62,452 nucleotides of DNA. Source: Vicinamibacterales bacterium. Lineage in GTDB: Bacteria; Acidobacteriota; Vicinamibacteria; Vicinamibacterales; UBA2999. Shown here in pieces: positions 1-62,452 of the stretch (the stretch's first letter is position 1; each line of letters opens with the position of its first letter). The DNA is taken from contig DAINQP010000006.1 of assembly GCA_036742665.1 (NCBI GenBank), forward strand, positions 1 through 62,452, in the 5' to 3' direction. The notes beneath the pieces are model-generated. The model saw only the letters and a list, made by a program, of their open reading frames with translations, was not told the DNA's origin and made no database searches. The position numbers and the translations under genes are program-made.

Positions 1-351
1 GGTCGTCATCGACTCGCCGTCCGGCTTCTCCCTGCTGGCGCTCAGCGTGCCGAGCATCATCCAGTCGCCTGGGCGCGCGTGCTCGCTGCGGTGATACAGG
101 AGCGGATCGGCGCGTCCATCGTGATGACCATCGCCATCGAGTTCAGGAGCGTCGGCGATCGAGACGGGAGGCACCCACGCGGCAACCTGACAGGGATACG
201 CCGAGGCGTCGAACTGCGTGATCGCGCGTGTGCCACTGCAGCCGGCGCTGACGTGTTGCCAGAACCGCTCGCGTCCGACGCCGAACGGCGATACGACACC
301 GATGCCGCTGATGACGACGCGATTCGGCCCGGACAGGGGCATGAGGCCCAT
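1..351 (-). CDS. Beta-ketoacyl-ACP synthase (FabF-like), N-terminal part only, runs off the window edge
   Basis: Not in the ORF track. My minus-strand translation gives NRVVISGIGVVSPFGVGRERFWQHVSAGCSGTRAITQFDASAYPCQVAAWVP, the typical KAS II N-terminus. Start is ATG 351 or ATG 342. The last ~35 codons do not look KAS-like. Confidence 0.75.
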   Translation of the reverse strand, partial: MGLMPLSGPNRVVISGIGVVSPFGVGRERFWQHVSAGCSGTRAITQFDASAYPCQVAAWVPPVSIADAPELDGDGHHDGRADPLLYHRSEHARPGDWMMLGTLSASREKPDGESMTT

Positions 352-364
352 ATAATACTGGGCC
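345..364. promoter_or_regulatory. Bidirectional -10 core (TATAAT on +, TATTAT on -) inside the GGCCCA...TGGGCC inverted repeat
   Basis: Sequence ggcccaTATAATactgggcc lies between divergent start codons at 342/351 (-) and 365 (+). Confidence 0.55.
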
Positions 365-1138
365 GTGCACGATTCAGGCCGCGCCGCATCCCCTACGGCG
401 AGGCTGTTTGCCTGGATCGGTGTCGTTCTGTTCGTCCTGTCGCTCAGCTATTTCGTGTACAGCTACTGGACGGTGTTTGGCATGCGCGCGGACGGCCCGC
501 TGCGGACGCCGCCCCTGGTCTGGAATGTGGTGCTCTTTTCAACGTTTGCACTGCATCACACGATATTTGCGCGCGATCGGATACGCCGTGCGTTGACTCA
601 GGCATTGGGACCCCTCGAACGATCGTTCTACGTGTGGGTGGCCAGCCTGTTGTTCATCGCGGTATGCAGGCTATGGCTGCCGCTGCCGGGGATCGTCTGG
701 GATGTCGCAGGAGCAGGCAGATTCATGCTGCTCTTTCTTCAAATCGGAGGAATTACCTTCTCCGTCTACAGCGCCGCCGCGATCGATATCTGGGAATTGG
801 CCGGCATACGGCAACTCAATTCCCAACTTCCAACTACCAACTCCCAACCACTCCCAACGCCCAACTCCCAACGAACGCCCGACTCCCAAAACGACTCCGA
901 GTTCAAGACGACAGGACCTTACGGGTTGGTCCGTCATCCGATTTATCTGGGATGGTTCGTGATTGTGTTCTCAGTCGGAACGATGACCATGACACGCTTT
1001 GTGTTCGCTATCGTCAGCTGCGCCTACATCCTGCTTGCGATCCCGTTTGAAGAGCGATCGCTTCGCCGATCGTCGAACGGCGCCTACGACGGTTACATGC
1101 AGAAGGTGCCCCGAAAACTAGTCCCGGGGCTGTATTGA
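365..1138 (+). CDS. Isoprenylcysteine carboxyl methyltransferase / NnrU-type membrane methyltransferase, MddA-like, with a repeat-derived insertion
   Basis: Multiple TM segments; ALHH..FAR, LERSFYVW.ASLL, GPYGLVRHPIYLG and EERSL motifs. Confidence 0.7.
   Translation: MHDSGRAASPTARLFAWIGVVLFVLSLSYFVYSYWTVFGMRADGPLRTPPLVWNVVLFSTFALHHTIFARDRIRRALTQALGPLERSFYVWVASLLFIAVCRLWLPLPGIVWDVAGAGRFMLLFLQIGGITFSVYSAAAIDIWELAGIRQLNSQLPTTNSQPLPTPNSQRTPDSQNDSEFKTTGPYGLVRHPIYLGWFVIVFSVGTMTMTRFVFAIVSCAYILLAIPFEERSLRRSSNGAYDGYMQKVPRKLVPGLY
812..890. repeat. Degenerate heptamer tandem repeat (CTCCCAA/CTTCCAA type) inside a CDS
   Basis: caattcccaacttccaactaccaactcccaaccactcccaacgcccaactcccaa; translates as NSQLPTTNSQPLPTPNSQ. 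Confidence 0.85.
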
Positions 1139-1155
1139 TTGGGAGTTGGGAATTG
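1136..1155. repeat. Short heptamer repeat arm (TTGGGAG/TTGGGAA) between convergent genes
   Basis: ttgggagttgggaattg at 1139-1155 is the reverse complement of 817-833 with one mismatch. Confidence 0.7.
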
Positions 1156-1158
1156 TAG

Positions 1159-1470
1159 CTATGCCTCGTCCTCCTCAACGTCCTGAGGCAGCCCTTCCAG
1201 TTCCTCGAGAAACACCAGCGCCCGGTGCGACGGAATTTCGAAACGCTTCCCGCACGATCGGCACGTGACGTCGTCATCGACGCGGATCAGGTGGTCCTTG
1301 CTCTTCCCAAACAGCGCGCGGTCGCGTTCGTTGGCGCCCGGAGGAAGCTGGGATTTCTTCGTGCGACGGATCCACTTCACCGAGTAATCGTTGGTGCGCC
1401 GGCAGCGCGGGCATTGGTAGCGCGACGGCCGCTGCTCAGGTTTTTCGGTGAAGAACTGGCGCTCGTCCAC
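1159..1470 (-). CDS. Conserved hypothetical zinc-ribbon protein (two CxxC pairs)
   Basis: CPRC and CRSC motifs with an acidic C-terminus. GTG 1470 is preferred as start because TGgTACGCT lies 6 nt upstream. Confidence 0.7.
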   Translation of the reverse strand: MDERQFFTEKPEQRPSRYQCPRCRRTNDYSVKWIRRTKKSQLPPGANERDRALFGKSKDHLIRVDDDVTCRSCGKRFEIPSHRALVFLEELEGLPQDVEEDEA

Positions 1471-1555
1471 GGTGGCAGCGTACCACACGAAGGCGGGCCC
1501 AAAAGCCCTACTGAGAAGACTACGGGCCCTACACTGATAGACTGGAAACAGCGCC

Positions 1556-3952
<2,397 letters not shown>

Positions 3953-3964
3953 GGCCCGCCCACA

Positions 3965-5134
3965 TTGGCACAAGCGATCGTCTTCTATATTTCCGGTCAC
4001 GGATTCGGTCACGCCTCACGCACCATCGAGGTCATCAACGCAATCCTGGCGCAGCGCCCTGAAACGCGAGTCGGCGTCCGCACGTCGGCACCGCGGTGGC
4101 TGTTCGATCTCACCGTCAAGGGCAAGGTTATGTACAGCACGCTCGAATGCGACACCGGTGTCGTGCAGGTCGACGCGCTGACGCTCGACGAAGCCGACAG
4201 CATTCGACGCGCGCAGTCGTTCCACAGCGACATGGTGACGCGCGCGGCAAGCGAGACGCGTGCGCTGCGCGAGCTTGGGGCGGGGCTTATCGTCGGCGAT
4301 ATCCCGCCGCTGGCCTTCGCCGTCGGCGCGTCCGCAGGCATTCCGTCGATCGGACTCGGCAACTTCACGTGGGACTGGGTCTACGCCGACTACCCGCGAG
4401 TGCGTCTGGCGCCGTCGCTGCTGCCAACCATTCGCGGCGCGTACGCGAAGGCGTCGATGGCGCTGCGGCTGCCGATGTCAGGTGGATTCGAGAGCTTCTC
4501 GAATGTGCGTGACATCCCGTTCGTCGCGCGACACGCCTCACGCACGCGCGACGAGGTCGCCAAGCTACTCAAGATTCCGGGAGACAAGCCGATCGTGCTG
4601 GCCTCGTTCGGCGGCTACGGCCTGACCGCGCTCGACACCGATGTCCTCTCGAAATTCAAGAAATATACGGTGGTGACCACCGTCACCGCCTCGCTGACGC
4701 GGGGACGACGGGATTCACCGGCCACTGAGAAAAAGGGCTCGGTCATCAGCATCAACGAAGAGTCGATGTATGCGACTGGCGTGCGCTACGAGGATCTCGT
4801 TGGCGCGGCTGATGCCGTGGTCACCAAGCCCGGCTACGGCATCGTCTCGGAGTGCATCGCCAACGATACGGCGATTCTCTACACGGCGCGCGGCCACTTC
4901 CCCGAGTACGACGTGATCCTGGAAGAGATGCCGAAGTATCTGCGCTCGGCGTTCATCAACCACGACGACCTTTTCGCGGGCAAATGGGAGTCGCATCTCG
5001 ACAAGCTGCTCGGGCAGGCGAAGCCGAAGAAGAAGCCCGAGACCAACGGCGCCGACGTTGCGGCAGACATTCTGCTCAAGGCGCTCGACAAGCCACCCAA
5101 GAAGCCGCGCGGCCGTCCCAAAGCAAAATTCTGA
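3965..5134 (+). CDS. GT-B fold glycosyltransferase-like protein (resembles the arabinokinase N-terminal domain), with a basic C-terminal tail
   Basis: YISGHGFGHA N-terminal motif; DLVGAADAVVTKPGYGIVSEC nucleotide-sugar-binding region. Confidence 0.7.
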   Translation: MAQAIVFYISGHGFGHASRTIEVINAILAQRPETRVGVRTSAPRWLFDLTVKGKVMYSTLECDTGVVQVDALTLDEADSIRRAQSFHSDMVTRAASETRALRELGAGLIVGDIPPLAFAVGASAGIPSIGLGNFTWDWVYADYPRVRLAPSLLPTIRGAYAKASMALRLPMSGGFESFSNVRDIPFVARHASRTRDEVAKLLKIPGDKPIVLASFGGYGLTALDTDVLSKFKKYTVVTTVTASLTRGRRDSPATEKKGSVISINEESMYATGVRYEDLVGAADAVVTKPGYGIVSECIANDTAILYTARGHFPEYDVILEEMPKYLRSAFINHDDLFAGKWESHLDKLLGQAKPKKKPETNGADVAADILLKALDKPPKKPRGRPKAKF

Positions 5135-5213
5135 TCCGTACTTGCCCTCAGCGCGAGAAGCAGCCGCATTTCTCAAGCACACGATCGAACGCTGCGGCTA
5201 ACCGAAGCGAGCG

Positions 5214-6329
5214 CTAGTTCTCGGAAGGCCTCTCCACGCGATCGATCACGAGCACTTCGATCGGCGCGCGCACGGAATCGAACTTGAGCCCGAGCTGCTC
5301 CTGAACCGCAGTGAACAGCACCGGCGGCGCATTCGGATCGGTCGACGGCGGGATTCTCACACCGAAGCTCGCGAACTGCGTCTCGTCGGGCGTCCAGGTG
5401 AGCGTGAAGTCATAGCGACCCTGCAGTCCGGTCTTGTCGATCACCGGCCGATCGAGCACGGCCAACTGCATCACACCGGCGAAGTCCCCCATCGTCGCGT
5501 TCGTCGCCGGCAGCACGCCGAGGCCTCTGAACAGCAACCCGGGCAACCCATTTGGATTGTTGTCGTTTTTCGTCATCTTCGACCCGCCCGGTGTCACGAC
5601 GAGCGCGTACGCCGACAGCTCCCGCATGTCGCGATGCGTCGTCAACTTGAAGCGATCCTCCAGGAGCGCGCGAATCATGTCGCGCATCTGGTTGACATTC
5701 GGCATCCCCTGCCCTTCGGGCTGGCCGGTGATGTCGTACTTGTCCGATTCCATCCACGACGGCCCTCCGATTACCTGCCGCAGGTGGAGACCGTAGGCGA
5801 AACTGATCAGATCGCTCAGCGCGGTGTTGATGGTCAGGACCTGCCGGCCCTTGATCGTCATCAGCTTGCCTTGCGCGGCTGGATTGCTCGGCTTGATGGT
5901 GGCGACCTCGAACACGGCCTTGGCATCGGCCGCCATGGCCTTCGGCGGCTCGGGGATCTTCCATGCCGTGTCGGCGTTCGCGCGCGCCAGGGTCATCGGC
6001 AATGGATTGTTGCCTTGCGTAAAGGTGCCAGTGACGGAGTTGCCATCTGCGCTGACAGTGCCTTCGAATCTGGCCCCGATGCCGCCGAAGGACATCCTGA
6101 GCGTCGTGCCCTGCAGCGTGATCGGATTGGCCGGGATACCCTGCGGCGTCTGATCGATGCTGTACATCGTCGCCTTCAAACCATCGGCAGTGGTGATGAC
6201 GAGGACGATTCGCAGATCCTTGCCAACCTGCAGAACGCCTTGCCACTGGCCGGCCAGCGTCTGCGACTGCGCCAGCAGGCTGGCCGAGAGCAGGAGCATC
6301 GTCACGATGGACCGCGTCAGTATGCGCAC
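5214..6329 (-). CDS. Acidobacterial soil-associated exported protein (TIGR03435-like) with an extra N-terminal beta domain
   Basis: Signal peptide; FEVATIKPS, GPSWMESDKYDI, LDRPVIDKTGLQGRYDFTL, LFTAVQEQLGLK and VLVIDRVERPSEN motifs. Start moved to GTG 6329, with TACGCT 7 nt upstream. Confidence 0.85.
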   Translation of the reverse strand: MRILTRSIVTMLLLSASLLAQSQTLAGQWQGVLQVGKDLRIVLVITTADGLKATMYSIDQTPQGIPANPITLQGTTLRMSFGGIGARFEGTVSADGNSVTGTFTQGNNPLPMTLARANADTAWKIPEPPKAMAADAKAVFEVATIKPSNPAAQGKLMTIKGRQVLTINTALSDLISFAYGLHLRQVIGGPSWMESDKYDITGQPEGQGMPNVNQMRDMIRALLEDRFKLTTHRDMRELSAYALVVTPGGSKMTKNDNNPNGLPGLLFRGLGVLPATNATMGDFAGVMQLAVLDRPVIDKTGLQGRYDFTLTWTPDETQFASFGVRIPPSTDPNAPPVLFTAVQEQLGLKFDSVRAPIEVLVIDRVERPSEN

Positions 6330-6511
6330 GGCGGGTAGCGTAACATCGGAGCGTGACCGTTCATAGACTCGGAACAATGTCCGGTCGACGACGCATTCGT
6401 CACCGCCGAAGAGGCGTCGACTCATCCGGTCTACGCGCTGAAATACGACCAGGTCGGAGTCGGGGATACCGGCCATCTCGATACAATCAAGCCGCGAGTG
6501 CGGTAATCACG

Positions 6512-8452
6512 ATGCGCGGAGTCGGATGGCTCTCGAGCGCGCTGGTGCTGCTCGCCAGCGTGATCACCGGCCAACAGAACGGTGAGTGGCTGGCCTATGG
6601 GCGCGATCCGGGAGGGGAGCGCTATTCCCCGCTGGAGGACGTCAACCGTAAGAACGTCGCGTCGCTCCAAGTCGCCTGGACATTTCGCACGGGCGACGCC
6701 TACCAGCCGCCTCGCGGCCGCCCGACGGCATTCGAGACGACACCGCTCTACGCGGACGGCACGCTATATCTCAGCACGCCGCTTGGCCGCGTCATCGCGC
6801 TCGACCCGGTCACCGGGCGCCAGCGATGGGTGTTCGATGCGAAGATCCCGCGTGATGCCGGCTACGGCGATTTCGCCAGCCGCGGCGTGTCGACGTGGCA
6901 ACGAGGACGTGAACGCCGGATTTTCGTCGCGACGATCGACGCGCGCCTGATTGCGTTGAACGCCGCGACGGGCGAACCTGTCCAGTCGTTCGGCACGGCT
7001 GGCACCGTGGATCTACGGCAGGGTCTGCGCATCGCTCCAGCAGGATTTGCCGACTATGAGGTCACCTCGCCGCCTGCCGTCATCGGCAACACCATCGTCG
7101 TAGGCTCGGCGATTCAGGATGGCGCCAGGACGACCGAGCCGAGCGGGGAGGTCAGGGCCTTCGACGCGGTCACTGGCGCCATGAAGTGGCGCTGGGATCC
7201 GATCCCACAGGATTCGTCAACAGCAGGAGCAGACACCTGGAAGAACGGGAGCGCCACACGCACGGGTGCCGCCAATGTCTGGTCGGTGATTGTCGCGGAT
7301 TCCGCGCGCAATCTCGTGTTCGTCCCGACGAGCAGCCCCAGCCCCGACTACTACGGCGGTGAACGCCTCGGAGACAACCTGTTCGCCAATTCCGTGGTGG
7401 CGCTGCGCGCCGACACGGGCGCGCCCGTGTGGCATTTCCAGACGGTTCATCACGATCTCTGGGACTATGACGTGGCGTCGCCGCCGATCCTGTTCGACTG
7501 GCGCAAGGACGGACGCACGGTGGCGGCCATCGCCGCGGCATCGAAGACCGGCCATGTCTTCGTACTCGATCGCCAAACCGGCCGCCCGCTCATTCCCGTC
7601 GAAGAGCGCGCGGTACCGAAAAGCGACGTTCCCGGTGAGGAGGCGTCACCGACACAGCCCTTCCCCGCTGCCCCTCGCTCACTGGCGCGCACGACGCTGA
7701 CGGCGGACGAAGCGTGGGGGCTGACCGATGCGGATCGCGCGTGGTGCCGGGACACGATACGTCCGCTGCGCGCTGAGGGTTTCTTCACACCACCATCGCA
7801 GCGCGGGACCATCGTTGTCCCGGGCAACGTGGGCGGCGTTGCATGGGCAGGCATGGCACACGATCGCGCGAACGGCCTTCTCGTCATGCCGGTGAACAAC
7901 ATCGCCTCGGAAGTACGGTTGATTCCACGTGCCGACCTCGACGAGCAGCGTAAGCGCCTGGCCCCCGACTTCGAGCTGCACTTGCAACGAGGCACGCCCT
8001 ATGCGCTGGTGCGGCGCCTCCTCCTTGGCCCCCAGACGATGCTGCCGTGTACGCCGCCGCCATGGGGCACCCTGACCGCGGTGAGAACCGCAACGGGAGA
8101 GATCGCGTGGCAGGTGCCGCTCGGACGCTTCCCCGGCACCGAACGCGCGACAGACGCGGCACAGTGGGGCTCGATCGCGCTCGGCGGTCCAATCGTGACG
8201 GCCGGTGGACTCGTCTTCACCGCTGGCACACTCGAAGCCGCGATATACGCCTTCGACGTGCAGAGCGGTCGCCAGCTGTGGACCGGCCAACTGCCGACGA
8301 GCGCGCGCTCAACGCCGATGACGTACCGCGGCCCCGACAGCCGGCAGTACATCGTCATCGCCGCAGGCGGCCACGGCGTCCAAATCGGCCCGCCACTGGG
8401 TGATTACCTGGTCGCGTTCGCGCTCCCTGACGACAAGTCGCAGAAGAAGTAG
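6512..8452 (+). CDS. PQQ-dependent dehydrogenase (quinoprotein glucose/quinate dehydrogenase family)
   Basis: WLAYGRD.GG.RYSPL, SRGV, WHFQTVHHDLWDYD, PPWGTL, GGPIVTAGGLVF and TPMTY motifs; signal peptide follows ATG 6512. Confidence 0.9.
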   Translation: MRGVGWLSSALVLLASVITGQQNGEWLAYGRDPGGERYSPLEDVNRKNVASLQVAWTFRTGDAYQPPRGRPTAFETTPLYADGTLYLSTPLGRVIALDPVTGRQRWVFDAKIPRDAGYGDFASRGVSTWQRGRERRIFVATIDARLIALNAATGEPVQSFGTAGTVDLRQGLRIAPAGFADYEVTSPPAVIGNTIVVGSAIQDGARTTEPSGEVRAFDAVTGAMKWRWDPIPQDSSTAGADTWKNGSATRTGAANVWSVIVADSARNLVFVPTSSPSPDYYGGERLGDNLFANSVVALRADTGAPVWHFQTVHHDLWDYDVASPPILFDWRKDGRTVAAIAAASKTGHVFVLDRQTGRPLIPVEERAVPKSDVPGEEASPTQPFPAAPRSLARTTLTADEAWGLTDADRAWCRDTIRPLRAEGFFTPPSQRGTIVVPGNVGGVAWAGMAHDRANGLLVMPVNNIASEVRLIPRADLDEQRKRLAPDFELHLQRGTPYALVRRLLLGPQTMLPCTPPPWGTLTAVRTATGEIAWQVPLGRFPGTERATDAAQWGSIALGGPIVTAGGLVFTAGTLEAAIYAFDVQSGRQLWTGQLPTSARSTPMTYRGPDSRQYIVIAAGGHGVQIGPPLGDYLVAFALPDDKSQKK

Positions 8453-8538
8453 ATCAGCGGTTACATCTGCAACACCCAGCGGATCCCGCCGAGAATGTGC
8501 GCCTGATAAGATGTCCTGCCAAACGACTCCAGTGCGAA

Positions 8539-9240
8539 TCAGCGCACTTCGATCTCGACGACGCGAGCGTCGCCGACGCCGAGGCGGACGATGTGATGCG
8601 TGTCGCCGCTGGGGACGAGAATCCACTGCCCCGGCTGCGTCAACTGCTTGAGTCCAATCGGTGCACCGGGGTTGGCCTTGGCCTGCTTATCGGGGCCGTC
8701 GGACATCACCGTGCCACTGATCAACACCGCAACCGTCGGAACGGCGTGTGTGTGTGAGGTCTGCGAGGTGTCCTTGGTCAAGCTCACGTCATACAGCCTG
8801 AACGAGCGCGCTTCACGGGTCATCTTCGTCGCGAGGCCGCTGGCCGCCGGTGCCGTGGACCACCCGCTCGTCTTCAGGTTCTCGACGGCGAACAACTGGT
8901 ACGCGCCCTTGCCGACGTTCTCGATCGTGTGGCTCTGCGCCTTGCCGGCGTACTCCGCGATGGTTGCGTCACCAAGCGGCCGCGAGGGGCGCTCGGCGGC
9001 CGGCTCACCGCCGGTCTGGATGCGGGTGTTGGTGCCGGCCGACATCGAGATGGTGGCGATGTCGAGTTCGTGCCGATGATCGAGCGACTTGTCGCCGGGC
9101 GGGATGTTGACGTCGAGGATGCGGAGCTGCGGGTTCTCGAACGTCATGTGATGCCGCGGTTCCTTCGACAGCGGAACCTGGGCCACAACAGAGGCAACCG
9201 TCGCAACGAAGAAGAGGCCTATCCAGCGTGATCGATTCAT
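8539..9240 (-). CDS. Exported cupin-like protein
   Basis: Signal peptide; two cupin-like halves (FENPQLRILDVNIPPG..SLDHRH and SHTHAVP..GDTHH); alternative start at 9252. Confidence 0.6.
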   Translation of the reverse strand: MNRSRWIGLFFVATVASVVAQVPLSKEPRHHMTFENPQLRILDVNIPPGDKSLDHRHELDIATISMSAGTNTRIQTGGEPAAERPSRPLGDATIAEYAGKAQSHTIENVGKGAYQLFAVENLKTSGWSTAPAASGLATKMTREARSFRLYDVSLTKDTSQTSHTHAVPTVAVLISGTVMSDGPDKQAKANPGAPIGLKQLTQPGQWILVPSGDTHHIVRLGVGDARVVEIEVR

Positions 9241-9329
9241 GAGGGGGATCATGCTTCATCGGCCACTCCTCGTGCCAGTCCGAGGTAAGATTGACCGCGC
9301 GTCCGCGCCCACTTCGCTGGAGGTCTCGC

Positions 9330-9881
9330 ATGACACGTGTCGCCTTTGCCGTCTTCGGTGCCCTGGTCCTCGCAACTCCCTCGTGGGCGCAGGCGCCGGC
9401 CGACGCTGCCGTCGAGAAGGCGTTGCTCGCCGCCCCGGAAAACATGAAAAAGGACGCGACGGTCGTCGCCTTCAAGCCGGATTTCACCTACGACACGATC
9501 AAGAAGGGCACAAACACCATGGTGTGCCTCGACCGGTCGGGGTTGCCTGGCCAGCAGCCGTTCTCCATCGAATGCACAAGCCTCGGCAACCTGCCTCGTG
9601 TGGCGCAGAACCTGAAATTCGAGGCGGAACCAGATCGCACGAAACGCCAGGCGGCGCTGGACGCGGCGGAAAAGGACGGATCGCGCATCAAGCCCGAGTA
9701 CGGGTCGGTGTGGATCAGGATGCAGGGGCCGGACAAGGACAAGGCGCGGACGCACATGACCGTCGCCGTGCCGGGTGCGACCACGCAGTCCACCGGATTG
9801 CCCGACAACCCAAAACAGGGGGGTGTCTGGATCATGAACGCGGGCACATCAACCGCGCATCTGATGATCCCGGGACACTGA
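9330..9881 (+). CDS. Hypothetical exported protein
   Basis: GGAGG Shine-Dalgarno before ATG 9330; signal peptide ending SWA-QAP; high-GC codon pattern. Confidence 0.75.
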   Translation: MTRVAFAVFGALVLATPSWAQAPADAAVEKALLAAPENMKKDATVVAFKPDFTYDTIKKGTNTMVCLDRSGLPGQQPFSIECTSLGNLPRVAQNLKFEAEPDRTKRQAALDAAEKDGSRIKPEYGSVWIRMQGPDKDKARTHMTVAVPGATTQSTGLPDNPKQGGVWIMNAGTSTAHLMIPGH

Positions 9882-9891
9882 GCTCGTGCGC

Positions 9892-10215
9892 ATGAAAGCG
9901 CTGTTGATCGTGAGCGTGCTCGGCGTGGCAGTGTCCGCGCAGAGCACGCAAACCTTCACCGGCGTGATCACCGATGACATGTGTGCGAAGGAGGGCCATG
10001 CGTCGATGCGCATGGGCCCGACTGACGCTGAATGCACGATAGCGTGCGTCGCCGCGCACGGCGCCGAGTATGTGCTGGCCGACGGCACGAACGTCTATAC
10101 GCTGAGCGATCAGAAGACACCTGAGAAATTTGCGGGACAGCGCGTCAGGGTCGCTGGCACGCTGGATGCCAAGACCAAGAAGATCCAGGTGAAGTCGATC
10201 AGCGCGGCCAAATAG
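9892..10215 (+). CDS. Small exported OB-fold-like protein (DUF5818-like)
   Basis: Signal peptide; FTGVITDDMC, ECTIACV and GQRVRVAGTL motifs, common in Acidobacteria. Confidence 0.65.
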   Translation: MKALLIVSVLGVAVSAQSTQTFTGVITDDMCAKEGHASMRMGPTDAECTIACVAAHGAEYVLADGTNVYTLSDQKTPEKFAGQRVRVAGTLDAKTKKIQVKSISAAK

Positions 10216-10224
10216 CGCTGCCGC

Positions 10225-11319
10225 GTGAGCCTCGACGAGCTGCGCCGATTCGCTGTCGCACGCAGCCTCTTTCCTCGGACCACACTCCAACGCGCGCTCG
10301 ATACGCTGGCCTTCGTACAGGCCGATCCGATCCGGGCGCCAGCTCGCGCCCAGGATCTGACGCTCAGTCATCGGGTGCGCGGCTATCGCGCCGGCGATCT
10401 CGAACGCCTCTATGGCCGGCTCGACATTCACGAGGACTTCTTCGTGAACTATGGATTCGTCACCAGCGCGCTCCAGGCGTTGATGCACCCGCGCGGCGGA
10501 CCAGCGCCTTGGAGTGCTGCCCGCGGACGGCATGTGCGCGCGCTGCTCGACTTCGTCCGCACACACGGGACTGTGCATCCACGAGACGTGGACGCGCACT
10601 TCTCGCACGGCACGGTGGTCAACTACTGGGGCGGTTCCTCCAGCGCGACGACTCACCTGATGGATGCGATGCACTATCGCGGGCTGCTGCGAGTCGTACG
10701 CCGCGACGCCGGGATCCGCATCTACGCCGTTCACGAGCATCCGGCGGCGCCGCGCGATGCAACCACACGCGTCGCGCACCTCGATGCGCTCGTCGACGTT
10801 GTCGTCGCCAAGTACGCGCCATTGCCGGCGGCGAGTCTGTCGATGCTCGTGCGACGGCTGCGATACGCCGTCCCGCAGTGGAGAGGCGAATTGGGCCGCA
10901 CGCTACAGCGAGCGACACGTCGTCTCGCGCACGCGCGCGTGGACGGCGTGGACTGGTATTGGCCGTCCGCTGAGGACCCGGCCGCTGCAGTTACAGACGA
11001 CACGGTCCGTCTGCTGGCGCCCTTCGATCCCGTCGTCTGGGACCGAAGGCGTTTCGAAATGCTGTGGGGCTGGGCCTACCGCTTCGAGGCTTACACGCCG
11101 GTGCCGAAGCGGAAGCTCGGCTACTACGCCCTGCCGCTGCTGTGGCGGGATCGCGTCATCGGCTGGGGCAACGTGGCGGTGAAAGATGGCGCGTTGCGTT
11201 CGGATTTTGGTTACGTCGCCTCTCGCCCACCGCGCGATCGTGCATTCACGCGCGCTCTCGACGAGGAGCTCGCTCGCCTGCACATGTTTCTGGGCCTTTC
11301 AACCATTGTTGAATGCTGA
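10225..11319 (+). CDS. YcaQ/AlkZ-family winged-helix DNA glycosylase (interstrand cross-link repair)
   Basis: QxD motif (VQADPI), LLAPFDPVVWDR, YRFEAYTP..KRKLGYYALPLL. Confidence 0.85.
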   Translation: MSLDELRRFAVARSLFPRTTLQRALDTLAFVQADPIRAPARAQDLTLSHRVRGYRAGDLERLYGRLDIHEDFFVNYGFVTSALQALMHPRGGPAPWSAARGRHVRALLDFVRTHGTVHPRDVDAHFSHGTVVNYWGGSSSATTHLMDAMHYRGLLRVVRRDAGIRIYAVHEHPAAPRDATTRVAHLDALVDVVVAKYAPLPAASLSMLVRRLRYAVPQWRGELGRTLQRATRRLAHARVDGVDWYWPSAEDPAAAVTDDTVRLLAPFDPVVWDRRRFEMLWGWAYRFEAYTPVPKRKLGYYALPLLWRDRVIGWGNVAVKDGALRSDFGYVASRPPRDRAFTRALDEELARLHMFLGLSTIVEC

Positions 11320-11428
11320 TCTGTGATCGTGGATTGGTTTGCGATCGTCGATCCTTGATTGTTGATTGGCGACTTCAACAACAATCACCAGCCACAAATC
11401 ACCAATCACCAATCAAAGATCAAGAATC
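11314..11428. repeat. Degenerate inverted heptamer repeat (TGATTGG / CAATCAC type) between convergent genes
   Basis: Left arm ...ttgattgttgattgg; right arm caatcaccagccacaaatcaccaatcaccaatcaaagatcaagaatc. Confidence 0.75.
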
Positions 11429-11628
11429 TACAATGCCACGCCGTACCGCCCATCGCCACCTTGCGCGAGAAAGCCGGCGCGCAAGAGCTGTGAGAGCACG
11501 CGCTCGGACATCGCGAGATCGAGACCGAGAAACGCCGCGGCTTCACGCGTCGTCAGCCGGAGATCAGGGGCCGCCTCGAACTCTTCGCGGATCCATTGCA
11601 AGAGTTTTCGAAAGGACTTCATTTCCAT
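11428..11628 (-). CDS. Small winged-helix-like hypothetical protein (66 aa)
   Basis: IREEFEAAPDLRLTTREAAAFLGLD...VLSQLLRAGFLAQGGDGRY resembles a wHTH with wing. Confidence 0.6.
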   Translation of the reverse strand: MEMKSFRKLLQWIREEFEAAPDLRLTTREAAAFLGLDLAMSERVLSQLLRAGFLAQGGDGRYGVAL

Positions 11629-11689
11629 CAGAGTACCGGCGGCGCCGGCCCGCTTATGAATGAACGGATGAACGATGCAGGCCGACGCC

Positions 11690-11724
11690 GTTGAGCATTG
11701 GGCATTGAGCATTGCGCATTGAGC
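11690..11724. repeat. Heptamer tandem repeat CATTGNG x ~5
   Basis: ttgag cattggg cattgag cattgcg cattgag. Confidence 0.85.
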
Positions 11725-11725
11725 C

Positions 11726-12349
11726 TTATCGAATGACGTTGAGAATCACACCACCGTAAATGCGGTGTCCGTACCGCGTCTCCTGTCCGAAGAACGCTGG
11801 CGCATCGTCCTTGGACTGCACCGCGATGAAGCGATAGTCGCCGCGCAGACCCCAGCGGCCGGCGTACCACTTCACGCCGCCGCCGACGTTGCCTGTGAGA
11901 AACGTGGTGGTGCCGTTGACGCCGACCTCGGCACGCTCGAACAGGCTTAAGCCGCCGAGACCCGCGGTCGCATACGGCACGACCGAGCCGCGGCCGGCCG
12001 AAACGATCAGGTTGCCGCTGTAGTTCAAAAAGTGTGGCGTCTTCACATCGGCCGTGCCGGTGACGAAATCGAGACTCTGGGAGACGCCCAGCAATCCGCT
12101 GACCTCGCCTTCGACGCCGACGAACCGATTGAAGTTCACCGTTGCACTGCCGCCGAGGTCGTAGTTGCCGAAGCTGGGACTGTTGCTGTCGCTCGCTTCG
12201 GTGAAGAACGTGGCGCCCCCAGGAATGATCGTGATCTCGAACGTGCCAGGACCAGGCACCGACTCCTGGGTCTGAGCCTGTGCACGGTCAACGCCAACAA
12301 GTGAGATGAGTGCAAGTACTGCGATCCAACGTGACATGACTACCTCCAT
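11726..12349 (-). CDS. Outer-membrane beta-barrel protein (OmpA-like transmembrane / porin family)
   Basis: GGAGG before ATG; signal peptide; alternating beta-strand pattern (VPYATAGLG, GNVGGGVKWY, GLRGDYRF). Confidence 0.8.
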   Translation of the reverse strand: MEVVMSRWIAVLALISLVGVDRAQAQTQESVPGPGTFEITIIPGGATFFTEASDSNSPSFGNYDLGGSATVNFNRFVGVEGEVSGLLGVSQSLDFVTGTADVKTPHFLNYSGNLIVSAGRGSVVPYATAGLGGLSLFERAEVGVNGTTTFLTGNVGGGVKWYAGRWGLRGDYRFIAVQSKDDAPAFFGQETRYGHRIYGGVILNVIR

Positions 12350-12372
12350 GTAGTGTCCGGCTTGAGCCGGAC
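12350..12372. repeat. GTAG-type REP palindrome
   Basis: gtagt gtccggct tg agccggac, an 8-bp stem. Confidence 0.75.
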
Positions 12373-12388
12373 CCTTTACTGCCCGCCT

Positions 12389-13804
12389 TTACGAGATCGG
12401 GATTCCGCCGAGAGCCTTGTAGACCGCGATGACGCTCGTGAACACGCCAGCCTCGGCTTGCGCGACGGCGTCCTCTGCCTGTAGCTGTGTGCGTTCCGCG
12501 TCGAGCAGCGCCAGGAAATCGACGACGCCCGCTTGATACCGCGTCCGCGCGATCGTCGCGGCGCGTGTGCTCTCGCGAGCCTGATCGGCCAGTCTCACCA
12601 GCCGCTCCTGTTCTTCGCGATAGTTCACGAGTGCGTTCTCGGTCTCCTCGATCGCCCGCAGGACGACCTGCTCGAACTCGGCGATCGACTCGCGCGTCGC
12701 GCCTTCCGCGCCGCGCAGCCGTGCGCGCGCGCTGCCGATATCGAACGCCGCCCAGCTGAGCGCGGGCGTCACCGCCCAGGCGCGCGAATCGGAGACGTTG
12801 AAGAAGCCGCTGCCACGTCCGGCCAACAGGCCAAGGAATCCGCTGATACTGATCTGCGGAAAGAGCTCGGCGGCGGCGACGCCCTCCCGACCCGTCGCTG
12901 ACGCCAGCCGCCGTTCGGCAGCGCGCACGTCGGGCCGTCGTCGCAAGAGCGATCCCGGCTCGCCGATGGCCAGCGCCTTGGTCAGTGGCGGATAGACACG
13001 GGGTGCGAGATCGACACCGAGGCCGCCCGGCCGCACGCCGATCAACACCGCGAGGTGATGTTCACGCTGCGCGATCGCACTTCGGATCGGCGGGAGGCTG
13101 GCTTCAATCGCGGCGACGCGTGCCGCCGCGCTCGCGACATCCTGTTCCTCACCGATGCCCGCATCGCGCCTGACCGTCGTGAGTCGCAGCGTCTCGCGCT
13201 GGTTGAGCAGGCTCCGCTCGGCGACCGCCAGCTGCTGCTGGAGACCACGCAGCTCGAAATAGTTCCGTGCCACTTCCGCGGCCACGCTCACGCGAACATC
13301 GTCAACGTCGGCCTCGAAGCTCTCGGCGTTGGCCGCGGCCGCTCGCACCTGCGAGCGGACGCGGCCAAACACGTCGATTTCCCAGAATGCATCGAAGCCG
13401 GCGCGATACGTCGTGATGGGACGGGGTCGTTCCGAAAAACCTGGAATCGCCTGATCCCTTCGATCGACGCTCGCGCCGACTACGGCCGTTGGAAAACGAT
13501 CGAGCGCGACATCGTCAAAGAAGGCGCGCGCTTGATCGACCCGGGCAACGGCCATTCGCACATCGTGATTGGCCGCCAGTGCTCGCCCGACCAGCTCGTC
13601 GAGCACCGGATCCTCGAACTGCTGCCACCAACGCGGGTCGAACGGCTGTTCCACTGTCAACGCCGTGTCCACGTGACTCAGCACCGCGGGCTCGACGTTG
13701 GGCGCGACGTAGGGCCTGCGCACACCGCACGCGGCCGCCGTCACAATCACCATTCCGTAGAGCGCGGTCTTCAGACCGCGCGTGAAGATGCGACGCATGA
13801 TCAA
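12389..13804 (-). CDS. RND efflux outer-membrane lipoprotein (NodT/OprN family)
   Basis: Lipobox AAAC, WWQQFEDP, RRPDVRAAERRLA, VYKALGG. Confidence 0.93.
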   Translation of the reverse strand: MIMRRIFTRGLKTALYGMVIVTAAACGVRRPYVAPNVEPAVLSHVDTALTVEQPFDPRWWQQFEDPVLDELVGRALAANHDVRMAVARVDQARAFFDDVALDRFPTAVVGASVDRRDQAIPGFSERPRPITTYRAGFDAFWEIDVFGRVRSQVRAAAANAESFEADVDDVRVSVAAEVARNYFELRGLQQQLAVAERSLLNQRETLRLTTVRRDAGIGEEQDVASAAARVAAIEASLPPIRSAIAQREHHLAVLIGVRPGGLGVDLAPRVYPPLTKALAIGEPGSLLRRRPDVRAAERRLASATGREGVAAAELFPQISISGFLGLLAGRGSGFFNVSDSRAWAVTPALSWAAFDIGSARARLRGAEGATRESIAEFEQVVLRAIEETENALVNYREEQERLVRLADQARESTRAATIARTRYQAGVVDFLALLDAERTQLQAEDAVAQAEAGVFTSVIAVYKALGGIPIS

Positions 13805-16800
13805 TTCCTCTCCGCCGGTGCGGCGACCGCCAGAACCGGCGTAGTCGGCTGCACAGCGCCGCCTCTACGCGCGTGCAGCCGACGATGCGTGAGCCGGCTG
13901 ATAACGACGTAGAACACTGGAGTCAGGAAGAGACCGAACAGCGTGACGCCAAGCATCCCGGCGAACACCGCGATGCCCATCGCCTGACGGATCTCGAAGC
14001 CCGCTCCAGACGAAAAGACCAGCGGCACCACGCCCATGACGAACGCCATCGACGTCATCAGAATCGGGCGCAGCCGGATGCGGCACGCCGCCAGGATGGC
14101 GTCGATCGTGGACTCCCCTTCTTCCTCGCGCTGCTTCGCGAACTCGACGATCAGAATCGCGTTCTTGCACGCGAGCCCGGCGAGCACGAGGAAGCTGATT
14201 TGCGTGAATACGTTGTTGTCGCCGCCGGTCAGCCAGACACCGGCAATCGCCGAGAACAACGTCATCGGGACGATCAGGATCACCGACAGCGGCAGCGTCC
14301 AGCTCTCGTACTGCGCCGCGAGGACCACGTAGACGAGCAGCACGCAGAGCGGGAATACCAGCAGCATCGTGTTGCCCGCGAGCAGCTCCTGATAGGCGAG
14401 TTCGGTCCACTCGAAGGTCATGCCCGGCGGCAGTTCGGCACGCAGCGTGTCGGCAATCGCCGTCTGCGCCTGCCCCGAGCTGAATCCCGGCGCCGGACCG
14501 CCGTTGATCTCGGCGGCCGGATAGCCGTTGTAGTGCATCACCTGGTCGGGCCCGTAGCTGCGCGACACGGTGACGAGCGATCCGAGCGGCACCATATCGC
14601 CGCGCGCGTTGCGGGTCTCGAGCCGACGGATCTGTTCAGGCTGCAGACGGAACTCCGATTCAGCCTGGGCGTTGACCTGATACGTGCGGCCGAAACGGTT
14701 GAAGTCGTTGACGTACAGCGAGCCGAGGTACACCTGCAGCGTCTCGAAGACGTCGGTCAACTGCACGCCGTAGCTCTTCACGCGCTCGCGATCGACGTCA
14801 GCCTGGATCTGCGGCACGCTCACCTGGAAGCTCGAAAACAGGCCGGCCAACGACGGCTGTTTCTGCGCCTTTGCGATCCCGTTCTGGAGCTGTGCGTAAA
14901 GGTCTTCGAAGCCGGTGCCGGCGCGATCCTCGACATACAGCTTGAAGCCGCCGACTTGCCCGAGCCCCTGCACTGGCGGTGGCGGAAAGATGGCGACGAT
15001 GGCTTCCTGGATCTCACCGAAGAACTGACCGTTGAGCTGCTGCACAATGGCATCGGCTCTCAGGTCGCGGCTCGTGCGCTCTTCCGCCGGCTTCAACACG
15101 ACGAAGGCAATGCCCGCATTAGGCGCATTCACGAAACCGTTGATGGACAAACCGGGAAACGCCACCGAGCTGAGGACGCCCGCATGCTTGAGCGCGATCG
15201 ACGACATCTTGCGAATGACGGCGTCGGTGCGATCGAGCGTGGCACCGTCAGGCAACTGTGCGAACGCGACCAGATACTCCTTGTCCTGCGTGGGCACGAA
15301 CCCCGGCGGCACGCTCGAAAACCCAGTCGTCGTCAGGCCGATGAGGCCTACGTAGAGGACGATCGCCACCGAGGACACGCGCAGGACGCGGCCGACGCCC
15401 GCGCTGTAGGCGCTCGAGCCGCGCGCGAAGAACCGATTGAACGCCCGGAAGAACCATCCGAAGAGACGATCCGCTGCGCGCTGCACCACATCGTGCGACG
15501 CCTCACGCGGCTTGAGCAGACGGGACGCCAGCGCAGGGCTCAGCGTGAGTGAGTTGAAGGCCGAGATGACGGTCGAGATTGCAATCGTCAGCGCGAACTG
15601 CCGGTAGAACTGCCCGGTGAGGCCGCTGACAAACGCCGTCGGAACGAAGACGGCGCAGAGCACGAGCGCAATCGCGATGATCGGACCCGACACCTCCTCC
15701 ATCGCTTTCCGCGTGGCCTCGAGTGGCGGTAGACCGAGCTCGATATGGCGCTCGACGTTCTCGACGACGACAATCGCATCATCAACGACGATGCCTATCG
15801 ACAGGACGAGACCGAAGAGCGACAACGTGTTGAGCGAGAAGCCCAACCCCAGCATCACGGCGAACGTGCCGATGAGCGATACGGGTACGGCGACGAGCGG
15901 GATGATCGAGGCGCGCCACGTCTGCAGGAAGACCATGACGACGATCACGACGAGCAGAATCGCTTCGAACAACGTTTCGACCACCGCCGTGATCGAGTTG
16001 CGGACGAAGACGGTCGGGTCGTAAACGATCTTGTAGTCCACACCCTCGGGAAACTCCTGCTTCAGCCGCGCCATCGTCTGGCGCACCTGGTCCGACGCTT
16101 CGATGGCGTTCGTGCCTGGCCGCTGGAAGATGCCGATAGCGACCGCCGGTTGGTTATCAAGCAGGGCGCGCAGCGCGTACTGATTTGCGCCCAACTCGAC
16201 CCGTCCGACGTCGCGCACGTGGGTGATCTGTCCGTCAGGAGTCGCTCGGACGACGATGTCGGCGAATTCGTCCTCAGTCGTGAGCCGGCCGCGTGTGTTG
16301 ACCGACAACTGGAAGGTCGTGTCCACGGGCGCCGGCTGTGCGCCGAGGACACCGGCCGCGACCTGTACGTTCTGCTCACGGATCGCGCGAACGACGTCCG
16401 ATGTCGTCAGGCGTCTGGACGCGAGGCGATCGGGATCGAGCCAGACCCGCATGCTGTACTCGCCGGCGCCAAACACCTGCGCGCTGCCCACACCGGTGAT
16501 GCGTGTCAGTTCGTCCTTGACTCGCAGGTTGGCGAAGTTTGAGAGGTAGAGCTGGTCGTAGCGGCCGCTCGGCGAGACGAGGTGCACCACCATGATGAAG
16601 TCGGGCGTGGACTTCTCCGTCACCACACCGATGCGCTGCACTTCGGACGGCAGTCGCGGCAGCGCCTGCGCCACGCGGTTCTGCACCTGCACTTGCGCGT
16701 TATCGAGGTCGGTGCCGAGTGCGAAGGTGACGGTCAGTTGCATCCGGCCGTCGGAGGTTGCCTGCGAGAACATATAGAGCATGTCCTCGATGCCGTTGAT

Positions 16801-17010
16801 CTGCTGCTCGAGGGGCGAGGCCACCGTTTCGGCGATGATCTTCGGATTCGCCCCTGGGTAGGTGGCACGCACGACGACTGTCGGAGGCACCACCTGCGGG
16901 TACTCGCTGATCGGCAGCCGCACGAGCGCGAGCGCTCCAGCAACCACGATCACCAGCGACAGCACGGCCGCAAAGATCGGCCGATCCACAAAGAACTTCG
17001 AGAATCTCAT
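13801..17010 (-). CDS. RND efflux permease (HAE1, MexF-like)
   Basis: 1069 aa; FFVDRPIFA, GIVVDDAIVVVENVER, GLACKNAILIVEFA, RLRPILMTS. Confidence 0.96.
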   Translation of the reverse strand: MRFSKFFVDRPIFAAVLSLVIVVAGALALVRLPISEYPQVVPPTVVVRATYPGANPKIIAETVASPLEQQINGIEDMLYMFSQATSDGRMQLTVTFALGTDLDNAQVQVQNRVAQALPRLPSEVQRIGVVTEKSTPDFIMVVHLVSPSGRYDQLYLSNFANLRVKDELTRITGVGSAQVFGAGEYSMRVWLDPDRLASRRLTTSDVVRAIREQNVQVAAGVLGAQPAPVDTTFQLSVNTRGRLTTEDEFADIVVRATPDGQITHVRDVGRVELGANQYALRALLDNQPAVAIGIFQRPGTNAIEASDQVRQTMARLKQEFPEGVDYKIVYDPTVFVRNSITAVVETLFEAILLVVIVVMVFLQTWRASIIPLVAVPVSLIGTFAVMLGLGFSLNTLSLFGLVLSIGIVVDDAIVVVENVERHIELGLPPLEATRKAMEEVSGPIIAIALVLCAVFVPTAFVSGLTGQFYRQFALTIAISTVISAFNSLTLSPALASRLLKPREASHDVVQRAADRLFGWFFRAFNRFFARGSSAYSAGVGRVLRVSSVAIVLYVGLIGLTTTGFSSVPPGFVPTQDKEYLVAFAQLPDGATLDRTDAVIRKMSSIALKHAGVLSSVAFPGLSINGFVNAPNAGIAFVVLKPAEERTSRDLRADAIVQQLNGQFFGEIQEAIVAIFPPPPVQGLGQVGGFKLYVEDRAGTGFEDLYAQLQNGIAKAQKQPSLAGLFSSFQVSVPQIQADVDRERVKSYGVQLTDVFETLQVYLGSLYVNDFNRFGRTYQVNAQAESEFRLQPEQIRRLETRNARGDMVPLGSLVTVSRSYGPDQVMHYNGYPAAEINGGPAPGFSSGQAQTAIADTLRAELPPGMTFEWTELAYQELLAGNTMLLVFPLCVLLVYVVLAAQYESWTLPLSVILIVPMTLFSAIAGVWLTGGDNNVFTQISFLVLAGLACKNAILIVEFAKQREEEGESTIDAILAACRIRLRPILMTSMAFVMGVVPLVFSSGAGFEIRQAMGIAVFAGMLGVTLFGLFLTPVFYVVISRLTHRRLHARRGGAVQPTTPVLAVAAPAERN

Positions 17011-18185
17011 GATGAGTGATCCGTCGCCTCGACGACGGGAGTGACCTGCACTCCTGGGCGAACCCGCTGGAGACCATTCACGACGACCGACTCGCCCCCC
17101 TCCAGCCCAGTACGAACGACGCGAAGGCCATCGACGATGGGGCCGAGCGTCACGCTGCGGTACTGAATCTCGTTCTTCGGACCGACGACGTAGACGAACT
17201 TCTTGCTCAGGTCGGTACCGACGGCGCGGTCTTCGATCAGCAGGCCGCGATACGACGCCGTACCGGCGAGACGTAGCCGCACGAACAGACCAGGCGTGAG
17301 CTGACCATCGCTGTTGCGGAAGACCGCTCGCCCGCGAATCGTGCCCGTCGCACCATCGAGCTGGTTGTCAACAAAGTCGAGATGACCCAGCCGCGGGAAG
17401 CTCTCGTCATTGGCCAGAGCCATGCGAATCGGCAGCTCTGTGCCGCGACCGCCGACGTTCCGGAGGGCCGGTCCTTTCGGACCGGCCGCCGACGTGTACT
17501 TCAAGAAGACCTGCTCGTCGGCATCGAAGTAGGCGTAGACGGGATCGAGCGAGACGATGGTCGTGAGCAACGTGGCTTCGCCCGGTCCGCTCGAGACCAG
17601 ATTGCCTTCGGTGACGATCGCGCGGCCGACGCGGCCGTCGATCGGTGAGGTGACCTTCGTGAATTCGAGATTCAACTCCGCTGCACGCAGTGCAGCCTCG
17701 ACAGCTGCCGATTGCGCCGTCGACTCCTGCGCGAACGCCGCACGACGATCGTGCTCTTCTTTGGCGATGGCGTTCTCGGCGCGAAGGTGCTCGGCAGTCT
17801 GGAGCTCTGACGCGGCACGCTGGCCGGTCGCGCGGGCGCGACTGAGCTCGGCGCGAAGACGATCCACTTCGGCCTGGAACGGACGCGGGTCGATCTCGAA
17901 GAGCGGATCGCCGCGTCGGACGATGGCGCCTTCCTGGAACCGCACCGCAGCAATCAGACCGGAGACGCGCGGGCGCACTTCGACGGAATCGACCGCCTGC
18001 AACCGTCCGGTGAATTCATCCCATTCGGTCACATCGCGTTCGATGACACTGGCCACGGTGACCTGTGGCGGCGGGGGCGGGGCGGGCTGCGCCGATGTCT
18101 CTACGCAGCCGGCCGCGAGAACGATCACGGCGAGCGGCGCCAGCAGGCGCCGGCCACGCCGAATAACAGTGTGAGAGTGAGTCAT
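17007..18185 (-). CDS. RND periplasmic adaptor (MFP, MexE-like lipoprotein)
   Basis: Lipobox AAGC, VEVRPRVSG, SPIDGRVG, PGLFVR; 4-nt overlap with the permease gene. Confidence 0.94.
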   Translation of the reverse strand: MTHSHTVIRRGRRLLAPLAVIVLAAGCVETSAQPAPPPPPQVTVASVIERDVTEWDEFTGRLQAVDSVEVRPRVSGLIAAVRFQEGAIVRRGDPLFEIDPRPFQAEVDRLRAELSRARATGQRAASELQTAEHLRAENAIAKEEHDRRAAFAQESTAQSAAVEAALRAAELNLEFTKVTSPIDGRVGRAIVTEGNLVSSGPGEATLLTTIVSLDPVYAYFDADEQVFLKYTSAAGPKGPALRNVGGRGTELPIRMALANDESFPRLGHLDFVDNQLDGATGTIRGRAVFRNSDGQLTPGLFVRLRLAGTASYRGLLIEDRAVGTDLSKKFVYVVGPKNEIQYRSVTLGPIVDGLRVVRTGLEGGESVVVNGLQRVRPGVQVTPVVEATDHSS

Positions 18186-18370
18186 ACGCTATGCAGTCTC
18201 GCGCTCGGAGACACGCTCACACAATCGGGCAGTGGCCGCAGATTGGCCTCCCGCTTGCGCATCAGGTGCAGGACCGACGTCCTATACAGGGAGGACTACG
18301 ACTTTTGGACGATGTGACACTCGGCCATGCGGGCCATCGCTGGCGGGCGCAACCTGCTCGATAATGGGGA

Positions 18371-19708
18371 GTGATGAAGGGTGAACCGATGGATACCGAT
18401 CTCGTCGTCTGCGACTCACACGAGGCGAGCTCACCGGCGGTTGACGCACGCGATGTGGACGCGCTGCGCACCGCGTTGACGCGCGAGAATCTCGAGCGGC
18501 GACGCGCCGAAGCCCTGGCAAAGATTCAGACGAACGTCGTGAAGTTCGCCGTCGATCTTCTGGTCCGTGAGCCCGACATCGAAGGATTCTTCCGCGCGCT
18601 GCTGAAAACGCTGGCCGAGGAGGGCGAAAGCCACAAGGTCACCGTCTGGCTGATCGACGAGGATCAAAAGGGCTGCGACGTCTGGATGGCGCATATCGAC
18701 GGCGAGGTCTTCACTGTCAGCAGTGCCGAGTGGAAGACGACGGAGTTTCCGCGTCAGACCTTTGGGCGTCATCTGTTTTCGTACGAGCCGGGCTGGCACC
18801 AGACAGTTGAGTACGGCATTGACGACGAGCGGATGCCCGCCAACGTACGAGACTTCGTCCGTCGGGAGGGGCTCAGCGTGACGCTGGTGGCGCCGCTCCT
18901 GATCAGCGACAAGAACCTGGGATGGATCACGCTCTGCAGCCGCGAGACCCGCGACTGCGGCGAGGGACAGTGGTGGCGCATCGCGCTGATCGAGGCGATC
19001 GCCAGGCAGGCGGCACTCGCGCTGCATCACAGCCGGATCGTCGAACTGAAGCGGGTAGAAGAGCGCCGCAAGGCGATCCTCGAGGAGCGCAACCGCCTCG
19101 CGCGCGACATCCATGACAACCTCGCGCAGGGATTCGCTGCGATTCTGATGCAGCTTCAGGGCGCACAGCGCGAAGCGTGCGTGTTGCCAGCGTCGGTCGC
19201 GCGGAGCATTGAGACCGCCGTCGATCTGGCGCGTACTCATCTCACCGAAGCGCGGCGATCGGTTGGCGCGCTGCGTCCGAACGTCGGGCCCGGCGAAGAC
19301 GTCAGCCGGGCCATCAAGCGGCTCGCCGAGCTCGGCCAGCGCACGACGACGGTGCCCATCGACGTCCAGGTGGACGAGTTGCCGCGATTCGGCGATGGCG
19401 TTGAGCGTGAAATCCTCGGCATCGCGCAGGAAGCGTTGGCCAACGCGGTCCGCCATTCGCGCGCGCAACGGATCACCATCAAGGCCGCGACGGTCAATTC
19501 GCTTGGTCTGCGTTTGTCGATTGCCGATGATGGGCGCGGCATCCCGCGCGAGCGGCCGACCACGGGATTTGGGTTGACCAGCATGCAGGAGCGCGCTGCT
19601 CGCATCGGCGCCTCGCTGACGATTGTCACGGCACCGCGCAGCGGCACCGAGGTGGTGCTCGCGTGGGAGCCCTCGTCGCTGCCGACACAAGTCTATGCCG
19701 TCAATTGA
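18371..19708 (+). CDS. Cytoplasmic GAF-domain sensor histidine kinase (HisKA_3 / NarX-like)
   Basis: EERNRLARDIHD H-box, QEALANAVRHS, DDGRG, GFGL..MQERA; no TM segments evident. Confidence 0.9.
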   Translation: MMKGEPMDTDLVVCDSHEASSPAVDARDVDALRTALTRENLERRRAEALAKIQTNVVKFAVDLLVREPDIEGFFRALLKTLAEEGESHKVTVWLIDEDQKGCDVWMAHIDGEVFTVSSAEWKTTEFPRQTFGRHLFSYEPGWHQTVEYGIDDERMPANVRDFVRREGLSVTLVAPLLISDKNLGWITLCSRETRDCGEGQWWRIALIEAIARQAALALHHSRIVELKRVEERRKAILEERNRLARDIHDNLAQGFAAILMQLQGAQREACVLPASVARSIETAVDLARTHLTEARRSVGALRPNVGPGEDVSRAIKRLAELGQRTTTVPIDVQVDELPRFGDGVEREILGIAQEALANAVRHSRAQRITIKAATVNSLGLRLSIADDGRGIPRERPTTGFGLTSMQERAARIGASLTIVTAPRSGTEVVLAWEPSSLPTQVYAVN

Positions 19709-20345
19709 AGCCGTCACGCGGACCACACCCGCCAGCGTCCTGCTCGTGGACGATCACGCCCTGCTCAGGACGGGTGTGGCCAACATCATCAATCAGGAAT
19801 CCGATCTGCGCGTCGTCGCCGAGGCCGGCAACGGCGTGGAGGCGCTCGAGGCGTACGACCGTCATCGTCCGGATGTGACGCTGCTCGATTTGCGAATGCC
19901 GGTGATGGAAGGTGTCGAGGTGGTGCAGCGGCTGCGCGAGCGCGATCCGCGCGCGCGCGTGATCATCCTGACCACCTACGACACTGACGACGAGATCTCC
20001 CGCGCCCTCAAGGCAGGCGCGAAGGCGTACGTGCTGAAGGACATCGCCGCCGACGCATTGATCGCGTGCATCCGCGACGTGCTCGCGGGCAAGACCTACC
20101 TGGCTCCTGCGGCGGCGGCAAAGCTGGCCGAGGGCGTCACGCGCGTGCAGCTGACGCCGCGCGAACTGGCGACGTTGCGTCTGCTGGCGGATGGCAAGTC
20201 CAACAAGGAGATCGCCAACTCCCTCGGCATCAGTGAGCGGACGGTGAAGACCCACCTGGGACACCTGTTCGAGAAGTTGGGGGTCACCAGCCGCACGGAA
20301 GCGGTGAAGGTGGCGACCCGTCGCGGTCTCGTCCGGTTAGGTTAG
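19695..20345 (+). CDS. NarL/LuxR-family response regulator
   Basis: LLVDDH, DVTLLDLRMP, LTPRE, SNKEIA...ISERTVKTH; real start ATG 19695 overlaps the kinase 3' end. Confidence 0.93.
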   Translation: MPSIEAVTRTTPASVLLVDDHALLRTGVANIINQESDLRVVAEAGNGVEALEAYDRHRPDVTLLDLRMPVMEGVEVVQRLRERDPRARVIILTTYDTDDEISRALKAGAKAYVLKDIAADALIACIRDVLAGKTYLAPAAAAKLAEGVTRVQLTPRELATLRLLADGKSNKEIANSLGISERTVKTHLGHLFEKLGVTSRTEAVKVATRRGLVRLG

Positions 20346-21370
20346 GCGACAGCTGTCACTAACGTTTGCGGCGTTGGCGGTAACGGCTGCGCACGCCGGT
20401 TCGAGAATCCAGCTCTTGCCAGCATCGCGTCGAGATCGCTGAACGGGTACGCCTCGCCACTCTCCGTCGCACCGAGCATCTGCATACTGAACGCCGCCGC
20501 AATCGGCGGCGATACGCGATCCTCGTTGGGCATGAACTCGACGACCGCGATCGTCGCGCCCGGCGTCATCGCCTGTCGCAGCCTGGTTAACAGAGACGTA
20601 TTCGTCGCCTTGTCGAAGTGGTGCAGGAAGTTCGGCACGAGCACGAGGTTAAACGCCGTCCCGAGTTCCACCTCGAAGGCACTGCCTGGAATCGTGTGAT
20701 ACCGGTCGGCCACGCCGAGCGCCGTCGCGTTCTCGACCGCCACTTTCAGCACGTCGGCCCAATCCGTGCCGTACACGGTGGCGGATGGATTCGCCTTCGC
20801 GACGCTCAGACCAAACAGTCCATGACCGGCAGCAACATCGAGCACCTTCTGTGGCTGGCCTGGTGTGGCAACGAGCGGTGCGACAAGTGCAGCGACCATT
20901 CCGAGAAACGGCGCCATCGAGCGCGCGAACTCCACCCACACCGGGTCGTTGGGACTGACCGTGCTCGTCGCTACCGTCCCGCCCTTACGCACCGCCCCGG
21001 CGATGTTGCGATAGCTGTTGACGATCCGCTCATGGGCGAGGAAGTTGGCGATCGAACCGATGTACGACGGCAAACGTTTATCGAGGAAGACGGCTGCGGT
21101 CGGCGAACACGTGTAGCGGCCGCCTTCTTTCCCGAGGAATCCGCGAACCGTCAAATAGTCACAGAGAATTCGCACGGCGCGCTCTGACGCGTTGGTGCGC
21201 TCGGCGATCGCCGATGCCGTCGCCGCACCGGCGGCAATGTGTGTGAAGACGTCCAGCTCGATGGCGCCTTTGAGCGCCTCGGTCAGCTGGAACGCGCAGA
21301 GGGCGTCCAGGATGGCGCCCGGATCCGGAGGCGGAGATGGGGATGACACGAAGGAGTCGCCCGCGTTCAA
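20342..21370 (-). CDS. SAM-dependent O-methyltransferase (Methyltransf_2 with dimerisation domain)
   Basis: AIELDVFTHI dimerisation helix, VLDVAAGHG SAM motif, NFLHHFD. Confidence 0.88.
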   Translation of the reverse strand: MNAGDSFVSSPSPPPDPGAILDALCAFQLTEALKGAIELDVFTHIAAGAATASAIAERTNASERAVRILCDYLTVRGFLGKEGGRYTCSPTAAVFLDKRLPSYIGSIANFLAHERIVNSYRNIAGAVRKGGTVATSTVSPNDPVWVEFARSMAPFLGMVAALVAPLVATPGQPQKVLDVAAGHGLFGLSVAKANPSATVYGTDWADVLKVAVENATALGVADRYHTIPGSAFEVELGTAFNLVLVPNFLHHFDKATNTSLLTRLRQAMTPGATIAVVEFMPNEDRVSPPIAAAFSMQMLGATESGEAYPFSDLDAMLARAGFSNRRAQPLPPTPQTLVTAVA

Positions 21371-22317
21371 ACGCCGGCCGGCGCGGTCACGTTCAGCGCC
21401 TGACGCATGGCGGCAGCCGATTCCTTGATCGCGTCGCGGCCCGCATCCAAAATACCGGCCAGGCTGACAAACGGGTGGATCATGCCCTCATACCGCTTGA
21501 GCACGACCGCCACGCCGGCGTTTCGCAGCTGCTCGGCGTACGCCTCGCCCTGATCGCGCAGCGGATCGCATTCACCGGTGATGATCATCGCGGGCGGAAG
21601 GTGCCGAACGTCTGAGGCTCTCAACGGCGAGGCGTACGGAAGATGGCGGTCAGCCTCGGTGGCGAAATACTGATTGGCGAACCAGTCCATCAACTCGGTA
21701 TCGAGGAAATAGCCCTGACCGTACTCGCGCTGCGACTCGGTCGCGTGCTCGGTAAAGTCGGTTACCGGATAGATGAGTAGCTGGAACTTCAGCGCCGGGC
21801 CTCCCCGGTCACGCGCCATCATGGCGACGACGGTTGCGAGGTTTCCGCCCGCGCTGTCACCGGCGACGGCGATGCGGCTCGGGTCGATCCCGAACTCGCC
21901 GGCGTGCTCGGCGACGTAACGCGTCGCGCTGTAAGCGTCCTCGGCCGCTGCGGGAAACTTGTGCTCGGGCGCAAGCCGATAGTCCACCGATACCACCACG
22001 CAGCCTGACGCGTTGGCGAGACTACGGCATGCGCGGTCGTGCGTGTCGAGATTGCAGATCACGAAGCCACCGCCGTGAAAGAACATGAGTACCGGCAGGT
22101 CCATCGCGAGGGACGGGCGATACACGCGCACGGGAATCTGCACGGGCCCGGGGATGACGCGGGTCTCGACCTGCGCCACCGGTTCTTCAGGTCCGCCGAG
22201 CTCGATCAACTGATACGGCACCTTGCGTGCCTCGTCCAGCGGAACCTCGTTCAGCCCGGGACCGCCGGCGGCCGCCAGCATGTCGAGAAAGCCTTTGCAT
22301 TGTGGATGGAGTGCCAT
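21367..22317 (-). CDS. Alpha/beta hydrolase, HSL-family esterase
   Basis: HGGGF oxyanion loop, GDSAGG nucleophile elbow, DPLRD, HPF. Confidence 0.93.
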   Translation of the reverse strand: MALHPQCKGFLDMLAAAGGPGLNEVPLDEARKVPYQLIELGGPEEPVAQVETRVIPGPVQIPVRVYRPSLAMDLPVLMFFHGGGFVICNLDTHDRACRSLANASGCVVVSVDYRLAPEHKFPAAAEDAYSATRYVAEHAGEFGIDPSRIAVAGDSAGGNLATVVAMMARDRGGPALKFQLLIYPVTDFTEHATESQREYGQGYFLDTELMDWFANQYFATEADRHLPYASPLRASDVRHLPPAMIITGECDPLRDQGEAYAEQLRNAGVAVVLKRYEGMIHPFVSLAGILDAGRDAIKESAAAMRQALNVTAPAGV

Positions 22318-22362
22318 GTTCTTCCTTATACACCCAGATGGACCTGAATATGATCTGAAGCC

Positions 22363-23619
22363 ATGACCTATTCGCGATCCTTCGACTCGCTTCGGTCGCT
22401 AAGGGCTCCGGCATGGACCGCTGTGGTGGTGGCAGTGCTGGCCACGTCGATGTCGGCACAGGATTGGCCGCAGTGGCGAGGACCGGCCCGCGACGGTGCC
22501 ATCACCTCGTTTCGCGAGCCAGCGACGTGGCCCAAGACCCTGAAGAAGCGCTGGCAGGTTGAGGTCGGCGCCGGCTACGCTGTCCCGCTCGTCGTCGGCG
22601 ATCGCATCTACGTGTTCACGCGCCAGAACGAAGACGAGGTAATGACCGCACTCGATCCGCGGTCTGGGCAAACGATCTGGAGAACCAGCTATCCCGCGCC
22701 GTTCACGATGAATCCGGCCGCCGCGCCCCACGGACCAGGCCCGAAGGCCACCCCGACGTTCGCCGACAACCGCATCTTCACATTGGGGATGAGCGGCAAA
22801 GTCACCGCCTTCGACGCGGCGACCGGGAAACAACTCTGGCAGAAGCCGTCACCGCCGGTTGAACCGCTCTACCACACGGCGATGTCGCCACTCGTGGACG
22901 GCAACAACGTTATCGTGCACGTCGGTGGTCATGACAACGGCGCGCTCACCGCGTTCGACGTCACCACTGGCGACGTGCGTTGGAGCTGGAACGGCGATGG
23001 CCCCGCTTACGGCTCTCCCCTGCTGTTCAACCTCTCGGGCACGCGTCAGGTCGTGACATTCACCCAGAAGTATTTCGTCGGGGTCTCCGCGGCCACCGGC
23101 CAACTCCTCTGGCAGCGCCCGTATACCACGCCGTCCACGACTACGTCGCAGACGCCGATCCTGCACAAGAACATGATCATTGAGATGGGCCGCGGCAACG
23201 GCGTGACGGCCTTCGTCGCCGCCCCGCGCGATGGCAAGTGGATGACCGAGAACATCTGGCACACCGACGAAGTCTCGATGCACTTGAGCGACGCCGTGGT
23301 CGTCAACGGTGTGTTGTACGGGTTGTCACATCTCAACAGTGGCGAATACTTCGCGCTCGATCTCGAGACCGGCAAGGTGCTGTGGAAGAGCGAACCGAGG
23401 CAGGCGGCGCACGCGGCGATCGTCCGGGCCGGCAATGCGATCTTCTCGCTCGAAGACGATGGCGAACTGCTCGTGCTGAGGCACAATCGCACGCGCTTCG
23501 AACCGATCATCCGTTATCCGGCACTCGCGACGACTGCGACCTGGACGCAGCCTGTCATATCGGGAAATCGGATCTTCATCAAGGACGTGTCGTCGTTGAC
23601 GCTGTGGACGACCGATTGA
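22363..23619 (+). CDS. Exported PQQ-like beta-propeller repeat protein
   Basis: DWPQWRGPARDG after the signal peptide; repeated W-containing blades (GQTIW, GKQLW, GDVRW, GQLLW, GKVLW). Confidence 0.88.
   Translation: MTYSRSFDSLRSLRAPAWTAVVVAVLATSMSAQDWPQWRGPARDGAITSFREPATWPKTLKKRWQVEVGAGYAVPLVVGDRIYVFTRQNEDEVMTALDPRSGQTIWRTSYPAPFTMNPAAAPHGPGPKATPTFADNRIFTLGMSGKVTAFDAATGKQLWQKPSPPVEPLYHTAMSPLVDGNNVIVHVGGHDNGALTAFDVTTGDVRWSWNGDGPAYGSPLLFNLSGTRQVVTFTQKYFVGVSAATGQLLWQRPYTTPSTTTSQTPILHKNMIIEMGRGNGVTAFVAAPRDGKWMTENIWHTDEVSMHLSDAVVVNGVLYGLSHLNSGEYFALDLETGKVLWKSEPRQAAHAAIVRAGNAIFSLEDDGELLVLRHNRTRFEPIIRYPALATTATWTQPVISGNRIFIKDVSSLTLWTTD
22378..22405. repeat. REP-like element (CCTTCGACTCGC...GCT.AGG type) within the 5' coding end
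   Basis: tccttcgactcgcttcggtcgctaaggg encodes SFDSLRSLR; recognised from memory of similar repeats, only one copy in the window. Confidence 0.45.
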
Positions 23620-23708
23620 TCTTAGTTTCGACAACGACGGCTCAATGCGGAGGCGCAGAGCACGCGGAGGCCACGGAGGCCGTTACTTCCGAGCACTCCG
23701 TTAACGCT

Positions 23709-24131
23709 TTACGCTAGTTCTTCCGCGGGCGGCGCCAGCGCATTGAAGCGAAAGCTGCCTGAGTCGCGCGCGATGCCGTCACACTCCGCCCACGCGTGAG
23801 CGTCGATGGCAATGCCACTCTTCGCCACACCGAAGCACACGCGCGAGGGTACTCTGCGGCGCTCGAGCAATCCGTACAGCACAACACTCCGACGCAGGCA
23901 GGTTGCTGGAAACGGCAGGACGTCGTACGCGACTGCCACGTACCTATACAGTCGCTGGTACTCGCCAATGGAACCCGTGGTATGGGGTGAGCACGTCAAT
24001 CGCTCGAGCAGTCGCGAGAACGGCATGAATCTGAGTTGGATTTCGACGCAGATGGCGAGCGCGACGGTTTCGAGCGCAGTCGCGTAATCCGACGTGCGCA
24101 TGCGGCGAACGCGGCCGAACCAGAAGCGCAT
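23709..24131 (-). CDS. Lasso peptide B2-like cysteine peptidase (transglutaminase-like fold)
   Basis: TCLRRS..L, FGV, AHAWAECDG give a Cys-His-Asp/Glu triad in 140 aa. Confidence 0.88.
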   Translation of the reverse strand: MRFWFGRVRRMRTSDYATALETVALAICVEIQLRFMPFSRLLERLTCSPHTTGSIGEYQRLYRYVAVAYDVLPFPATCLRRSVVLYGLLERRRVPSRVCFGVAKSGIAIDAHAWAECDGIARDSGSFRFNALAPPAEELA

Positions 24132-24423
24132 AGGTCACGCCTGGTGTGTTCGCGGAGTGCCACGATGCCCCGGTCGCGCAGCTCACCAACGAGGCACGTC
24201 AGGTCGGCGCGTAGCACGTCAGGCGCGACGGCGTATTCCTCGATCATCGTGTCGCAGACGCTGGCGATCGTACGGCCCTGCATGATCAACCGCCACACAC
24301 GGCTGCCGACGGCATCGAGGCCGTAGTACACGCCCGATTCGAGATTGAGGAGGACAGTTTCGCCGGAGAGCTCGCGACAGATGACCGAAGGATGGACTTG
24401 AAAATGATCGGTCGAACCGACAT
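23996..24423 (-). CDS. PqqD-family RiPP recognition element (B1-like); start codon missing in frame, possibly frameshifted
   Basis: FQVHPSVICRELSGETVLLNLESGVYYGLDAVGSRVWRLI...EEYAV....LRADL..LVGELRDRGIV. The nearest ATG (24423) is in another frame, and the ORF overruns B2 by 136 nt. Confidence 0.75.
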
Positions 24424-24442
24424 CCCTGCGGATGTCACGGTA

Positions 24443-26260
24443 TCACGGAACGGACGTAACGCTTCTGACGAAGGCGTTCTCGAGCTCGGTCAGCGCTCTC
24501 AATTTGGCACGCGCTTCATCTGCCTCGCCAGCCGTCTTGAACGGTCCAACGCGCACGAGGTACAGGAGACCGCGTGACGCTTCAGTGGGAACCTCGAATG
24601 CCGGGAATCCCGACTGTGTCAGCTGCTGCACCAGGGATTGTGATCGATCGTGACTCGAGAAAGCGGCGACCTGCACCACCCATGTATCCGATGAGGCAGG
24701 TGTGGCGGCAACTGGCGCGATCGCCGCTTGCACTACGCTGGTCGCGTTTGTCACTGGGATTCCGGGTGCCGCTGGTGCGGTCGCTGGTGCTTGCGGCGGT
24801 GTTGCTGCTTGCGCGGACGCTGACGCTGGTGCGGGCAATGGACGCGAGCGCTGCGCCGTCACGGCAATGCCTCCGGCGACCAGAACGACGGCCATACCCA
24901 CGAGAGCAAGGCCCGCCGTCTTCAACCAGGCAAAGCGCCCTTCACGCCGTACTTCACGATCCACTCGCCACTTCCAGAGCGGCGCAGTTGACGCTCCTTC
25001 ACCGACCGGAGCAGGCGCGGTCTCCCACTCACGCTTCGGCAAGGTGGCGGGAATGTCGAGGAGCGCATGGAGTTCGGACGCCGTTTCTGAAGCCTCAGGC
25101 GTGCGGCGCCGATCGAACAGACCGGTACGATTTGTCGCGGCCGCTGACGCCGGTGCAGAGGCTACGGATGCAGGCGGCGAGAACGACGGTGCAGGTACAG
25201 AGAACGGCGGCACGGGCGCAGGAGCCACCAGTACCGACGGCGGCGCGGAGACAGCCACCGGCGTCGGCTCAGACGCGATCGGCCGAATCGGAATTCGCTC
25301 GACCACCTGGCCGCCCATGGAAATCTGTCCGGACACGATTTGCAGTTCGTCGATCGCTTCAGAGACGAGCGGCGGACCAATCACCGAGACACGCTCTGTC
25401 CGGGCGTGCGACATCGCGCGATCGCAAACGAGGTTGACGAGCCGGGGCACACCATTCGACGCCGCATGGATCAAATCGATCGCCGCCGATGCAAAGGCGA
25501 TGCGCTCCTTGGTGCCGCCAACGGTCGCAAGACGATGCGCGACATATCCAGCGAGATCATCCCGAGTCAACGGTCGCAGCTCGCACCGCATCGTGACGCG
25601 CTGATCGATCTGGCGCATCTGGAATTGCTTCAGCCGCGTCTGCAGTTCGGGCTGGCCAACCAGGACAATCTGCAGCAAACGGCGTCCCCCTTCAAGCTCG
25701 GACAGTGCGCGGATCTCCTCGAGGAGTGGCTGCGCGAGATGCTGCGCCTCGTCGATGACGAGTACCGCGAACGCATCCACCGACTCCAACGAGGTCAGGA
25801 ACTCGAAAAGCTGATAGCTCAGATCCGGCCGCGACGCGGTCGCGAGTCGCCCGCGGCGCAGGTCGTCCACCGAGACCTCGCCGAAATCCACGAGCAGCAT
25901 CCGCAGCAGGTCTTCACGCGACAGCTGCGGATCGGGGACGAAGGTCGTGAAGGTCTTGCGATCGAGCTGATAGAGCGCAGCACGACACAGCGTGGTCTTC
26001 CCGGTCCCCATCTCGCCGGTGAGGACGATGATGCCCTCGCGGCGCCGAATGGCGGAGAGCAGGTCGTTGAGCACGCCGCTGTGGGCCGGGCTCTTATACA
26101 AAGAGCGCGGATCCGTGGAGAGACTGAACGGCTTGGCCTTGAGGCCGTAAAACGGCTCGTACGTCAGGGCGCCGGAGGTGGCAGCGGTCTGCGGACCGTC
26201 CTCGATGCCGGCATCCGAGGCGAGCACGTTGTCCGGGCTATAGCCCTTCCACTGGCTCAT
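24443..26260 (-). CDS. ExeA/GspA-like AAA+ ATPase with Pro/Ala linker and C-terminal SPOR domain
   Basis: YEPFYGLKAKPFS, Walker A GEMGTGKT, VIDEAQ, LVGQPEL, GVPRLVN; C-terminal WVVQVAAFS...YLVRVGPF; start uncertain (26260 or 26344). Confidence 0.9.
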   Translation of the reverse strand: MSQWKGYSPDNVLASDAGIEDGPQTAATSGALTYEPFYGLKAKPFSLSTDPRSLYKSPAHSGVLNDLLSAIRRREGIIVLTGEMGTGKTTLCRAALYQLDRKTFTTFVPDPQLSREDLLRMLLVDFGEVSVDDLRRGRLATASRPDLSYQLFEFLTSLESVDAFAVLVIDEAQHLAQPLLEEIRALSELEGGRRLLQIVLVGQPELQTRLKQFQMRQIDQRVTMRCELRPLTRDDLAGYVAHRLATVGGTKERIAFASAAIDLIHAASNGVPRLVNLVCDRAMSHARTERVSVIGPPLVSEAIDELQIVSGQISMGGQVVERIPIRPIASEPTPVAVSAPPSVLVAPAPVPPFSVPAPSFSPPASVASAPASAAATNRTGLFDRRRTPEASETASELHALLDIPATLPKREWETAPAPVGEGASTAPLWKWRVDREVRREGRFAWLKTAGLALVGMAVVLVAGGIAVTAQRSRPLPAPASASAQAATPPQAPATAPAAPGIPVTNATSVVQAAIAPVAATPASSDTWVVQVAAFSSHDRSQSLVQQLTQSGFPAFEVPTEASRGLLYLVRVGPFKTAGEADEARAKLRALTELENAFVRSVTSVP

Positions 26261-26382
26261 GTCGTACGCATCTATCGGCGCACGCGGTCTGCCATGACAG
26301 CCCACCGCCGGCCATTCGCGGCATTTACGGCCGGATCTCTGCATTCGTGCGCAACTGTGCGTGCCGGGGTGCGCCCTACACG

Positions 26383-26433
26383 CCGGCTGAAGCCGGACAT
26401 TACTCGTCGGGTCCGGGTCAAGCCGGACACTAC
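26383..26433. repeat. Two tandem GTAG-type REP palindromes (minus orientation)
   Basis: ccggctgaagccggacattac and gtccgggtcaagccggacactac, reverse complements of the 12350 element. Confidence 0.75.
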
Positions 26434-26458
26434 TTGGGTGCGAATGGGACCGACGTGG

Positions 26459-27145
26459 TCAGTTTTTGATGCAGGTAACCAGCGACCAGATTGGCGGGAA
26501 GCTGACTTTTTCGATGGAGATGGGTGTGAGCTCTGATTGCGCGAGGAATCCGGGAAGGTCGAGATCGGCTTTGAAGCCGATGTGAACGGTGAACGGCGAA
26601 ATCGCCTGCTCGACACGCGCAACGACCGGCGTCCGGCTCCTGAAGTGATTCAGGATCACGATCTTTCCACCAGGCCGGCAGACACGACGCATCTCGTTCA
26701 CGACGCGGACGGGATCGGACACCACGCTGATCACGTAGGGCGCGTAGACGATGTCGAAGGAGTCGTTGGCGAAGGTGAGATTCGCCGCATCCATCTCCTG
26801 CAGACGCACGTTCGTGACGCCCTTCTTGACCACACGCTCGTGAGCCTTCTCGAGCATGAGGGCGGAGAAATCGATCCCAGTGACGTGGCAGTGTTCTGGA
26901 TAGAGCGAAACGTTGATGCCGGTGCCGACGCCGACCTCGAGGATCTTGTCGCCGGGCTTGATGTCCATGCGCTCCAGCGCGATGAGACGTCCCGGATGGA
27001 GCGTAGGACCGAAGGTCAGGTCGTAAACCTTGGCGATCTTGTCGTAGACGCGTTCAACGAAATCGTTTTCAACTGCGGTAACCGACAGCGCCCGTGACGC
27101 CGCGTCGGACCCGACAGTAGTGTCTTCTGGCTCGAACAGCGCCAT
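26459..27145 (-). CDS. Class I SAM methyltransferase, PmtA-like phospholipid N-methyltransferase
   Basis: VYD..AKVYDLTFG, ILEVGVGTG, MDA.NLTF, YVISVVSDP, VCRPGG.IVILNHF. Confidence 0.75.
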   Translation of the reverse strand: MALFEPEDTTVGSDAASRALSVTAVENDFVERVYDKIAKVYDLTFGPTLHPGRLIALERMDIKPGDKILEVGVGTGINVSLYPEHCHVTGIDFSALMLEKAHERVVKKGVTNVRLQEMDAANLTFANDSFDIVYAPYVISVVSDPVRVVNEMRRVCRPGGKIVILNHFRSRTPVVARVEQAISPFTVHIGFKADLDLPGFLAQSELTPISIEKVSFPPIWSLVTCIKN

Positions 27146-27255
27146 TCGCGGGCTCCATCTCCGGTCAGGACGTTCAATAGGTCCTGCCCTTAAGCTGTTG
27201 ACAGACTCGACCTTCGGCTACACACGCGATTCGCCCGCGCGCAGCGCCGTTCGGC

Positions 27256-27284
27256 ACTATACAAGCCCCGGCGGGTCGGAACAA
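27256..27284 (-). promoter_or_regulatory. Putative sigma70 promoter for the PmtA-like gene
   Basis: Minus strand TTGTTC-N17-TATAGT. Confidence 0.4.
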
Positions 27285-27314
27285 GCTCTGTTTACACGAC
27301 CGTTCATAGACATT

Positions 27315-29132
27315 TCACTCCAGCACGTCGAGCGCGCGGTCGATCCGGCCCGGCAAAGCGGTCACCAGAACACCCTGCACGCGCTCCTTCAGGGCCGAGC
27401 AGAGGTTTCGCGCAATAGCGATTCCTTCCGCAGTGGCGGCCTCGGGGCTCTTGGCGCGGCGCATGCGATCGAGTACTTCATCGGGAATGTGCGATCCCGG
27501 CATTTCGTTGGCCATCCATTCGGCATCGAGCACACTGTCGAGCGGCCGCACCCCGAGAAGCACGGGAAGCTTCGCCTCGTCGAGGCGCTTCTCCACCCGA
27601 TCGAACGATCGCGGATCGAAGATGGGCCGGGTGACTACGAAGTCAGCTCCAGCCTCGAGCTTGTACTCGAAGCGCCGCATTTCACGATCGAGATCTTCAG
27701 CGCCGGGATTCACGGTCACGCCAATGTGGAACGCAGTCGGCTGGCCGATCGCGTGTCCGCCGACGTCGGTGCCGTGATTGAACCGCGACACGGCATTGAG
27801 CAGACCGATCGAATCAACATCGACGACGGCGGTCGCATCGGAATAATCGCCGACCAGCGGCACATCGCCGGTGACCAGGACGATGTTGCGAACGCCCATC
27901 GCGTGCGCGCCAAGCAGATCAGATTGCAAGTCGAGCAGACTTCGATCGCGGGCTGAGCATTGCAGCACGGTTTCGATGCCCGTCCGCTGCTGTATCAGAA
28001 CGGCCAGCGACAACGCACTCAGCCGCGGCCCCGTCTGCCCATCGGGAATGAGCACGGCATCGACGCCCTTCACCCGCACGGCGCGGGCCTGCTCGATCGC
28101 CTCTTCGCTCAGGTGCCCACGCGGCGGTACCAGTTCCACGACCGTGACCCAGCGGCGGCGCGCCAGCGCATTCGCCAGAAAGGACTTCTCTGCGCGTGCG
28201 ACGGGCGTCACGACGGGTGCAGTGTGCACGGGTGCCGTCGGACGAGCCGGTGTTTTCAACGCCGACCCGCTGGTGATGGCCGCCTTGATCTGCGTGATGT
28301 GCTCGGGCGTCGTGCCGCAGCAGCCTCCGACCAGGCGTACGCGCGCGGCCGTGAATCGCCGTGCGTAGGAGGCCATGTATTCCGGTGAGGTGAGATACAG
28401 CGTGCGGCCTTCGATGTCGCGCGGGCGTCCGGCATTCGGCTGCGCGGACAACCGTGCCGACGTGAGTGCCGCCATGCGCTCCAGTGTTTCGAGCATGTGC
28501 GCCGGCCCAATGCTGCAATTGATGCCGATGACATCAGCGCCTGCCGCCTCCAGCGCCGGCACGAACTGCTCGGCGGGCGTACCGTCGAGGCTGTTGCCCT
28601 CGTCTTCGATCGTCATCTGCGCGACGATCGGCAGGGAGCAGATGCTCTTGACCGCGGCGATCGCGGCCACGATCTCGTTGACGTCGCGAAACGTCTCCAA
28701 CATCAGCAGATCGACACCGCCCTCGACCAGCGCCTGCGTCTGCGCTCTGAAGCAAGCTTCGGCTTCGTCCGCGGCCGTCTTGCCCCACGGCTCGATGCGC
28801 AGCCCGAGCGGACCAATCGCCCCTGCGACATACACGTTCTTGCCAGCGGCGTGGCGCGCGAGCTGCGCGCCCGCGCGATTGATGTCGCGCATCTGGTCAT
28901 CCAGACCGAATGACCGGAGCTTGATGCGATTCGCGCCGAAGGTGTTGGTCTCAATGACATCCGCGCCGGCACGCACGTAATCGTCGTGCACGGCGGACAC
29001 GCGGGATGGATCAGTGAGGTTGAGGGCGTCGAAGCAGCGATTGATGAAGACGCCCTGCGCGTAGAGCAGCGTGCCCATCGCACCATCGCAAACGAGCACG
29101 CGCGTGTCGAGGGCGTCGAGAAAGGGCGTCAA
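27315..29132 (-). CDS. yitJ: Bifunctional homocysteine S-methyltransferase / methylenetetrahydrofolate reductase (YitJ-like)
   Basis: DGAMGT, IETNTFGAN, GINCSIGP, GGCCGTTPEH in the N-half; ELVPPRG, RDRS, VTGD, GADFVVTRP in the MetF-like C-half. Confidence 0.92.
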   Translation of the reverse strand: MTPFLDALDTRVLVCDGAMGTLLYAQGVFINRCFDALNLTDPSRVSAVHDDYVRAGADVIETNTFGANRIKLRSFGLDDQMRDINRAGAQLARHAAGKNVYVAGAIGPLGLRIEPWGKTAADEAEACFRAQTQALVEGGVDLLMLETFRDVNEIVAAIAAVKSICSLPIVAQMTIEDEGNSLDGTPAEQFVPALEAAGADVIGINCSIGPAHMLETLERMAALTSARLSAQPNAGRPRDIEGRTLYLTSPEYMASYARRFTAARVRLVGGCCGTTPEHITQIKAAITSGSALKTPARPTAPVHTAPVVTPVARAEKSFLANALARRRWVTVVELVPPRGHLSEEAIEQARAVRVKGVDAVLIPDGQTGPRLSALSLAVLIQQRTGIETVLQCSARDRSLLDLQSDLLGAHAMGVRNIVLVTGDVPLVGDYSDATAVVDVDSIGLLNAVSRFNHGTDVGGHAIGQPTAFHIGVTVNPGAEDLDREMRRFEYKLEAGADFVVTRPIFDPRSFDRVEKRLDEAKLPVLLGVRPLDSVLDAEWMANEMPGSHIPDEVLDRMRRAKSPEAATAEGIAIARNLCSALKERVQGVLVTALPGRIDRALDVLE

Positions 29133-29569
29133 TTCGCGGGCGGCTGTGCTCCAGCAGGCGGCGCGACGAGCAGGTCAGCCTTGTCCCAGATGAAGTCGTC
29201 TTTGCTGTAGACGGCGAGCTCGTAGTCCTTGCCCATGAAGATCGCCGACACCGGACAGGCTTCCTCGCACATGCCGCAGAAGATGCAGCGCGTCTTGTGA
29301 ATCTGATAGATGCTCGCGTAGCGGGGACCGGCCATCACCGTGCCGTCGTTCTCTGCGGCCTCCAGATAGATCGCGTCCGCCGGACAGGCAACCGAGCACA
29401 GGCCGCAGGCGACGCACTTCTCGAGGCCGTTCTCGTCGCGCATCAGGACCTGCTTGCCGCGATACTTCGGGAACACCGGGACTTTCTGATACGGATAATT
29501 GACCGTCACCGGCTTCTTGAACATGTGCCGGAACGTGGTGGCGAAGCCCTTGATTAGCGGACCGATCAT
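29129..29569 (-). CDS. nuoI: NADH-quinone oxidoreductase subunit I (2x[4Fe-4S]), orphan
   Basis: VTVNYP, YRGK.VLMRDENGLEKCVACGLCSVACP, CIFCGMCEEACP. Confidence 0.92.
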   Translation of the reverse strand: MIGPLIKGFATTFRHMFKKPVTVNYPYQKVPVFPKYRGKQVLMRDENGLEKCVACGLCSVACPADAIYLEAAENDGTVMAGPRYASIYQIHKTRCIFCGMCEEACPVSAIFMGKDYELAVYSKDDFIWDKADLLVAPPAGAQPPAN

Positions 29570-29591
29570 ATTGGCTTGATCATATCAACTC

Positions 29592-29628
29592 CCACCTGCC
29601 ACGAACCATTAACCACCAACCACCAACC
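29592..29628. repeat. Degenerate heptamer repeat (CCACCAA type) between divergent genes
   Basis: ccacctgccacgaaccattaaccaccaaccaccaacc. Confidence 0.65.
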
Positions 29629-29646
29629 GACGGGTACAATGCCCGT

Positions 29647-30960
29647 GTGGAATCTCGCGCGCTTACGCCCGAGCAGTTCCTCCTGACACTGCTTGTCCGG
29701 CTGGCAGCGATCGCGGTGCTGGCGACCATGCTGGCGCGCTACCGCAGGTTTCGTCACATCCTGATCTTCGAGCGCCGTGGCTGGGTCGATCGGCTGGTCT
29801 TTACCCTGTCGATCGGCGTCCCGATCATGGCCGGCGTCACCAGCCGTGTGATCCTGAAGTACGACGCCGCCGATCTGACGCTCGAAGGGGCTCTACTCGC
29901 CGGACTGATCGCCGGTCCGTACACCGGTGCCTTGGTCGGCCTCATGGCCTCCATCCCACCGGTGTTTGCCGGCGAGGTGATCGCTTTGCCCTTCCTCGTC
30001 GGCTGCGGGTTCGCCGGCGGCGGTTTGCGCGAGGCATGCCCGAAGGAAGCGATCTGGAAATTCTCGCCATTCGTGCTGATGGACCTGCCCAAGCACATCT
30101 GGCACATCGTCCGAAAGATCGAACCCAACTGGCAGATCATCCTGCTGCTCACGCCGGTGGCGCTCGAGTTGCTGCGAGTCACGCTTGGCGTGCGGTTCGG
30201 CGGGGGGCGGCTCTTCTTCTTCAATTCACCGTCACCCTGGATGATGACGGCGGTGGTGCTCGCGACGGCGATCGGCGTGGCCACGCCGATCAAGATCTGG
30301 AACAGCGCCCGCATCGAGCATCGGCTGCAAGAGCAGGAAAAGGCGCTCCTGGCCGCGAAGATCGAGGCGCTCAAGAGCCAGATCAACCCGCACTTCTTGT
30401 TCAACACGCTGACGTCCATCTCCTCGCTGATCCGCTCACAGCCCGACACCGCCCGAACCCTGATCATCAAGCTCTCGGCGCTGCTTCGTCGACTGCTACG
30501 CAGTCACCAGCAGTTCGTGACACTGCGCGAGGAGCTCGAATCGATCGATGAATATCTCGACATCGAGGTGATTCGCTTCGGACCGAATCTTCGCGTAAAG
30601 AAGGAGATTGGTCCGGGTACGCTGGACGTTCTCGTGCCAAGCATGATCCTGCAGCCGCTGGTCGAGAACTCGATCAAACATGGGCTGTCGCGAAAGATCG
30701 GCCCCGGCTCGATTACCATCCGAAGCGCGCGCCACGCCGGACGCGCCATCATCGAGGTCGAGGACGACGGAATGGGATTCATGCTGGATCGGTTGGGAGA
30801 GCCGATGTCGAGCGGGATCGGTCTGGCCAACGTCCGCGAACGTCTTGCCGTCGTTTACGGCACGGCCTACCAATTGACGCTCGACAGTGAGCCGGGCCGT
30901 GGTACCAGTGCACGGATCGAGGTTCCAGAGCTCGTCGCACCTGAACAAATCACCGCATGA
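29647..30960 (+). CDS. LytS/YehU-type membrane sensor histidine kinase
   Basis: N-terminal TM domain; ALKSQINPHFLFNTL, LQPLVENSIKHG, EDDGMG, GIGLANV; TACAAT 6 nt before GTG. Confidence 0.93.
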   Translation: MESRALTPEQFLLTLLVRLAAIAVLATMLARYRRFRHILIFERRGWVDRLVFTLSIGVPIMAGVTSRVILKYDAADLTLEGALLAGLIAGPYTGALVGLMASIPPVFAGEVIALPFLVGCGFAGGGLREACPKEAIWKFSPFVLMDLPKHIWHIVRKIEPNWQIILLLTPVALELLRVTLGVRFGGGRLFFFNSPSPWMMTAVVLATAIGVATPIKIWNSARIEHRLQEQEKALLAAKIEALKSQINPHFLFNTLTSISSLIRSQPDTARTLIIKLSALLRRLLRSHQQFVTLREELESIDEYLDIEVIRFGPNLRVKKEIGPGTLDVLVPSMILQPLVENSIKHGLSRKIGPGSITIRSARHAGRAIIEVEDDGMGFMLDRLGEPMSSGIGLANVRERLAVVYGTAYQLTLDSEPGRGTSARIEVPELVAPEQITA

Positions 30961-31757
30961 GTATCGCGATGCGCGTAGTCGTCGTTGACGATGAGCAACT
31001 CGCTCGCGAAGAGCTCTGCTATCAGCTCGAGCAGATGGACGGCATTCAGATCGTCGCCCAGGCGAGCAACGGCATCGAAGCGCTCGGTGCGGTCGAGCAG
31101 CACGAGCCCGACCTCGTGTTCCTCGACATTCAGATGCCTGGCCTCGGCGGATTCGAAGTCGCCCGGCGCCTGCTCGAGCATCAGGACGAAGCCCCGGCAC
31201 TCGTCTTCGTCACCGCGTTCGACCAGTACGCCATCGAAGCGTTCGAGGTGAACGCCGTCGATTACCTGCTCAAGCCCGTGGAATCGGGACGGCTCGAACA
31301 GGCGCTGCAGCGGGCCCGTCGGAGGGTCGAGGCGGAACGTCCCGGCCCGTCCGTGCCGGTGCCCACGAACGATCAACTCGAGCAAATCGTCAAAATGATG
31401 GCCGCCGGGCGCCAGACGCGGCGCGACCAAGTCGCCATCCGTGTTGGCGAGCGGTTCGTTCTGGTCCAGGCCGAGGAAATCATCTATGCCTCGCTGGCCG
31501 ACGAGTCGATTAACATAGTTACAGGGCAGGTTGCGGGCACGTCGAACTACCGGACCTTGGACGACCTGCAGGCACGGCTCGACCCGGATGTGTTCTGGCG
31601 CGTGCACCGCTCGCACCTGGTCAACATCAATAAGATCAAGGAGATTGTCCCTTGGTTCAGCAGGAACTACATCCTTCGGATGAAGGACGCGAAGGGTACG
31701 GAGATACCGGTGAGCCGGGCGCAGACGAAGCGTCTCAGGGACTATCTCAAGCTCTAA
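30957..31757 (+). CDS. LytTR-family response regulator
   Basis: VVDDE, FLDIQMP, VTAFDQYA, DYLLKP, FWRVHRSHLVN, IPVSR. Confidence 0.95.
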   Translation: MSIAMRVVVVDDEQLAREELCYQLEQMDGIQIVAQASNGIEALGAVEQHEPDLVFLDIQMPGLGGFEVARRLLEHQDEAPALVFVTAFDQYAIEAFEVNAVDYLLKPVESGRLEQALQRARRRVEAERPGPSVPVPTNDQLEQIVKMMAAGRQTRRDQVAIRVGERFVLVQAEEIIYASLADESINIVTGQVAGTSNYRTLDDLQARLDPDVFWRVHRSHLVNINKIKEIVPWFSRNYILRMKDAKGTEIPVSRAQTKRLRDYLKL

Positions 31758-31771
31758 ACGAACCGGCTCCG

Positions 31772-32392
31772 GTGTTCGAAACGGCCGCAGTGTTCGAGCC
31801 GGTGAGCGATCCCCCACTCGGAGAAATTCATCTCGAGGTCGAAGAGAAGCCGTCAGTCGTAATGATGCAGCGGCTTCACGTCTGGAAGGACGAACTCGTC
31901 GCCTGGTTCAAGACGCTGTTCTCCGCCGCCGTGTACGCCACGCTCATCGTCACGTTTGGATTCCAGGTTGCGCGCGTCGAAGGCCAGAGCATGGCGCCGA
32001 CGCTGGCCGATCAGGATCGGCTCATCGTCAACAAGTTCGCGTATCGTCTCGGCGCGCCGCGCCGTGGCGATATCGTGATGCTCTATTACCCGCTGAACCC
32101 CGATAAGTCGTTCGTCAAGCGCGTGATCGCCGAAGAAGGCGATGAGGTCCGCATCGTTGACGGCCGTGTGTATGTCAACGACGTGCCGATGGTGGACGAC
32201 TTCGTGCCGCCTGAGTATCGCAGCCACGACGACTTCGGACCGACGCGCATCCAAGAAGGCTACTACTTCGTGATGGGCGATCACCGGAACAACAGTTCCG
32301 ATAGCCGGCACTGGGGCATGGTTCCGAAGAAGTACATCATCGGCCGTGTGCAAGTGCGTTGGTGGCCGATACCGCACGCGCGGGTGTTCTGA
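31772..32392 (+). CDS. lepB: Signal peptidase I
   Basis: EGQSMAPTL (Ser), FVKRVIA (Lys), YFVMGDHRNNSSDSR; start uncertain (GTG 31772, GTG 31802 or ATG 31862). Confidence 0.93.
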   Translation: MFETAAVFEPVSDPPLGEIHLEVEEKPSVVMMQRLHVWKDELVAWFKTLFSAAVYATLIVTFGFQVARVEGQSMAPTLADQDRLIVNKFAYRLGAPRRGDIVMLYYPLNPDKSFVKRVIAEEGDEVRIVDGRVYVNDVPMVDDFVPPEYRSHDDFGPTRIQEGYYFVMGDHRNNSSDSRHWGMVPKKYIIGRVQVRWWPIPHARVF

Positions 32393-33318
32393 CGGACCGA
32401 TACACCGAAGTCACGCGGGTTCTCAACCGCGTACTCCTCCTCAACCTCGTCGTCGCCGTCGCGAAGATCGCGCTGGGTTATTACTCCGGTGCGGTGTCAA
32501 TCCTCTCCGATGGGTTTCACTCGCTGACCGATTCGGCCTCGAACGTCGTGGCACTGGTTGGCGTGTCTGTCGCCCGTCGTCCGCCTGATGCCGATCACCC
32601 CTACGGCCATCGCAAATACGAGACGATGGCTTCGCTGGCGATTCTGGTGTTCCTCGTGGTCGTGCTGGTCCAGGTGCTGAGCGCGGCGGCCGATCGGTTG
32701 GTGAATGGCGGCACGCCCAGAGTCTTCCCCGAAGGCATCGGACTCATGACCGTGACGCTCATCGTCAACATTTTCGTCGTCTCGTACGAGATGCGCGCGG
32801 GCAAACGGCTGAACAGCGAGGTGCTGCGGGCCGATGCGAAGCACACGCGCAGCGATGTGCTGACCACCGGGGCCGTGCTCGGGGCATTGATCGGCGTCTG
32901 GTGGGGCTATCCGCTGCTCGACCCGATGGCGGCGCTGCTCGTCGCCGGGTTCATCGGCCACGCGTGCTGGAGCATCGCGCAGGAAGCGTCGCGCATCCTC
33001 GGTGATCAGATCGTCCTGCCGGAGCGCGAGGTCAGGGAGGTCGTGCAGTCGGTTCAAGGAGTGATTGGGTGCGAAAAGATCCGCACACGTGGCGCGGCAG
33101 ACTATGCGTTTCTGGATTTGCACCTCTGGCTCGACGGCGACATGCCGCTGAAAACGGCGCACTCTGCCTCCCACGTCGTCAAGGACCGGCTGATGGCCAG
33201 ATTCCCGCAATTGGCCGACGTCGTCATTCACATCGAGCCGCCTCCTTTAACACCTTCCAACGCCCAAAGCCCAATTCCCAACCACTCCCAACTCCCCAGC
33301 TCCCCAAGAAATCTGTAA
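32359..33318 (+). CDS. Cation diffusion facilitator (FieF-like) transporter
   Basis: SDGFHSLTD, DADHPYGHRKYE, DAKHTRSD, DVVIHIEP. Confidence 0.92.
   Translation: MVADTARAGVLTDRYTEVTRVLNRVLLLNLVVAVAKIALGYYSGAVSILSDGFHSLTDSASNVVALVGVSVARRPPDADHPYGHRKYETMASLAILVFLVVVLVQVLSAAADRLVNGGTPRVFPEGIGLMTVTLIVNIFVVSYEMRAGKRLNSEVLRADAKHTRSDVLTTGAVLGALIGVWWGYPLLDPMAALLVAGFIGHACWSIAQEASRILGDQIVLPEREVREVVQSVQGVIGCEKIRTRGAADYAFLDLHLWLDGDMPLKTAHSASHVVKDRLMARFPQLADVVIHIEPPPLTPSNAQSPIPNHSQLPSSPRNL
33255..33307. repeat. Heptamer repeat (CCCAA-type) forming the CDF C-terminal tail
   Basis: ttccaacgcccaaagcccaattcccaaccactcccaactccccagctcccc encodes SNAQSPIPNHSQLPSSP. Confidence 0.75.
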
Positions 33319-33337
33319 TGCAGCGCCCATGTCTTGA

Positions 33338-34819
<1,482 letters not shown>

Positions 34820-34822
34820 CTC

Positions 34823-34889
34823 GGTTGGTGGTTGGTGGTTGGTGGTTTTTGGAACCAAGAACGACTAACCACCAACCACTAACCACCAC
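34823..34889. repeat. Inverted heptamer repeat (GGTTGGT / ACCAACC) between convergent genes
   Basis: ggttggtggttggtggttggtgg ... taaccaccaaccactaaccaccac. Confidence 0.85.
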
Positions 34890-34891
34890 TT

Positions 34892-36250
34892 TCAGTGCGT
34901 GGACGCCGTCACCGGCGCGCCCGCGATCGCGCTGCGTGGCACATGTCGTCCAATGATGGCCAACGAGAGGAAGACCAGCGCCATCAGAATCGCCCACGAC
35001 GTGAAGTACGCGGGCGACCCTCCAAGATTCAGCGCGTAGTTGCCGACGTACACGGCAAGCACATTGCCCACGCGTCCGAACGCCACCGCGGCGCCGACGC
35101 CCGTGCTGCGGATCTCGGTCGGATAGACGTGCGCGGCCAGCGCGTACATCGTGGTCTGCACCGCGTTGAGCAACCCGCCGGTGACCAGGAACATCGCCAT
35201 GAGATTGAAGGTGTCCATCGGGTTGAGCGGGATCTGCGACATCACCAGCGAGCACACCACGGCAATCGCCGACATCCCGAGCATCGTCACGCGTGAACCG
35301 AGGCGCTGGATGATGAGCGCGCCCATCACCGCTCCGACGACGCCGCCGATGTTGACCATCGTGAGACCACGGCTCGCCGACGGTTGATCGAAGCCGGCGC
35401 CACTCAACATCGCCGGCACGAGTTGAATGGCCACGTAATTGACCATCAAACAGAAGAAGAACGAGCCCCACAGGCCGCTGGTATCGCGCAGGTACGAGGG
35501 CGCAAACAGATCACCAATGCTGGCGCGCTTTCCGGGCACACCCGCCGTCGCCGCCTCGACATAACTCACGTCATCGGGCACGTTGTGTCCGATTCGGCGC
35601 AGCAAACGCGTCAGCTCCGGCCAACGCTCCTTCCGTTGCGCCATGAAGCGCGGCGACTCGGGGAGCACAAACCACAGAATCGCGGCGAGGACGAGTGGAA
35701 TGGCTCCGCCGATGATGAAGAGGTTCTTCCAACCATACACGGGGATGATGCGCGCGGCGAGTTCGGCTGCGACGAAGCCTCCGAGCGGAATGCAGACGAT
35801 CGTGAAGGTCACCGCCGATGGGCGCTGCCGGCGTGGCACGTATTCCGATGCCAGGGTCGCCGCGTTCGGCATCGCGCCGCCGAGGCCGACGCCCGAGAGG
35901 AACCGCAGTATCAGGAGGGTGCCAGGAGTCTCGACGAACGCGATCGCGATTGTGAGAAGCCCGAAGGTGATCACGCTGGCCAGGAGCGCGGTGCGCCGGC
36001 CCAGTCGATCGCCCATCAGGCCGCCGAGGAGGCCGCCAATCATCATTCCGAATGGGCCTGACGCCAGCGCATTGATGAACGCCGCACGCGGCAGTCCCCA
36101 TTCCCTGATCAGCGTCGGGATGGTGTTTGGCAGGAGCTGGTTGTCTACGCCGTCGAGAATGATGGTGAGCGCAGTGCCGAATACGAGCAGCTTCTGGTAC
36201 CCGGTCCAGCGCCCTTCGTCGAGCACTGCACCGACATCGACCGTCTTCAT
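34892..36250 (-). CDS. MFS aromatic acid:H+ symporter (AAHS, PcaK/VanK-like)
   Basis: IILDGVD, GDRLGRR, GVGLGGAMPNA..LASEYVP, YP.EIRSTGVG; alternative start at 36268. Confidence 0.88.
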   Translation of the reverse strand: MKTVDVGAVLDEGRWTGYQKLLVFGTALTIILDGVDNQLLPNTIPTLIREWGLPRAAFINALASGPFGMMIGGLLGGLMGDRLGRRTALLASVITFGLLTIAIAFVETPGTLLILRFLSGVGLGGAMPNAATLASEYVPRRQRPSAVTFTIVCIPLGGFVAAELAARIIPVYGWKNLFIIGGAIPLVLAAILWFVLPESPRFMAQRKERWPELTRLLRRIGHNVPDDVSYVEAATAGVPGKRASIGDLFAPSYLRDTSGLWGSFFFCLMVNYVAIQLVPAMLSGAGFDQPSASRGLTMVNIGGVVGAVMGALIIQRLGSRVTMLGMSAIAVVCSLVMSQIPLNPMDTFNLMAMFLVTGGLLNAVQTTMYALAAHVYPTEIRSTGVGAAVAFGRVGNVLAVYVGNYALNLGGSPAYFTSWAILMALVFLSLAIIGRHVPRSAIAGAPVTASTH

Positions 36251-36289
36251 TCGGATCCTCTCTCCCACGTAGGCCGCACGTTAACGAAG

Positions 36290-36309
36290 GGGCCGCCTCG
36301 AGGCGGCCC
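36290..36309. repeat. Perfect 20-bp palindrome (REP-like) between divergent genes
   Basis: gggccgcctc gaggcggccc. Confidence 0.7.
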
Positions 36310-36343
36310 GAAGTATATCAGTCACCGCATATGATGCTCTGAC

Positions 36344-37273
36344 GTGACCGACGCGGCGGCGCTCCTCCTCGAGATCTTCACGAACGACCTGTTGCCCGTG
36401 TTCGCCATTGCCGGTGCCGGATTCCTGCTGGCCCGATTCGCCGGCGTGCAGGTCCAGGGTGTGTCGCGGCTCACCTTCCATGTGCTCGCCCCGGCGCTGG
36501 TGTTCGATGTCCTGGTGTCGTCCACGCTCGATGCCGGGCAGTCCAGCCGGATGGCGCTGTTCTACATGCTCGTCACGCTCTCAGCGGCGATCATGGCCAG
36601 AATCGCCGCGATCCCACTGCGGCTAGACCGCCGCATGCTCGCAGCATTCATGCTCGTGGCAATCTCGTCGAACAGCGGCAACTACGGGCTGCCGGTGACG
36701 CTGTTGGCGTTCGGCCGAGACGCGTTGGCGTTTGCCAGCGTGTACTTCGTCTCCAGCGCGATCTTCAGCTATACAGGCGGCGTGCTGATCGCGGCCAGCG
36801 GACGCCTGAGCACTCGCGAGGCGGTGACTCGCCTTTTCCGGGTACCGGCGTTCTATGCAGCCGTGGCCGCGCTGATCATCATGGCCTTGCACCTCACGGT
36901 GCCGCCGATCGTCATGCGGCCGATCACGATGCTCAGCGACGCTGCGTTGCCACTGATGATTCTCGTCCTTGGCATGCAGATCGAGCGCGCGACGATGCCG
37001 GAGCGTCCCGTCGTCGTCGCAGCAGCCGTCGGGGTGTCGCTGATCCTCATGCCGCTGGCTGCGATTGGCTGGGCGCACGTCGTCGGGCTGAAAGGGCCGG
37101 CGTTTCAGGCGGGAGTGCTGCAGTCGTCGATGCCGACGGCGGTGATGGCCACGATTCTTGCCTTGGAGTTCGACGCACAGCCACAGTTCGTGACCAGCGT
37201 GGTGTGTATCGCTACGCTCCTCAGCCCAGTGACGGTGACGCTGCTAATCGCATACCTGCAACGTAGTGGGTAA
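36344..37273 (+). CDS. AEC (auxin efflux carrier) family transporter
   Basis: About 10 TM segments; SNSGNYGLP, LVLGMQ, SSMPTAV; TATGAT 8 nt before GTG. Confidence 0.88.
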   Translation: MTDAAALLLEIFTNDLLPVFAIAGAGFLLARFAGVQVQGVSRLTFHVLAPALVFDVLVSSTLDAGQSSRMALFYMLVTLSAAIMARIAAIPLRLDRRMLAAFMLVAISSNSGNYGLPVTLLAFGRDALAFASVYFVSSAIFSYTGGVLIAASGRLSTREAVTRLFRVPAFYAAVAALIIMALHLTVPPIVMRPITMLSDAALPLMILVLGMQIERATMPERPVVVAAAVGVSLILMPLAAIGWAHVVGLKGPAFQAGVLQSSMPTAVMATILALEFDAQPQFVTSVVCIATLLSPVTVTLLIAYLQRSG

Positions 37274-38423
37274 TGAACGCAGCCACGCCGCAGCCGGCGA
37301 TCACTGCCGCCAGCGGCACGGCGGTGCCATTGGCAAACGCACCGACGAGCGCGCCCGTCACTGAGCCGAGGACGAACTGAACGGTGCCAAGCAGCGCCGA
37401 GGCACTACCGGCCACCTGGCCATGCGGCGCCATCGCAAGCGCCGTCGTATTCGGCAGCACAAAGCCATGACTCATGATGAAAAAGAACAGCGGCACGAGG
37501 ATGCCGGCGAATCCTCCCAGTCCGGTATAGGCATCGAACAACAGGACGAGGCTCGCGCTCAGTGCCACCGTGAGCATGATGCCGACGATGCGTCTCGCAT
37601 CGAGCCGTGAGGCCAGCCAACGATTGAACTGTGACGCGGCCATGATGCCGATGCCGTTGATGCCGAAGAAGATTCCGTATCGCTCGGGCGGCACGTGAAA
37701 CAGCTCGATGAATACAAAGGGCGAGCCTGAGATGTAGGCGAGCAGTCCGGCGAAGATCAGCGCGCCCGACAGGACGTAGCCGATGTAGGTGCGGTCGCGA
37801 AGCAATTGCCCATAGACGCCGATGACCTTACCGATCGGCTGCGGCCGTCGTCGTCCGACGGGCAGGCTCTCGGGCAGAAACGCCATGACGACAATGAGCC
37901 AGAGGACCGCGTAGCCGGCCAGCAGCCAGAACACTGATCGCCAGCCGAAGTTGACCAGCAGTTGTCCCCCGATGAGCGGGGCGAGAATCGGTCCAAGCCC
38001 GAACACCAGCATCAGCATCGACAGCATCCGGATCGACCCGAGCTGATCGAAGTAGTCGCGCACGACGGCGCGCGGAATGACCACGGGCGCGCACCCACCG
38101 AGCGCCTGCAGAAAGCGGAAGGCGATCAGCGCGCGGACGCTCTCGGCCCACGCGCAGCCGAGTGACGAGACGATGAATACGATTAGGCCGAAGTAGAGCG
38201 CGGGCTTGCGGCCGACGGCGTCAGACAGCGGCCCGTAGAATGCCTGCCCGATGGCAATGCCCGCGAAGTAGGCGGCGAGGCTGACCTGTACCGCGGCGGC
38301 ATCAGCGCTGAATTCGCGCGCGATGGTCGGCAGCGCCGGCAAGTACATATCGATCGCCAACGGGCCAATGGCGGTCAGCGCACCAAGGATCAGCGCGAGC
38401 CGGCGATATTCGGCTGACGTCAC
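37221..38423 (-). CDS. Bcr/CflA-family multidrug MFS exporter
   Basis: [46 protein letters not shown]. Confidence 0.93.
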
Positions 38424-38902
38424 CGGGGCGCGGAGCGACGATAGTGCCCCGATCGACCACCGGATTTCTCGACGAGGCAGATGTCGCCGATGACCATGTC
38501 CTTGTCCACGGCCTTGACCATGTCGTAGATCGTCAATGCCGCGACGGAAACCGCGGTCAGCGCTTCCATCTCAACACCGGTCTTGCCCTCGGTGCGAACG
38601 CGCGCGTCGATGCGGTAGCCGCGACGGGTTGGCGTCAGGTCGACACTCACGTGAGTCAACTGCAGCGGATGACACAGCGGAATGAGCGAGGCCGTCTGCT
38701 TGGCGCCCATGATTCCGGCCAGCCGTGCCGTCTGCAGCGGATCGCCCTTGGCCACTTTGCCGGTGCGAATCAGCGTGAGCGCCGCGGCGCTCATCGTAAT
38801 CTCGCCGTGCGCCAGCGCTTCGCGGCTGGTGACCGGTTTCGCGCCCACGTCCACCATGTGCGCCTTGCCGCTGTCGTCGAGGTGCGACAACTTCTTAGCC
38901 AC
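38420..38902 (-). CDS. moaC: Cyclic pyranopterin monophosphate synthase
   Basis: [48 protein letters not shown]. Confidence 0.97.
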
Positions 38903-39563
38903 TCTGTTGTTCCCCCTGCGCCAGATAGAACGAGAGGCTCTCGAGCGACACGGTCAGATCGACGCTCTTCAGCTTGACGTCTTTCGGCACTTTCAGGGCA
39001 CCCGGTGAGAAGTTGAGGATCGCTTTGACGCCGGCGGTCACGACCTGATCCACGACGGGCTGCGCATGTGGCGCGGGCACGGCGATGACGGCAATGTCCA
39101 GCCGATCGCGGCGCACCACCTTCTTCAGCTCCTTGATGTCGTAAATAGGAACTCCACTTCGCGATTCGTGGCCGATCTTCTCGTTGGCGGCGTCGAAGAG
39201 CGCGGTGATCTCGAAACCTTCCTGACGAAACCCCGGGTAATCGGCCAACGCGAGGCCGAGATTGCCTGCGCCCATGATGGCCACCCGCAGATGGCGATCG
39301 AGGCCGAGAATCTGCCGGAGGTGGCGGCGCAGTTCCTTGACGTAGTAACCGACGCCCCGGACACCGAACTCGCCGAAGTACGCCAGATCCTTGCGAATCT
39401 GCGCGGCGTTGAGATGGAACTGCTCGGCCAGGGACTGGGAGGAGATGGTTTGTGTGCCGGCAGCGTCGAGTTCGTTGAGACACCGCAAGTAGACCGACAG
39501 GCGATTCGTAGTGAGCTCAGAGACCTGTTCTGGTGTCTGCCTACGCTTGTTCGAACGATTCAC
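38895..39563 (-). CDS. rex: Redox-sensing transcriptional repressor Rex
   Basis: [43 protein letters not shown]. Confidence 0.96.
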
Positions 39564-39572
39564 AAGGTTCTA

Positions 39573-39582
39573 ATGCTAGCAT
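39573..39582. promoter_or_regulatory. Palindromic bidirectional -10 core ATGCTAGCAT
   Basis: Gives TAGCAT on both strands, 7 nt before ATG 39590 (+) and 9 nt before GTG 39563 (-). Confidence 0.5.
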
Positions 39583-39589
39583 CTGCGGC

Positions 39590-41575
<1,986 letters not shown>

Positions 41576-41579
41576 CGAT

Positions 41580-42677
41580 GTGAACTGGCTCGCATTTCGA
41601 GTCCTCCTCATCGTCCTCGTCGTGGCAGGGAGCGCCTGGCCCCAGGCGCCCACGCGGCGGCTCACGACCATCGACGCGCTCAAGCAATATCCCGGCTTCT
41701 TCCATCTGCAGAGCGTGCTCCTTCGTGGCGAAATCGATGACGCGACGAACAGGCTTCAACTGAAAGCGGACGAGCAGGCCATCCACGTCATCCTTGACGA
41801 GGGTGTGGCGACAAAAAAGGGCGCCGTGGAAGTGCGTGGCGTGCTCATCGATGTTGGGCGGCTCGAACCCGGCGACCCGCGCGTTGGTGGATTCGCCGAA
41901 GGACGCGACGCGGATCGCTGGCCACGTCCGGGCGAGGAATTGTTTGTCCGCATCAGTGCGGTCGCCGAGGTGCCTCCGTCCGCGACAATGCCAAGCGTGC
42001 GCGCAATCGCGCTCGAGCCGTGGAAATTCGACACGCAGAAAGTGACCGTGATCGGCAACTTCCGCGGACGGAATCTGTTCGGTGATCTACCTGGCGCACC
42101 GGGCAAGAGCCGCTACGATTTCGTGCTGCGCGGCGTCGAAGGTGCAATCTGGGTGACGAATCTGCGGCCGCGCGGCAGCGGCTTCGAGTTGGACGTCAAT
42201 CGGCGCGTGGACAGCGATCGCTGGGTCGAGGTCACGGGCACCATCGTCAGAGAGCGAGGTCTCGTCTCGATTGACGCGTCCAGGCTCACGATGGCCAAGG
42301 CTCCGCAGACGATTGAAGCGCCCGCAGAGTCAGCGGTGCCCGCAGTGACGCTCGAGCCCGTGCGAGTGGTCTTCAGCTCGCCAACCGATGGCGAGACCGA
42401 TGTCGCCGCGTCGGGCGCTATCCGCATTCAGTTTTCACGTGGACTGAACGAACCATCGTTGGCTGGGCGGCTGCGCGTTTCCTATCTCGGCGCCCCAGCC
42501 GATTCGACCCTGCCGTTCCAGACCACGTACGACGGCGCGAACCGTGCGCTGGTAATGAAGATGATACAGCCGTTCGAAGCGCTCCGTACTGTGAAGGTCG
42601 AGATCCTCGAGGGCGTCAAGGCATTCGACGGCGGGCCGGTCACGCCGTGGAGCCTTACTTTTTCAGTAGGCGGGTAG
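41580..42677 (+). CDS. Exported hypothetical protein with OB-fold-like repeats and a C-terminal Ig-like domain
   Basis: Signal peptide; C-terminal VVFSSPTDGETDV..IRIQFS..L. Confidence 0.65.
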   Translation: MNWLAFRVLLIVLVVAGSAWPQAPTRRLTTIDALKQYPGFFHLQSVLLRGEIDDATNRLQLKADEQAIHVILDEGVATKKGAVEVRGVLIDVGRLEPGDPRVGGFAEGRDADRWPRPGEELFVRISAVAEVPPSATMPSVRAIALEPWKFDTQKVTVIGNFRGRNLFGDLPGAPGKSRYDFVLRGVEGAIWVTNLRPRGSGFELDVNRRVDSDRWVEVTGTIVRERGLVSIDASRLTMAKAPQTIEAPAESAVPAVTLEPVRVVFSSPTDGETDVAASGAIRIQFSRGLNEPSLAGRLRVSYLGAPADSTLPFQTTYDGANRALVMKMIQPFEALRTVKVEILEGVKAFDGGPVTPWSLTFSVGG

Positions 42678-42680
42678 CCA

Positions 42681-42726
42681 GGTCAAAGGGCAAAGGCAAA
42701 AGGTGCCCTTTGCCTTTTGGCCTTGA
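42681..42726. repeat. Inverted degenerate repeat (GGCAAAA / TTTGCC) between convergent genes; candidate bidirectional terminator
   Basis: ggtcaaagggcaaaggcaaaagg tg ccctttgccttttggccttga. Confidence 0.75.
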
Positions 42727-42729
42727 TCG

Positions 42730-44736
42730 TCAGGGCACGATCTGAAAATCGGTGATCTGCTTCTCTCGCCCCTGCGTCACCTCAATCGCATAATCTCCTG
42801 CCGCAAAGGGCGCCAGCATCGCATCAACGACGATCCATCGAAACGCGCCCGACGGATCGGCGCGTTCGCTGACTTGCGCGGGCACCGAAAGCTCGTTGTG
42901 ATTGCGATCGAGGATGCGCGCGCTCGCCTGCGTCGGCACTGACGTTGCGAGCTCCAGCTTCAGGCGATCGCTGCGCATGAAGCGCGGATCTGCCGTACGC
43001 ATATAGCGAGGACCCGTGGAAAGCCCACGTCTTGATATGACTGCCTCGCCCAGCGCGGATCCATCTCTCAGGACCACGCGAGCCGTGCTGGTGAGCTCGG
43101 CTTTTTCGTCCGCCTGCGAGCGGATGCGCACGCTGACAGCGTACTCACCGGCGGCGATCCCGCCGCTTTCAGGCACCTGAATGCTGAAGGGCCCCTCGTC
43201 GGGCTTCAAGTCAACCGTACGCGTCATCACCTCCTGGCCGCGCGCATCGACCACGACAACTTCGGCCTCGGCGCCCGCCGTCCATGCCAGCTGGCGACGT
43301 GTCTGGTAGTCCAGTTCGCCGACGACCCAGAAAGCGCCACCACGCGTGTTTTCAGGAGAATTTCGAACCCAGGTTGACGTGCGAATCCGGAAGGCCGATC
43401 GCGCATTCGCAGGAGTGGAGGCGGCGAACGCTTTGCCCGCCACGCCGCGTGAGCCGGCGCTGCTGACCAGATCATCGGCCGTTCGTCCGCGGTAGCCGCG
43501 CCGGACGCGAACTTTGACGCCCTCGCGCTTGACGCGAACGGTCGTCGCACGAAACCGTCCGTCCAATTTTGTATTGGATGAGGAGTACGTCAGCAGGTAG
43601 TAGGACGAGAGATCGTCCACGATGCGGGTGATCTGTGTGTCGAGATTAGTGGTATCGGCGATCACGACACCGTCGGTGTTATCGGCGATGAACCGGAGGC
43701 TGTCCTGCCGCGACGCAGCGTTCGTGCTGGCGTCTCGCTTGGCGGCAGAGCCGTTGGCGCCGCCCGCGGGATCGGCGGTGAGTCCGCGCGGATCGATGGC
43801 ATAGAAGGAGATGTTGCTGCGGTTGGCGTTCTCGGTCACCGACCGGAGACGCTGGCTGTGATCGAGCGCGGCGAGGGCCACGCGGTCGGCCTCGCACTCG
43901 ACGTAGTTGACCTCTTTCGAACCGCCGGTCGGTTCCGACTTCTCCTTGTCGTTCTCTTTCTCCTTGTCTTTGTCTTTGTCCTTCTCCTTCGACGGCCTGC
44001 GCAGCAGTCGATCGACGAGACCACCCTGGTCGGGCTTCTGCGCGGCCGCCAGACTTTCGTTCTCACGAAACAGTACCCAGCCGTCGGAAATCGTAAGAAC
44101 CGCTTTCCGCTCGTCGCGAACGCCGCCCAGATCGGCCACGAGGCCGTCGAGCACGTCGAGCGTCAGCTTCTCACGGCGTCGTGCCTTCATTTCATTGCCG
44201 GGCGTGTTGCCATTCGAACCGGCTGCGGCATAGCAGTTGTCGTACAACGTCTCCTTCTGATCGCGACGCTCAGCCCGCCCTCCCCGCGCCCAGGCCCAAT
44301 CGCTCTGCATGATGTTGGAGATAACCGTTGGCTTGCGGCCGAACTTCATCTCGCTGGGCGACATCTCCGGGGTCATCACCGCGACCATGTCATCCGGACC
44401 GATCACGCGATCGAGGATTTTGATGAGTGGCAGCCGCATGCTCGAGGAGGCCTCGATCTGCGTGTTGTAGGTATCGAGAAAGATCACGAACACCCTGGCT
44501 CGCGACGATCCGGGAGCGCCGACCTGGACGTGCTCAAACGCGTCGATCGTCTGCGGAACGCCATCCTCGAGCAGTTCGAGATCGTTGGCCTGCAGGTCGT
44601 CGATGGCCTTCCCGTCGAGCGAGGCGTACACGTCCACGCGGATCGCGTTCGTGCCGGGTCGCACTGATGGACCGCTTTGCGCTCGCAGCGACACGGCCGC
44701 GAACAGGACGAGCAGGGTGAGGGCAGCTCGACGCAC
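42730..44736 (-). CDS. Acidobacterial VWA-domain exported protein, paralog 1
   Basis: IRVDVYA, ELLEDGVPQTIDAF, FVIFLD, KAVLTISDG, FYAIDPRGL, YYLLTYSSSN.KLDGRFR; real start GTG 44736. Confidence 0.85.
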   Translation of the reverse strand: MRRAALTLLVLFAAVSLRAQSGPSVRPGTNAIRVDVYASLDGKAIDDLQANDLELLEDGVPQTIDAFEHVQVGAPGSSRARVFVIFLDTYNTQIEASSSMRLPLIKILDRVIGPDDMVAVMTPEMSPSEMKFGRKPTVISNIMQSDWAWARGGRAERRDQKETLYDNCYAAAGSNGNTPGNEMKARRREKLTLDVLDGLVADLGGVRDERKAVLTISDGWVLFRENESLAAAQKPDQGGLVDRLLRRPSKEKDKDKDKEKENDKEKSEPTGGSKEVNYVECEADRVALAALDHSQRLRSVTENANRSNISFYAIDPRGLTADPAGGANGSAAKRDASTNAASRQDSLRFIADNTDGVVIADTTNLDTQITRIVDDLSSYYLLTYSSSNTKLDGRFRATTVRVKREGVKVRVRRGYRGRTADDLVSSAGSRGVAGKAFAASTPANARSAFRIRTSTWVRNSPENTRGGAFWVVGELDYQTRRQLAWTAGAEAEVVVVDARGQEVMTRTVDLKPDEGPFSIQVPESGGIAAGEYAVSVRIRSQADEKAELTSTARVVLRDGSALGEAVISRRGLSTGPRYMRTADPRFMRSDRLKLELATSVPTQASARILDRNHNELSVPAQVSERADPSGAFRWIVVDAMLAPFAAGDYAIEVTQGREKQITDFQIVP

Positions 44737-44780
44737 AAGGAACCCCAGGTGACAGGCTGGCTTAGGGAGTGTACTCTCGA

Positions 44781-44911
44781 CAACTCCAACTACCAACGCC
44801 CAACTTCCAACCACTCCCAAATCCCAATTCCCAAGCACCCTTGAGTTGGCGCCTTGTGAGTTATTGGGAGTCGCGAGTGGTTGGGAGTTGGGATTTGGTC
44901 CTTGGGAATTG
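44781..44911. repeat. Long inverted heptamer repeat (CTCCCAA / TTGGGAG) between the VWA paralogs
   Basis: caactccaactaccaacgcccaacttccaaccactcccaaatcccaattcccaa ... ttgggagtcgcgagtggttgggagttgggatttggtccttgggaattg. Confidence 0.85.
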
Positions 44912-46972
44912 TCAGGGCACTACACGAAACGAGGTCATCTGCTTCATCTGTCCCTGGGTAACCTCGATGGCGTAATCGGATGGACCAAATGGCGCGAGGC
45001 CGAGATCGACCACCACCCATGTAAAGCCAGCCGCATCGGGGCGGGTGCTGACCTCGACGGGAACGGAAATCGTCTGGCCATTGCGATCGATCACGCGCGC
45101 CGTGGCCGACTCGGTAGACGAAGTTGCCAATTCGAGCCGGATGCGCTCGTTCCGCTGGAACCGCGGGTCGACCGTTCGCAGATGCTGCGGGCCCGTGGTC
45201 GGTCCACGACGCCACATGAGCGCATCGCCAAGCGATGGCGGCGATTTTACGGAAATGCGAGCCGTATCGATCAGAGCGAGTTCCCCTTCCATTGGAGAAC
45301 GCAGACGGACGCGTATCGTGTAGTCGCCCGACTGCATGCCGCCGGCATCCGGCAACTGGACAGTGAATCCGCTCTCACCGGGTTTGATTTCGAGGCGTTG
45401 CGACGCCACCTGCGCATTGTCTGAACCCGTCACGGTGATCTCAGCCTGCGCACCGCGCGACCATGCCGGAAGGCGCTTCGTCTGCTGATCGAGTTCACCG
45501 ACGATCCAGACCGTACCACCCGAGAGACCCGCGCGTGACCACGCGGCGGCGCGAATCCTGAACTGCGCCCGCGCATTGAAATTGACAGCCGGTGGTGCGA
45601 CAGTCGCTGGCGCACCGGTCGTGGAGCCTCCTCCGGCTTCGAGCGCGGCGGGACCCACTCCACCTCGCGAGAGCTCTTCGGTCGTGTAGCCGCGGTAGCC
45701 CTTACGCGCACGCACGGTGACGCCGGGGCGCTTGAGCCGCACCGAGATCGATCGAAACCGCCCATCGAGCTTGGTATTCGTCGTGTAGTACCCCATCAAG
45801 TAGTACGACGACAGATCGTCGACGATCCGGCGTAGCGCGGCATCGATGTTGTTGGTGTTGATCACGGACGTGCCGTCGGTATCAGCCGCCAGAAATCGCA
45901 GCGCCTCCTGACGGTTCCGAAGATTCGCCGCGTCCTGGATTGGCGATGGCGGCTGCTCGGGGCCGATCGGCGCATCGAACGCCACGAGGCCGCGCGCGTA
46001 CACGGGATAGAAGGTGACATTGCCGCGATTGGCGGTCTGCGTGAGATTCTGCAGGCGGAACTCGTGGTCGAGCGCTGCCAATGCCATCCGGTCAGCCTCG
46101 CACTGAACGCGAGGTGATCCTTGTAACTGCCCTGTATCTGACGGCTGCGGGCGGGGCGGCCGCAGCAGAACGTCGCCGGGGCGCAGGCCCGTATTGTCTT
46201 TGTCGAACGCCCGCGCGAGCTTCGAGTCAGAACGATAGATGACCCATCCTTCGGTGACCGCAAGAACCGCTTTGCGCTCCTCGCGGATGCCGTTGAGGTG
46301 CACCATCAGATCTTCGAGCGCATCGAGCGTCAGCTTCTCGCGACGGCGCGCCTTCATCTCCTTCGCAATGCCGACTGTCTGGAACGCGTCGGGATAACAG
46401 GCGTCGTAGAGATCTTCCTTTTCGTCGTTGTCAGAGCCTGGCAGACGGCCGCGCTTTCCCCACAACCACTCGCGCTCCAGCATCCTTGAGATGACTGTGG
46501 TCTTGCGCTGGAACGTGATCTCGGTTGCCGCCATCTCCGGCGTCATCACCGCCACCAGGTCGTCGGGCCCGAGCACGCGGTCGATGAAGTTGATGAGCGG
46601 CTGCCGCATCGTCGCCGAGCCTTCGATTTGCGTGTGGTAGGTATCGAGGAAGATCACGAACACGCGGGCCCGCGGGTCGCCCGCCATCTGGCGGCTCTGC
46701 TCGATGGTGTTCGGCTCGACGCGGAGCTCCTGCGGAATCCCGGTGCGGACCCGGACGTGCTCGAACGCCTCGATCTTCTGAGGCACGCCGTCTTCGAGGA
46801 TCTCGACCTCGCTCTCCTGGATGTCGTCGATGGGCTTGCCGTCGCGCGTGGCATACATGTCGACGCGGATGTACGCCGCGCCGCTGCGGAACGTCGGCTG
46901 GTTCTGCCTGTTCTGCGCGTTCAGCGAGACCGCTGCAAGCGCGAGCACGATGAGAAGGGAGATTCGGCGCAC
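44912..46972 (-). CDS. Acidobacterial VWA-domain exported protein, paralog 2
   Basis: QPTFRSG.AYIRVD, FVIFLDTYHTQ, RRREKLTLD, YYLMGYYTTNTKLDGRFR; colinear with paralog 1. Confidence 0.87.
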   Translation of the reverse strand: MRRISLLIVLALAAVSLNAQNRQNQPTFRSGAAYIRVDMYATRDGKPIDDIQESEVEILEDGVPQKIEAFEHVRVRTGIPQELRVEPNTIEQSRQMAGDPRARVFVIFLDTYHTQIEGSATMRQPLINFIDRVLGPDDLVAVMTPEMAATEITFQRKTTVISRMLEREWLWGKRGRLPGSDNDEKEDLYDACYPDAFQTVGIAKEMKARRREKLTLDALEDLMVHLNGIREERKAVLAVTEGWVIYRSDSKLARAFDKDNTGLRPGDVLLRPPRPQPSDTGQLQGSPRVQCEADRMALAALDHEFRLQNLTQTANRGNVTFYPVYARGLVAFDAPIGPEQPPSPIQDAANLRNRQEALRFLAADTDGTSVINTNNIDAALRRIVDDLSSYYLMGYYTTNTKLDGRFRSISVRLKRPGVTVRARKGYRGYTTEELSRGGVGPAALEAGGGSTTGAPATVAPPAVNFNARAQFRIRAAAWSRAGLSGGTVWIVGELDQQTKRLPAWSRGAQAEITVTGSDNAQVASQRLEIKPGESGFTVQLPDAGGMQSGDYTIRVRLRSPMEGELALIDTARISVKSPPSLGDALMWRRGPTTGPQHLRTVDPRFQRNERIRLELATSSTESATARVIDRNGQTISVPVEVSTRPDAAGFTWVVVDLGLAPFGPSDYAIEVTQGQMKQMTSFRVVP

Positions 46973-47003
46973 ACGAACTCCAGATCAGGCTGGCTCAGGG
47001 AGT

Positions 47004-47723
47004 TTACGTCCAGAGCGGACCCTCGTCGAGTAGCTTCTGGACCTCGCCCCGAACCTGGGCAATGAGCGCGTCGCGGTCGCCGATCGTCAGACCCGCCGTC
47101 GGGATCGGCGCCCCAATCCGGACGCTGACGTTGACCGGCCGCACGAATGCGCTGCCCTTCCGCATCGCATCGCGTCCACCCTGAATGGCCACCGGGACGA
47201 TCGGCGTCTGGGCTTCGATGGCCATGATGAAGCCACCCTTCTTGAACGGGAGCAGATTGCCGGTACGGCTGCGCGTCCCCTCGGGAAAGATCAGGAATGA
47301 ATTGCCCTTCCGCAGCGAATCGGCACCCTTTGAGATGGACGTCATCGCCTGCTCCCGATCGCCACGATCGACGGAGACGAAACCGGCAACGTCGAACGCC
47401 GTCTTCATGATTGGAAACTTCCGCAGTTCGGCCTTGTAGAGAATCTTGATGCGCGGGTGCAGGGCTTCGAAGAGCACCGGCGGATCCACGTTGCTCTCGT
47501 GGTTCGAGCAGTAGACCGCGGCATGTCGTGGGAGGTGTTCACCTCCGGCCACCTTCCAGCGGATCCCGGCCAGCGCCAGGGCGAGCCGCACGCCACCGTG
47601 ACCCAGTCGATATAGACCGTCCGTCGATCGCAGGACGATACCCACGAACAGGCCAATAGGGCCGGCGACCGCAATGTACACAACGGTCGCGACGTACGTG
47701 ATCACGGAGCGGACGACAAACAT
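47004..47723 (-). CDS. plsC: 1-acyl-sn-glycerol-3-phosphate acyltransferase
   Basis: NHESNVD, VSVDR, IFPEGTRS, FKKGGF. Confidence 0.9.
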   Translation of the reverse strand: MFVVRSVITYVATVVYIAVAGPIGLFVGIVLRSTDGLYRLGHGGVRLALALAGIRWKVAGGEHLPRHAAVYCSNHESNVDPPVLFEALHPRIKILYKAELRKFPIMKTAFDVAGFVSVDRGDREQAMTSISKGADSLRKGNSFLIFPEGTRSRTGNLLPFKKGGFIMAIEAQTPIVPVAIQGGRDAMRKGSAFVRPVNVSVRIGAPIPTAGLTIGDRDALIAQVRGEVQKLLDEGPLWT

Positions 47724-47743
47724 CGATGATGGATTGTGTACAG

Positions 47744-47772
47744 AAAAACGCCCGGACGATCCGTCCGGGCGT
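47744..47772 (-). terminator. Intrinsic terminator downstream of carD
   Basis: 11-bp stem acgcccggacg/cgtccgggcgt followed by a T-tract on the minus strand. Confidence 0.8.
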
Positions 47773-47828
47773 CCGCCTTCGCCCACAGGCTACGGCGGGA
47801 GGTTCAGGATACGCTATGCGAGCTGGGG

Positions 47829-48443
47829 CTACGAGGCTCGCGCGGCCGTCCGGCGTGTCGCGGCGGCGATCACAACGGGTGCCTTCACCGGCGGCTTGGC
47901 CACCTTCGCCACCTTCGCGCGCGCGGTGGCGCGAGCCAGGTTGCGGGCCTTCACCATGAAGCACTTCTCGAGCGCGCTGTCGACGCGGGACTCGACGTCG
48001 GGTGCCTTCTGGCGCATCACCTCGGAGACTTCCGAGATAATCAGTGCCTTGGCCCGATCGAGCATCCGCTTCTCGCGGAACGAGAGGCTCTTCGACTTGC
48101 TCAGGAACGTGAGGCTCTTGAGGACATCGGCCATGTCGTAGATCGAACCGGTGCGCATCTTGTCCGAGTTGTCCTTGAAGCGCCCTTTCCAGTTCTGATG
48201 GTTGTCGATGCGGCCATCACTTAGAAGGCCGAAGAGACGCTCGACCTCTTCATCGCTGATGGCCTTCCGCAGACCAACGTTATCGACGTTGGCGACGGGC
48301 ACGAGCACCGTCGTGTCGTTCGACACGATCCGCAAATGAAAGAAGCCGCAGGTGGTGCCAAGAATTGTTTTCTCTTCGATACGTTCAACGATGCCGAGTC
48401 CATGGTTCGGGTAGATGACCTTGTCACCGAGCTGGAATGTCAC
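47829..48443 (-). CDS. carD: CarD/CdnL-family RNA polymerase-binding regulator with a basic C-terminal tail
   Basis: FQLGDKVIYPNHGLG, VLVP, GLR, NWKGR, LSFREKRML; alternative start at 48497. Confidence 0.92.
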   Translation of the reverse strand: MTFQLGDKVIYPNHGLGIVERIEEKTILGTTCGFFHLRIVSNDTTVLVPVANVDNVGLRKAISDEEVERLFGLLSDGRIDNHQNWKGRFKDNSDKMRTGSIYDMADVLKSLTFLSKSKSLSFREKRMLDRAKALIISEVSEVMRQKAPDVESRVDSALEKCFMVKARNLARATARAKVAKVAKPPVKAPVVIAAATRRTAARAS

Positions 48444-48674
48444 GTTTCCCCCGTCGAAGGTTGATGGTAGGACCGGGTCCTGTGCTGGGAACAGCACCCA
48501 TGAGTATACCGCACCGGCGTGTAGTCTTTCAACGGAATTGCCCGAAAAAAGCCCGATTTCGGCACTTCAGACCCGCTCGCTGCCCGTTCGCCGCAGCCGG
48601 ACCGGGATGCCGGACGGCTCAGTGAGATTGGACGTAAGTCACACGATTGTCAGGACTTGAATAGAATCGCGTTC

Positions 48675-49208
48675 ATGCACGTTCGCGTGACGACTGCGCT
48701 GATGAGTCTGTTCGCAGTCGTACAGCTCACGGCTCAGCCGGCCATCCTCGCCCCCTACTCTCCGACGCCCATGGACGTCGTCCAACGGATGCTCACATTC
48801 GGGAAGGTCGGAGCGCGAGATGTGGTCTATGACCTGGGATGTGGTGACGGACGCATCGTGATCGAGGCGGCACGCGTGTTCGGTGCACGCGGCGTCGGCA
48901 TCGACATCGATCCAGTATTGGTCGCGCGTGCCCAGGCCAACGCGAAGGAGGCTGGCATCGAATCGCTCGTCACATTTCGCGTGCAGGACGCGATGACGGT
49001 GGACGTCTCCGACGCGACCGTCGTGACGCTATACCTGCTGGCCGCATCGAACGTGAAGCTACGTCCGATCTTGACGAAGACGCTTCGCCCTGGGGCCCGC
49101 ATCGTCGCCCATAACTACCCGATTGGTGATTGGGAACCTGACGTCGTGGATACGTTCACCGACGCCGCAGGCACGGCACGAACGTTGTTCTTGTGGACGA
49201 TCCGGTAG
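48675..49208 (+). CDS. Class I SAM-dependent methyltransferase with an N-terminal signal-like segment
   Basis: PYSPTP..VV.RML, VYDLGCGDGRIV, VTLYLL, PGARIVAH; TAGAAT 7 nt before ATG 48675. Confidence 0.87.
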   Translation: MHVRVTTALMSLFAVVQLTAQPAILAPYSPTPMDVVQRMLTFGKVGARDVVYDLGCGDGRIVIEAARVFGARGVGIDIDPVLVARAQANAKEAGIESLVTFRVQDAMTVDVSDATVVTLYLLAASNVKLRPILTKTLRPGARIVAHNYPIGDWEPDVVDTFTDAAGTARTLFLWTIR

Positions 49209-49210
49209 GG

Positions 49211-49351
49211 CATTGTTGATCGGTGATCTTTGATTGGTTGTTGATTTACGGATTGTCGATGGGTGATTGGGTAGCCGCGGGCTGGACCGGCGTCAATCGA
49301 TAATCAGGAATCAACAACGACTCATTAATCAAACATCACAAGTCATCAATG
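49211..49351. repeat. Degenerate inverted heptamer repeat (TGATTGG / CAATCA type) between convergent genes
   Basis: ttgttgatcggtgatctttgattggttgttgatt ... caatcgataatcaggaatcaacaacgactcattaatcaaacatcacaagtcatcaat. Confidence 0.65.
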
Positions 49352-49354
49352 TCT

Positions 49355-50377
49355 TCAGGCGCGCGCCACTGCGAGCTCGACAATCTCCTCGATCAGTTGC
49401 ACGTAGGTGCGGCCCGACTTCCTCGCCGCCATCGCGAACTCCGCCTTCGAACTAAGCCAGGGATTCGGATTGACCTCGATCACCGCGACTCGCCCGTTCG
49501 GCTGGAGCCTCATGTCGACGCGGCCGTAGTCGCGCAATTCGAGCGCCTGGTACGCAGCCACTGCGGTTTGCTGCAGCGTGGCCAACGCTTCTTCGGGAAG
49601 ATCGGTCGCGATCGCCGATTTCGTATCGCGATACGCTTTCGTGCCTTTGCCCCACTTCACTTCCGCTGAGGCAATTCGCGGCGTGCCGTCCGGCAGTTTC
49701 GATAGATCGAGTTCCACGACTGGCAAGGCTTCAGGCTTATCGTTGCCGATCACGCCGACGTACATCTCGCGGCCTTCGACGTACTCCTCGATCAACACCG
49801 GCGAATCGAAATTGGCATGCAGCCAGTCGATCCGTTCCATCAGTTCGCGGATCGAGTTGACCACTGCGCTGAACTCAATGCCGATCGACCCGTCCTCGCG
49901 CGCCGGCTTGACGATAACCGGGAAATGCAGGTCGTGGGAGAAATCGAGACGGCCGCGGTAGGACTTCGCAAAGACTGGCGTGTGAACGCCGTGAAACTGG
50001 AAGATCTTCTTGGCCAGGGCTTTGTCCTGCGCCATCATCAGGCCGTGCGTGCCTGAGCCGGTGTATTTCTTGCCAATCAGTTCAAGAAAACCCGCGATCT
50101 TGAAGTCCGCCGTGTCGTCGTCGGCAAATGACTCGGTCAGGTTGAATACCAGGTCGCATTCCATTCGAGCCAGCGACAACAGGCTCTTCGCCGTGCCATC
50201 GAGCTCGTGCATCGCCGGATCGTGACCGAGCTTGGTGAGCGCCTCGGCAACCTCTTCTTCGACTTCCTTCTTGTCCAGCGTGCGGGTAACCGGCGACTTC
50301 TCGTTTGACGCGGCCGGTTCATCGGTCTCGTCTACCAGCACGCGGTCGTACAAGACGATGATCTTGAGTCTGCTCAT
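49355..50377 (-). CDS. ATP-grasp ligase, D-Ala-D-Ala ligase-like fold but not a canonical Ddl
   Basis: YTGS..GL..AQDK..AK, PVIVKPAREDGSIG, LIEEYVEGRE, YGRVDMR, IEVNPNP; lacks the Ddl GGxSxE and LHG..GEDG motifs. Confidence 0.85.
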   Translation of the reverse strand: MSRLKIIVLYDRVLVDETDEPAASNEKSPVTRTLDKKEVEEEVAEALTKLGHDPAMHELDGTAKSLLSLARMECDLVFNLTESFADDDTADFKIAGFLELIGKKYTGSGTHGLMMAQDKALAKKIFQFHGVHTPVFAKSYRGRLDFSHDLHFPVIVKPAREDGSIGIEFSAVVNSIRELMERIDWLHANFDSPVLIEEYVEGREMYVGVIGNDKPEALPVVELDLSKLPDGTPRIASAEVKWGKGTKAYRDTKSAIATDLPEEALATLQQTAVAAYQALELRDYGRVDMRLQPNGRVAVIEVNPNPWLSSKAEFAMAARKSGRTYVQLIEEIVELAVARA

Positions 50378-50387
50378 CGCACTCGAT

Positions 50388-50469
50388 CAATGCCCAATGC
50401 CCAATGCGCAATGCTAAATGGCGAACGAAAGACCTGTTTGGGCATTCGGCATTGAGCATTCGGCATTGC
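50388..50469. repeat. Inverted heptamer repeat (CAATGCC / GGCATTG) inside the peptidase-ligase cassette
   Basis: caatgcccaatgcccaatgcgcaatgct ... ggcattcggcattgagcattcggcattg. Confidence 0.88.
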
Positions 50470-50476
50470 GCGTTGT

Positions 50477-51484
50477 TCAGCGTTGTTCAAATTGACCCCG
50501 GGTGAGGAAGTTCATCGCCAATGTGGTGGCCAGCGCGGTGACCTCGACGAGGTAGCGAGCCTCTTCGCCCACCTCGCCCCACAGTTTCATGCGTTCACAG
50601 GTCCGGCAGATCGACTCGATCAGTCCGCGCACGATCGGACGACGGACGCCGGTCCAGTATGTGATCTTCTCGACCAGCTCTGGAGTGTACTTTCGCACGA
50701 TGTCGGCCGCCGGCTTCGCTTCCTTGCGCCGTCGCGTGAGGAAGATCTGCCCGAGGTGCGCGTCGAGCGCGATGTCGATACGCGCCTGCTGTTCCTGTGC
50801 AGCCTGCTCGTAGAACTGTTCGACCGTCACGCTGATGTCATCGGGCGTGACGTCCACCTCGCCGGTCTTGACGATCGGCTCGACGTCGGCGAGCCTGCGC
50901 GCCACCCGCTCGACGTAGCGCAGCTTGCGCATGGCGGGCCAGCCTTTGTATTGGCGCCGCCATGGACTGCGCGGGGTGAGCCAGACGGCGAACGTCTCAG
51001 CAAAGTCCTCGTCGGGATGCTTCTGCGCGTACCAGCCTTCGATGTGCCGGACGAAGTGCTTGCTGAATGGGATCGGACGGTATTCGTCGCGATACGTACG
51101 GAAGAACGGGCCGAACAAATCGCGCCATTCGGGTGTGGTGTACAAGCGATAGGCGTAGTTGAAGACATGACCGGCCTCGTGCCGCATGTACATCATGATC
51201 TGCCGCTCGTTCTCGAGCGCGTCGGCCGCCTTCTCGATCTTCTGCAGGTTCGGATCAGCCAGGTAGAACGGGATGCCGAGCACCGGCTGCTGGTCCGGGC
51301 ATCCCCACTCGTCGGTCAGATAGCAGACCGGACGAAAGCGTTTCAGGCCGCGCCGATCGATTTCCTTGTACAGCTGCCGGACGTATCCCTCGACCGGTGA
51401 ACCCTCGACGCGCAGGCCCAGTTCGCTGACCTTTTTCCCGAGGACCCCGCGAATTTCCGGGTCCAGGGTCTCGAATCTGGCCAC
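50477..51484 (-). CDS. Putative zinc-binding metallopeptidase (Peptidase_Mx-like)
   Basis: RHEAGH (HExxH), YAQKHPDEDFAETFAVWL. Confidence 0.8.
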   Translation of the reverse strand: MARFETLDPEIRGVLGKKVSELGLRVEGSPVEGYVRQLYKEIDRRGLKRFRPVCYLTDEWGCPDQQPVLGIPFYLADPNLQKIEKAADALENERQIMMYMRHEAGHVFNYAYRLYTTPEWRDLFGPFFRTYRDEYRPIPFSKHFVRHIEGWYAQKHPDEDFAETFAVWLTPRSPWRRQYKGWPAMRKLRYVERVARRLADVEPIVKTGEVDVTPDDISVTVEQFYEQAAQEQQARIDIALDAHLGQIFLTRRRKEAKPAADIVRKYTPELVEKITYWTGVRRPIVRGLIESICRTCERMKLWGEVGEEARYLVEVTALATTLAMNFLTRGQFEQR

Positions 51485-51494
51485 GCTGGAATTA

Positions 51495-51866
51495 TCACCG
51501 CTTTTCGTGCATCAACGCGAGCGTGTTGCCTTCGCCATCCCTGAAGAACGCCATCCACAGCTCGTGATCGGGAAGCTTCGCGATCATGTGCGGTGCCCCG
51601 AGGAAATCCACGCCCTTGCCCTGAAAATCGGCGTAGACGGCGTTGATGTCGTCCACTTTGAAGTAGAGGATCGAACCCGGATGGTTGAATTCATTCTCTG
51701 CGGCAGCGTCGAGCATCAGCCGAATGCCACCACAATCGAAAAACGCGAGCGCCGGTGGTGCCTGAAACAAAAACTCCATGCCGAGCACATCGCGATAGAA
51801 GGCGACGGCGCGCGGCAGGTCCTTCACCACCATCGCGATCTGGCCGATCGTTGAAAGCTGAGTCAT
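51495..51866 (-). CDS. VOC / glyoxalase superfamily protein
   Basis: IGQIAMVVKDL.RAVAFYRDVLG, LYFKVDDI, FFRDGEGN. Confidence 0.92.
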   Translation of the reverse strand: MTQLSTIGQIAMVVKDLPRAVAFYRDVLGMEFLFQAPPALAFFDCGGIRLMLDAAAENEFNHPGSILYFKVDDINAVYADFQGKGVDFLGAPHMIAKLPDHELWMAFFRDGEGNTLALMHEKR

Positions 51867-51880
51867 CTCAAGTCCGACGT

Positions 51881-51945
51881 GAAAAGTGCAGAGTGCTAAG
51901 TAAGTGTAGAGTCACTTTGCACTTTACAGTTTGGACTTTTCACTT
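51881..51945. repeat. Degenerate inverted repeat (AAAGTG / CACTTT type) between divergent genes
   Basis: aaaagtgcagagtgctaagtaagtgtagag tcactttgcactttacagtttggacttttcactt. Confidence 0.7.
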
Positions 51946-53193
51946 ATGAAGTTTGTGATGACTCCGGTTGGTTCGGCCGGCGACGTTCATCCGTTCATCG
52001 GCCTCGGACGCGCGCTTCGCGCCCGCGGCCACGAGGTCGTCATCGTCACGGCCGGTCCGTTCGAGCAGACCGTCACACGGGCGGGCCTGGGCTTTCGCGA
52101 GACCGTCTCGGCGGAGATCTTCGATCAAGTGTCCAAGCATCCTGACTTGTGGAACTCATTCCGCGGTCTGAAGCTCGTATTGGGCTCGGTGGCGTCGTAC
52201 CTGCGACTTGGTTACGACCGCGTCGCGGAGCAGCACGAACCAGGGCGCACGGTGCTGGTCGGGCATGCTCTGAGCTTCGGGACCCGGCTGTTCGAAGAGA
52301 AGCACCGCGTGCCGGCGGCGACACTGCACCTGGCGCCATCGATCTTTCGATCGGACTTCGAACAGCCGGCGATTGCACCCGGACGCGATCTGACGCGGGC
52401 ACCGCGTTGGATCAAACGCTCGTTCTGGTGGGCCGCGGATCGCTTCCTGAGCGATCCGCTCATCGTTCCGCGGCTGAATGCGTTTCGGCAGGAGCTGGGA
52501 TTGCAACCGGTGTCACGCGTCTTCCGTCACTGGCTGCACTCGCCGCAGCGCGTGATTGCTCTTTTTCCGGATTGGTTTGCTCCGCCACAACCCGATTGGC
52601 CTCCGCAGCTGCGACTGACAGGATTCCCGCAGTACGACGAGTCCGACCACCAGCAGCTGTCGCCGTCGCTGCTCGAGTTCCTCGATCGGGGTCCGGCCCC
52701 AATCGTCTTCACGGCAGGATCGGCCAACCAGAATGCCGCGTCGTTCTTTCGCGGCGCTGTGGACGCTGCCGCACGTCTCAACCGGCGGGCACTGCTGCTG
52801 ACACGGTTTACCGAACATCTGCCCGCCGTCCCGGCAACAGTGCACCACGAAAGCTACGCGCCGCTGTCGCGGCTGCTGCCCCGCAGCGCGGCACTGGTCC
52901 ATCATGGAGGCATTGGCACGTTGGCACAGGCACTGGCGGCCGGGGTCGCGCAATTGACAATGCCGATGGGGTTCGATCAGCCGGATAACACGATGCGTCT
53001 GCTTCGTCTCGGCGTCGCGAAGTGGGTCGCGCCTTCGGAGTTCTCGGGCGAAAAAGTCGCGCCGCTGCTCAATACGCTGCTGACCGATCCCGCTGTCGCG
53101 TCCGCGTGCGCAAAGTACGCGGCGCATCTGAAGGACGGCTCGGCCCTGACGCGCACCTGCGAATTGCTCGAGGATCTGCGTCCGGCACCATAA
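51946..53193 (+). CDS. Family 1 glycosyltransferase (RhlB/sterol-GT-like)
   Basis: GSAGDVHPF, HHGGIGT.AQAL.AG, P.GFDQPDN. Confidence 0.9.
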   Translation: MKFVMTPVGSAGDVHPFIGLGRALRARGHEVVIVTAGPFEQTVTRAGLGFRETVSAEIFDQVSKHPDLWNSFRGLKLVLGSVASYLRLGYDRVAEQHEPGRTVLVGHALSFGTRLFEEKHRVPAATLHLAPSIFRSDFEQPAIAPGRDLTRAPRWIKRSFWWAADRFLSDPLIVPRLNAFRQELGLQPVSRVFRHWLHSPQRVIALFPDWFAPPQPDWPPQLRLTGFPQYDESDHQQLSPSLLEFLDRGPAPIVFTAGSANQNAASFFRGAVDAAARLNRRALLLTRFTEHLPAVPATVHHESYAPLSRLLPRSAALVHHGGIGTLAQALAAGVAQLTMPMGFDQPDNTMRLLRLGVAKWVAPSEFSGEKVAPLLNTLLTDPAVASACAKYAAHLKDGSALTRTCELLEDLRPAP

Positions 53194-53201
53194 TGGCGTA
53201 G

Positions 53202-55565
53202 ATGTCAGCTGCGGATTACGAGAAGCTCGGACTCTTCTATCTCGGCAAACAACACGATCTCGACGCAGGTAAACGCCGCGACGACCTCCTCCTCTACGAC
53301 TCCCGCGATCTGCTGACCCACGCAGTCATCGTCGGCATGACCGGCAGTGGCAAGACCGGCCTCGGGATCACGCTTATCGAGGAAGCGGCGATCGACGGCA
53401 TTCCGGTCCTGGCCATCGATCCGAAAGGCGACCTCGGAAATCTCCTCCTGACCTTCCCCAATCTCGCCGCATCAGACTTCGCGCCGTGGATTGATGCCGG
53501 CGACGCGCAGCGTCACGACACGACCGTTGACGCATATGCGGCCGAAACGGCGCAACGCTGGAAGGCCGGGCTCGCAGAGTGGAATCAGGACGGCGCGCGC
53601 ATCGCGAAGCTGAAAGCCGCGGCCGATGTGACCGTCTACACGCCGGGCAGCCGCATCGGCACTCCACTCGCCATTCTGGGTTCGCTCGGACCAGCGGCCG
53701 CCGAGTCGGGCGAGGAGGCGCAATCGGACATCGCGACCACCGCCGCAAGCCTGCTTGGCCTGGCCGGGCTCGACAATGTACCGCCGCACAGCCGAGAGCA
53801 GGCACTCGTCTCCGCGATCCTGTCGAACCGTCCGCCCAATGCGCCTGCCGATCTGCGCTGGCTCGTGCAGCAGATTCAGCGTCCCTCTTTCGACAGCATC
53901 GGTGTGCTCGACCTCGAGACGTTCTTCCCGGCGCGCGACCGTCAGGAGCTGGCGCTGCGGTTCAACAGCGTGCTGGCGGCGCCGGGGTTCGATGCGTGGA
54001 GCGCTGGCGACCCGCTCGACGCGGCGTCGTTGCTGTTTACTCCCGCTGGCAGGCCGCGAATCGCCGTCATCTCCGTCGCGCACCTCGACGATGCGCAACG
54101 GATGCTGGTGGTGTCGTTGGTGCTCAATGCCGTGTTGCGATGGACGCGCCGGCAGAGCGGCACGAGCTCGCTGCGCGCACTCGTCTACATGGACGAAGTG
54201 TTTGGTTACCTCCCGCCGGTCGCGAATCCCTCGTCCAAGCTGCCACTGCTCACGCTGCTGAAGCAGGCGCGCGCGTTTGGCGTGGGCCTGGTCCTCGCGA
54301 CACAGAACCCGGTCGATCTCGATTACAAGGCGCTCTCGAATGCCGGGACGTGGTTTCTCGGCAAGCTGCAGACCGAGCGCGACAAAGCCCGGATGCTCGA
54401 TGGTCTCGATGGCGTATCGTCGGGACTCGATCGGCACACGATCGATCGCGCGCTGTCATCGCTCAAGGCTCGCGTGTTCCTGATGCACAACGTGCACGAG
54501 CAGGCCCCGATTGCGTTCGAGACCCGATGGGCGTTGTCGTATCTGCGCGGGCCCATGGGACGCGATGAGCTGCGACGATTCACGCGCGCGTCGGCGACGA
54601 GCACAGCGCCGACACCACCGTCGGTTCCGGCATCGGTAGCCGCCTCGTCTCCCGCATCGACCGTAAAGCCCGTCGTTCCCGCCGGGATCGAGGAGTACGT
54701 GCTGCCGACCGAAGGTGACAGCCCCGCGAAATACGCACCTGTGCTCTACGGCGCGGCCCGCGTGCAGTACGCCGACACGAAGCGGGACATCGATGTGACG
54801 CGAGCCGTTCAGGCCATCGTCCCATTCACCAACGGCCCGATCCCTGTCGATTGGGAGCATGCCGAGGAAACGCCGCATTCGCCCGAGACACTCAAGCCGC
54901 CGTCGGCAAGCGCGGCGGCGCCGCATCAGCCGCTTCCGCCAGCGGCGCTCGACAAGAAGCGATACGCCGCGTGGACCAAGGACTTCGAGCAGTGGCTGGC
55001 TCGCACGCCGCTCAAGATCTATGCGGTGCCGTCGATGAAACTCGTCTCGAAGCCTGGAGAATCCGAACGAGATTTTCGGGTACGCATTCAGCACGCTGGC
55101 CGCGAGATGCGCGACGCGGCGGTCGAGCAACTTCGGGAGCGGTACGCACCGAAGCTGGCGCGTCTGCAGGAGAAGGCGCGAAAAGCGGAAGACGCGCTGG
55201 GCAAGGAACAGCAGCAGGCGTCACAGCAGAAAGTGCAAACTGCGATTTCTTTCGGGACGACGATGCTCGGCGCATTGTTGGGACGCCGGGCGGTGTCGCT
55301 GTCCACGCTCGGGCGGGCGACGACGGCGGCGCGAGGGGTCGGCCGTTCGGCCAAGGAGACTGAGGACGTTGCGAAGGCTCAAGCACGCCTCGACGAGGCG
55401 CAGGCGGAGCTGGGCGCGCTGGAGGCTGAACTGCAGCAGGAAGTGGCGGCGCTCGAAAGTGCGGCACCGGGCAGCGTCGCCGTCGAAACGATCGAGATCA
55501 AACCCAAGCGAGGCGGCGTGGACGTGAGGATCGTCGCGCTCGCCTGGGAACCGATCGCCTCGTAG
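53202..55565 (+). CDS. HerA/FtsK-superfamily P-loop ATPase (DUF87/DUF853-like) with C-terminal coiled coils
   Basis: THAVIVGMTGSGKT, IDPKGD, VYMDEVFG, RAFGVGLVLATQNP.D.DY; CATAAT 7 nt before ATG. Confidence 0.85.
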   Translation: MSAADYEKLGLFYLGKQHDLDAGKRRDDLLLYDSRDLLTHAVIVGMTGSGKTGLGITLIEEAAIDGIPVLAIDPKGDLGNLLLTFPNLAASDFAPWIDAGDAQRHDTTVDAYAAETAQRWKAGLAEWNQDGARIAKLKAAADVTVYTPGSRIGTPLAILGSLGPAAAESGEEAQSDIATTAASLLGLAGLDNVPPHSREQALVSAILSNRPPNAPADLRWLVQQIQRPSFDSIGVLDLETFFPARDRQELALRFNSVLAAPGFDAWSAGDPLDAASLLFTPAGRPRIAVISVAHLDDAQRMLVVSLVLNAVLRWTRRQSGTSSLRALVYMDEVFGYLPPVANPSSKLPLLTLLKQARAFGVGLVLATQNPVDLDYKALSNAGTWFLGKLQTERDKARMLDGLDGVSSGLDRHTIDRALSSLKARVFLMHNVHEQAPIAFETRWALSYLRGPMGRDELRRFTRASATSTAPTPPSVPASVAASSPASTVKPVVPAGIEEYVLPTEGDSPAKYAPVLYGAARVQYADTKRDIDVTRAVQAIVPFTNGPIPVDWEHAEETPHSPETLKPPSASAAAPHQPLPPAALDKKRYAAWTKDFEQWLARTPLKIYAVPSMKLVSKPGESERDFRVRIQHAGREMRDAAVEQLRERYAPKLARLQEKARKAEDALGKEQQQASQQKVQTAISFGTTMLGALLGRRAVSLSTLGRATTAARGVGRSAKETEDVAKAQARLDEAQAELGALEAELQQEVAALESAAPGSVAVETIEIKPKRGGVDVRIVALAWEPIAS

Positions 55566-55587
55566 AGGCGGGTCTTTAGACCCGCCT
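55562..55587. repeat. GTAG-initiated REP-like palindrome overlapping the stop codon
   Basis: gtag aggcgggtct tt agacccgcct. Confidence 0.75.
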
Positions 55588-55597
55588 GCCTACCGAT

Positions 55598-56176
55598 CTA
55601 ATGCGCGGCGCAGGAGCCGCCGAGCGGTTTCACTGACACAACGGTGTATTGGCCTAACGGGGCCCGATCGATCTCGACCTTGGTCTTCTCCCGCGACGTG
55701 CGGTCGCGACCGTGCTCCGGATCGACCTTGGTCTCGTCCTTCACCGTTACGTCTGCATCCTTGTGCCCTGGCTTCACGGTCGCCGCCGCAACCTGCACAC
55801 GCTGGCCGACGTGCGGCGTGAGGTTCACACTTCCGGGCGCCAACACATAGGTGGACATCACGCCGGCAGCTGCCTGATCGCGCTTGTCTCCGTTGTCGCC
55901 CTTCGCTCGCGTCTCAGCGGTGACCGTGGTGTCGTGCTTGTCGCGATCGACCTTCACCTTTGCGTCGTTGGTGACCTTCTCGCCGACGGCGTCAACGCTG
56001 CCGACGAGCATGTACGCGCCGGTCTGAGCGTCCTGACGCAGACATCCCGTCATGCTCACAACCTGCGCTTCATCGCCTTCGATCTTCGTCCGCGACTTGA
56101 CGGTTGTGTCCTGCGCGGCGCTCAGGGTCGTGCCGACCGCCAACAGCACCACCGCGCCATAAATGGTCAGCTTCAT
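55598..56176 (-). CDS. Hypothetical exported protein
   Basis: GGAAAGG before ATG 56176; signal peptide; MTGCL and HVGQRVQV segments. Confidence 0.7.
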   Translation of the reverse strand: MKLTIYGAVVLLAVGTTLSAAQDTTVKSRTKIEGDEAQVVSMTGCLRQDAQTGAYMLVGSVDAVGEKVTNDAKVKVDRDKHDTTVTAETRAKGDNGDKRDQAAAGVMSTYVLAPGSVNLTPHVGQRVQVAAATVKPGHKDADVTVKDETKVDPEHGRDRTSREKTKVEIDRAPLGQYTVVSVKPLGGSCAAH

Positions 56177-56341
56177 GGGTATCCCTTTCCTCAGCTGTTC
56201 ATTCATCGCTCAGAGTCAGTTGGTGCAGAAATCATTCCTTTTACACTCATCCGCAGTCGGACAGTACGCGTGATCTTGATCCGCATCAAAATGTAAGAGT
56301 AATATCAGTGCGCTCGGATTAACCCTCGGGCAACTCCATCA

Positions 56342-56521
56342 ATGAACGTCGAACGCAAGTGCCCCGCGTGCGGGCAGGGCTTTGGCCTTGCTCGGCGTGT
56401 CTCTACGGTGCCCGGCCGTAGGGATATTGTGGTGATCCTCATGGTGTGCCGTTCGTGCTGCCACGAGTGGAGCGACGAGCGACCCTCACTGGCTATCGCG
56501 ATCAGCGCGGCGGAAGCCTAG
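56342..56521 (+). CDS. Small zinc-ribbon protein (59 aa), not in the ORF track
   Basis: MNVERKCPACG...MVCRSCCHEWSDE: CxxC...CxxC with a HEW motif. Confidence 0.55.
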   Translation: MNVERKCPACGQGFGLARRVSTVPGRRDIVVILMVCRSCCHEWSDERPSLAIAISAAEA

Positions 56522-56656
56522 TAACACGGCACTCGTTCGCCGCCTTTCATTCACGCCCTGCGCACATGTATGCGCCAGGCATGGCACATTCGCCGCGGTC
56601 CTCAAAGTGAGAACGCTGTGATTGGATATCGCACGCGTGGCGTGATATCGATTTCG

Positions 56657-56770
56657 TCACTGAAAAAGGTTGACCAAGAACACCGCGCAGGTCGCGACCA
56701 AAAGGACGGTGAGCATCACCTTCATCTGAAAATCACTCAACCGGCTCAGCCGTCGGTCGTTCGTCTCCAT
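56657..56770 (-). CDS. Small single-pass membrane protein (37 aa), not in the ORF track
   Basis: METNDRRLSRLSDFQMKVMLTVLLVATCAVFLVNLFQ; GAGGAG Shine-Dalgarno a few nt upstream. Confidence 0.6.
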   Translation of the reverse strand: METNDRRLSRLSDFQMKVMLTVLLVATCAVFLVNLFQ

Positions 56771-57026
56771 GACTCGTCTCCTCGAGACAAGACCAATGCA
56801 AAAGTCGGACGCAGTAACGTCGATGTAAAGGCCTGCTTGAATTTACTCAGCCAGTTACGGTTATGTATTTCCGGAGCAGCGAGATCCGGCTCACTCTGTC
56901 GAGGTAGTGGCGACGTTGGCGACGGAGCTGGTTATTGTCGAGCGTGGCCGATTGACCCTAGCCAGCAGTCGTCGAGTTGTGGCTCCCGATCCTCAGCTGA
57001 CGATGCTCGTCAGTTCAGCGTCGCGC

Positions 57027-58250
57027 TCAATTGAGCGCCCACATCGCCAAGCTCGACACGTCCTTCACGAACACGCGATTCCCAGAGATGACGGGCTGCG
57101 CCCACGTGGCGGAGTTGGCGACGGTGTATCGCTTCAGCTCCTGAAATGCCGACGCATTCACACGTCCGACGACAAGCTCCGCATCGTCTTCGAGCGCGAA
57201 GACGAGAGCGCCGGCGTGAACAATCGCCGCGTTCTCACCTTGGCGCGGCATGCCGGTCCATAAGGTCTTGCCGTTCTTCATGTCGAGCAGGAAGTACTGC
57301 CCGCGATTGCGGTGCGAGAGCCCGAACAGGGTGTCGCCAATCATCACGGCGTTCGACATGTACAGCGAGACGCCATCGTTCTGCCAGGCGTTCTCGGTCG
57401 TCCACTGATCGCCTTTCTTCACCAGCCTGAACGCTGCCGTCGGTTCCTGATAGCCGGCAATGATCACGGTGTTGCCGAGGACCAGCGGGGTGACGATGTT
57501 CTGCGTGTACTCGGTCTTGAACGGACGGCGCCACAGCAGGCGGCCCTCGGTGGACACGCCAATGACGTTGTCCTGAGTGAGCGTGATGATCTGATGGACG
57601 CCATCGACGTCAGCAGCAAGCGGGGACGCATACGACGGTCCATCGCCGGTCCACGACCACTTCACCTCCCCGGTGTTTGCATCGAATGCGGTGAGCGCGC
57701 CCTGATCGTGTCCACCGACGTGCACGATCACCAGCCCGCGATCGACCAGCGGTGACGCGGACGTGCCATAGAGCGGCAGGGTTTTTCCAGCCGGCTTCTG
57801 CCACAGCTGCTTACCGCTGGCCGCATCGAATGCCGAGACGATGCCGCCCATACCGAGCGTGTAGAGATGGCCATTGGCGAATGTCGGGGTCGCCTTCGGA
57901 CCAGGTCCATGCGCTTGCGCGGCGGGGTTCACCGTGATTGGCGCCGCATAGCGCGTCTGCCAGACGGCTTTACCGGTCGCCGCGTCGAGCGCCTGCATCA
58001 CCTCGTTTACGCCCTGGCGTGTGAAGGTGTAGATGCGTCCGCCGACGAGAACGGGTGTGGCGTGTCCCTCGCCGACCTCTACCTTCCATCGCTGCGTCAG
58101 TCGCTCGGGCCATGCCTTTGGCTCGGCAAATGATGCGACAGCGCCATCACGATTCGGTCCTCTGAACTGCGGCCAGTCCGGGCCTGAGTTCTGGGCGGCC
58201 AGGACGACCGGGGCCGCGACGAGTACAGCGCAGAGCGCACGCCTCAGCAT
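57027..58250 (-). CDS. Exported PQQ-like beta-propeller repeat protein (paralog of 22363-23619)
   Basis: DWPQFRGPNRDG, GPGPKATPTF, QPVISGNRVFVKDVSSL; ATGA overlap with the M3 peptidase gene. Confidence 0.88.
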   Translation of the reverse strand: MLRRALCAVLVAAPVVLAAQNSGPDWPQFRGPNRDGAVASFAEPKAWPERLTQRWKVEVGEGHATPVLVGGRIYTFTRQGVNEVMQALDAATGKAVWQTRYAAPITVNPAAQAHGPGPKATPTFANGHLYTLGMGGIVSAFDAASGKQLWQKPAGKTLPLYGTSASPLVDRGLVIVHVGGHDQGALTAFDANTGEVKWSWTGDGPSYASPLAADVDGVHQIITLTQDNVIGVSTEGRLLWRRPFKTEYTQNIVTPLVLGNTVIIAGYQEPTAAFRLVKKGDQWTTENAWQNDGVSLYMSNAVMIGDTLFGLSHRNRGQYFLLDMKNGKTLWTGMPRQGENAAIVHAGALVFALEDDAELVVGRVNASAFQELKRYTVANSATWAQPVISGNRVFVKDVSSLAMWALN

Positions 58251-60313
58251 CAGTTGGTACCGGCGGGCGTCTCGCGGTTCAACCATTCCTCCCACGCGTT
58301 CGCATTGAAGGGACGACCAAGGAAATCGCGCACCAGCGTCGCCGCGGGTTTCGAGCTGCCGGGCGCAAAGACGGCGTCGCGGTACCGGCGGGCGGCGCCC
58401 GGTACCGAGAGATTGCTCTTGTCGAAACCGGTGAGCAGGTCCTTCGCGATCACGAGCGACCACATGTAGGTGTAGTAGGCGCTGGCATATCCCGGGTTGG
58501 CCAGATGCGTGAACCCCAATTCGCGATACGTGCCGTCCACGTGTGAGTACGGGAGGTAGCGGTTGTGAATTTCCTTGAACAACGCCGCCGCGTTCACGCG
58601 CTTCGGGTCGCGATCGTGCAGCGACAACGACACGCGCGCCAACACCATCTGCCCGCGCACGTCGAGGCCCTGCCCGAATTCGCTGGCGCGCCGCATCTGG
58701 GTCACGAGCCGGGCGGGAATAGGCTCACCGGTCTGGTAGTGCGTTGCGAACGTGGCCAGCGTGGCCGGATCCCAGATCCATTCCTCGAGCATCTGCGACG
58801 GCGCTTCGACAAAATCGCGCTCGAGGTGCGTGCTGCTCATGCCGTACCAGGCGCGATGGCCGCCGACGAGACGATGTACGACGTGGCCGAACTCGTGAAA
58901 GAGCGTACGGACCTCGTCGTGAGTCATGAGGCCGGGGTCGTCAGCGCGTCCACCCGACAAACTGGCTACCAGGATCGCTTCCGGAATGTGCTTGTTCGCG
59001 GCGCCTTGACGCACAGTGCTCGTGAAAGCATTGGAGGATTTCCCGGCGCGCGGATAGAGATCGAGATACACGCGCCCGACCAATTGATCCCCGTCGAGCA
59101 TCTCGTAGACGCGCACCGATGGATGCCACGCCTGCACACCGGACGCCGGCCGATACGTCACCGCGAAAATTCGGCTCGTAACGTCGAGCACGCCCTGGAG
59201 CACACGATTCGCTGCGAAGTACGGTCGTACGGTCTGTGAATCGAAGGTATAGCTCTGGCGGCGGATCCGTTCGGCGTAGAACGGCCGGTCCCACACGTCC
59301 AAGCTGCTGCCCGGTACCGCCTGACGCTTGATCTTCACCAACTCGTCGTACTCAACGGCTGCCTTCCGGCTCGCCGCCGCGACGACCCGATCGATGAATG
59401 CCGAGACGGTCTTCACGTCGCCCGACATCCGCGACGCCATGTCGTAGCTCGCCCACGTCGGGTAGCCGAGCAGCCGGGCCATCTCCGCGCGCACCGTCAG
59501 CATCTTGGCCAGCACCGCCACGTTCTCTGGATGCGCCACGGTGTTCGACTCGATGTACATCCGCTTGCGGAGGTCCTCGCTGGTCGCGTAGGTCAGCACC
59601 GGCCGGGCGTCGACGATGTCGCTGGTGAGCGTGATCGCGCCTGACGCATCGGGCTTGTGCCGCGCGACGAAGTCAGTCGGCAGTCCGTCGAGATCCTTCG
59701 CGCTGGCGACAGTGAACCGGTGGCCGCGCTCACGGATGTTGCGCAGGTACTCGGCCATCAGCACCGTCAGATCGTCGCGCAGTCCCTTCAGCCGTGCCCG
59801 TGTGATCTCAGGGCGATCGACGCCGAGCCGTCGCAGCTCGCGAATCGTGCGCTCGACGTAGTAGCGCGATTCCGCATCAGCGCCGTCGAGCCGTATCTCC
59901 TGTAACGCGCGAAACACGTCCGGCCGCAGCGAAATCTCGGCTTCGAGTGCATCGGCTTTGCGCTCGAGATCGTCGCCCGCCTTCCGCATTGCCTCGTCCG
60001 GATGCAGCGCGGCCATGATCCCCGCGAGTCCGCTGGCCGTGCGGATTTCTTCGCGAAGCTCGTCGTAGGGTTCGAGGGTGTTGGCGATCGTCCGCGGCGC
60101 TTTGAGTGCGGTGAACTCGGTCAACAGCCGTTGCGCACTCGACAGGCGCGTGTCGACGGCCTTCTGCAGCGACGCCACGTCGGTGACCCCGGCGGTGAAT
60201 GACGAATCGACAGATTCACGAGCGGACGAATGCAGGGAGACAGGTGGCGGCTCTTGTGCAGAACCGACACCTGTGAGGGCGACACAGACGAGAGCAGCGA
60301 CTAGGCGGAGCAC
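58250..60313 (-). CDS. Exported M3-family (thimet-like) metallopeptidase
   Basis: Signal peptide; TLFHEFGH, DFVEAPSQMLEEW, YYTYMWS.VIAKD, FLGRP. Confidence 0.93.
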   Translation of the reverse strand: MLRLVAALVCVALTGVGSAQEPPPVSLHSSARESVDSSFTAGVTDVASLQKAVDTRLSSAQRLLTEFTALKAPRTIANTLEPYDELREEIRTASGLAGIMAALHPDEAMRKAGDDLERKADALEAEISLRPDVFRALQEIRLDGADAESRYYVERTIRELRRLGVDRPEITRARLKGLRDDLTVLMAEYLRNIRERGHRFTVASAKDLDGLPTDFVARHKPDASGAITLTSDIVDARPVLTYATSEDLRKRMYIESNTVAHPENVAVLAKMLTVRAEMARLLGYPTWASYDMASRMSGDVKTVSAFIDRVVAAASRKAAVEYDELVKIKRQAVPGSSLDVWDRPFYAERIRRQSYTFDSQTVRPYFAANRVLQGVLDVTSRIFAVTYRPASGVQAWHPSVRVYEMLDGDQLVGRVYLDLYPRAGKSSNAFTSTVRQGAANKHIPEAILVASLSGGRADDPGLMTHDEVRTLFHEFGHVVHRLVGGHRAWYGMSSTHLERDFVEAPSQMLEEWIWDPATLATFATHYQTGEPIPARLVTQMRRASEFGQGLDVRGQMVLARVSLSLHDRDPKRVNAAALFKEIHNRYLPYSHVDGTYRELGFTHLANPGYASAYYTYMWSLVIAKDLLTGFDKSNLSVPGAARRYRDAVFAPGSSKPAATLVRDFLGRPFNANAWEEWLNRETPAGTN

Positions 60314-62130
60314 TCTCCGTCCATCACTTCAGGGGCAAACGCCTGGGTCTCGCCGAGATCCACGAAGTCCTCATCGGTCGTCTCGTTCGGCAACAGCAGC
60401 GCGAGGTCCTTGAGGACATCGGTGGCCATCGCCGGCGGAATGCGGCGGAAGAACGCACCGAGCTCCTCCTCGCCCTCTCTCTTGTCGGTGTAAAGGCCAA
60501 GCAGACGATCGACTGCATCGACGAGGCGATGCACTGGCACTTTCGAGACGACCTTGCCGAAGTGCGCGACACCCTCATCCGTGGCGCCGCCGCCGACCAG
60601 CACGAAGTACTGTGGCACCGCGCGGCTGCCGACCTTGCGCACGCTGCCCTGGAAACCAATCGATCCGATGTGATGCTGACCGCAGCCGTTCGGGCAGCCA
60701 CTGATCTTGATGTGACCCGACGGCACCATATCCACAAGATCGGTGCGCCTGCTCAGGAACTCGGTCAGCACGCGGCCGAGACCGCGCGACTGGGTCACGG
60801 CCAGACGGCAGCTCTCCGCACCGGGGCAGCTCACGACGTCGCCAAGCGTGCCGGCGTCAGGCGCCGAAAGCCCCGCGGCGGCGAGTCGTTGATAGAAGGG
60901 CTCGACCGATGACGTCTTCACCCATCGATACAGCACGTTCTGATCGACAGTCAGACGCATCGATCCATCACCATATGCTTCGGCGAGATCCGCAAGCACG
61001 CGCATCTGACCCGACGTGAAGTCGCCGAGTGGCAAGCGAACGGTCACGTGGCAGTAGCCGGGCTGCCGCTGCTTGCTGACGTTGCTGCGCATCCACCGCA
61101 GATAGCTGTCGGGCAGCGCCGCGAGTCGGACGCTGCCGGGCATAATGCCTGGGCCATTCACCGGCGTGCTCGCTGCCGCGGCAACGGCCTGCAATGTCGG
61201 AGGCAGCGCGGGTGCCCAGTCGGGCGCTTGCTCCGATCTGGGGGGCGATTGCGGGTCGAACGGCAGCGACGCACCGCCCGATTGCTTGAATTCAGCCAGC
61301 GCATCCTCGTACCGCTGACGGAACCCGTCCCAGGTCAGCGCTCTGATCGTGAACTTCAGACGATTCCTCGATTTGTGTTCGTAATCACCGAACCGGTGGA
61401 ACACACGCACCACCGCCTCGGCAACGTTGAACATCTCTTCGACCGGCATGAAGTCATAGAGCACGTACCCGGTCACCGGCAGGATCGACGTGCCGCCGGC
61501 AACCGTCACGCGGAATCCGCGCCTGCCGTCGACGACGCGCGCGCGCCAACCGATGTCGTTGATCGACGCGACCGCGTGATCTTCGCTGCACCCTTCGAAC
61601 GCGATCTTGAACTTGCGCGGCAGCTTCGCCGCGAGCGGATGCCTCAGGAAGTAGCGCGTCATCGCCTCGGCGTACGGAGTGACGTCGAAGATCTCTGTCT
61701 CGGACGTCCCGGCATACGGACAGCCCGTGATGTTGCGCACCGAGTTGCCGCACGCCTCGCGCGTCGTCAACCCTTCGTCGGCGAGCGTGCGCATCACCTC
61801 TTCGACGACGTCGAGCTTGACGAAGTGATACTGGATGTTCTGCCTCGTGGTGACGTGACAGAAGCCACGAGAATGCCGCGCCGCCACACCGGCCAGCGCC
61901 CGCATCTGCGAGGACGTGACAATGCCCTGCGGGACCTTGATCCGCAGCATCTGCACGCCGTCCTGGCGCTGCCCGTACGTGCCGCGCACGAGCCTGAATC
62001 GACGCCAGTCGTCCGGCGAGATCTCGCCGCGCTCGTATTTGCCGAGCACATCGACGAATTCGTCGATGTCGCGCTCGTCGGCAAAGTCGAGACGCGCGCG
62101 CCCCATCGTGTTCGCATCAACTCCGGCCAT
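60301..62130 (-). CDS. Siroheme/[4Fe-4S] sulfite or nitrite reductase hemoprotein
   Basis: TTRQNIQ, ACGNSVRN, LPRKFKIA, SCPGAESC, SGCPNGCGQH. Confidence 0.93.
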   Translation of the reverse strand: MAGVDANTMGRARLDFADERDIDEFVDVLGKYERGEISPDDWRRFRLVRGTYGQRQDGVQMLRIKVPQGIVTSSQMRALAGVAARHSRGFCHVTTRQNIQYHFVKLDVVEEVMRTLADEGLTTREACGNSVRNITGCPYAGTSETEIFDVTPYAEAMTRYFLRHPLAAKLPRKFKIAFEGCSEDHAVASINDIGWRARVVDGRRGFRVTVAGGTSILPVTGYVLYDFMPVEEMFNVAEAVVRVFHRFGDYEHKSRNRLKFTIRALTWDGFRQRYEDALAEFKQSGGASLPFDPQSPPRSEQAPDWAPALPPTLQAVAAAASTPVNGPGIMPGSVRLAALPDSYLRWMRSNVSKQRQPGYCHVTVRLPLGDFTSGQMRVLADLAEAYGDGSMRLTVDQNVLYRWVKTSSVEPFYQRLAAAGLSAPDAGTLGDVVSCPGAESCRLAVTQSRGLGRVLTEFLSRRTDLVDMVPSGHIKISGCPNGCGQHHIGSIGFQGSVRKVGSRAVPQYFVLVGGGATDEGVAHFGKVVSKVPVHRLVDAVDRLLGLYTDKREGEEELGAFFRRIPPAMATDVLKDLALLLPNETTDEDFVDLGETQAFAPEVMDGECSA

Positions 62131-62452
62131 ACTTCACCTCGTCCGCCTCGCCCTCGCTCCTCACGTAGTGTCCGCCTTCCGCCTTCGCATAAAGCTTCGG
62201 CGGACCGGCAGTCCGGCTAAAGCCGGACACTCCGTACGTAGCCAACGCGTCACGGACTTGAACCACTTGCCCGACAACGACGACCCCGGGAATGCCCTCC
62301 GGCGGTGCAACAGATTCCACGTCGGCGAGCCGCCCGGTCCACGTCCATTCATCGGCCGTGGACGCGCCGCAGACGATCGCGGCGCGCGTCTCGCCAGACC
62401 AGCCGTGGGCGATCAACCGTGTCGCGAGCTCGCCGCGATGCGTGAGACCCAT
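62117..62452 (-). CDS. Uroporphyrinogen-III C-methyltransferase / siroheme synthase, C-terminal part only (runs off the window edge)
   Basis: MGL....ELA.RLIAHG....T.AAIV.GAST...W.GRL, PGVVVVGQVV; adjacent to the siroheme enzyme gene. Confidence 0.8.
   Translation of the reverse strand: MGLTHRGELATRLIAHGWSGETRAAIVCGASTADEWTWTGRLADVESVAPPEGIPGVVVVGQVVQVRDALATYGVSGFSRTAGPPKLYAKAEGGHYVRSEGEADEVKYGRS
62165..62230. repeat. Composite REP (GTAGTGTCCG + CCGCCTTCGC..AAGCTTCGGCGG + GTCCGGCTAAAGCCGGAC) inside a CDS
   Basis: Same GTCCGGCT..AGCCGGAC stem as at 12350 and 26383; translates as VSGFSRT-AGPPKLYAKAEG. Confidence 0.8.

Follow-up and report, generated by a model that had tools for sequence, protein, structure and literature searches.

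The closest described counterparts of the locus analyzed here, which lies in a stretch of 62,452 nucleotides from a Vicinamibacterales bacterium (hereafter the window), are the split-B lasso systems TbiB1/TbiB2, TfuB1/B2 and BsfB1/BsfB2. The locus resembles them in that a gene for a PqqD-fold RRE (B1) is followed, 3 nt on, by a gene for a Transglut_core3 Cys-His peptidase (B2), and the precursors of its relatives carry the Y(-17)xxP(-14)xL(-12)...T(-2) leader. In contrast to these systems, B1 of the window is a pseudogene, the cyclase and precursor genes are deleted and the cluster of the window's clade is spread over 14–19 kb instead of being contiguous. Kinase-containing clusters for phosphorylated lasso peptides, for example those of paeninodin and Bradymonas (bsf), are likewise related; according to published work, B1 is required both for cleavage by B2 and for kinase activity (PMC10368454). 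In the relatives of the window an HPr-kinase-like gene stands by the cyclase and precursor genes, and the precursors have Ser/Thr-rich tails (KLKTKTI). The relatives differ from these clusters by an additional PRMT-like methyltransferase, by a core cluster in which we saw no nucleotidyltransferase or ABC transporter and by a predicted kinase that is only weakly similar to TIGR04352 (37 bits), while the window itself retains none of the kinase, cyclase, precursor and methyltransferase genes. Finally, orphan RREs and degraded RiPP clusters have been described with RRE-Finder (PMC7470986). The RRE of the window similarly lacks a nearby core enzyme or precursor, but the former place of its missing partners is known exactly (at approximately position 5135 of the window), and a natural population provides a record of the decay. 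The B1/B2 pair of the window very probably represents the leftovers of a split lasso-type RiPP cluster of which the distal half was deleted, with B1 reduced to a pseudogene and B2 to a relic.

An earlier note on this DNA had described a PqqD-family RRE and a B2 peptidase as neighbors on the minus strand, and profile searches agree with it. The RRE frame matches Pfam PqqD (PF05402) with 64.8 bits (E = 9.3e-18; cutoff 23.4), and its best NCBIfam matches are lasso PqqD chaperone models, although below their cutoffs (NF033536, 49.5 versus 80; NF033530, 42.1 versus 70). The nearest solved structures to the B1 family are TbiB1 (5v1u, E = 8e-12) and TfuB1 (6jx3). The B2 gene (23,709–24,131, minus strand) is an intact open reading frame of 140 amino acids that matches the lasso leader peptidase model NF033537 (59 bits; cutoff 33) and Transglut_core3 (PF13471; 61.2 bits, E = 1.1e-16; cutoff 26); a PDB sequence search with B2 gave no matches. 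It retains Cys78 (TCLRRS) and His112 (AHAW). In the family alignment, no complete homologue lacks Cys78, and the AHAW around His112 is common to all except the AHSW variants within one subclade. The columns past the His, searched for the acidic third residue of the triad, are variable. The tail of the window B2 ends with a TAA 11 codons ahead of the stop used by the nearest subclade. Within the clade, both genes are under purifying selection, with a median pairwise dN/dS of 0.20 for B1 and 0.31 for B2.

B1 extends from its former start to its former TGA over positions 24,135–24,427 (minus strand) and is 89% identical to intact homologues of 97 amino acids. A free-standing 97-aa B1 is encoded by all of approximately 30 close relatives, which form a tight family with the N-terminus MDV(G/A)STDQF. 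In the 27 close loci in which the region is visible, an ATG follows the spacer ccgTGAtaccgtgacatccgc and nearly all have a TGA at codon 98. In the window, the start codon is lost by an ATG to AGG substitution (24,425–24,427, minus strand; T>G at 24,426). As claimed before, the RRE frame has no ATG, GTG or TTG from the TGA of the upstream gene (24,445–24,443) down to GTG 24,331, and initiation at the latter would cost the RRE domain its first 32 residues. An extra G at 24,423, once suggested as the lesion because it would give a protein starting with MSGSTDHF..., does not agree with the homologues: their N-termini fit the existing frame, which therefore needs no correction, and the mutation affects the ATG alone. 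The suggested -1 shift near 24,140 did materialize, as a 1-nt deletion in codon 95 (24,143–24,145, minus strand; CAC AC- CAG GCG TGA, where relatives have CAC ATG CAG GCC TGA). The ancestral TGA (24,137–24,135) indeed lies 3 nt ahead of the B2 ATG; after the deletion, the frame crosses the B2 start and stops only at 23,998–23,996. Relative to these 27 loci, the AGG start and the 1-nt deletion are confined to the lineage of the window. As both the start codon and the frame are lost, B1 does not constitute a translatable gene here. The alignments point to a real pseudogene that arose by ordinary gene decay, not to a new fusion or recoding event.

What has been lost around B1/B2 becomes visible in other Vicinamibacterales. 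Their cluster consists of a PRMT-like methyltransferase, B1, B2, an Asn-synthase-like cyclase, an HPr-kinase-like kinase and a precursor with a YxxPxL...T(-2) leader. Contiguous six-gene clusters come in two arrangements; the clade of the window has a split cluster, with the methyltransferase-cyclase-kinase-precursor half 14–19 kb from B2. This distal half is found on the same contig as B2 in two members of the clade (L003 and L004) and, at the same range of distances, in the more distant L005. No cyclase occurs within 10 kb on either side of B1/B2, which is why we at first entertained the idea that the pairs of this clade were true orphans selected for a new, perhaps ExeA-linked function; a search for cyclase homologues, which placed the distal half on the same contigs, made us abandon it. 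The kinase-like protein carries an H...G..G.GKS...DD motif and adjoins the cyclase and precursor genes. The precursors are 48–51 amino acids long, with a leader that matches NF033528 below the trusted cutoff (22 versus 33) and a core with Asp at position 9 or 10 and A, S, N or T as residue 1. The best NCBIfam match of the cyclases is the lasso cyclase NF033535, again below the trusted cutoff (259–287 bits versus 525). Given these scores and core residues, the threaded lasso is a putative product only. A Pfam search with two neighboring proteins in L007 and a 653-aa open reading frame of L017 assigned no families.

By tblastn and blastn, the window is collinear with two relatives (L101 and L102) apart from a gap of approximately 4.1 kb, where the relatives have the precursor gene together with those for the kinase, cyclase and methyltransferase. 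On the left, the deletion is bordered by a conserved 389-aa gene (3965–5134, plus strand; 96% identical to L101 12,968–14,137) that has no Pfam or NCBIfam matches and flanks the precursor gene in relatives. The scar itself (5135–5201, plus strand) consists of the junction followed by the last approximately 21 codons (PYLPSAREAAAFLKHTIERCG*) of the methyltransferase gene, a remnant at 5136–5201. To its right lies a DUF3738 gene (5214–6476, minus strand; Pfam DUF3738, E = 1.6e-60; 76% identical to L101 7485–8603), which flanks the methyltransferase gene in relatives. The junction is 100% identical in three further contigs (L103, L104 and L105), and the site of the deleted half is approximately 18.5 kb from B1/B2. 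The statement that 62 kb contain no lasso cyclase or precursor stands: an Asn_synthase domain is absent among the 10 largest open reading frames of the window, and tblastn searches of the window with three Asn synthases from the relatives' lasso clusters, the kinase and the precursor found nothing. A complete lasso BGC is thus absent, as the window has neither the cyclase (C) nor the precursor (A). The YxxPxL-leader precursor that would be cognate to B1, present in relatives, was deleted at approximately position 5135.

Taken together, B1 and B2 form one half of a lasso-type RiPP cluster that in Vicinamibacterales lies beside an ExeA-like/SPOR gene. We infer the biochemical roles from homology: B1 may bind the YxxPxLxxxGxxxxxT(-2) leader of the precursor and B2 may cut it off, the Asn-synthase-like cyclase would close the ring on Asp9 or Asp10, and the other two proteins are a predicted HPr-kinase-like peptide kinase and a predicted PRMT-like methyltransferase. 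In the split layout of the clade, B1-B2 stand just downstream of the ExeA-SPOR gene and the other block 14–19 kb away, past a block with an efflux pump and a two-component system. Presumably, the precursor is acted on in trans by B1/B2. An action in trans was among the earlier proposals. It presumably holds for the intact relatives, with their remote cyclase half; for the window it is inapplicable because the distal half is deleted and B1 is broken. In this lineage, the deletion took the precursor, kinase and cyclase genes and most of the methyltransferase gene, and B1 lost its start and frame, while the B2 frame stayed open. The reading of the locus as a decaying RiPP remnant, which the note had also offered, gains support from the lesions in B1 and the deleted half. 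B2 is then most likely a relic that decay has so far spared, and we infer that it is of no further use.

A more far-reaching combination of ideas is conceivable as well. The Vicinamibacterales cluster could be a new lasso subclass (PRMT-like methyltransferase, kinase, ring on Asp9/10, non-Gly residue 1) that functions although split over 14–19 kb. The RND efflux pump encoded between its halves would then export the product, the two-component system encoded there would regulate the cluster, and the conserved TGnTAnnnT motif would drive a leaderless B1 transcript; B2 of the window could have been kept beside ExeA-SPOR for some other envelope-related proteolysis. We consider it rather unlikely that all of this holds jointly.

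There is also a slim chance that B2, possibly with a little B1 made from a non-canonical start, serves in trans another lasso or RiPP cluster outside the window. The reading frame is intact without any inactivating lesion seen, the catalytic Cys and His are kept, five other contigs encode the identical protein, the clade already runs B1/B2 in trans over 14–19 kb and, with only 62 kb of the genome visible, a second lasso cluster could sit beyond. Against this, the deletion has removed the cognate distal half, B1 lacks a usable start, related strains show further B1 frameshifts and B2 enzymes require their B1 (PMC10368454). The conservation of B2 is no counterweight: near-identical strains differ in this gene by a single, synonymous substitution, and they are too close for its conservation to be informative.

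That the lesions are errors of assembly or sequencing, and that the real genome has an ordinary, ATG-started and unshifted B1, is very improbable. MAG-type data can contain errors, frameshifts abound in two related long-read contigs (L001 and L002) and the 3' lesion sits in a short C run. To weigh this, contigs from other samples were chosen for encoding an identical B2 and an identical 389-aa protein. Three of them, L098 (ENA), L099 (Logan SRR5215204) and L100 (JGI 3300010036), are 99.7–99.9% identical to the window and contain both B1 lesions. Since three other samples and projects have yielded contigs with an identical AGG and an identical 1-nt deletion, the assembly indel that had been envisaged is for practical purposes excluded. 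Two of the three carry additional frameshifts of their own within B1, the only indels across alignments of 4–6 kb, and 4 of the 12 differences between L100 and the window fall inside the 294-bp B1. Moreover, a substitution is untypical of assembly mistakes, the genes on either side of the pair retain their full length in the window (ExeA, 633 aa; beta-propeller, 418 aa; hydrolase, 316 aa) and the partner half of the cluster is missing too, at a junction that three other contigs show in identical form.

The gene upstream of B1 (24,443–26,344, minus strand) encodes an ExeA-like AAA+ ATPase with a C-terminal SPOR domain (Pfam AAA_22, E = 3.7e-25; SPOR, E = 1.2e-15). It resembles ExeA/GspA-type and XrtA/PEP-CTERM ATPases in that its AAA_22 domain aligns along the entire TIGR03015 model and in its C-terminal peptidoglycan-binding domain, which is SPOR and not of the PF01471 type found in ExeA. 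In L001 and L002 the gene lies beside an EPS locus. Its score (218.6 bits) is below the equivalog cutoff of TIGR03015 (XrtA/PEP-CTERM system-associated ATPase; 324.5), and the protein is not assigned to that family. Full-length homologues adjoin B1/B2 in Vicinamibacterales loci. The gene's stop, TGA at 24,445–24,443, is in phase with the RRE frame, as had been noticed, and the same phase runs on beyond it as YRDIRRDVGSTDHFQVHPSV... This in-frame state occurs in approximately 25 of 27 close relatives, each with its own ATG and a 97-aa product, and is an incidental, ancestral trait common to the clade. A functional tie between ExeA-SPOR and B1/B2, another earlier proposal, was not found: the genes are positional neighbors within Vicinamibacterales only. 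Many of the more distant relatives (approximately 15 complete loci) have ExeA and B2 on opposite strands and convergent, and homologous clusters in other phyla lack ExeA altogether. A programmed readthrough of the TGA that would yield a functional ATPase-SPOR-RRE fusion, tying leader binding to a peptidoglycan-binding ATPase, has hardly any probability left, despite the in-frame TGA, the highly conserved 15-nt spacer between the ExeA stop and B1 and the constant vicinity of ExeA-SPOR in the order: close relatives have an intact, separate B1 instead of a fusion, the spacer of L031 and L039 is 16 nt long and puts the stop out of frame, in L002, L004 and L038 the TGA is followed by a further in-frame stop (TGA TAA), the same-strand arrangement is not conserved, the RRE frame has a 3' frameshift itself and others in near-identical strains, and an Rfam scan of the whole window gave no matches, thus no recoding or SECIS element.

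In annotations, the RRE that lacks a start and shares the frame of the ATPase gene should be labelled a pseudogene; it reflects neither recoding nor fusion, and B2 of the window is no evidence of lasso peptide production. As a decaying relic, the locus is of low to moderate interest. It does offer a clean, datable case of RiPP-cluster decay in an uncultured soil lineage, in which the core half was apparently deleted first and the RRE inactivated afterwards, with population variants adding frameshifts. A by-product is an uncharacterized lasso-type cluster family with a methyltransferase and a kinase that is widespread in Vicinamibacterales. This family appears to tolerate a split of 14–19 kb, and cluster-mining tools that use short windows would call its B1/B2 pairs 'orphan'.

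A last observation concerns the region just upstream of B1. The sequence TGATACCGT (24,437–24,445, minus strand), found by regex, is an extended -10-like motif (TGnTAnnnT) of putative function. It overlaps with the stop codon of the ExeA gene, and 9 nt separate its end from the B1 start position. A sigma-70 scan of 23,500–26,700 called no promoter and did not flag this motif. Under the strict regex, 33 of the 54 distinct Vicinamibacterales-type upstream regions have it 6–10 nt ahead of the chosen B1 start, compared to a background expectation of approximately 0.002 per 8-nt window; in most of the remaining regions, the script chose a GTG inside the motif as the B1 start. A scan of the same 23,500–26,700 region also gave one terminator-like site (26,448–26,460, plus strand), a yield that does not exceed the chance expectation.

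The B1/B2 pair in the window is what is left of a split lasso-type RiPP cluster after deletion of the core half. On the minus strand, an ExeA-like ATPase with a C-terminal SPOR domain (26344-24443; 633 codons; AAA_22), to which TIGR03015 (XrtA/PEP-CTERM-associated ATPase) aligns over the full length with a score below cutoff (218.6 vs. 324.5 bits), ends in a TGA (24445-24443) in phase with the RRE frame reading YRDIRRDVGSTDHFQVHPSVICRELSGETVLLNLESGVYYGLD... This frame carries a PqqD domain (Pfam, E = 9.3e-18), has lasso PqqD chaperone models as top NCBIfam matches (scores under their cutoffs) and stays open until a stop at 23998-23996, overlapping the B2 gene. ATG, GTG and TTG are absent from it upstream of GTG 24331, which already lies within the domain. 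The lasso B2 peptidase (24131-23709, minus strand; 140 aa) matches NF033537 (59 bits; cutoff 33) and Transglut_core3 (E = 1.1e-16). No Asn_synthase domain occurs in the window's ten largest ORFs, and tblastn of the 62 kb with the cyclases, kinase and precursor of relatives gave zero matches. Since frame, domain and tblastn checks all agree with it, the initial observation of a start-less RRE in frame with the ExeA TGA, paired with B2 and without a cyclase or precursor in 62 kb, is confirmed.

Searching proteins with the RRE frame as query retrieved a close-knit family of free-standing proteins, almost all 97 aa long, which begin with MDV(G/A)STDQF and end with REHMQA. DNA alignments of 27 close loci in which the region is visible give the intact B1 layout as ...ccgTGAtaccgtgacatccgc-ATG-GAT-GTC... 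with a TGA at codon 98, typically followed by the B2 ATG after 1-4 nt. In the window, a T>G substitution turns this ATG into AGG (24427-24425), and codon 95 is one base short (24145-24143: CAC AC- CAG GCG TGA). The earlier note had thus placed a -1 shift correctly near 24140, while its missing G at 24423 is in fact the start-codon substitution. With two lesions in B1, a confirmed pseudogene, and the core half deleted, its proposal of a decaying RiPP remnant holds. B2 is an intact ORF that is probably idle. It stops 11 codons early at a TAA relative to the nearest subclade, in a tail that is variable across the family, and the alignment shows catalytic Cys78 and His112 to be intact. At this TAA (23709-23741 vs. 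L001 10717-10753), the nearest subclade reads on as ...PHVVNEQLRFL before its stop, and the sequence 3' of it has strongly diverged. The preserved ORF and catalytic residues leave some residual uncertainty as to whether B2 serves another cluster beyond the 62 kb. Against this, B1 is broken, and in a kinase-type lasso cluster both cleavage by B2 and efficient phosphorylation have been shown to require B1 (PMC10368454), so that an isolated B2 is unlikely to be useful.

Five other contigs encode a B2 protein identical to that of the window. The three that were compared with it (ENA ERZ27257110, Logan SRR5215204 and JGI 3300010036) are 99.7-99.9% identical across 4.2-6.4 kb, and all three show the AGG as well as the 1-nt deletion. 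Indels in these alignments are confined to B1, where +G at 24230 (Logan) and -A at 24339 (JGI) are further frameshifts; four of the 12 differences between the JGI contig and the window fall within the 294-bp B1, or ~7% of the aligned length. Such a pattern marks B1 as a pseudogene that is decaying in a natural population. An assembly indel, as also suggested earlier, is ruled out, as both lesions recur in three other contigs and the genes flanking B1/B2 are full length.

Scans of genome and metagenome contigs yielded 95 related loci, which were classed by tblastn and Pfam/NCBIfam. In many Vicinamibacterales loci whose B1 shares 52-60% identity with that of the window, B1 and B2 lie inside a compact cluster with a PRMT-like methyltransferase (MT; PrmA and PRMT_C domains), an Asn-synthase-like cyclase (C; best NCBIfam match lasso cyclase NF033535, 259-287 bits, below cutoff), an HPr-kinase-like kinase (K; H...G.GKS...DD motif) and one or two precursors (A) of 48-51 aa of the form M..K.PYssPrLVTYGDi.qLTQ|asatGkKADGGGKLKTKTI. 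The arrangement is either ExeA> B1> B2> ... <MT C> K> A> (L006, L007, L050, L061) or <A <K <C MT> B1> B2> <ExeA (about 15 loci, e.g., L052, L056, L066-68, L072-80). The precursor leader fits the canonical lasso pattern Y(-17)xxP(-14)xL(-12)...T(-2), with a weak NF033528 match, and among solved structures the lasso RREs TbiB1 and TfuB1 come closest to the B1 family. Precursor genes lie at L006 8413-8562, L007 13850-13963 and 14990-15115 (two precursors), L052 5848-5702, L101 12786-12941 and L102 12808-12960; across these, the leader consensus is PYxxPxLVTYGD/NIxxLTQ, of canonical lasso type, and the core is [A/S/N/T]x7-8 D GGGKLKTK(T/S)xx, with Asp at position 9 or 10 and never Gly at residue 1. 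With Asp at core position 9 or 10, a first core residue other than Gly and scores under trusted cutoffs, the family's product appears lasso-type, with residual uncertainty as to a true threaded topology. In an Acidobacteria MAG (L011 7113-9251), a B2 domain is apparently fused N-terminally to the cyclase in one 712-aa ORF. Locus L082 (3259-7648) has ExeA, a 112-aa B1, methyltransferase and kinase, with B2 and cyclase not detected, and may be an independent instance of partial cluster loss.

In the close relatives of the window (B1 at least 66% identical; about 30 loci), just ExeA> B1> B2> is found within +/-10 kb. Both genes are under purifying selection (median pairwise dN/dS 0.20 for B1 and 0.31 for B2), which is explained by a distal half elsewhere on the same contigs: three matches of a cyclase search lie on those of L003, L004 and L005, where <MT C> K> A> lies downstream of B2 by ~19 kb (L003, L004) or ~14 kb (the more distant L005). 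With the precursor encoded that far away, B1 and B2 would presumably act in trans in intact relatives. The intervening genes match the window's (beta-propeller, hydrolase, O-methyltransferase, two-component system, RND efflux pump), and in L003 and L004 the block sits between DUF3738 and a 389-aa gene plus Lon. In the L005 genome, a DDE transposase gene (L106 11641-13011) lies ~2.7 kb from the precursor and may be relevant to rearrangement of the cluster halves.

The window is collinear with the distal-half regions of two relatives (L101, L102) save for the missing distal half. Lon (1556-3952; 95% identical to relatives) is followed by the 389-aa gene (3965-5134; L101 12968-14137; 96% identical), which adjoins the precursor gene in split-cluster relatives and whose protein has no Pfam or NCBIfam matches. 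Directly after it come the ~21 final methyltransferase codons (5136-5201; PYLPSAREAAAFLKHTIERCG and stop) and then the DUF3738 gene (5214-6476). The missing stretch of about 4.1 kb covers the precursor, kinase and cyclase along with codons 1 to about 358 of the methyltransferase. Three other contigs, among them NCBI GCA_035265845.1, match the window's junction at 100% identity. Because substrate and cyclase are gone, loss of B1 would be the expected next step. The window locus is ordinary gene decay; a useful by-product is the uncharacterised methyltransferase/kinase lasso-type family, widespread in Vicinamibacterales.

The proposed ATPase-SPOR-RRE readthrough fusion is rejected: relatives with the in-frame TGA have B1's own ATG, L031 and L039 have 16-nt spacers and hence an out-of-frame ExeA stop, L002, L004 and L038 read TGA TAA, ExeA and B1/B2 are convergent in the second arrangement, and no recoding RNA element was detected. 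Almost the entire clade shares the in-frame TGA because a 15-nt spacer is conserved. Neither did a functional tie to ExeA-SPOR survive the neighbourhood comparison, given the convergent loci and the lack of ExeA in homologous clusters of cyanobacteria, Erythrobacter and other Acidobacteria, outside Vicinamibacterales; the adjacency is best read as an inherited position within this order. The reason for the conserved spacer may instead be an extended -10-like motif, TGnTAnnnT (24437-24445, minus strand; same position in L001-L005 and L019-L094), which was not called as a promoter in a sigma-70 scan. Its end lies 6-10 nt ahead of the B1 start at almost every Vicinamibacterales locus, whether the upstream gene is ExeA or a methyltransferase, which suggests a putative promoter of B1's own and a leaderless mRNA.

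Elsewhere in the window, two adjacent minus-strand ORFs (42730-44838, 702 aa; 44912-46972, 686 aa) match no Pfam family at E <= 1e-5, and a 787-aa ORF (53202-55565) has a marginal HerA/DUF87 match only. Ahead of ExeA-SPOR, the window encodes a PmtA-like methyltransferase and a homocysteine S-methyltransferase/MTHFR fusion (26459-29132), unlike L001 (1-7500) and L002 (1-8100), where an EPS locus takes this place (GNVR/CbiA tyrosine-kinase-like co-polymerase, Bac_transf, glycosyltransferases).
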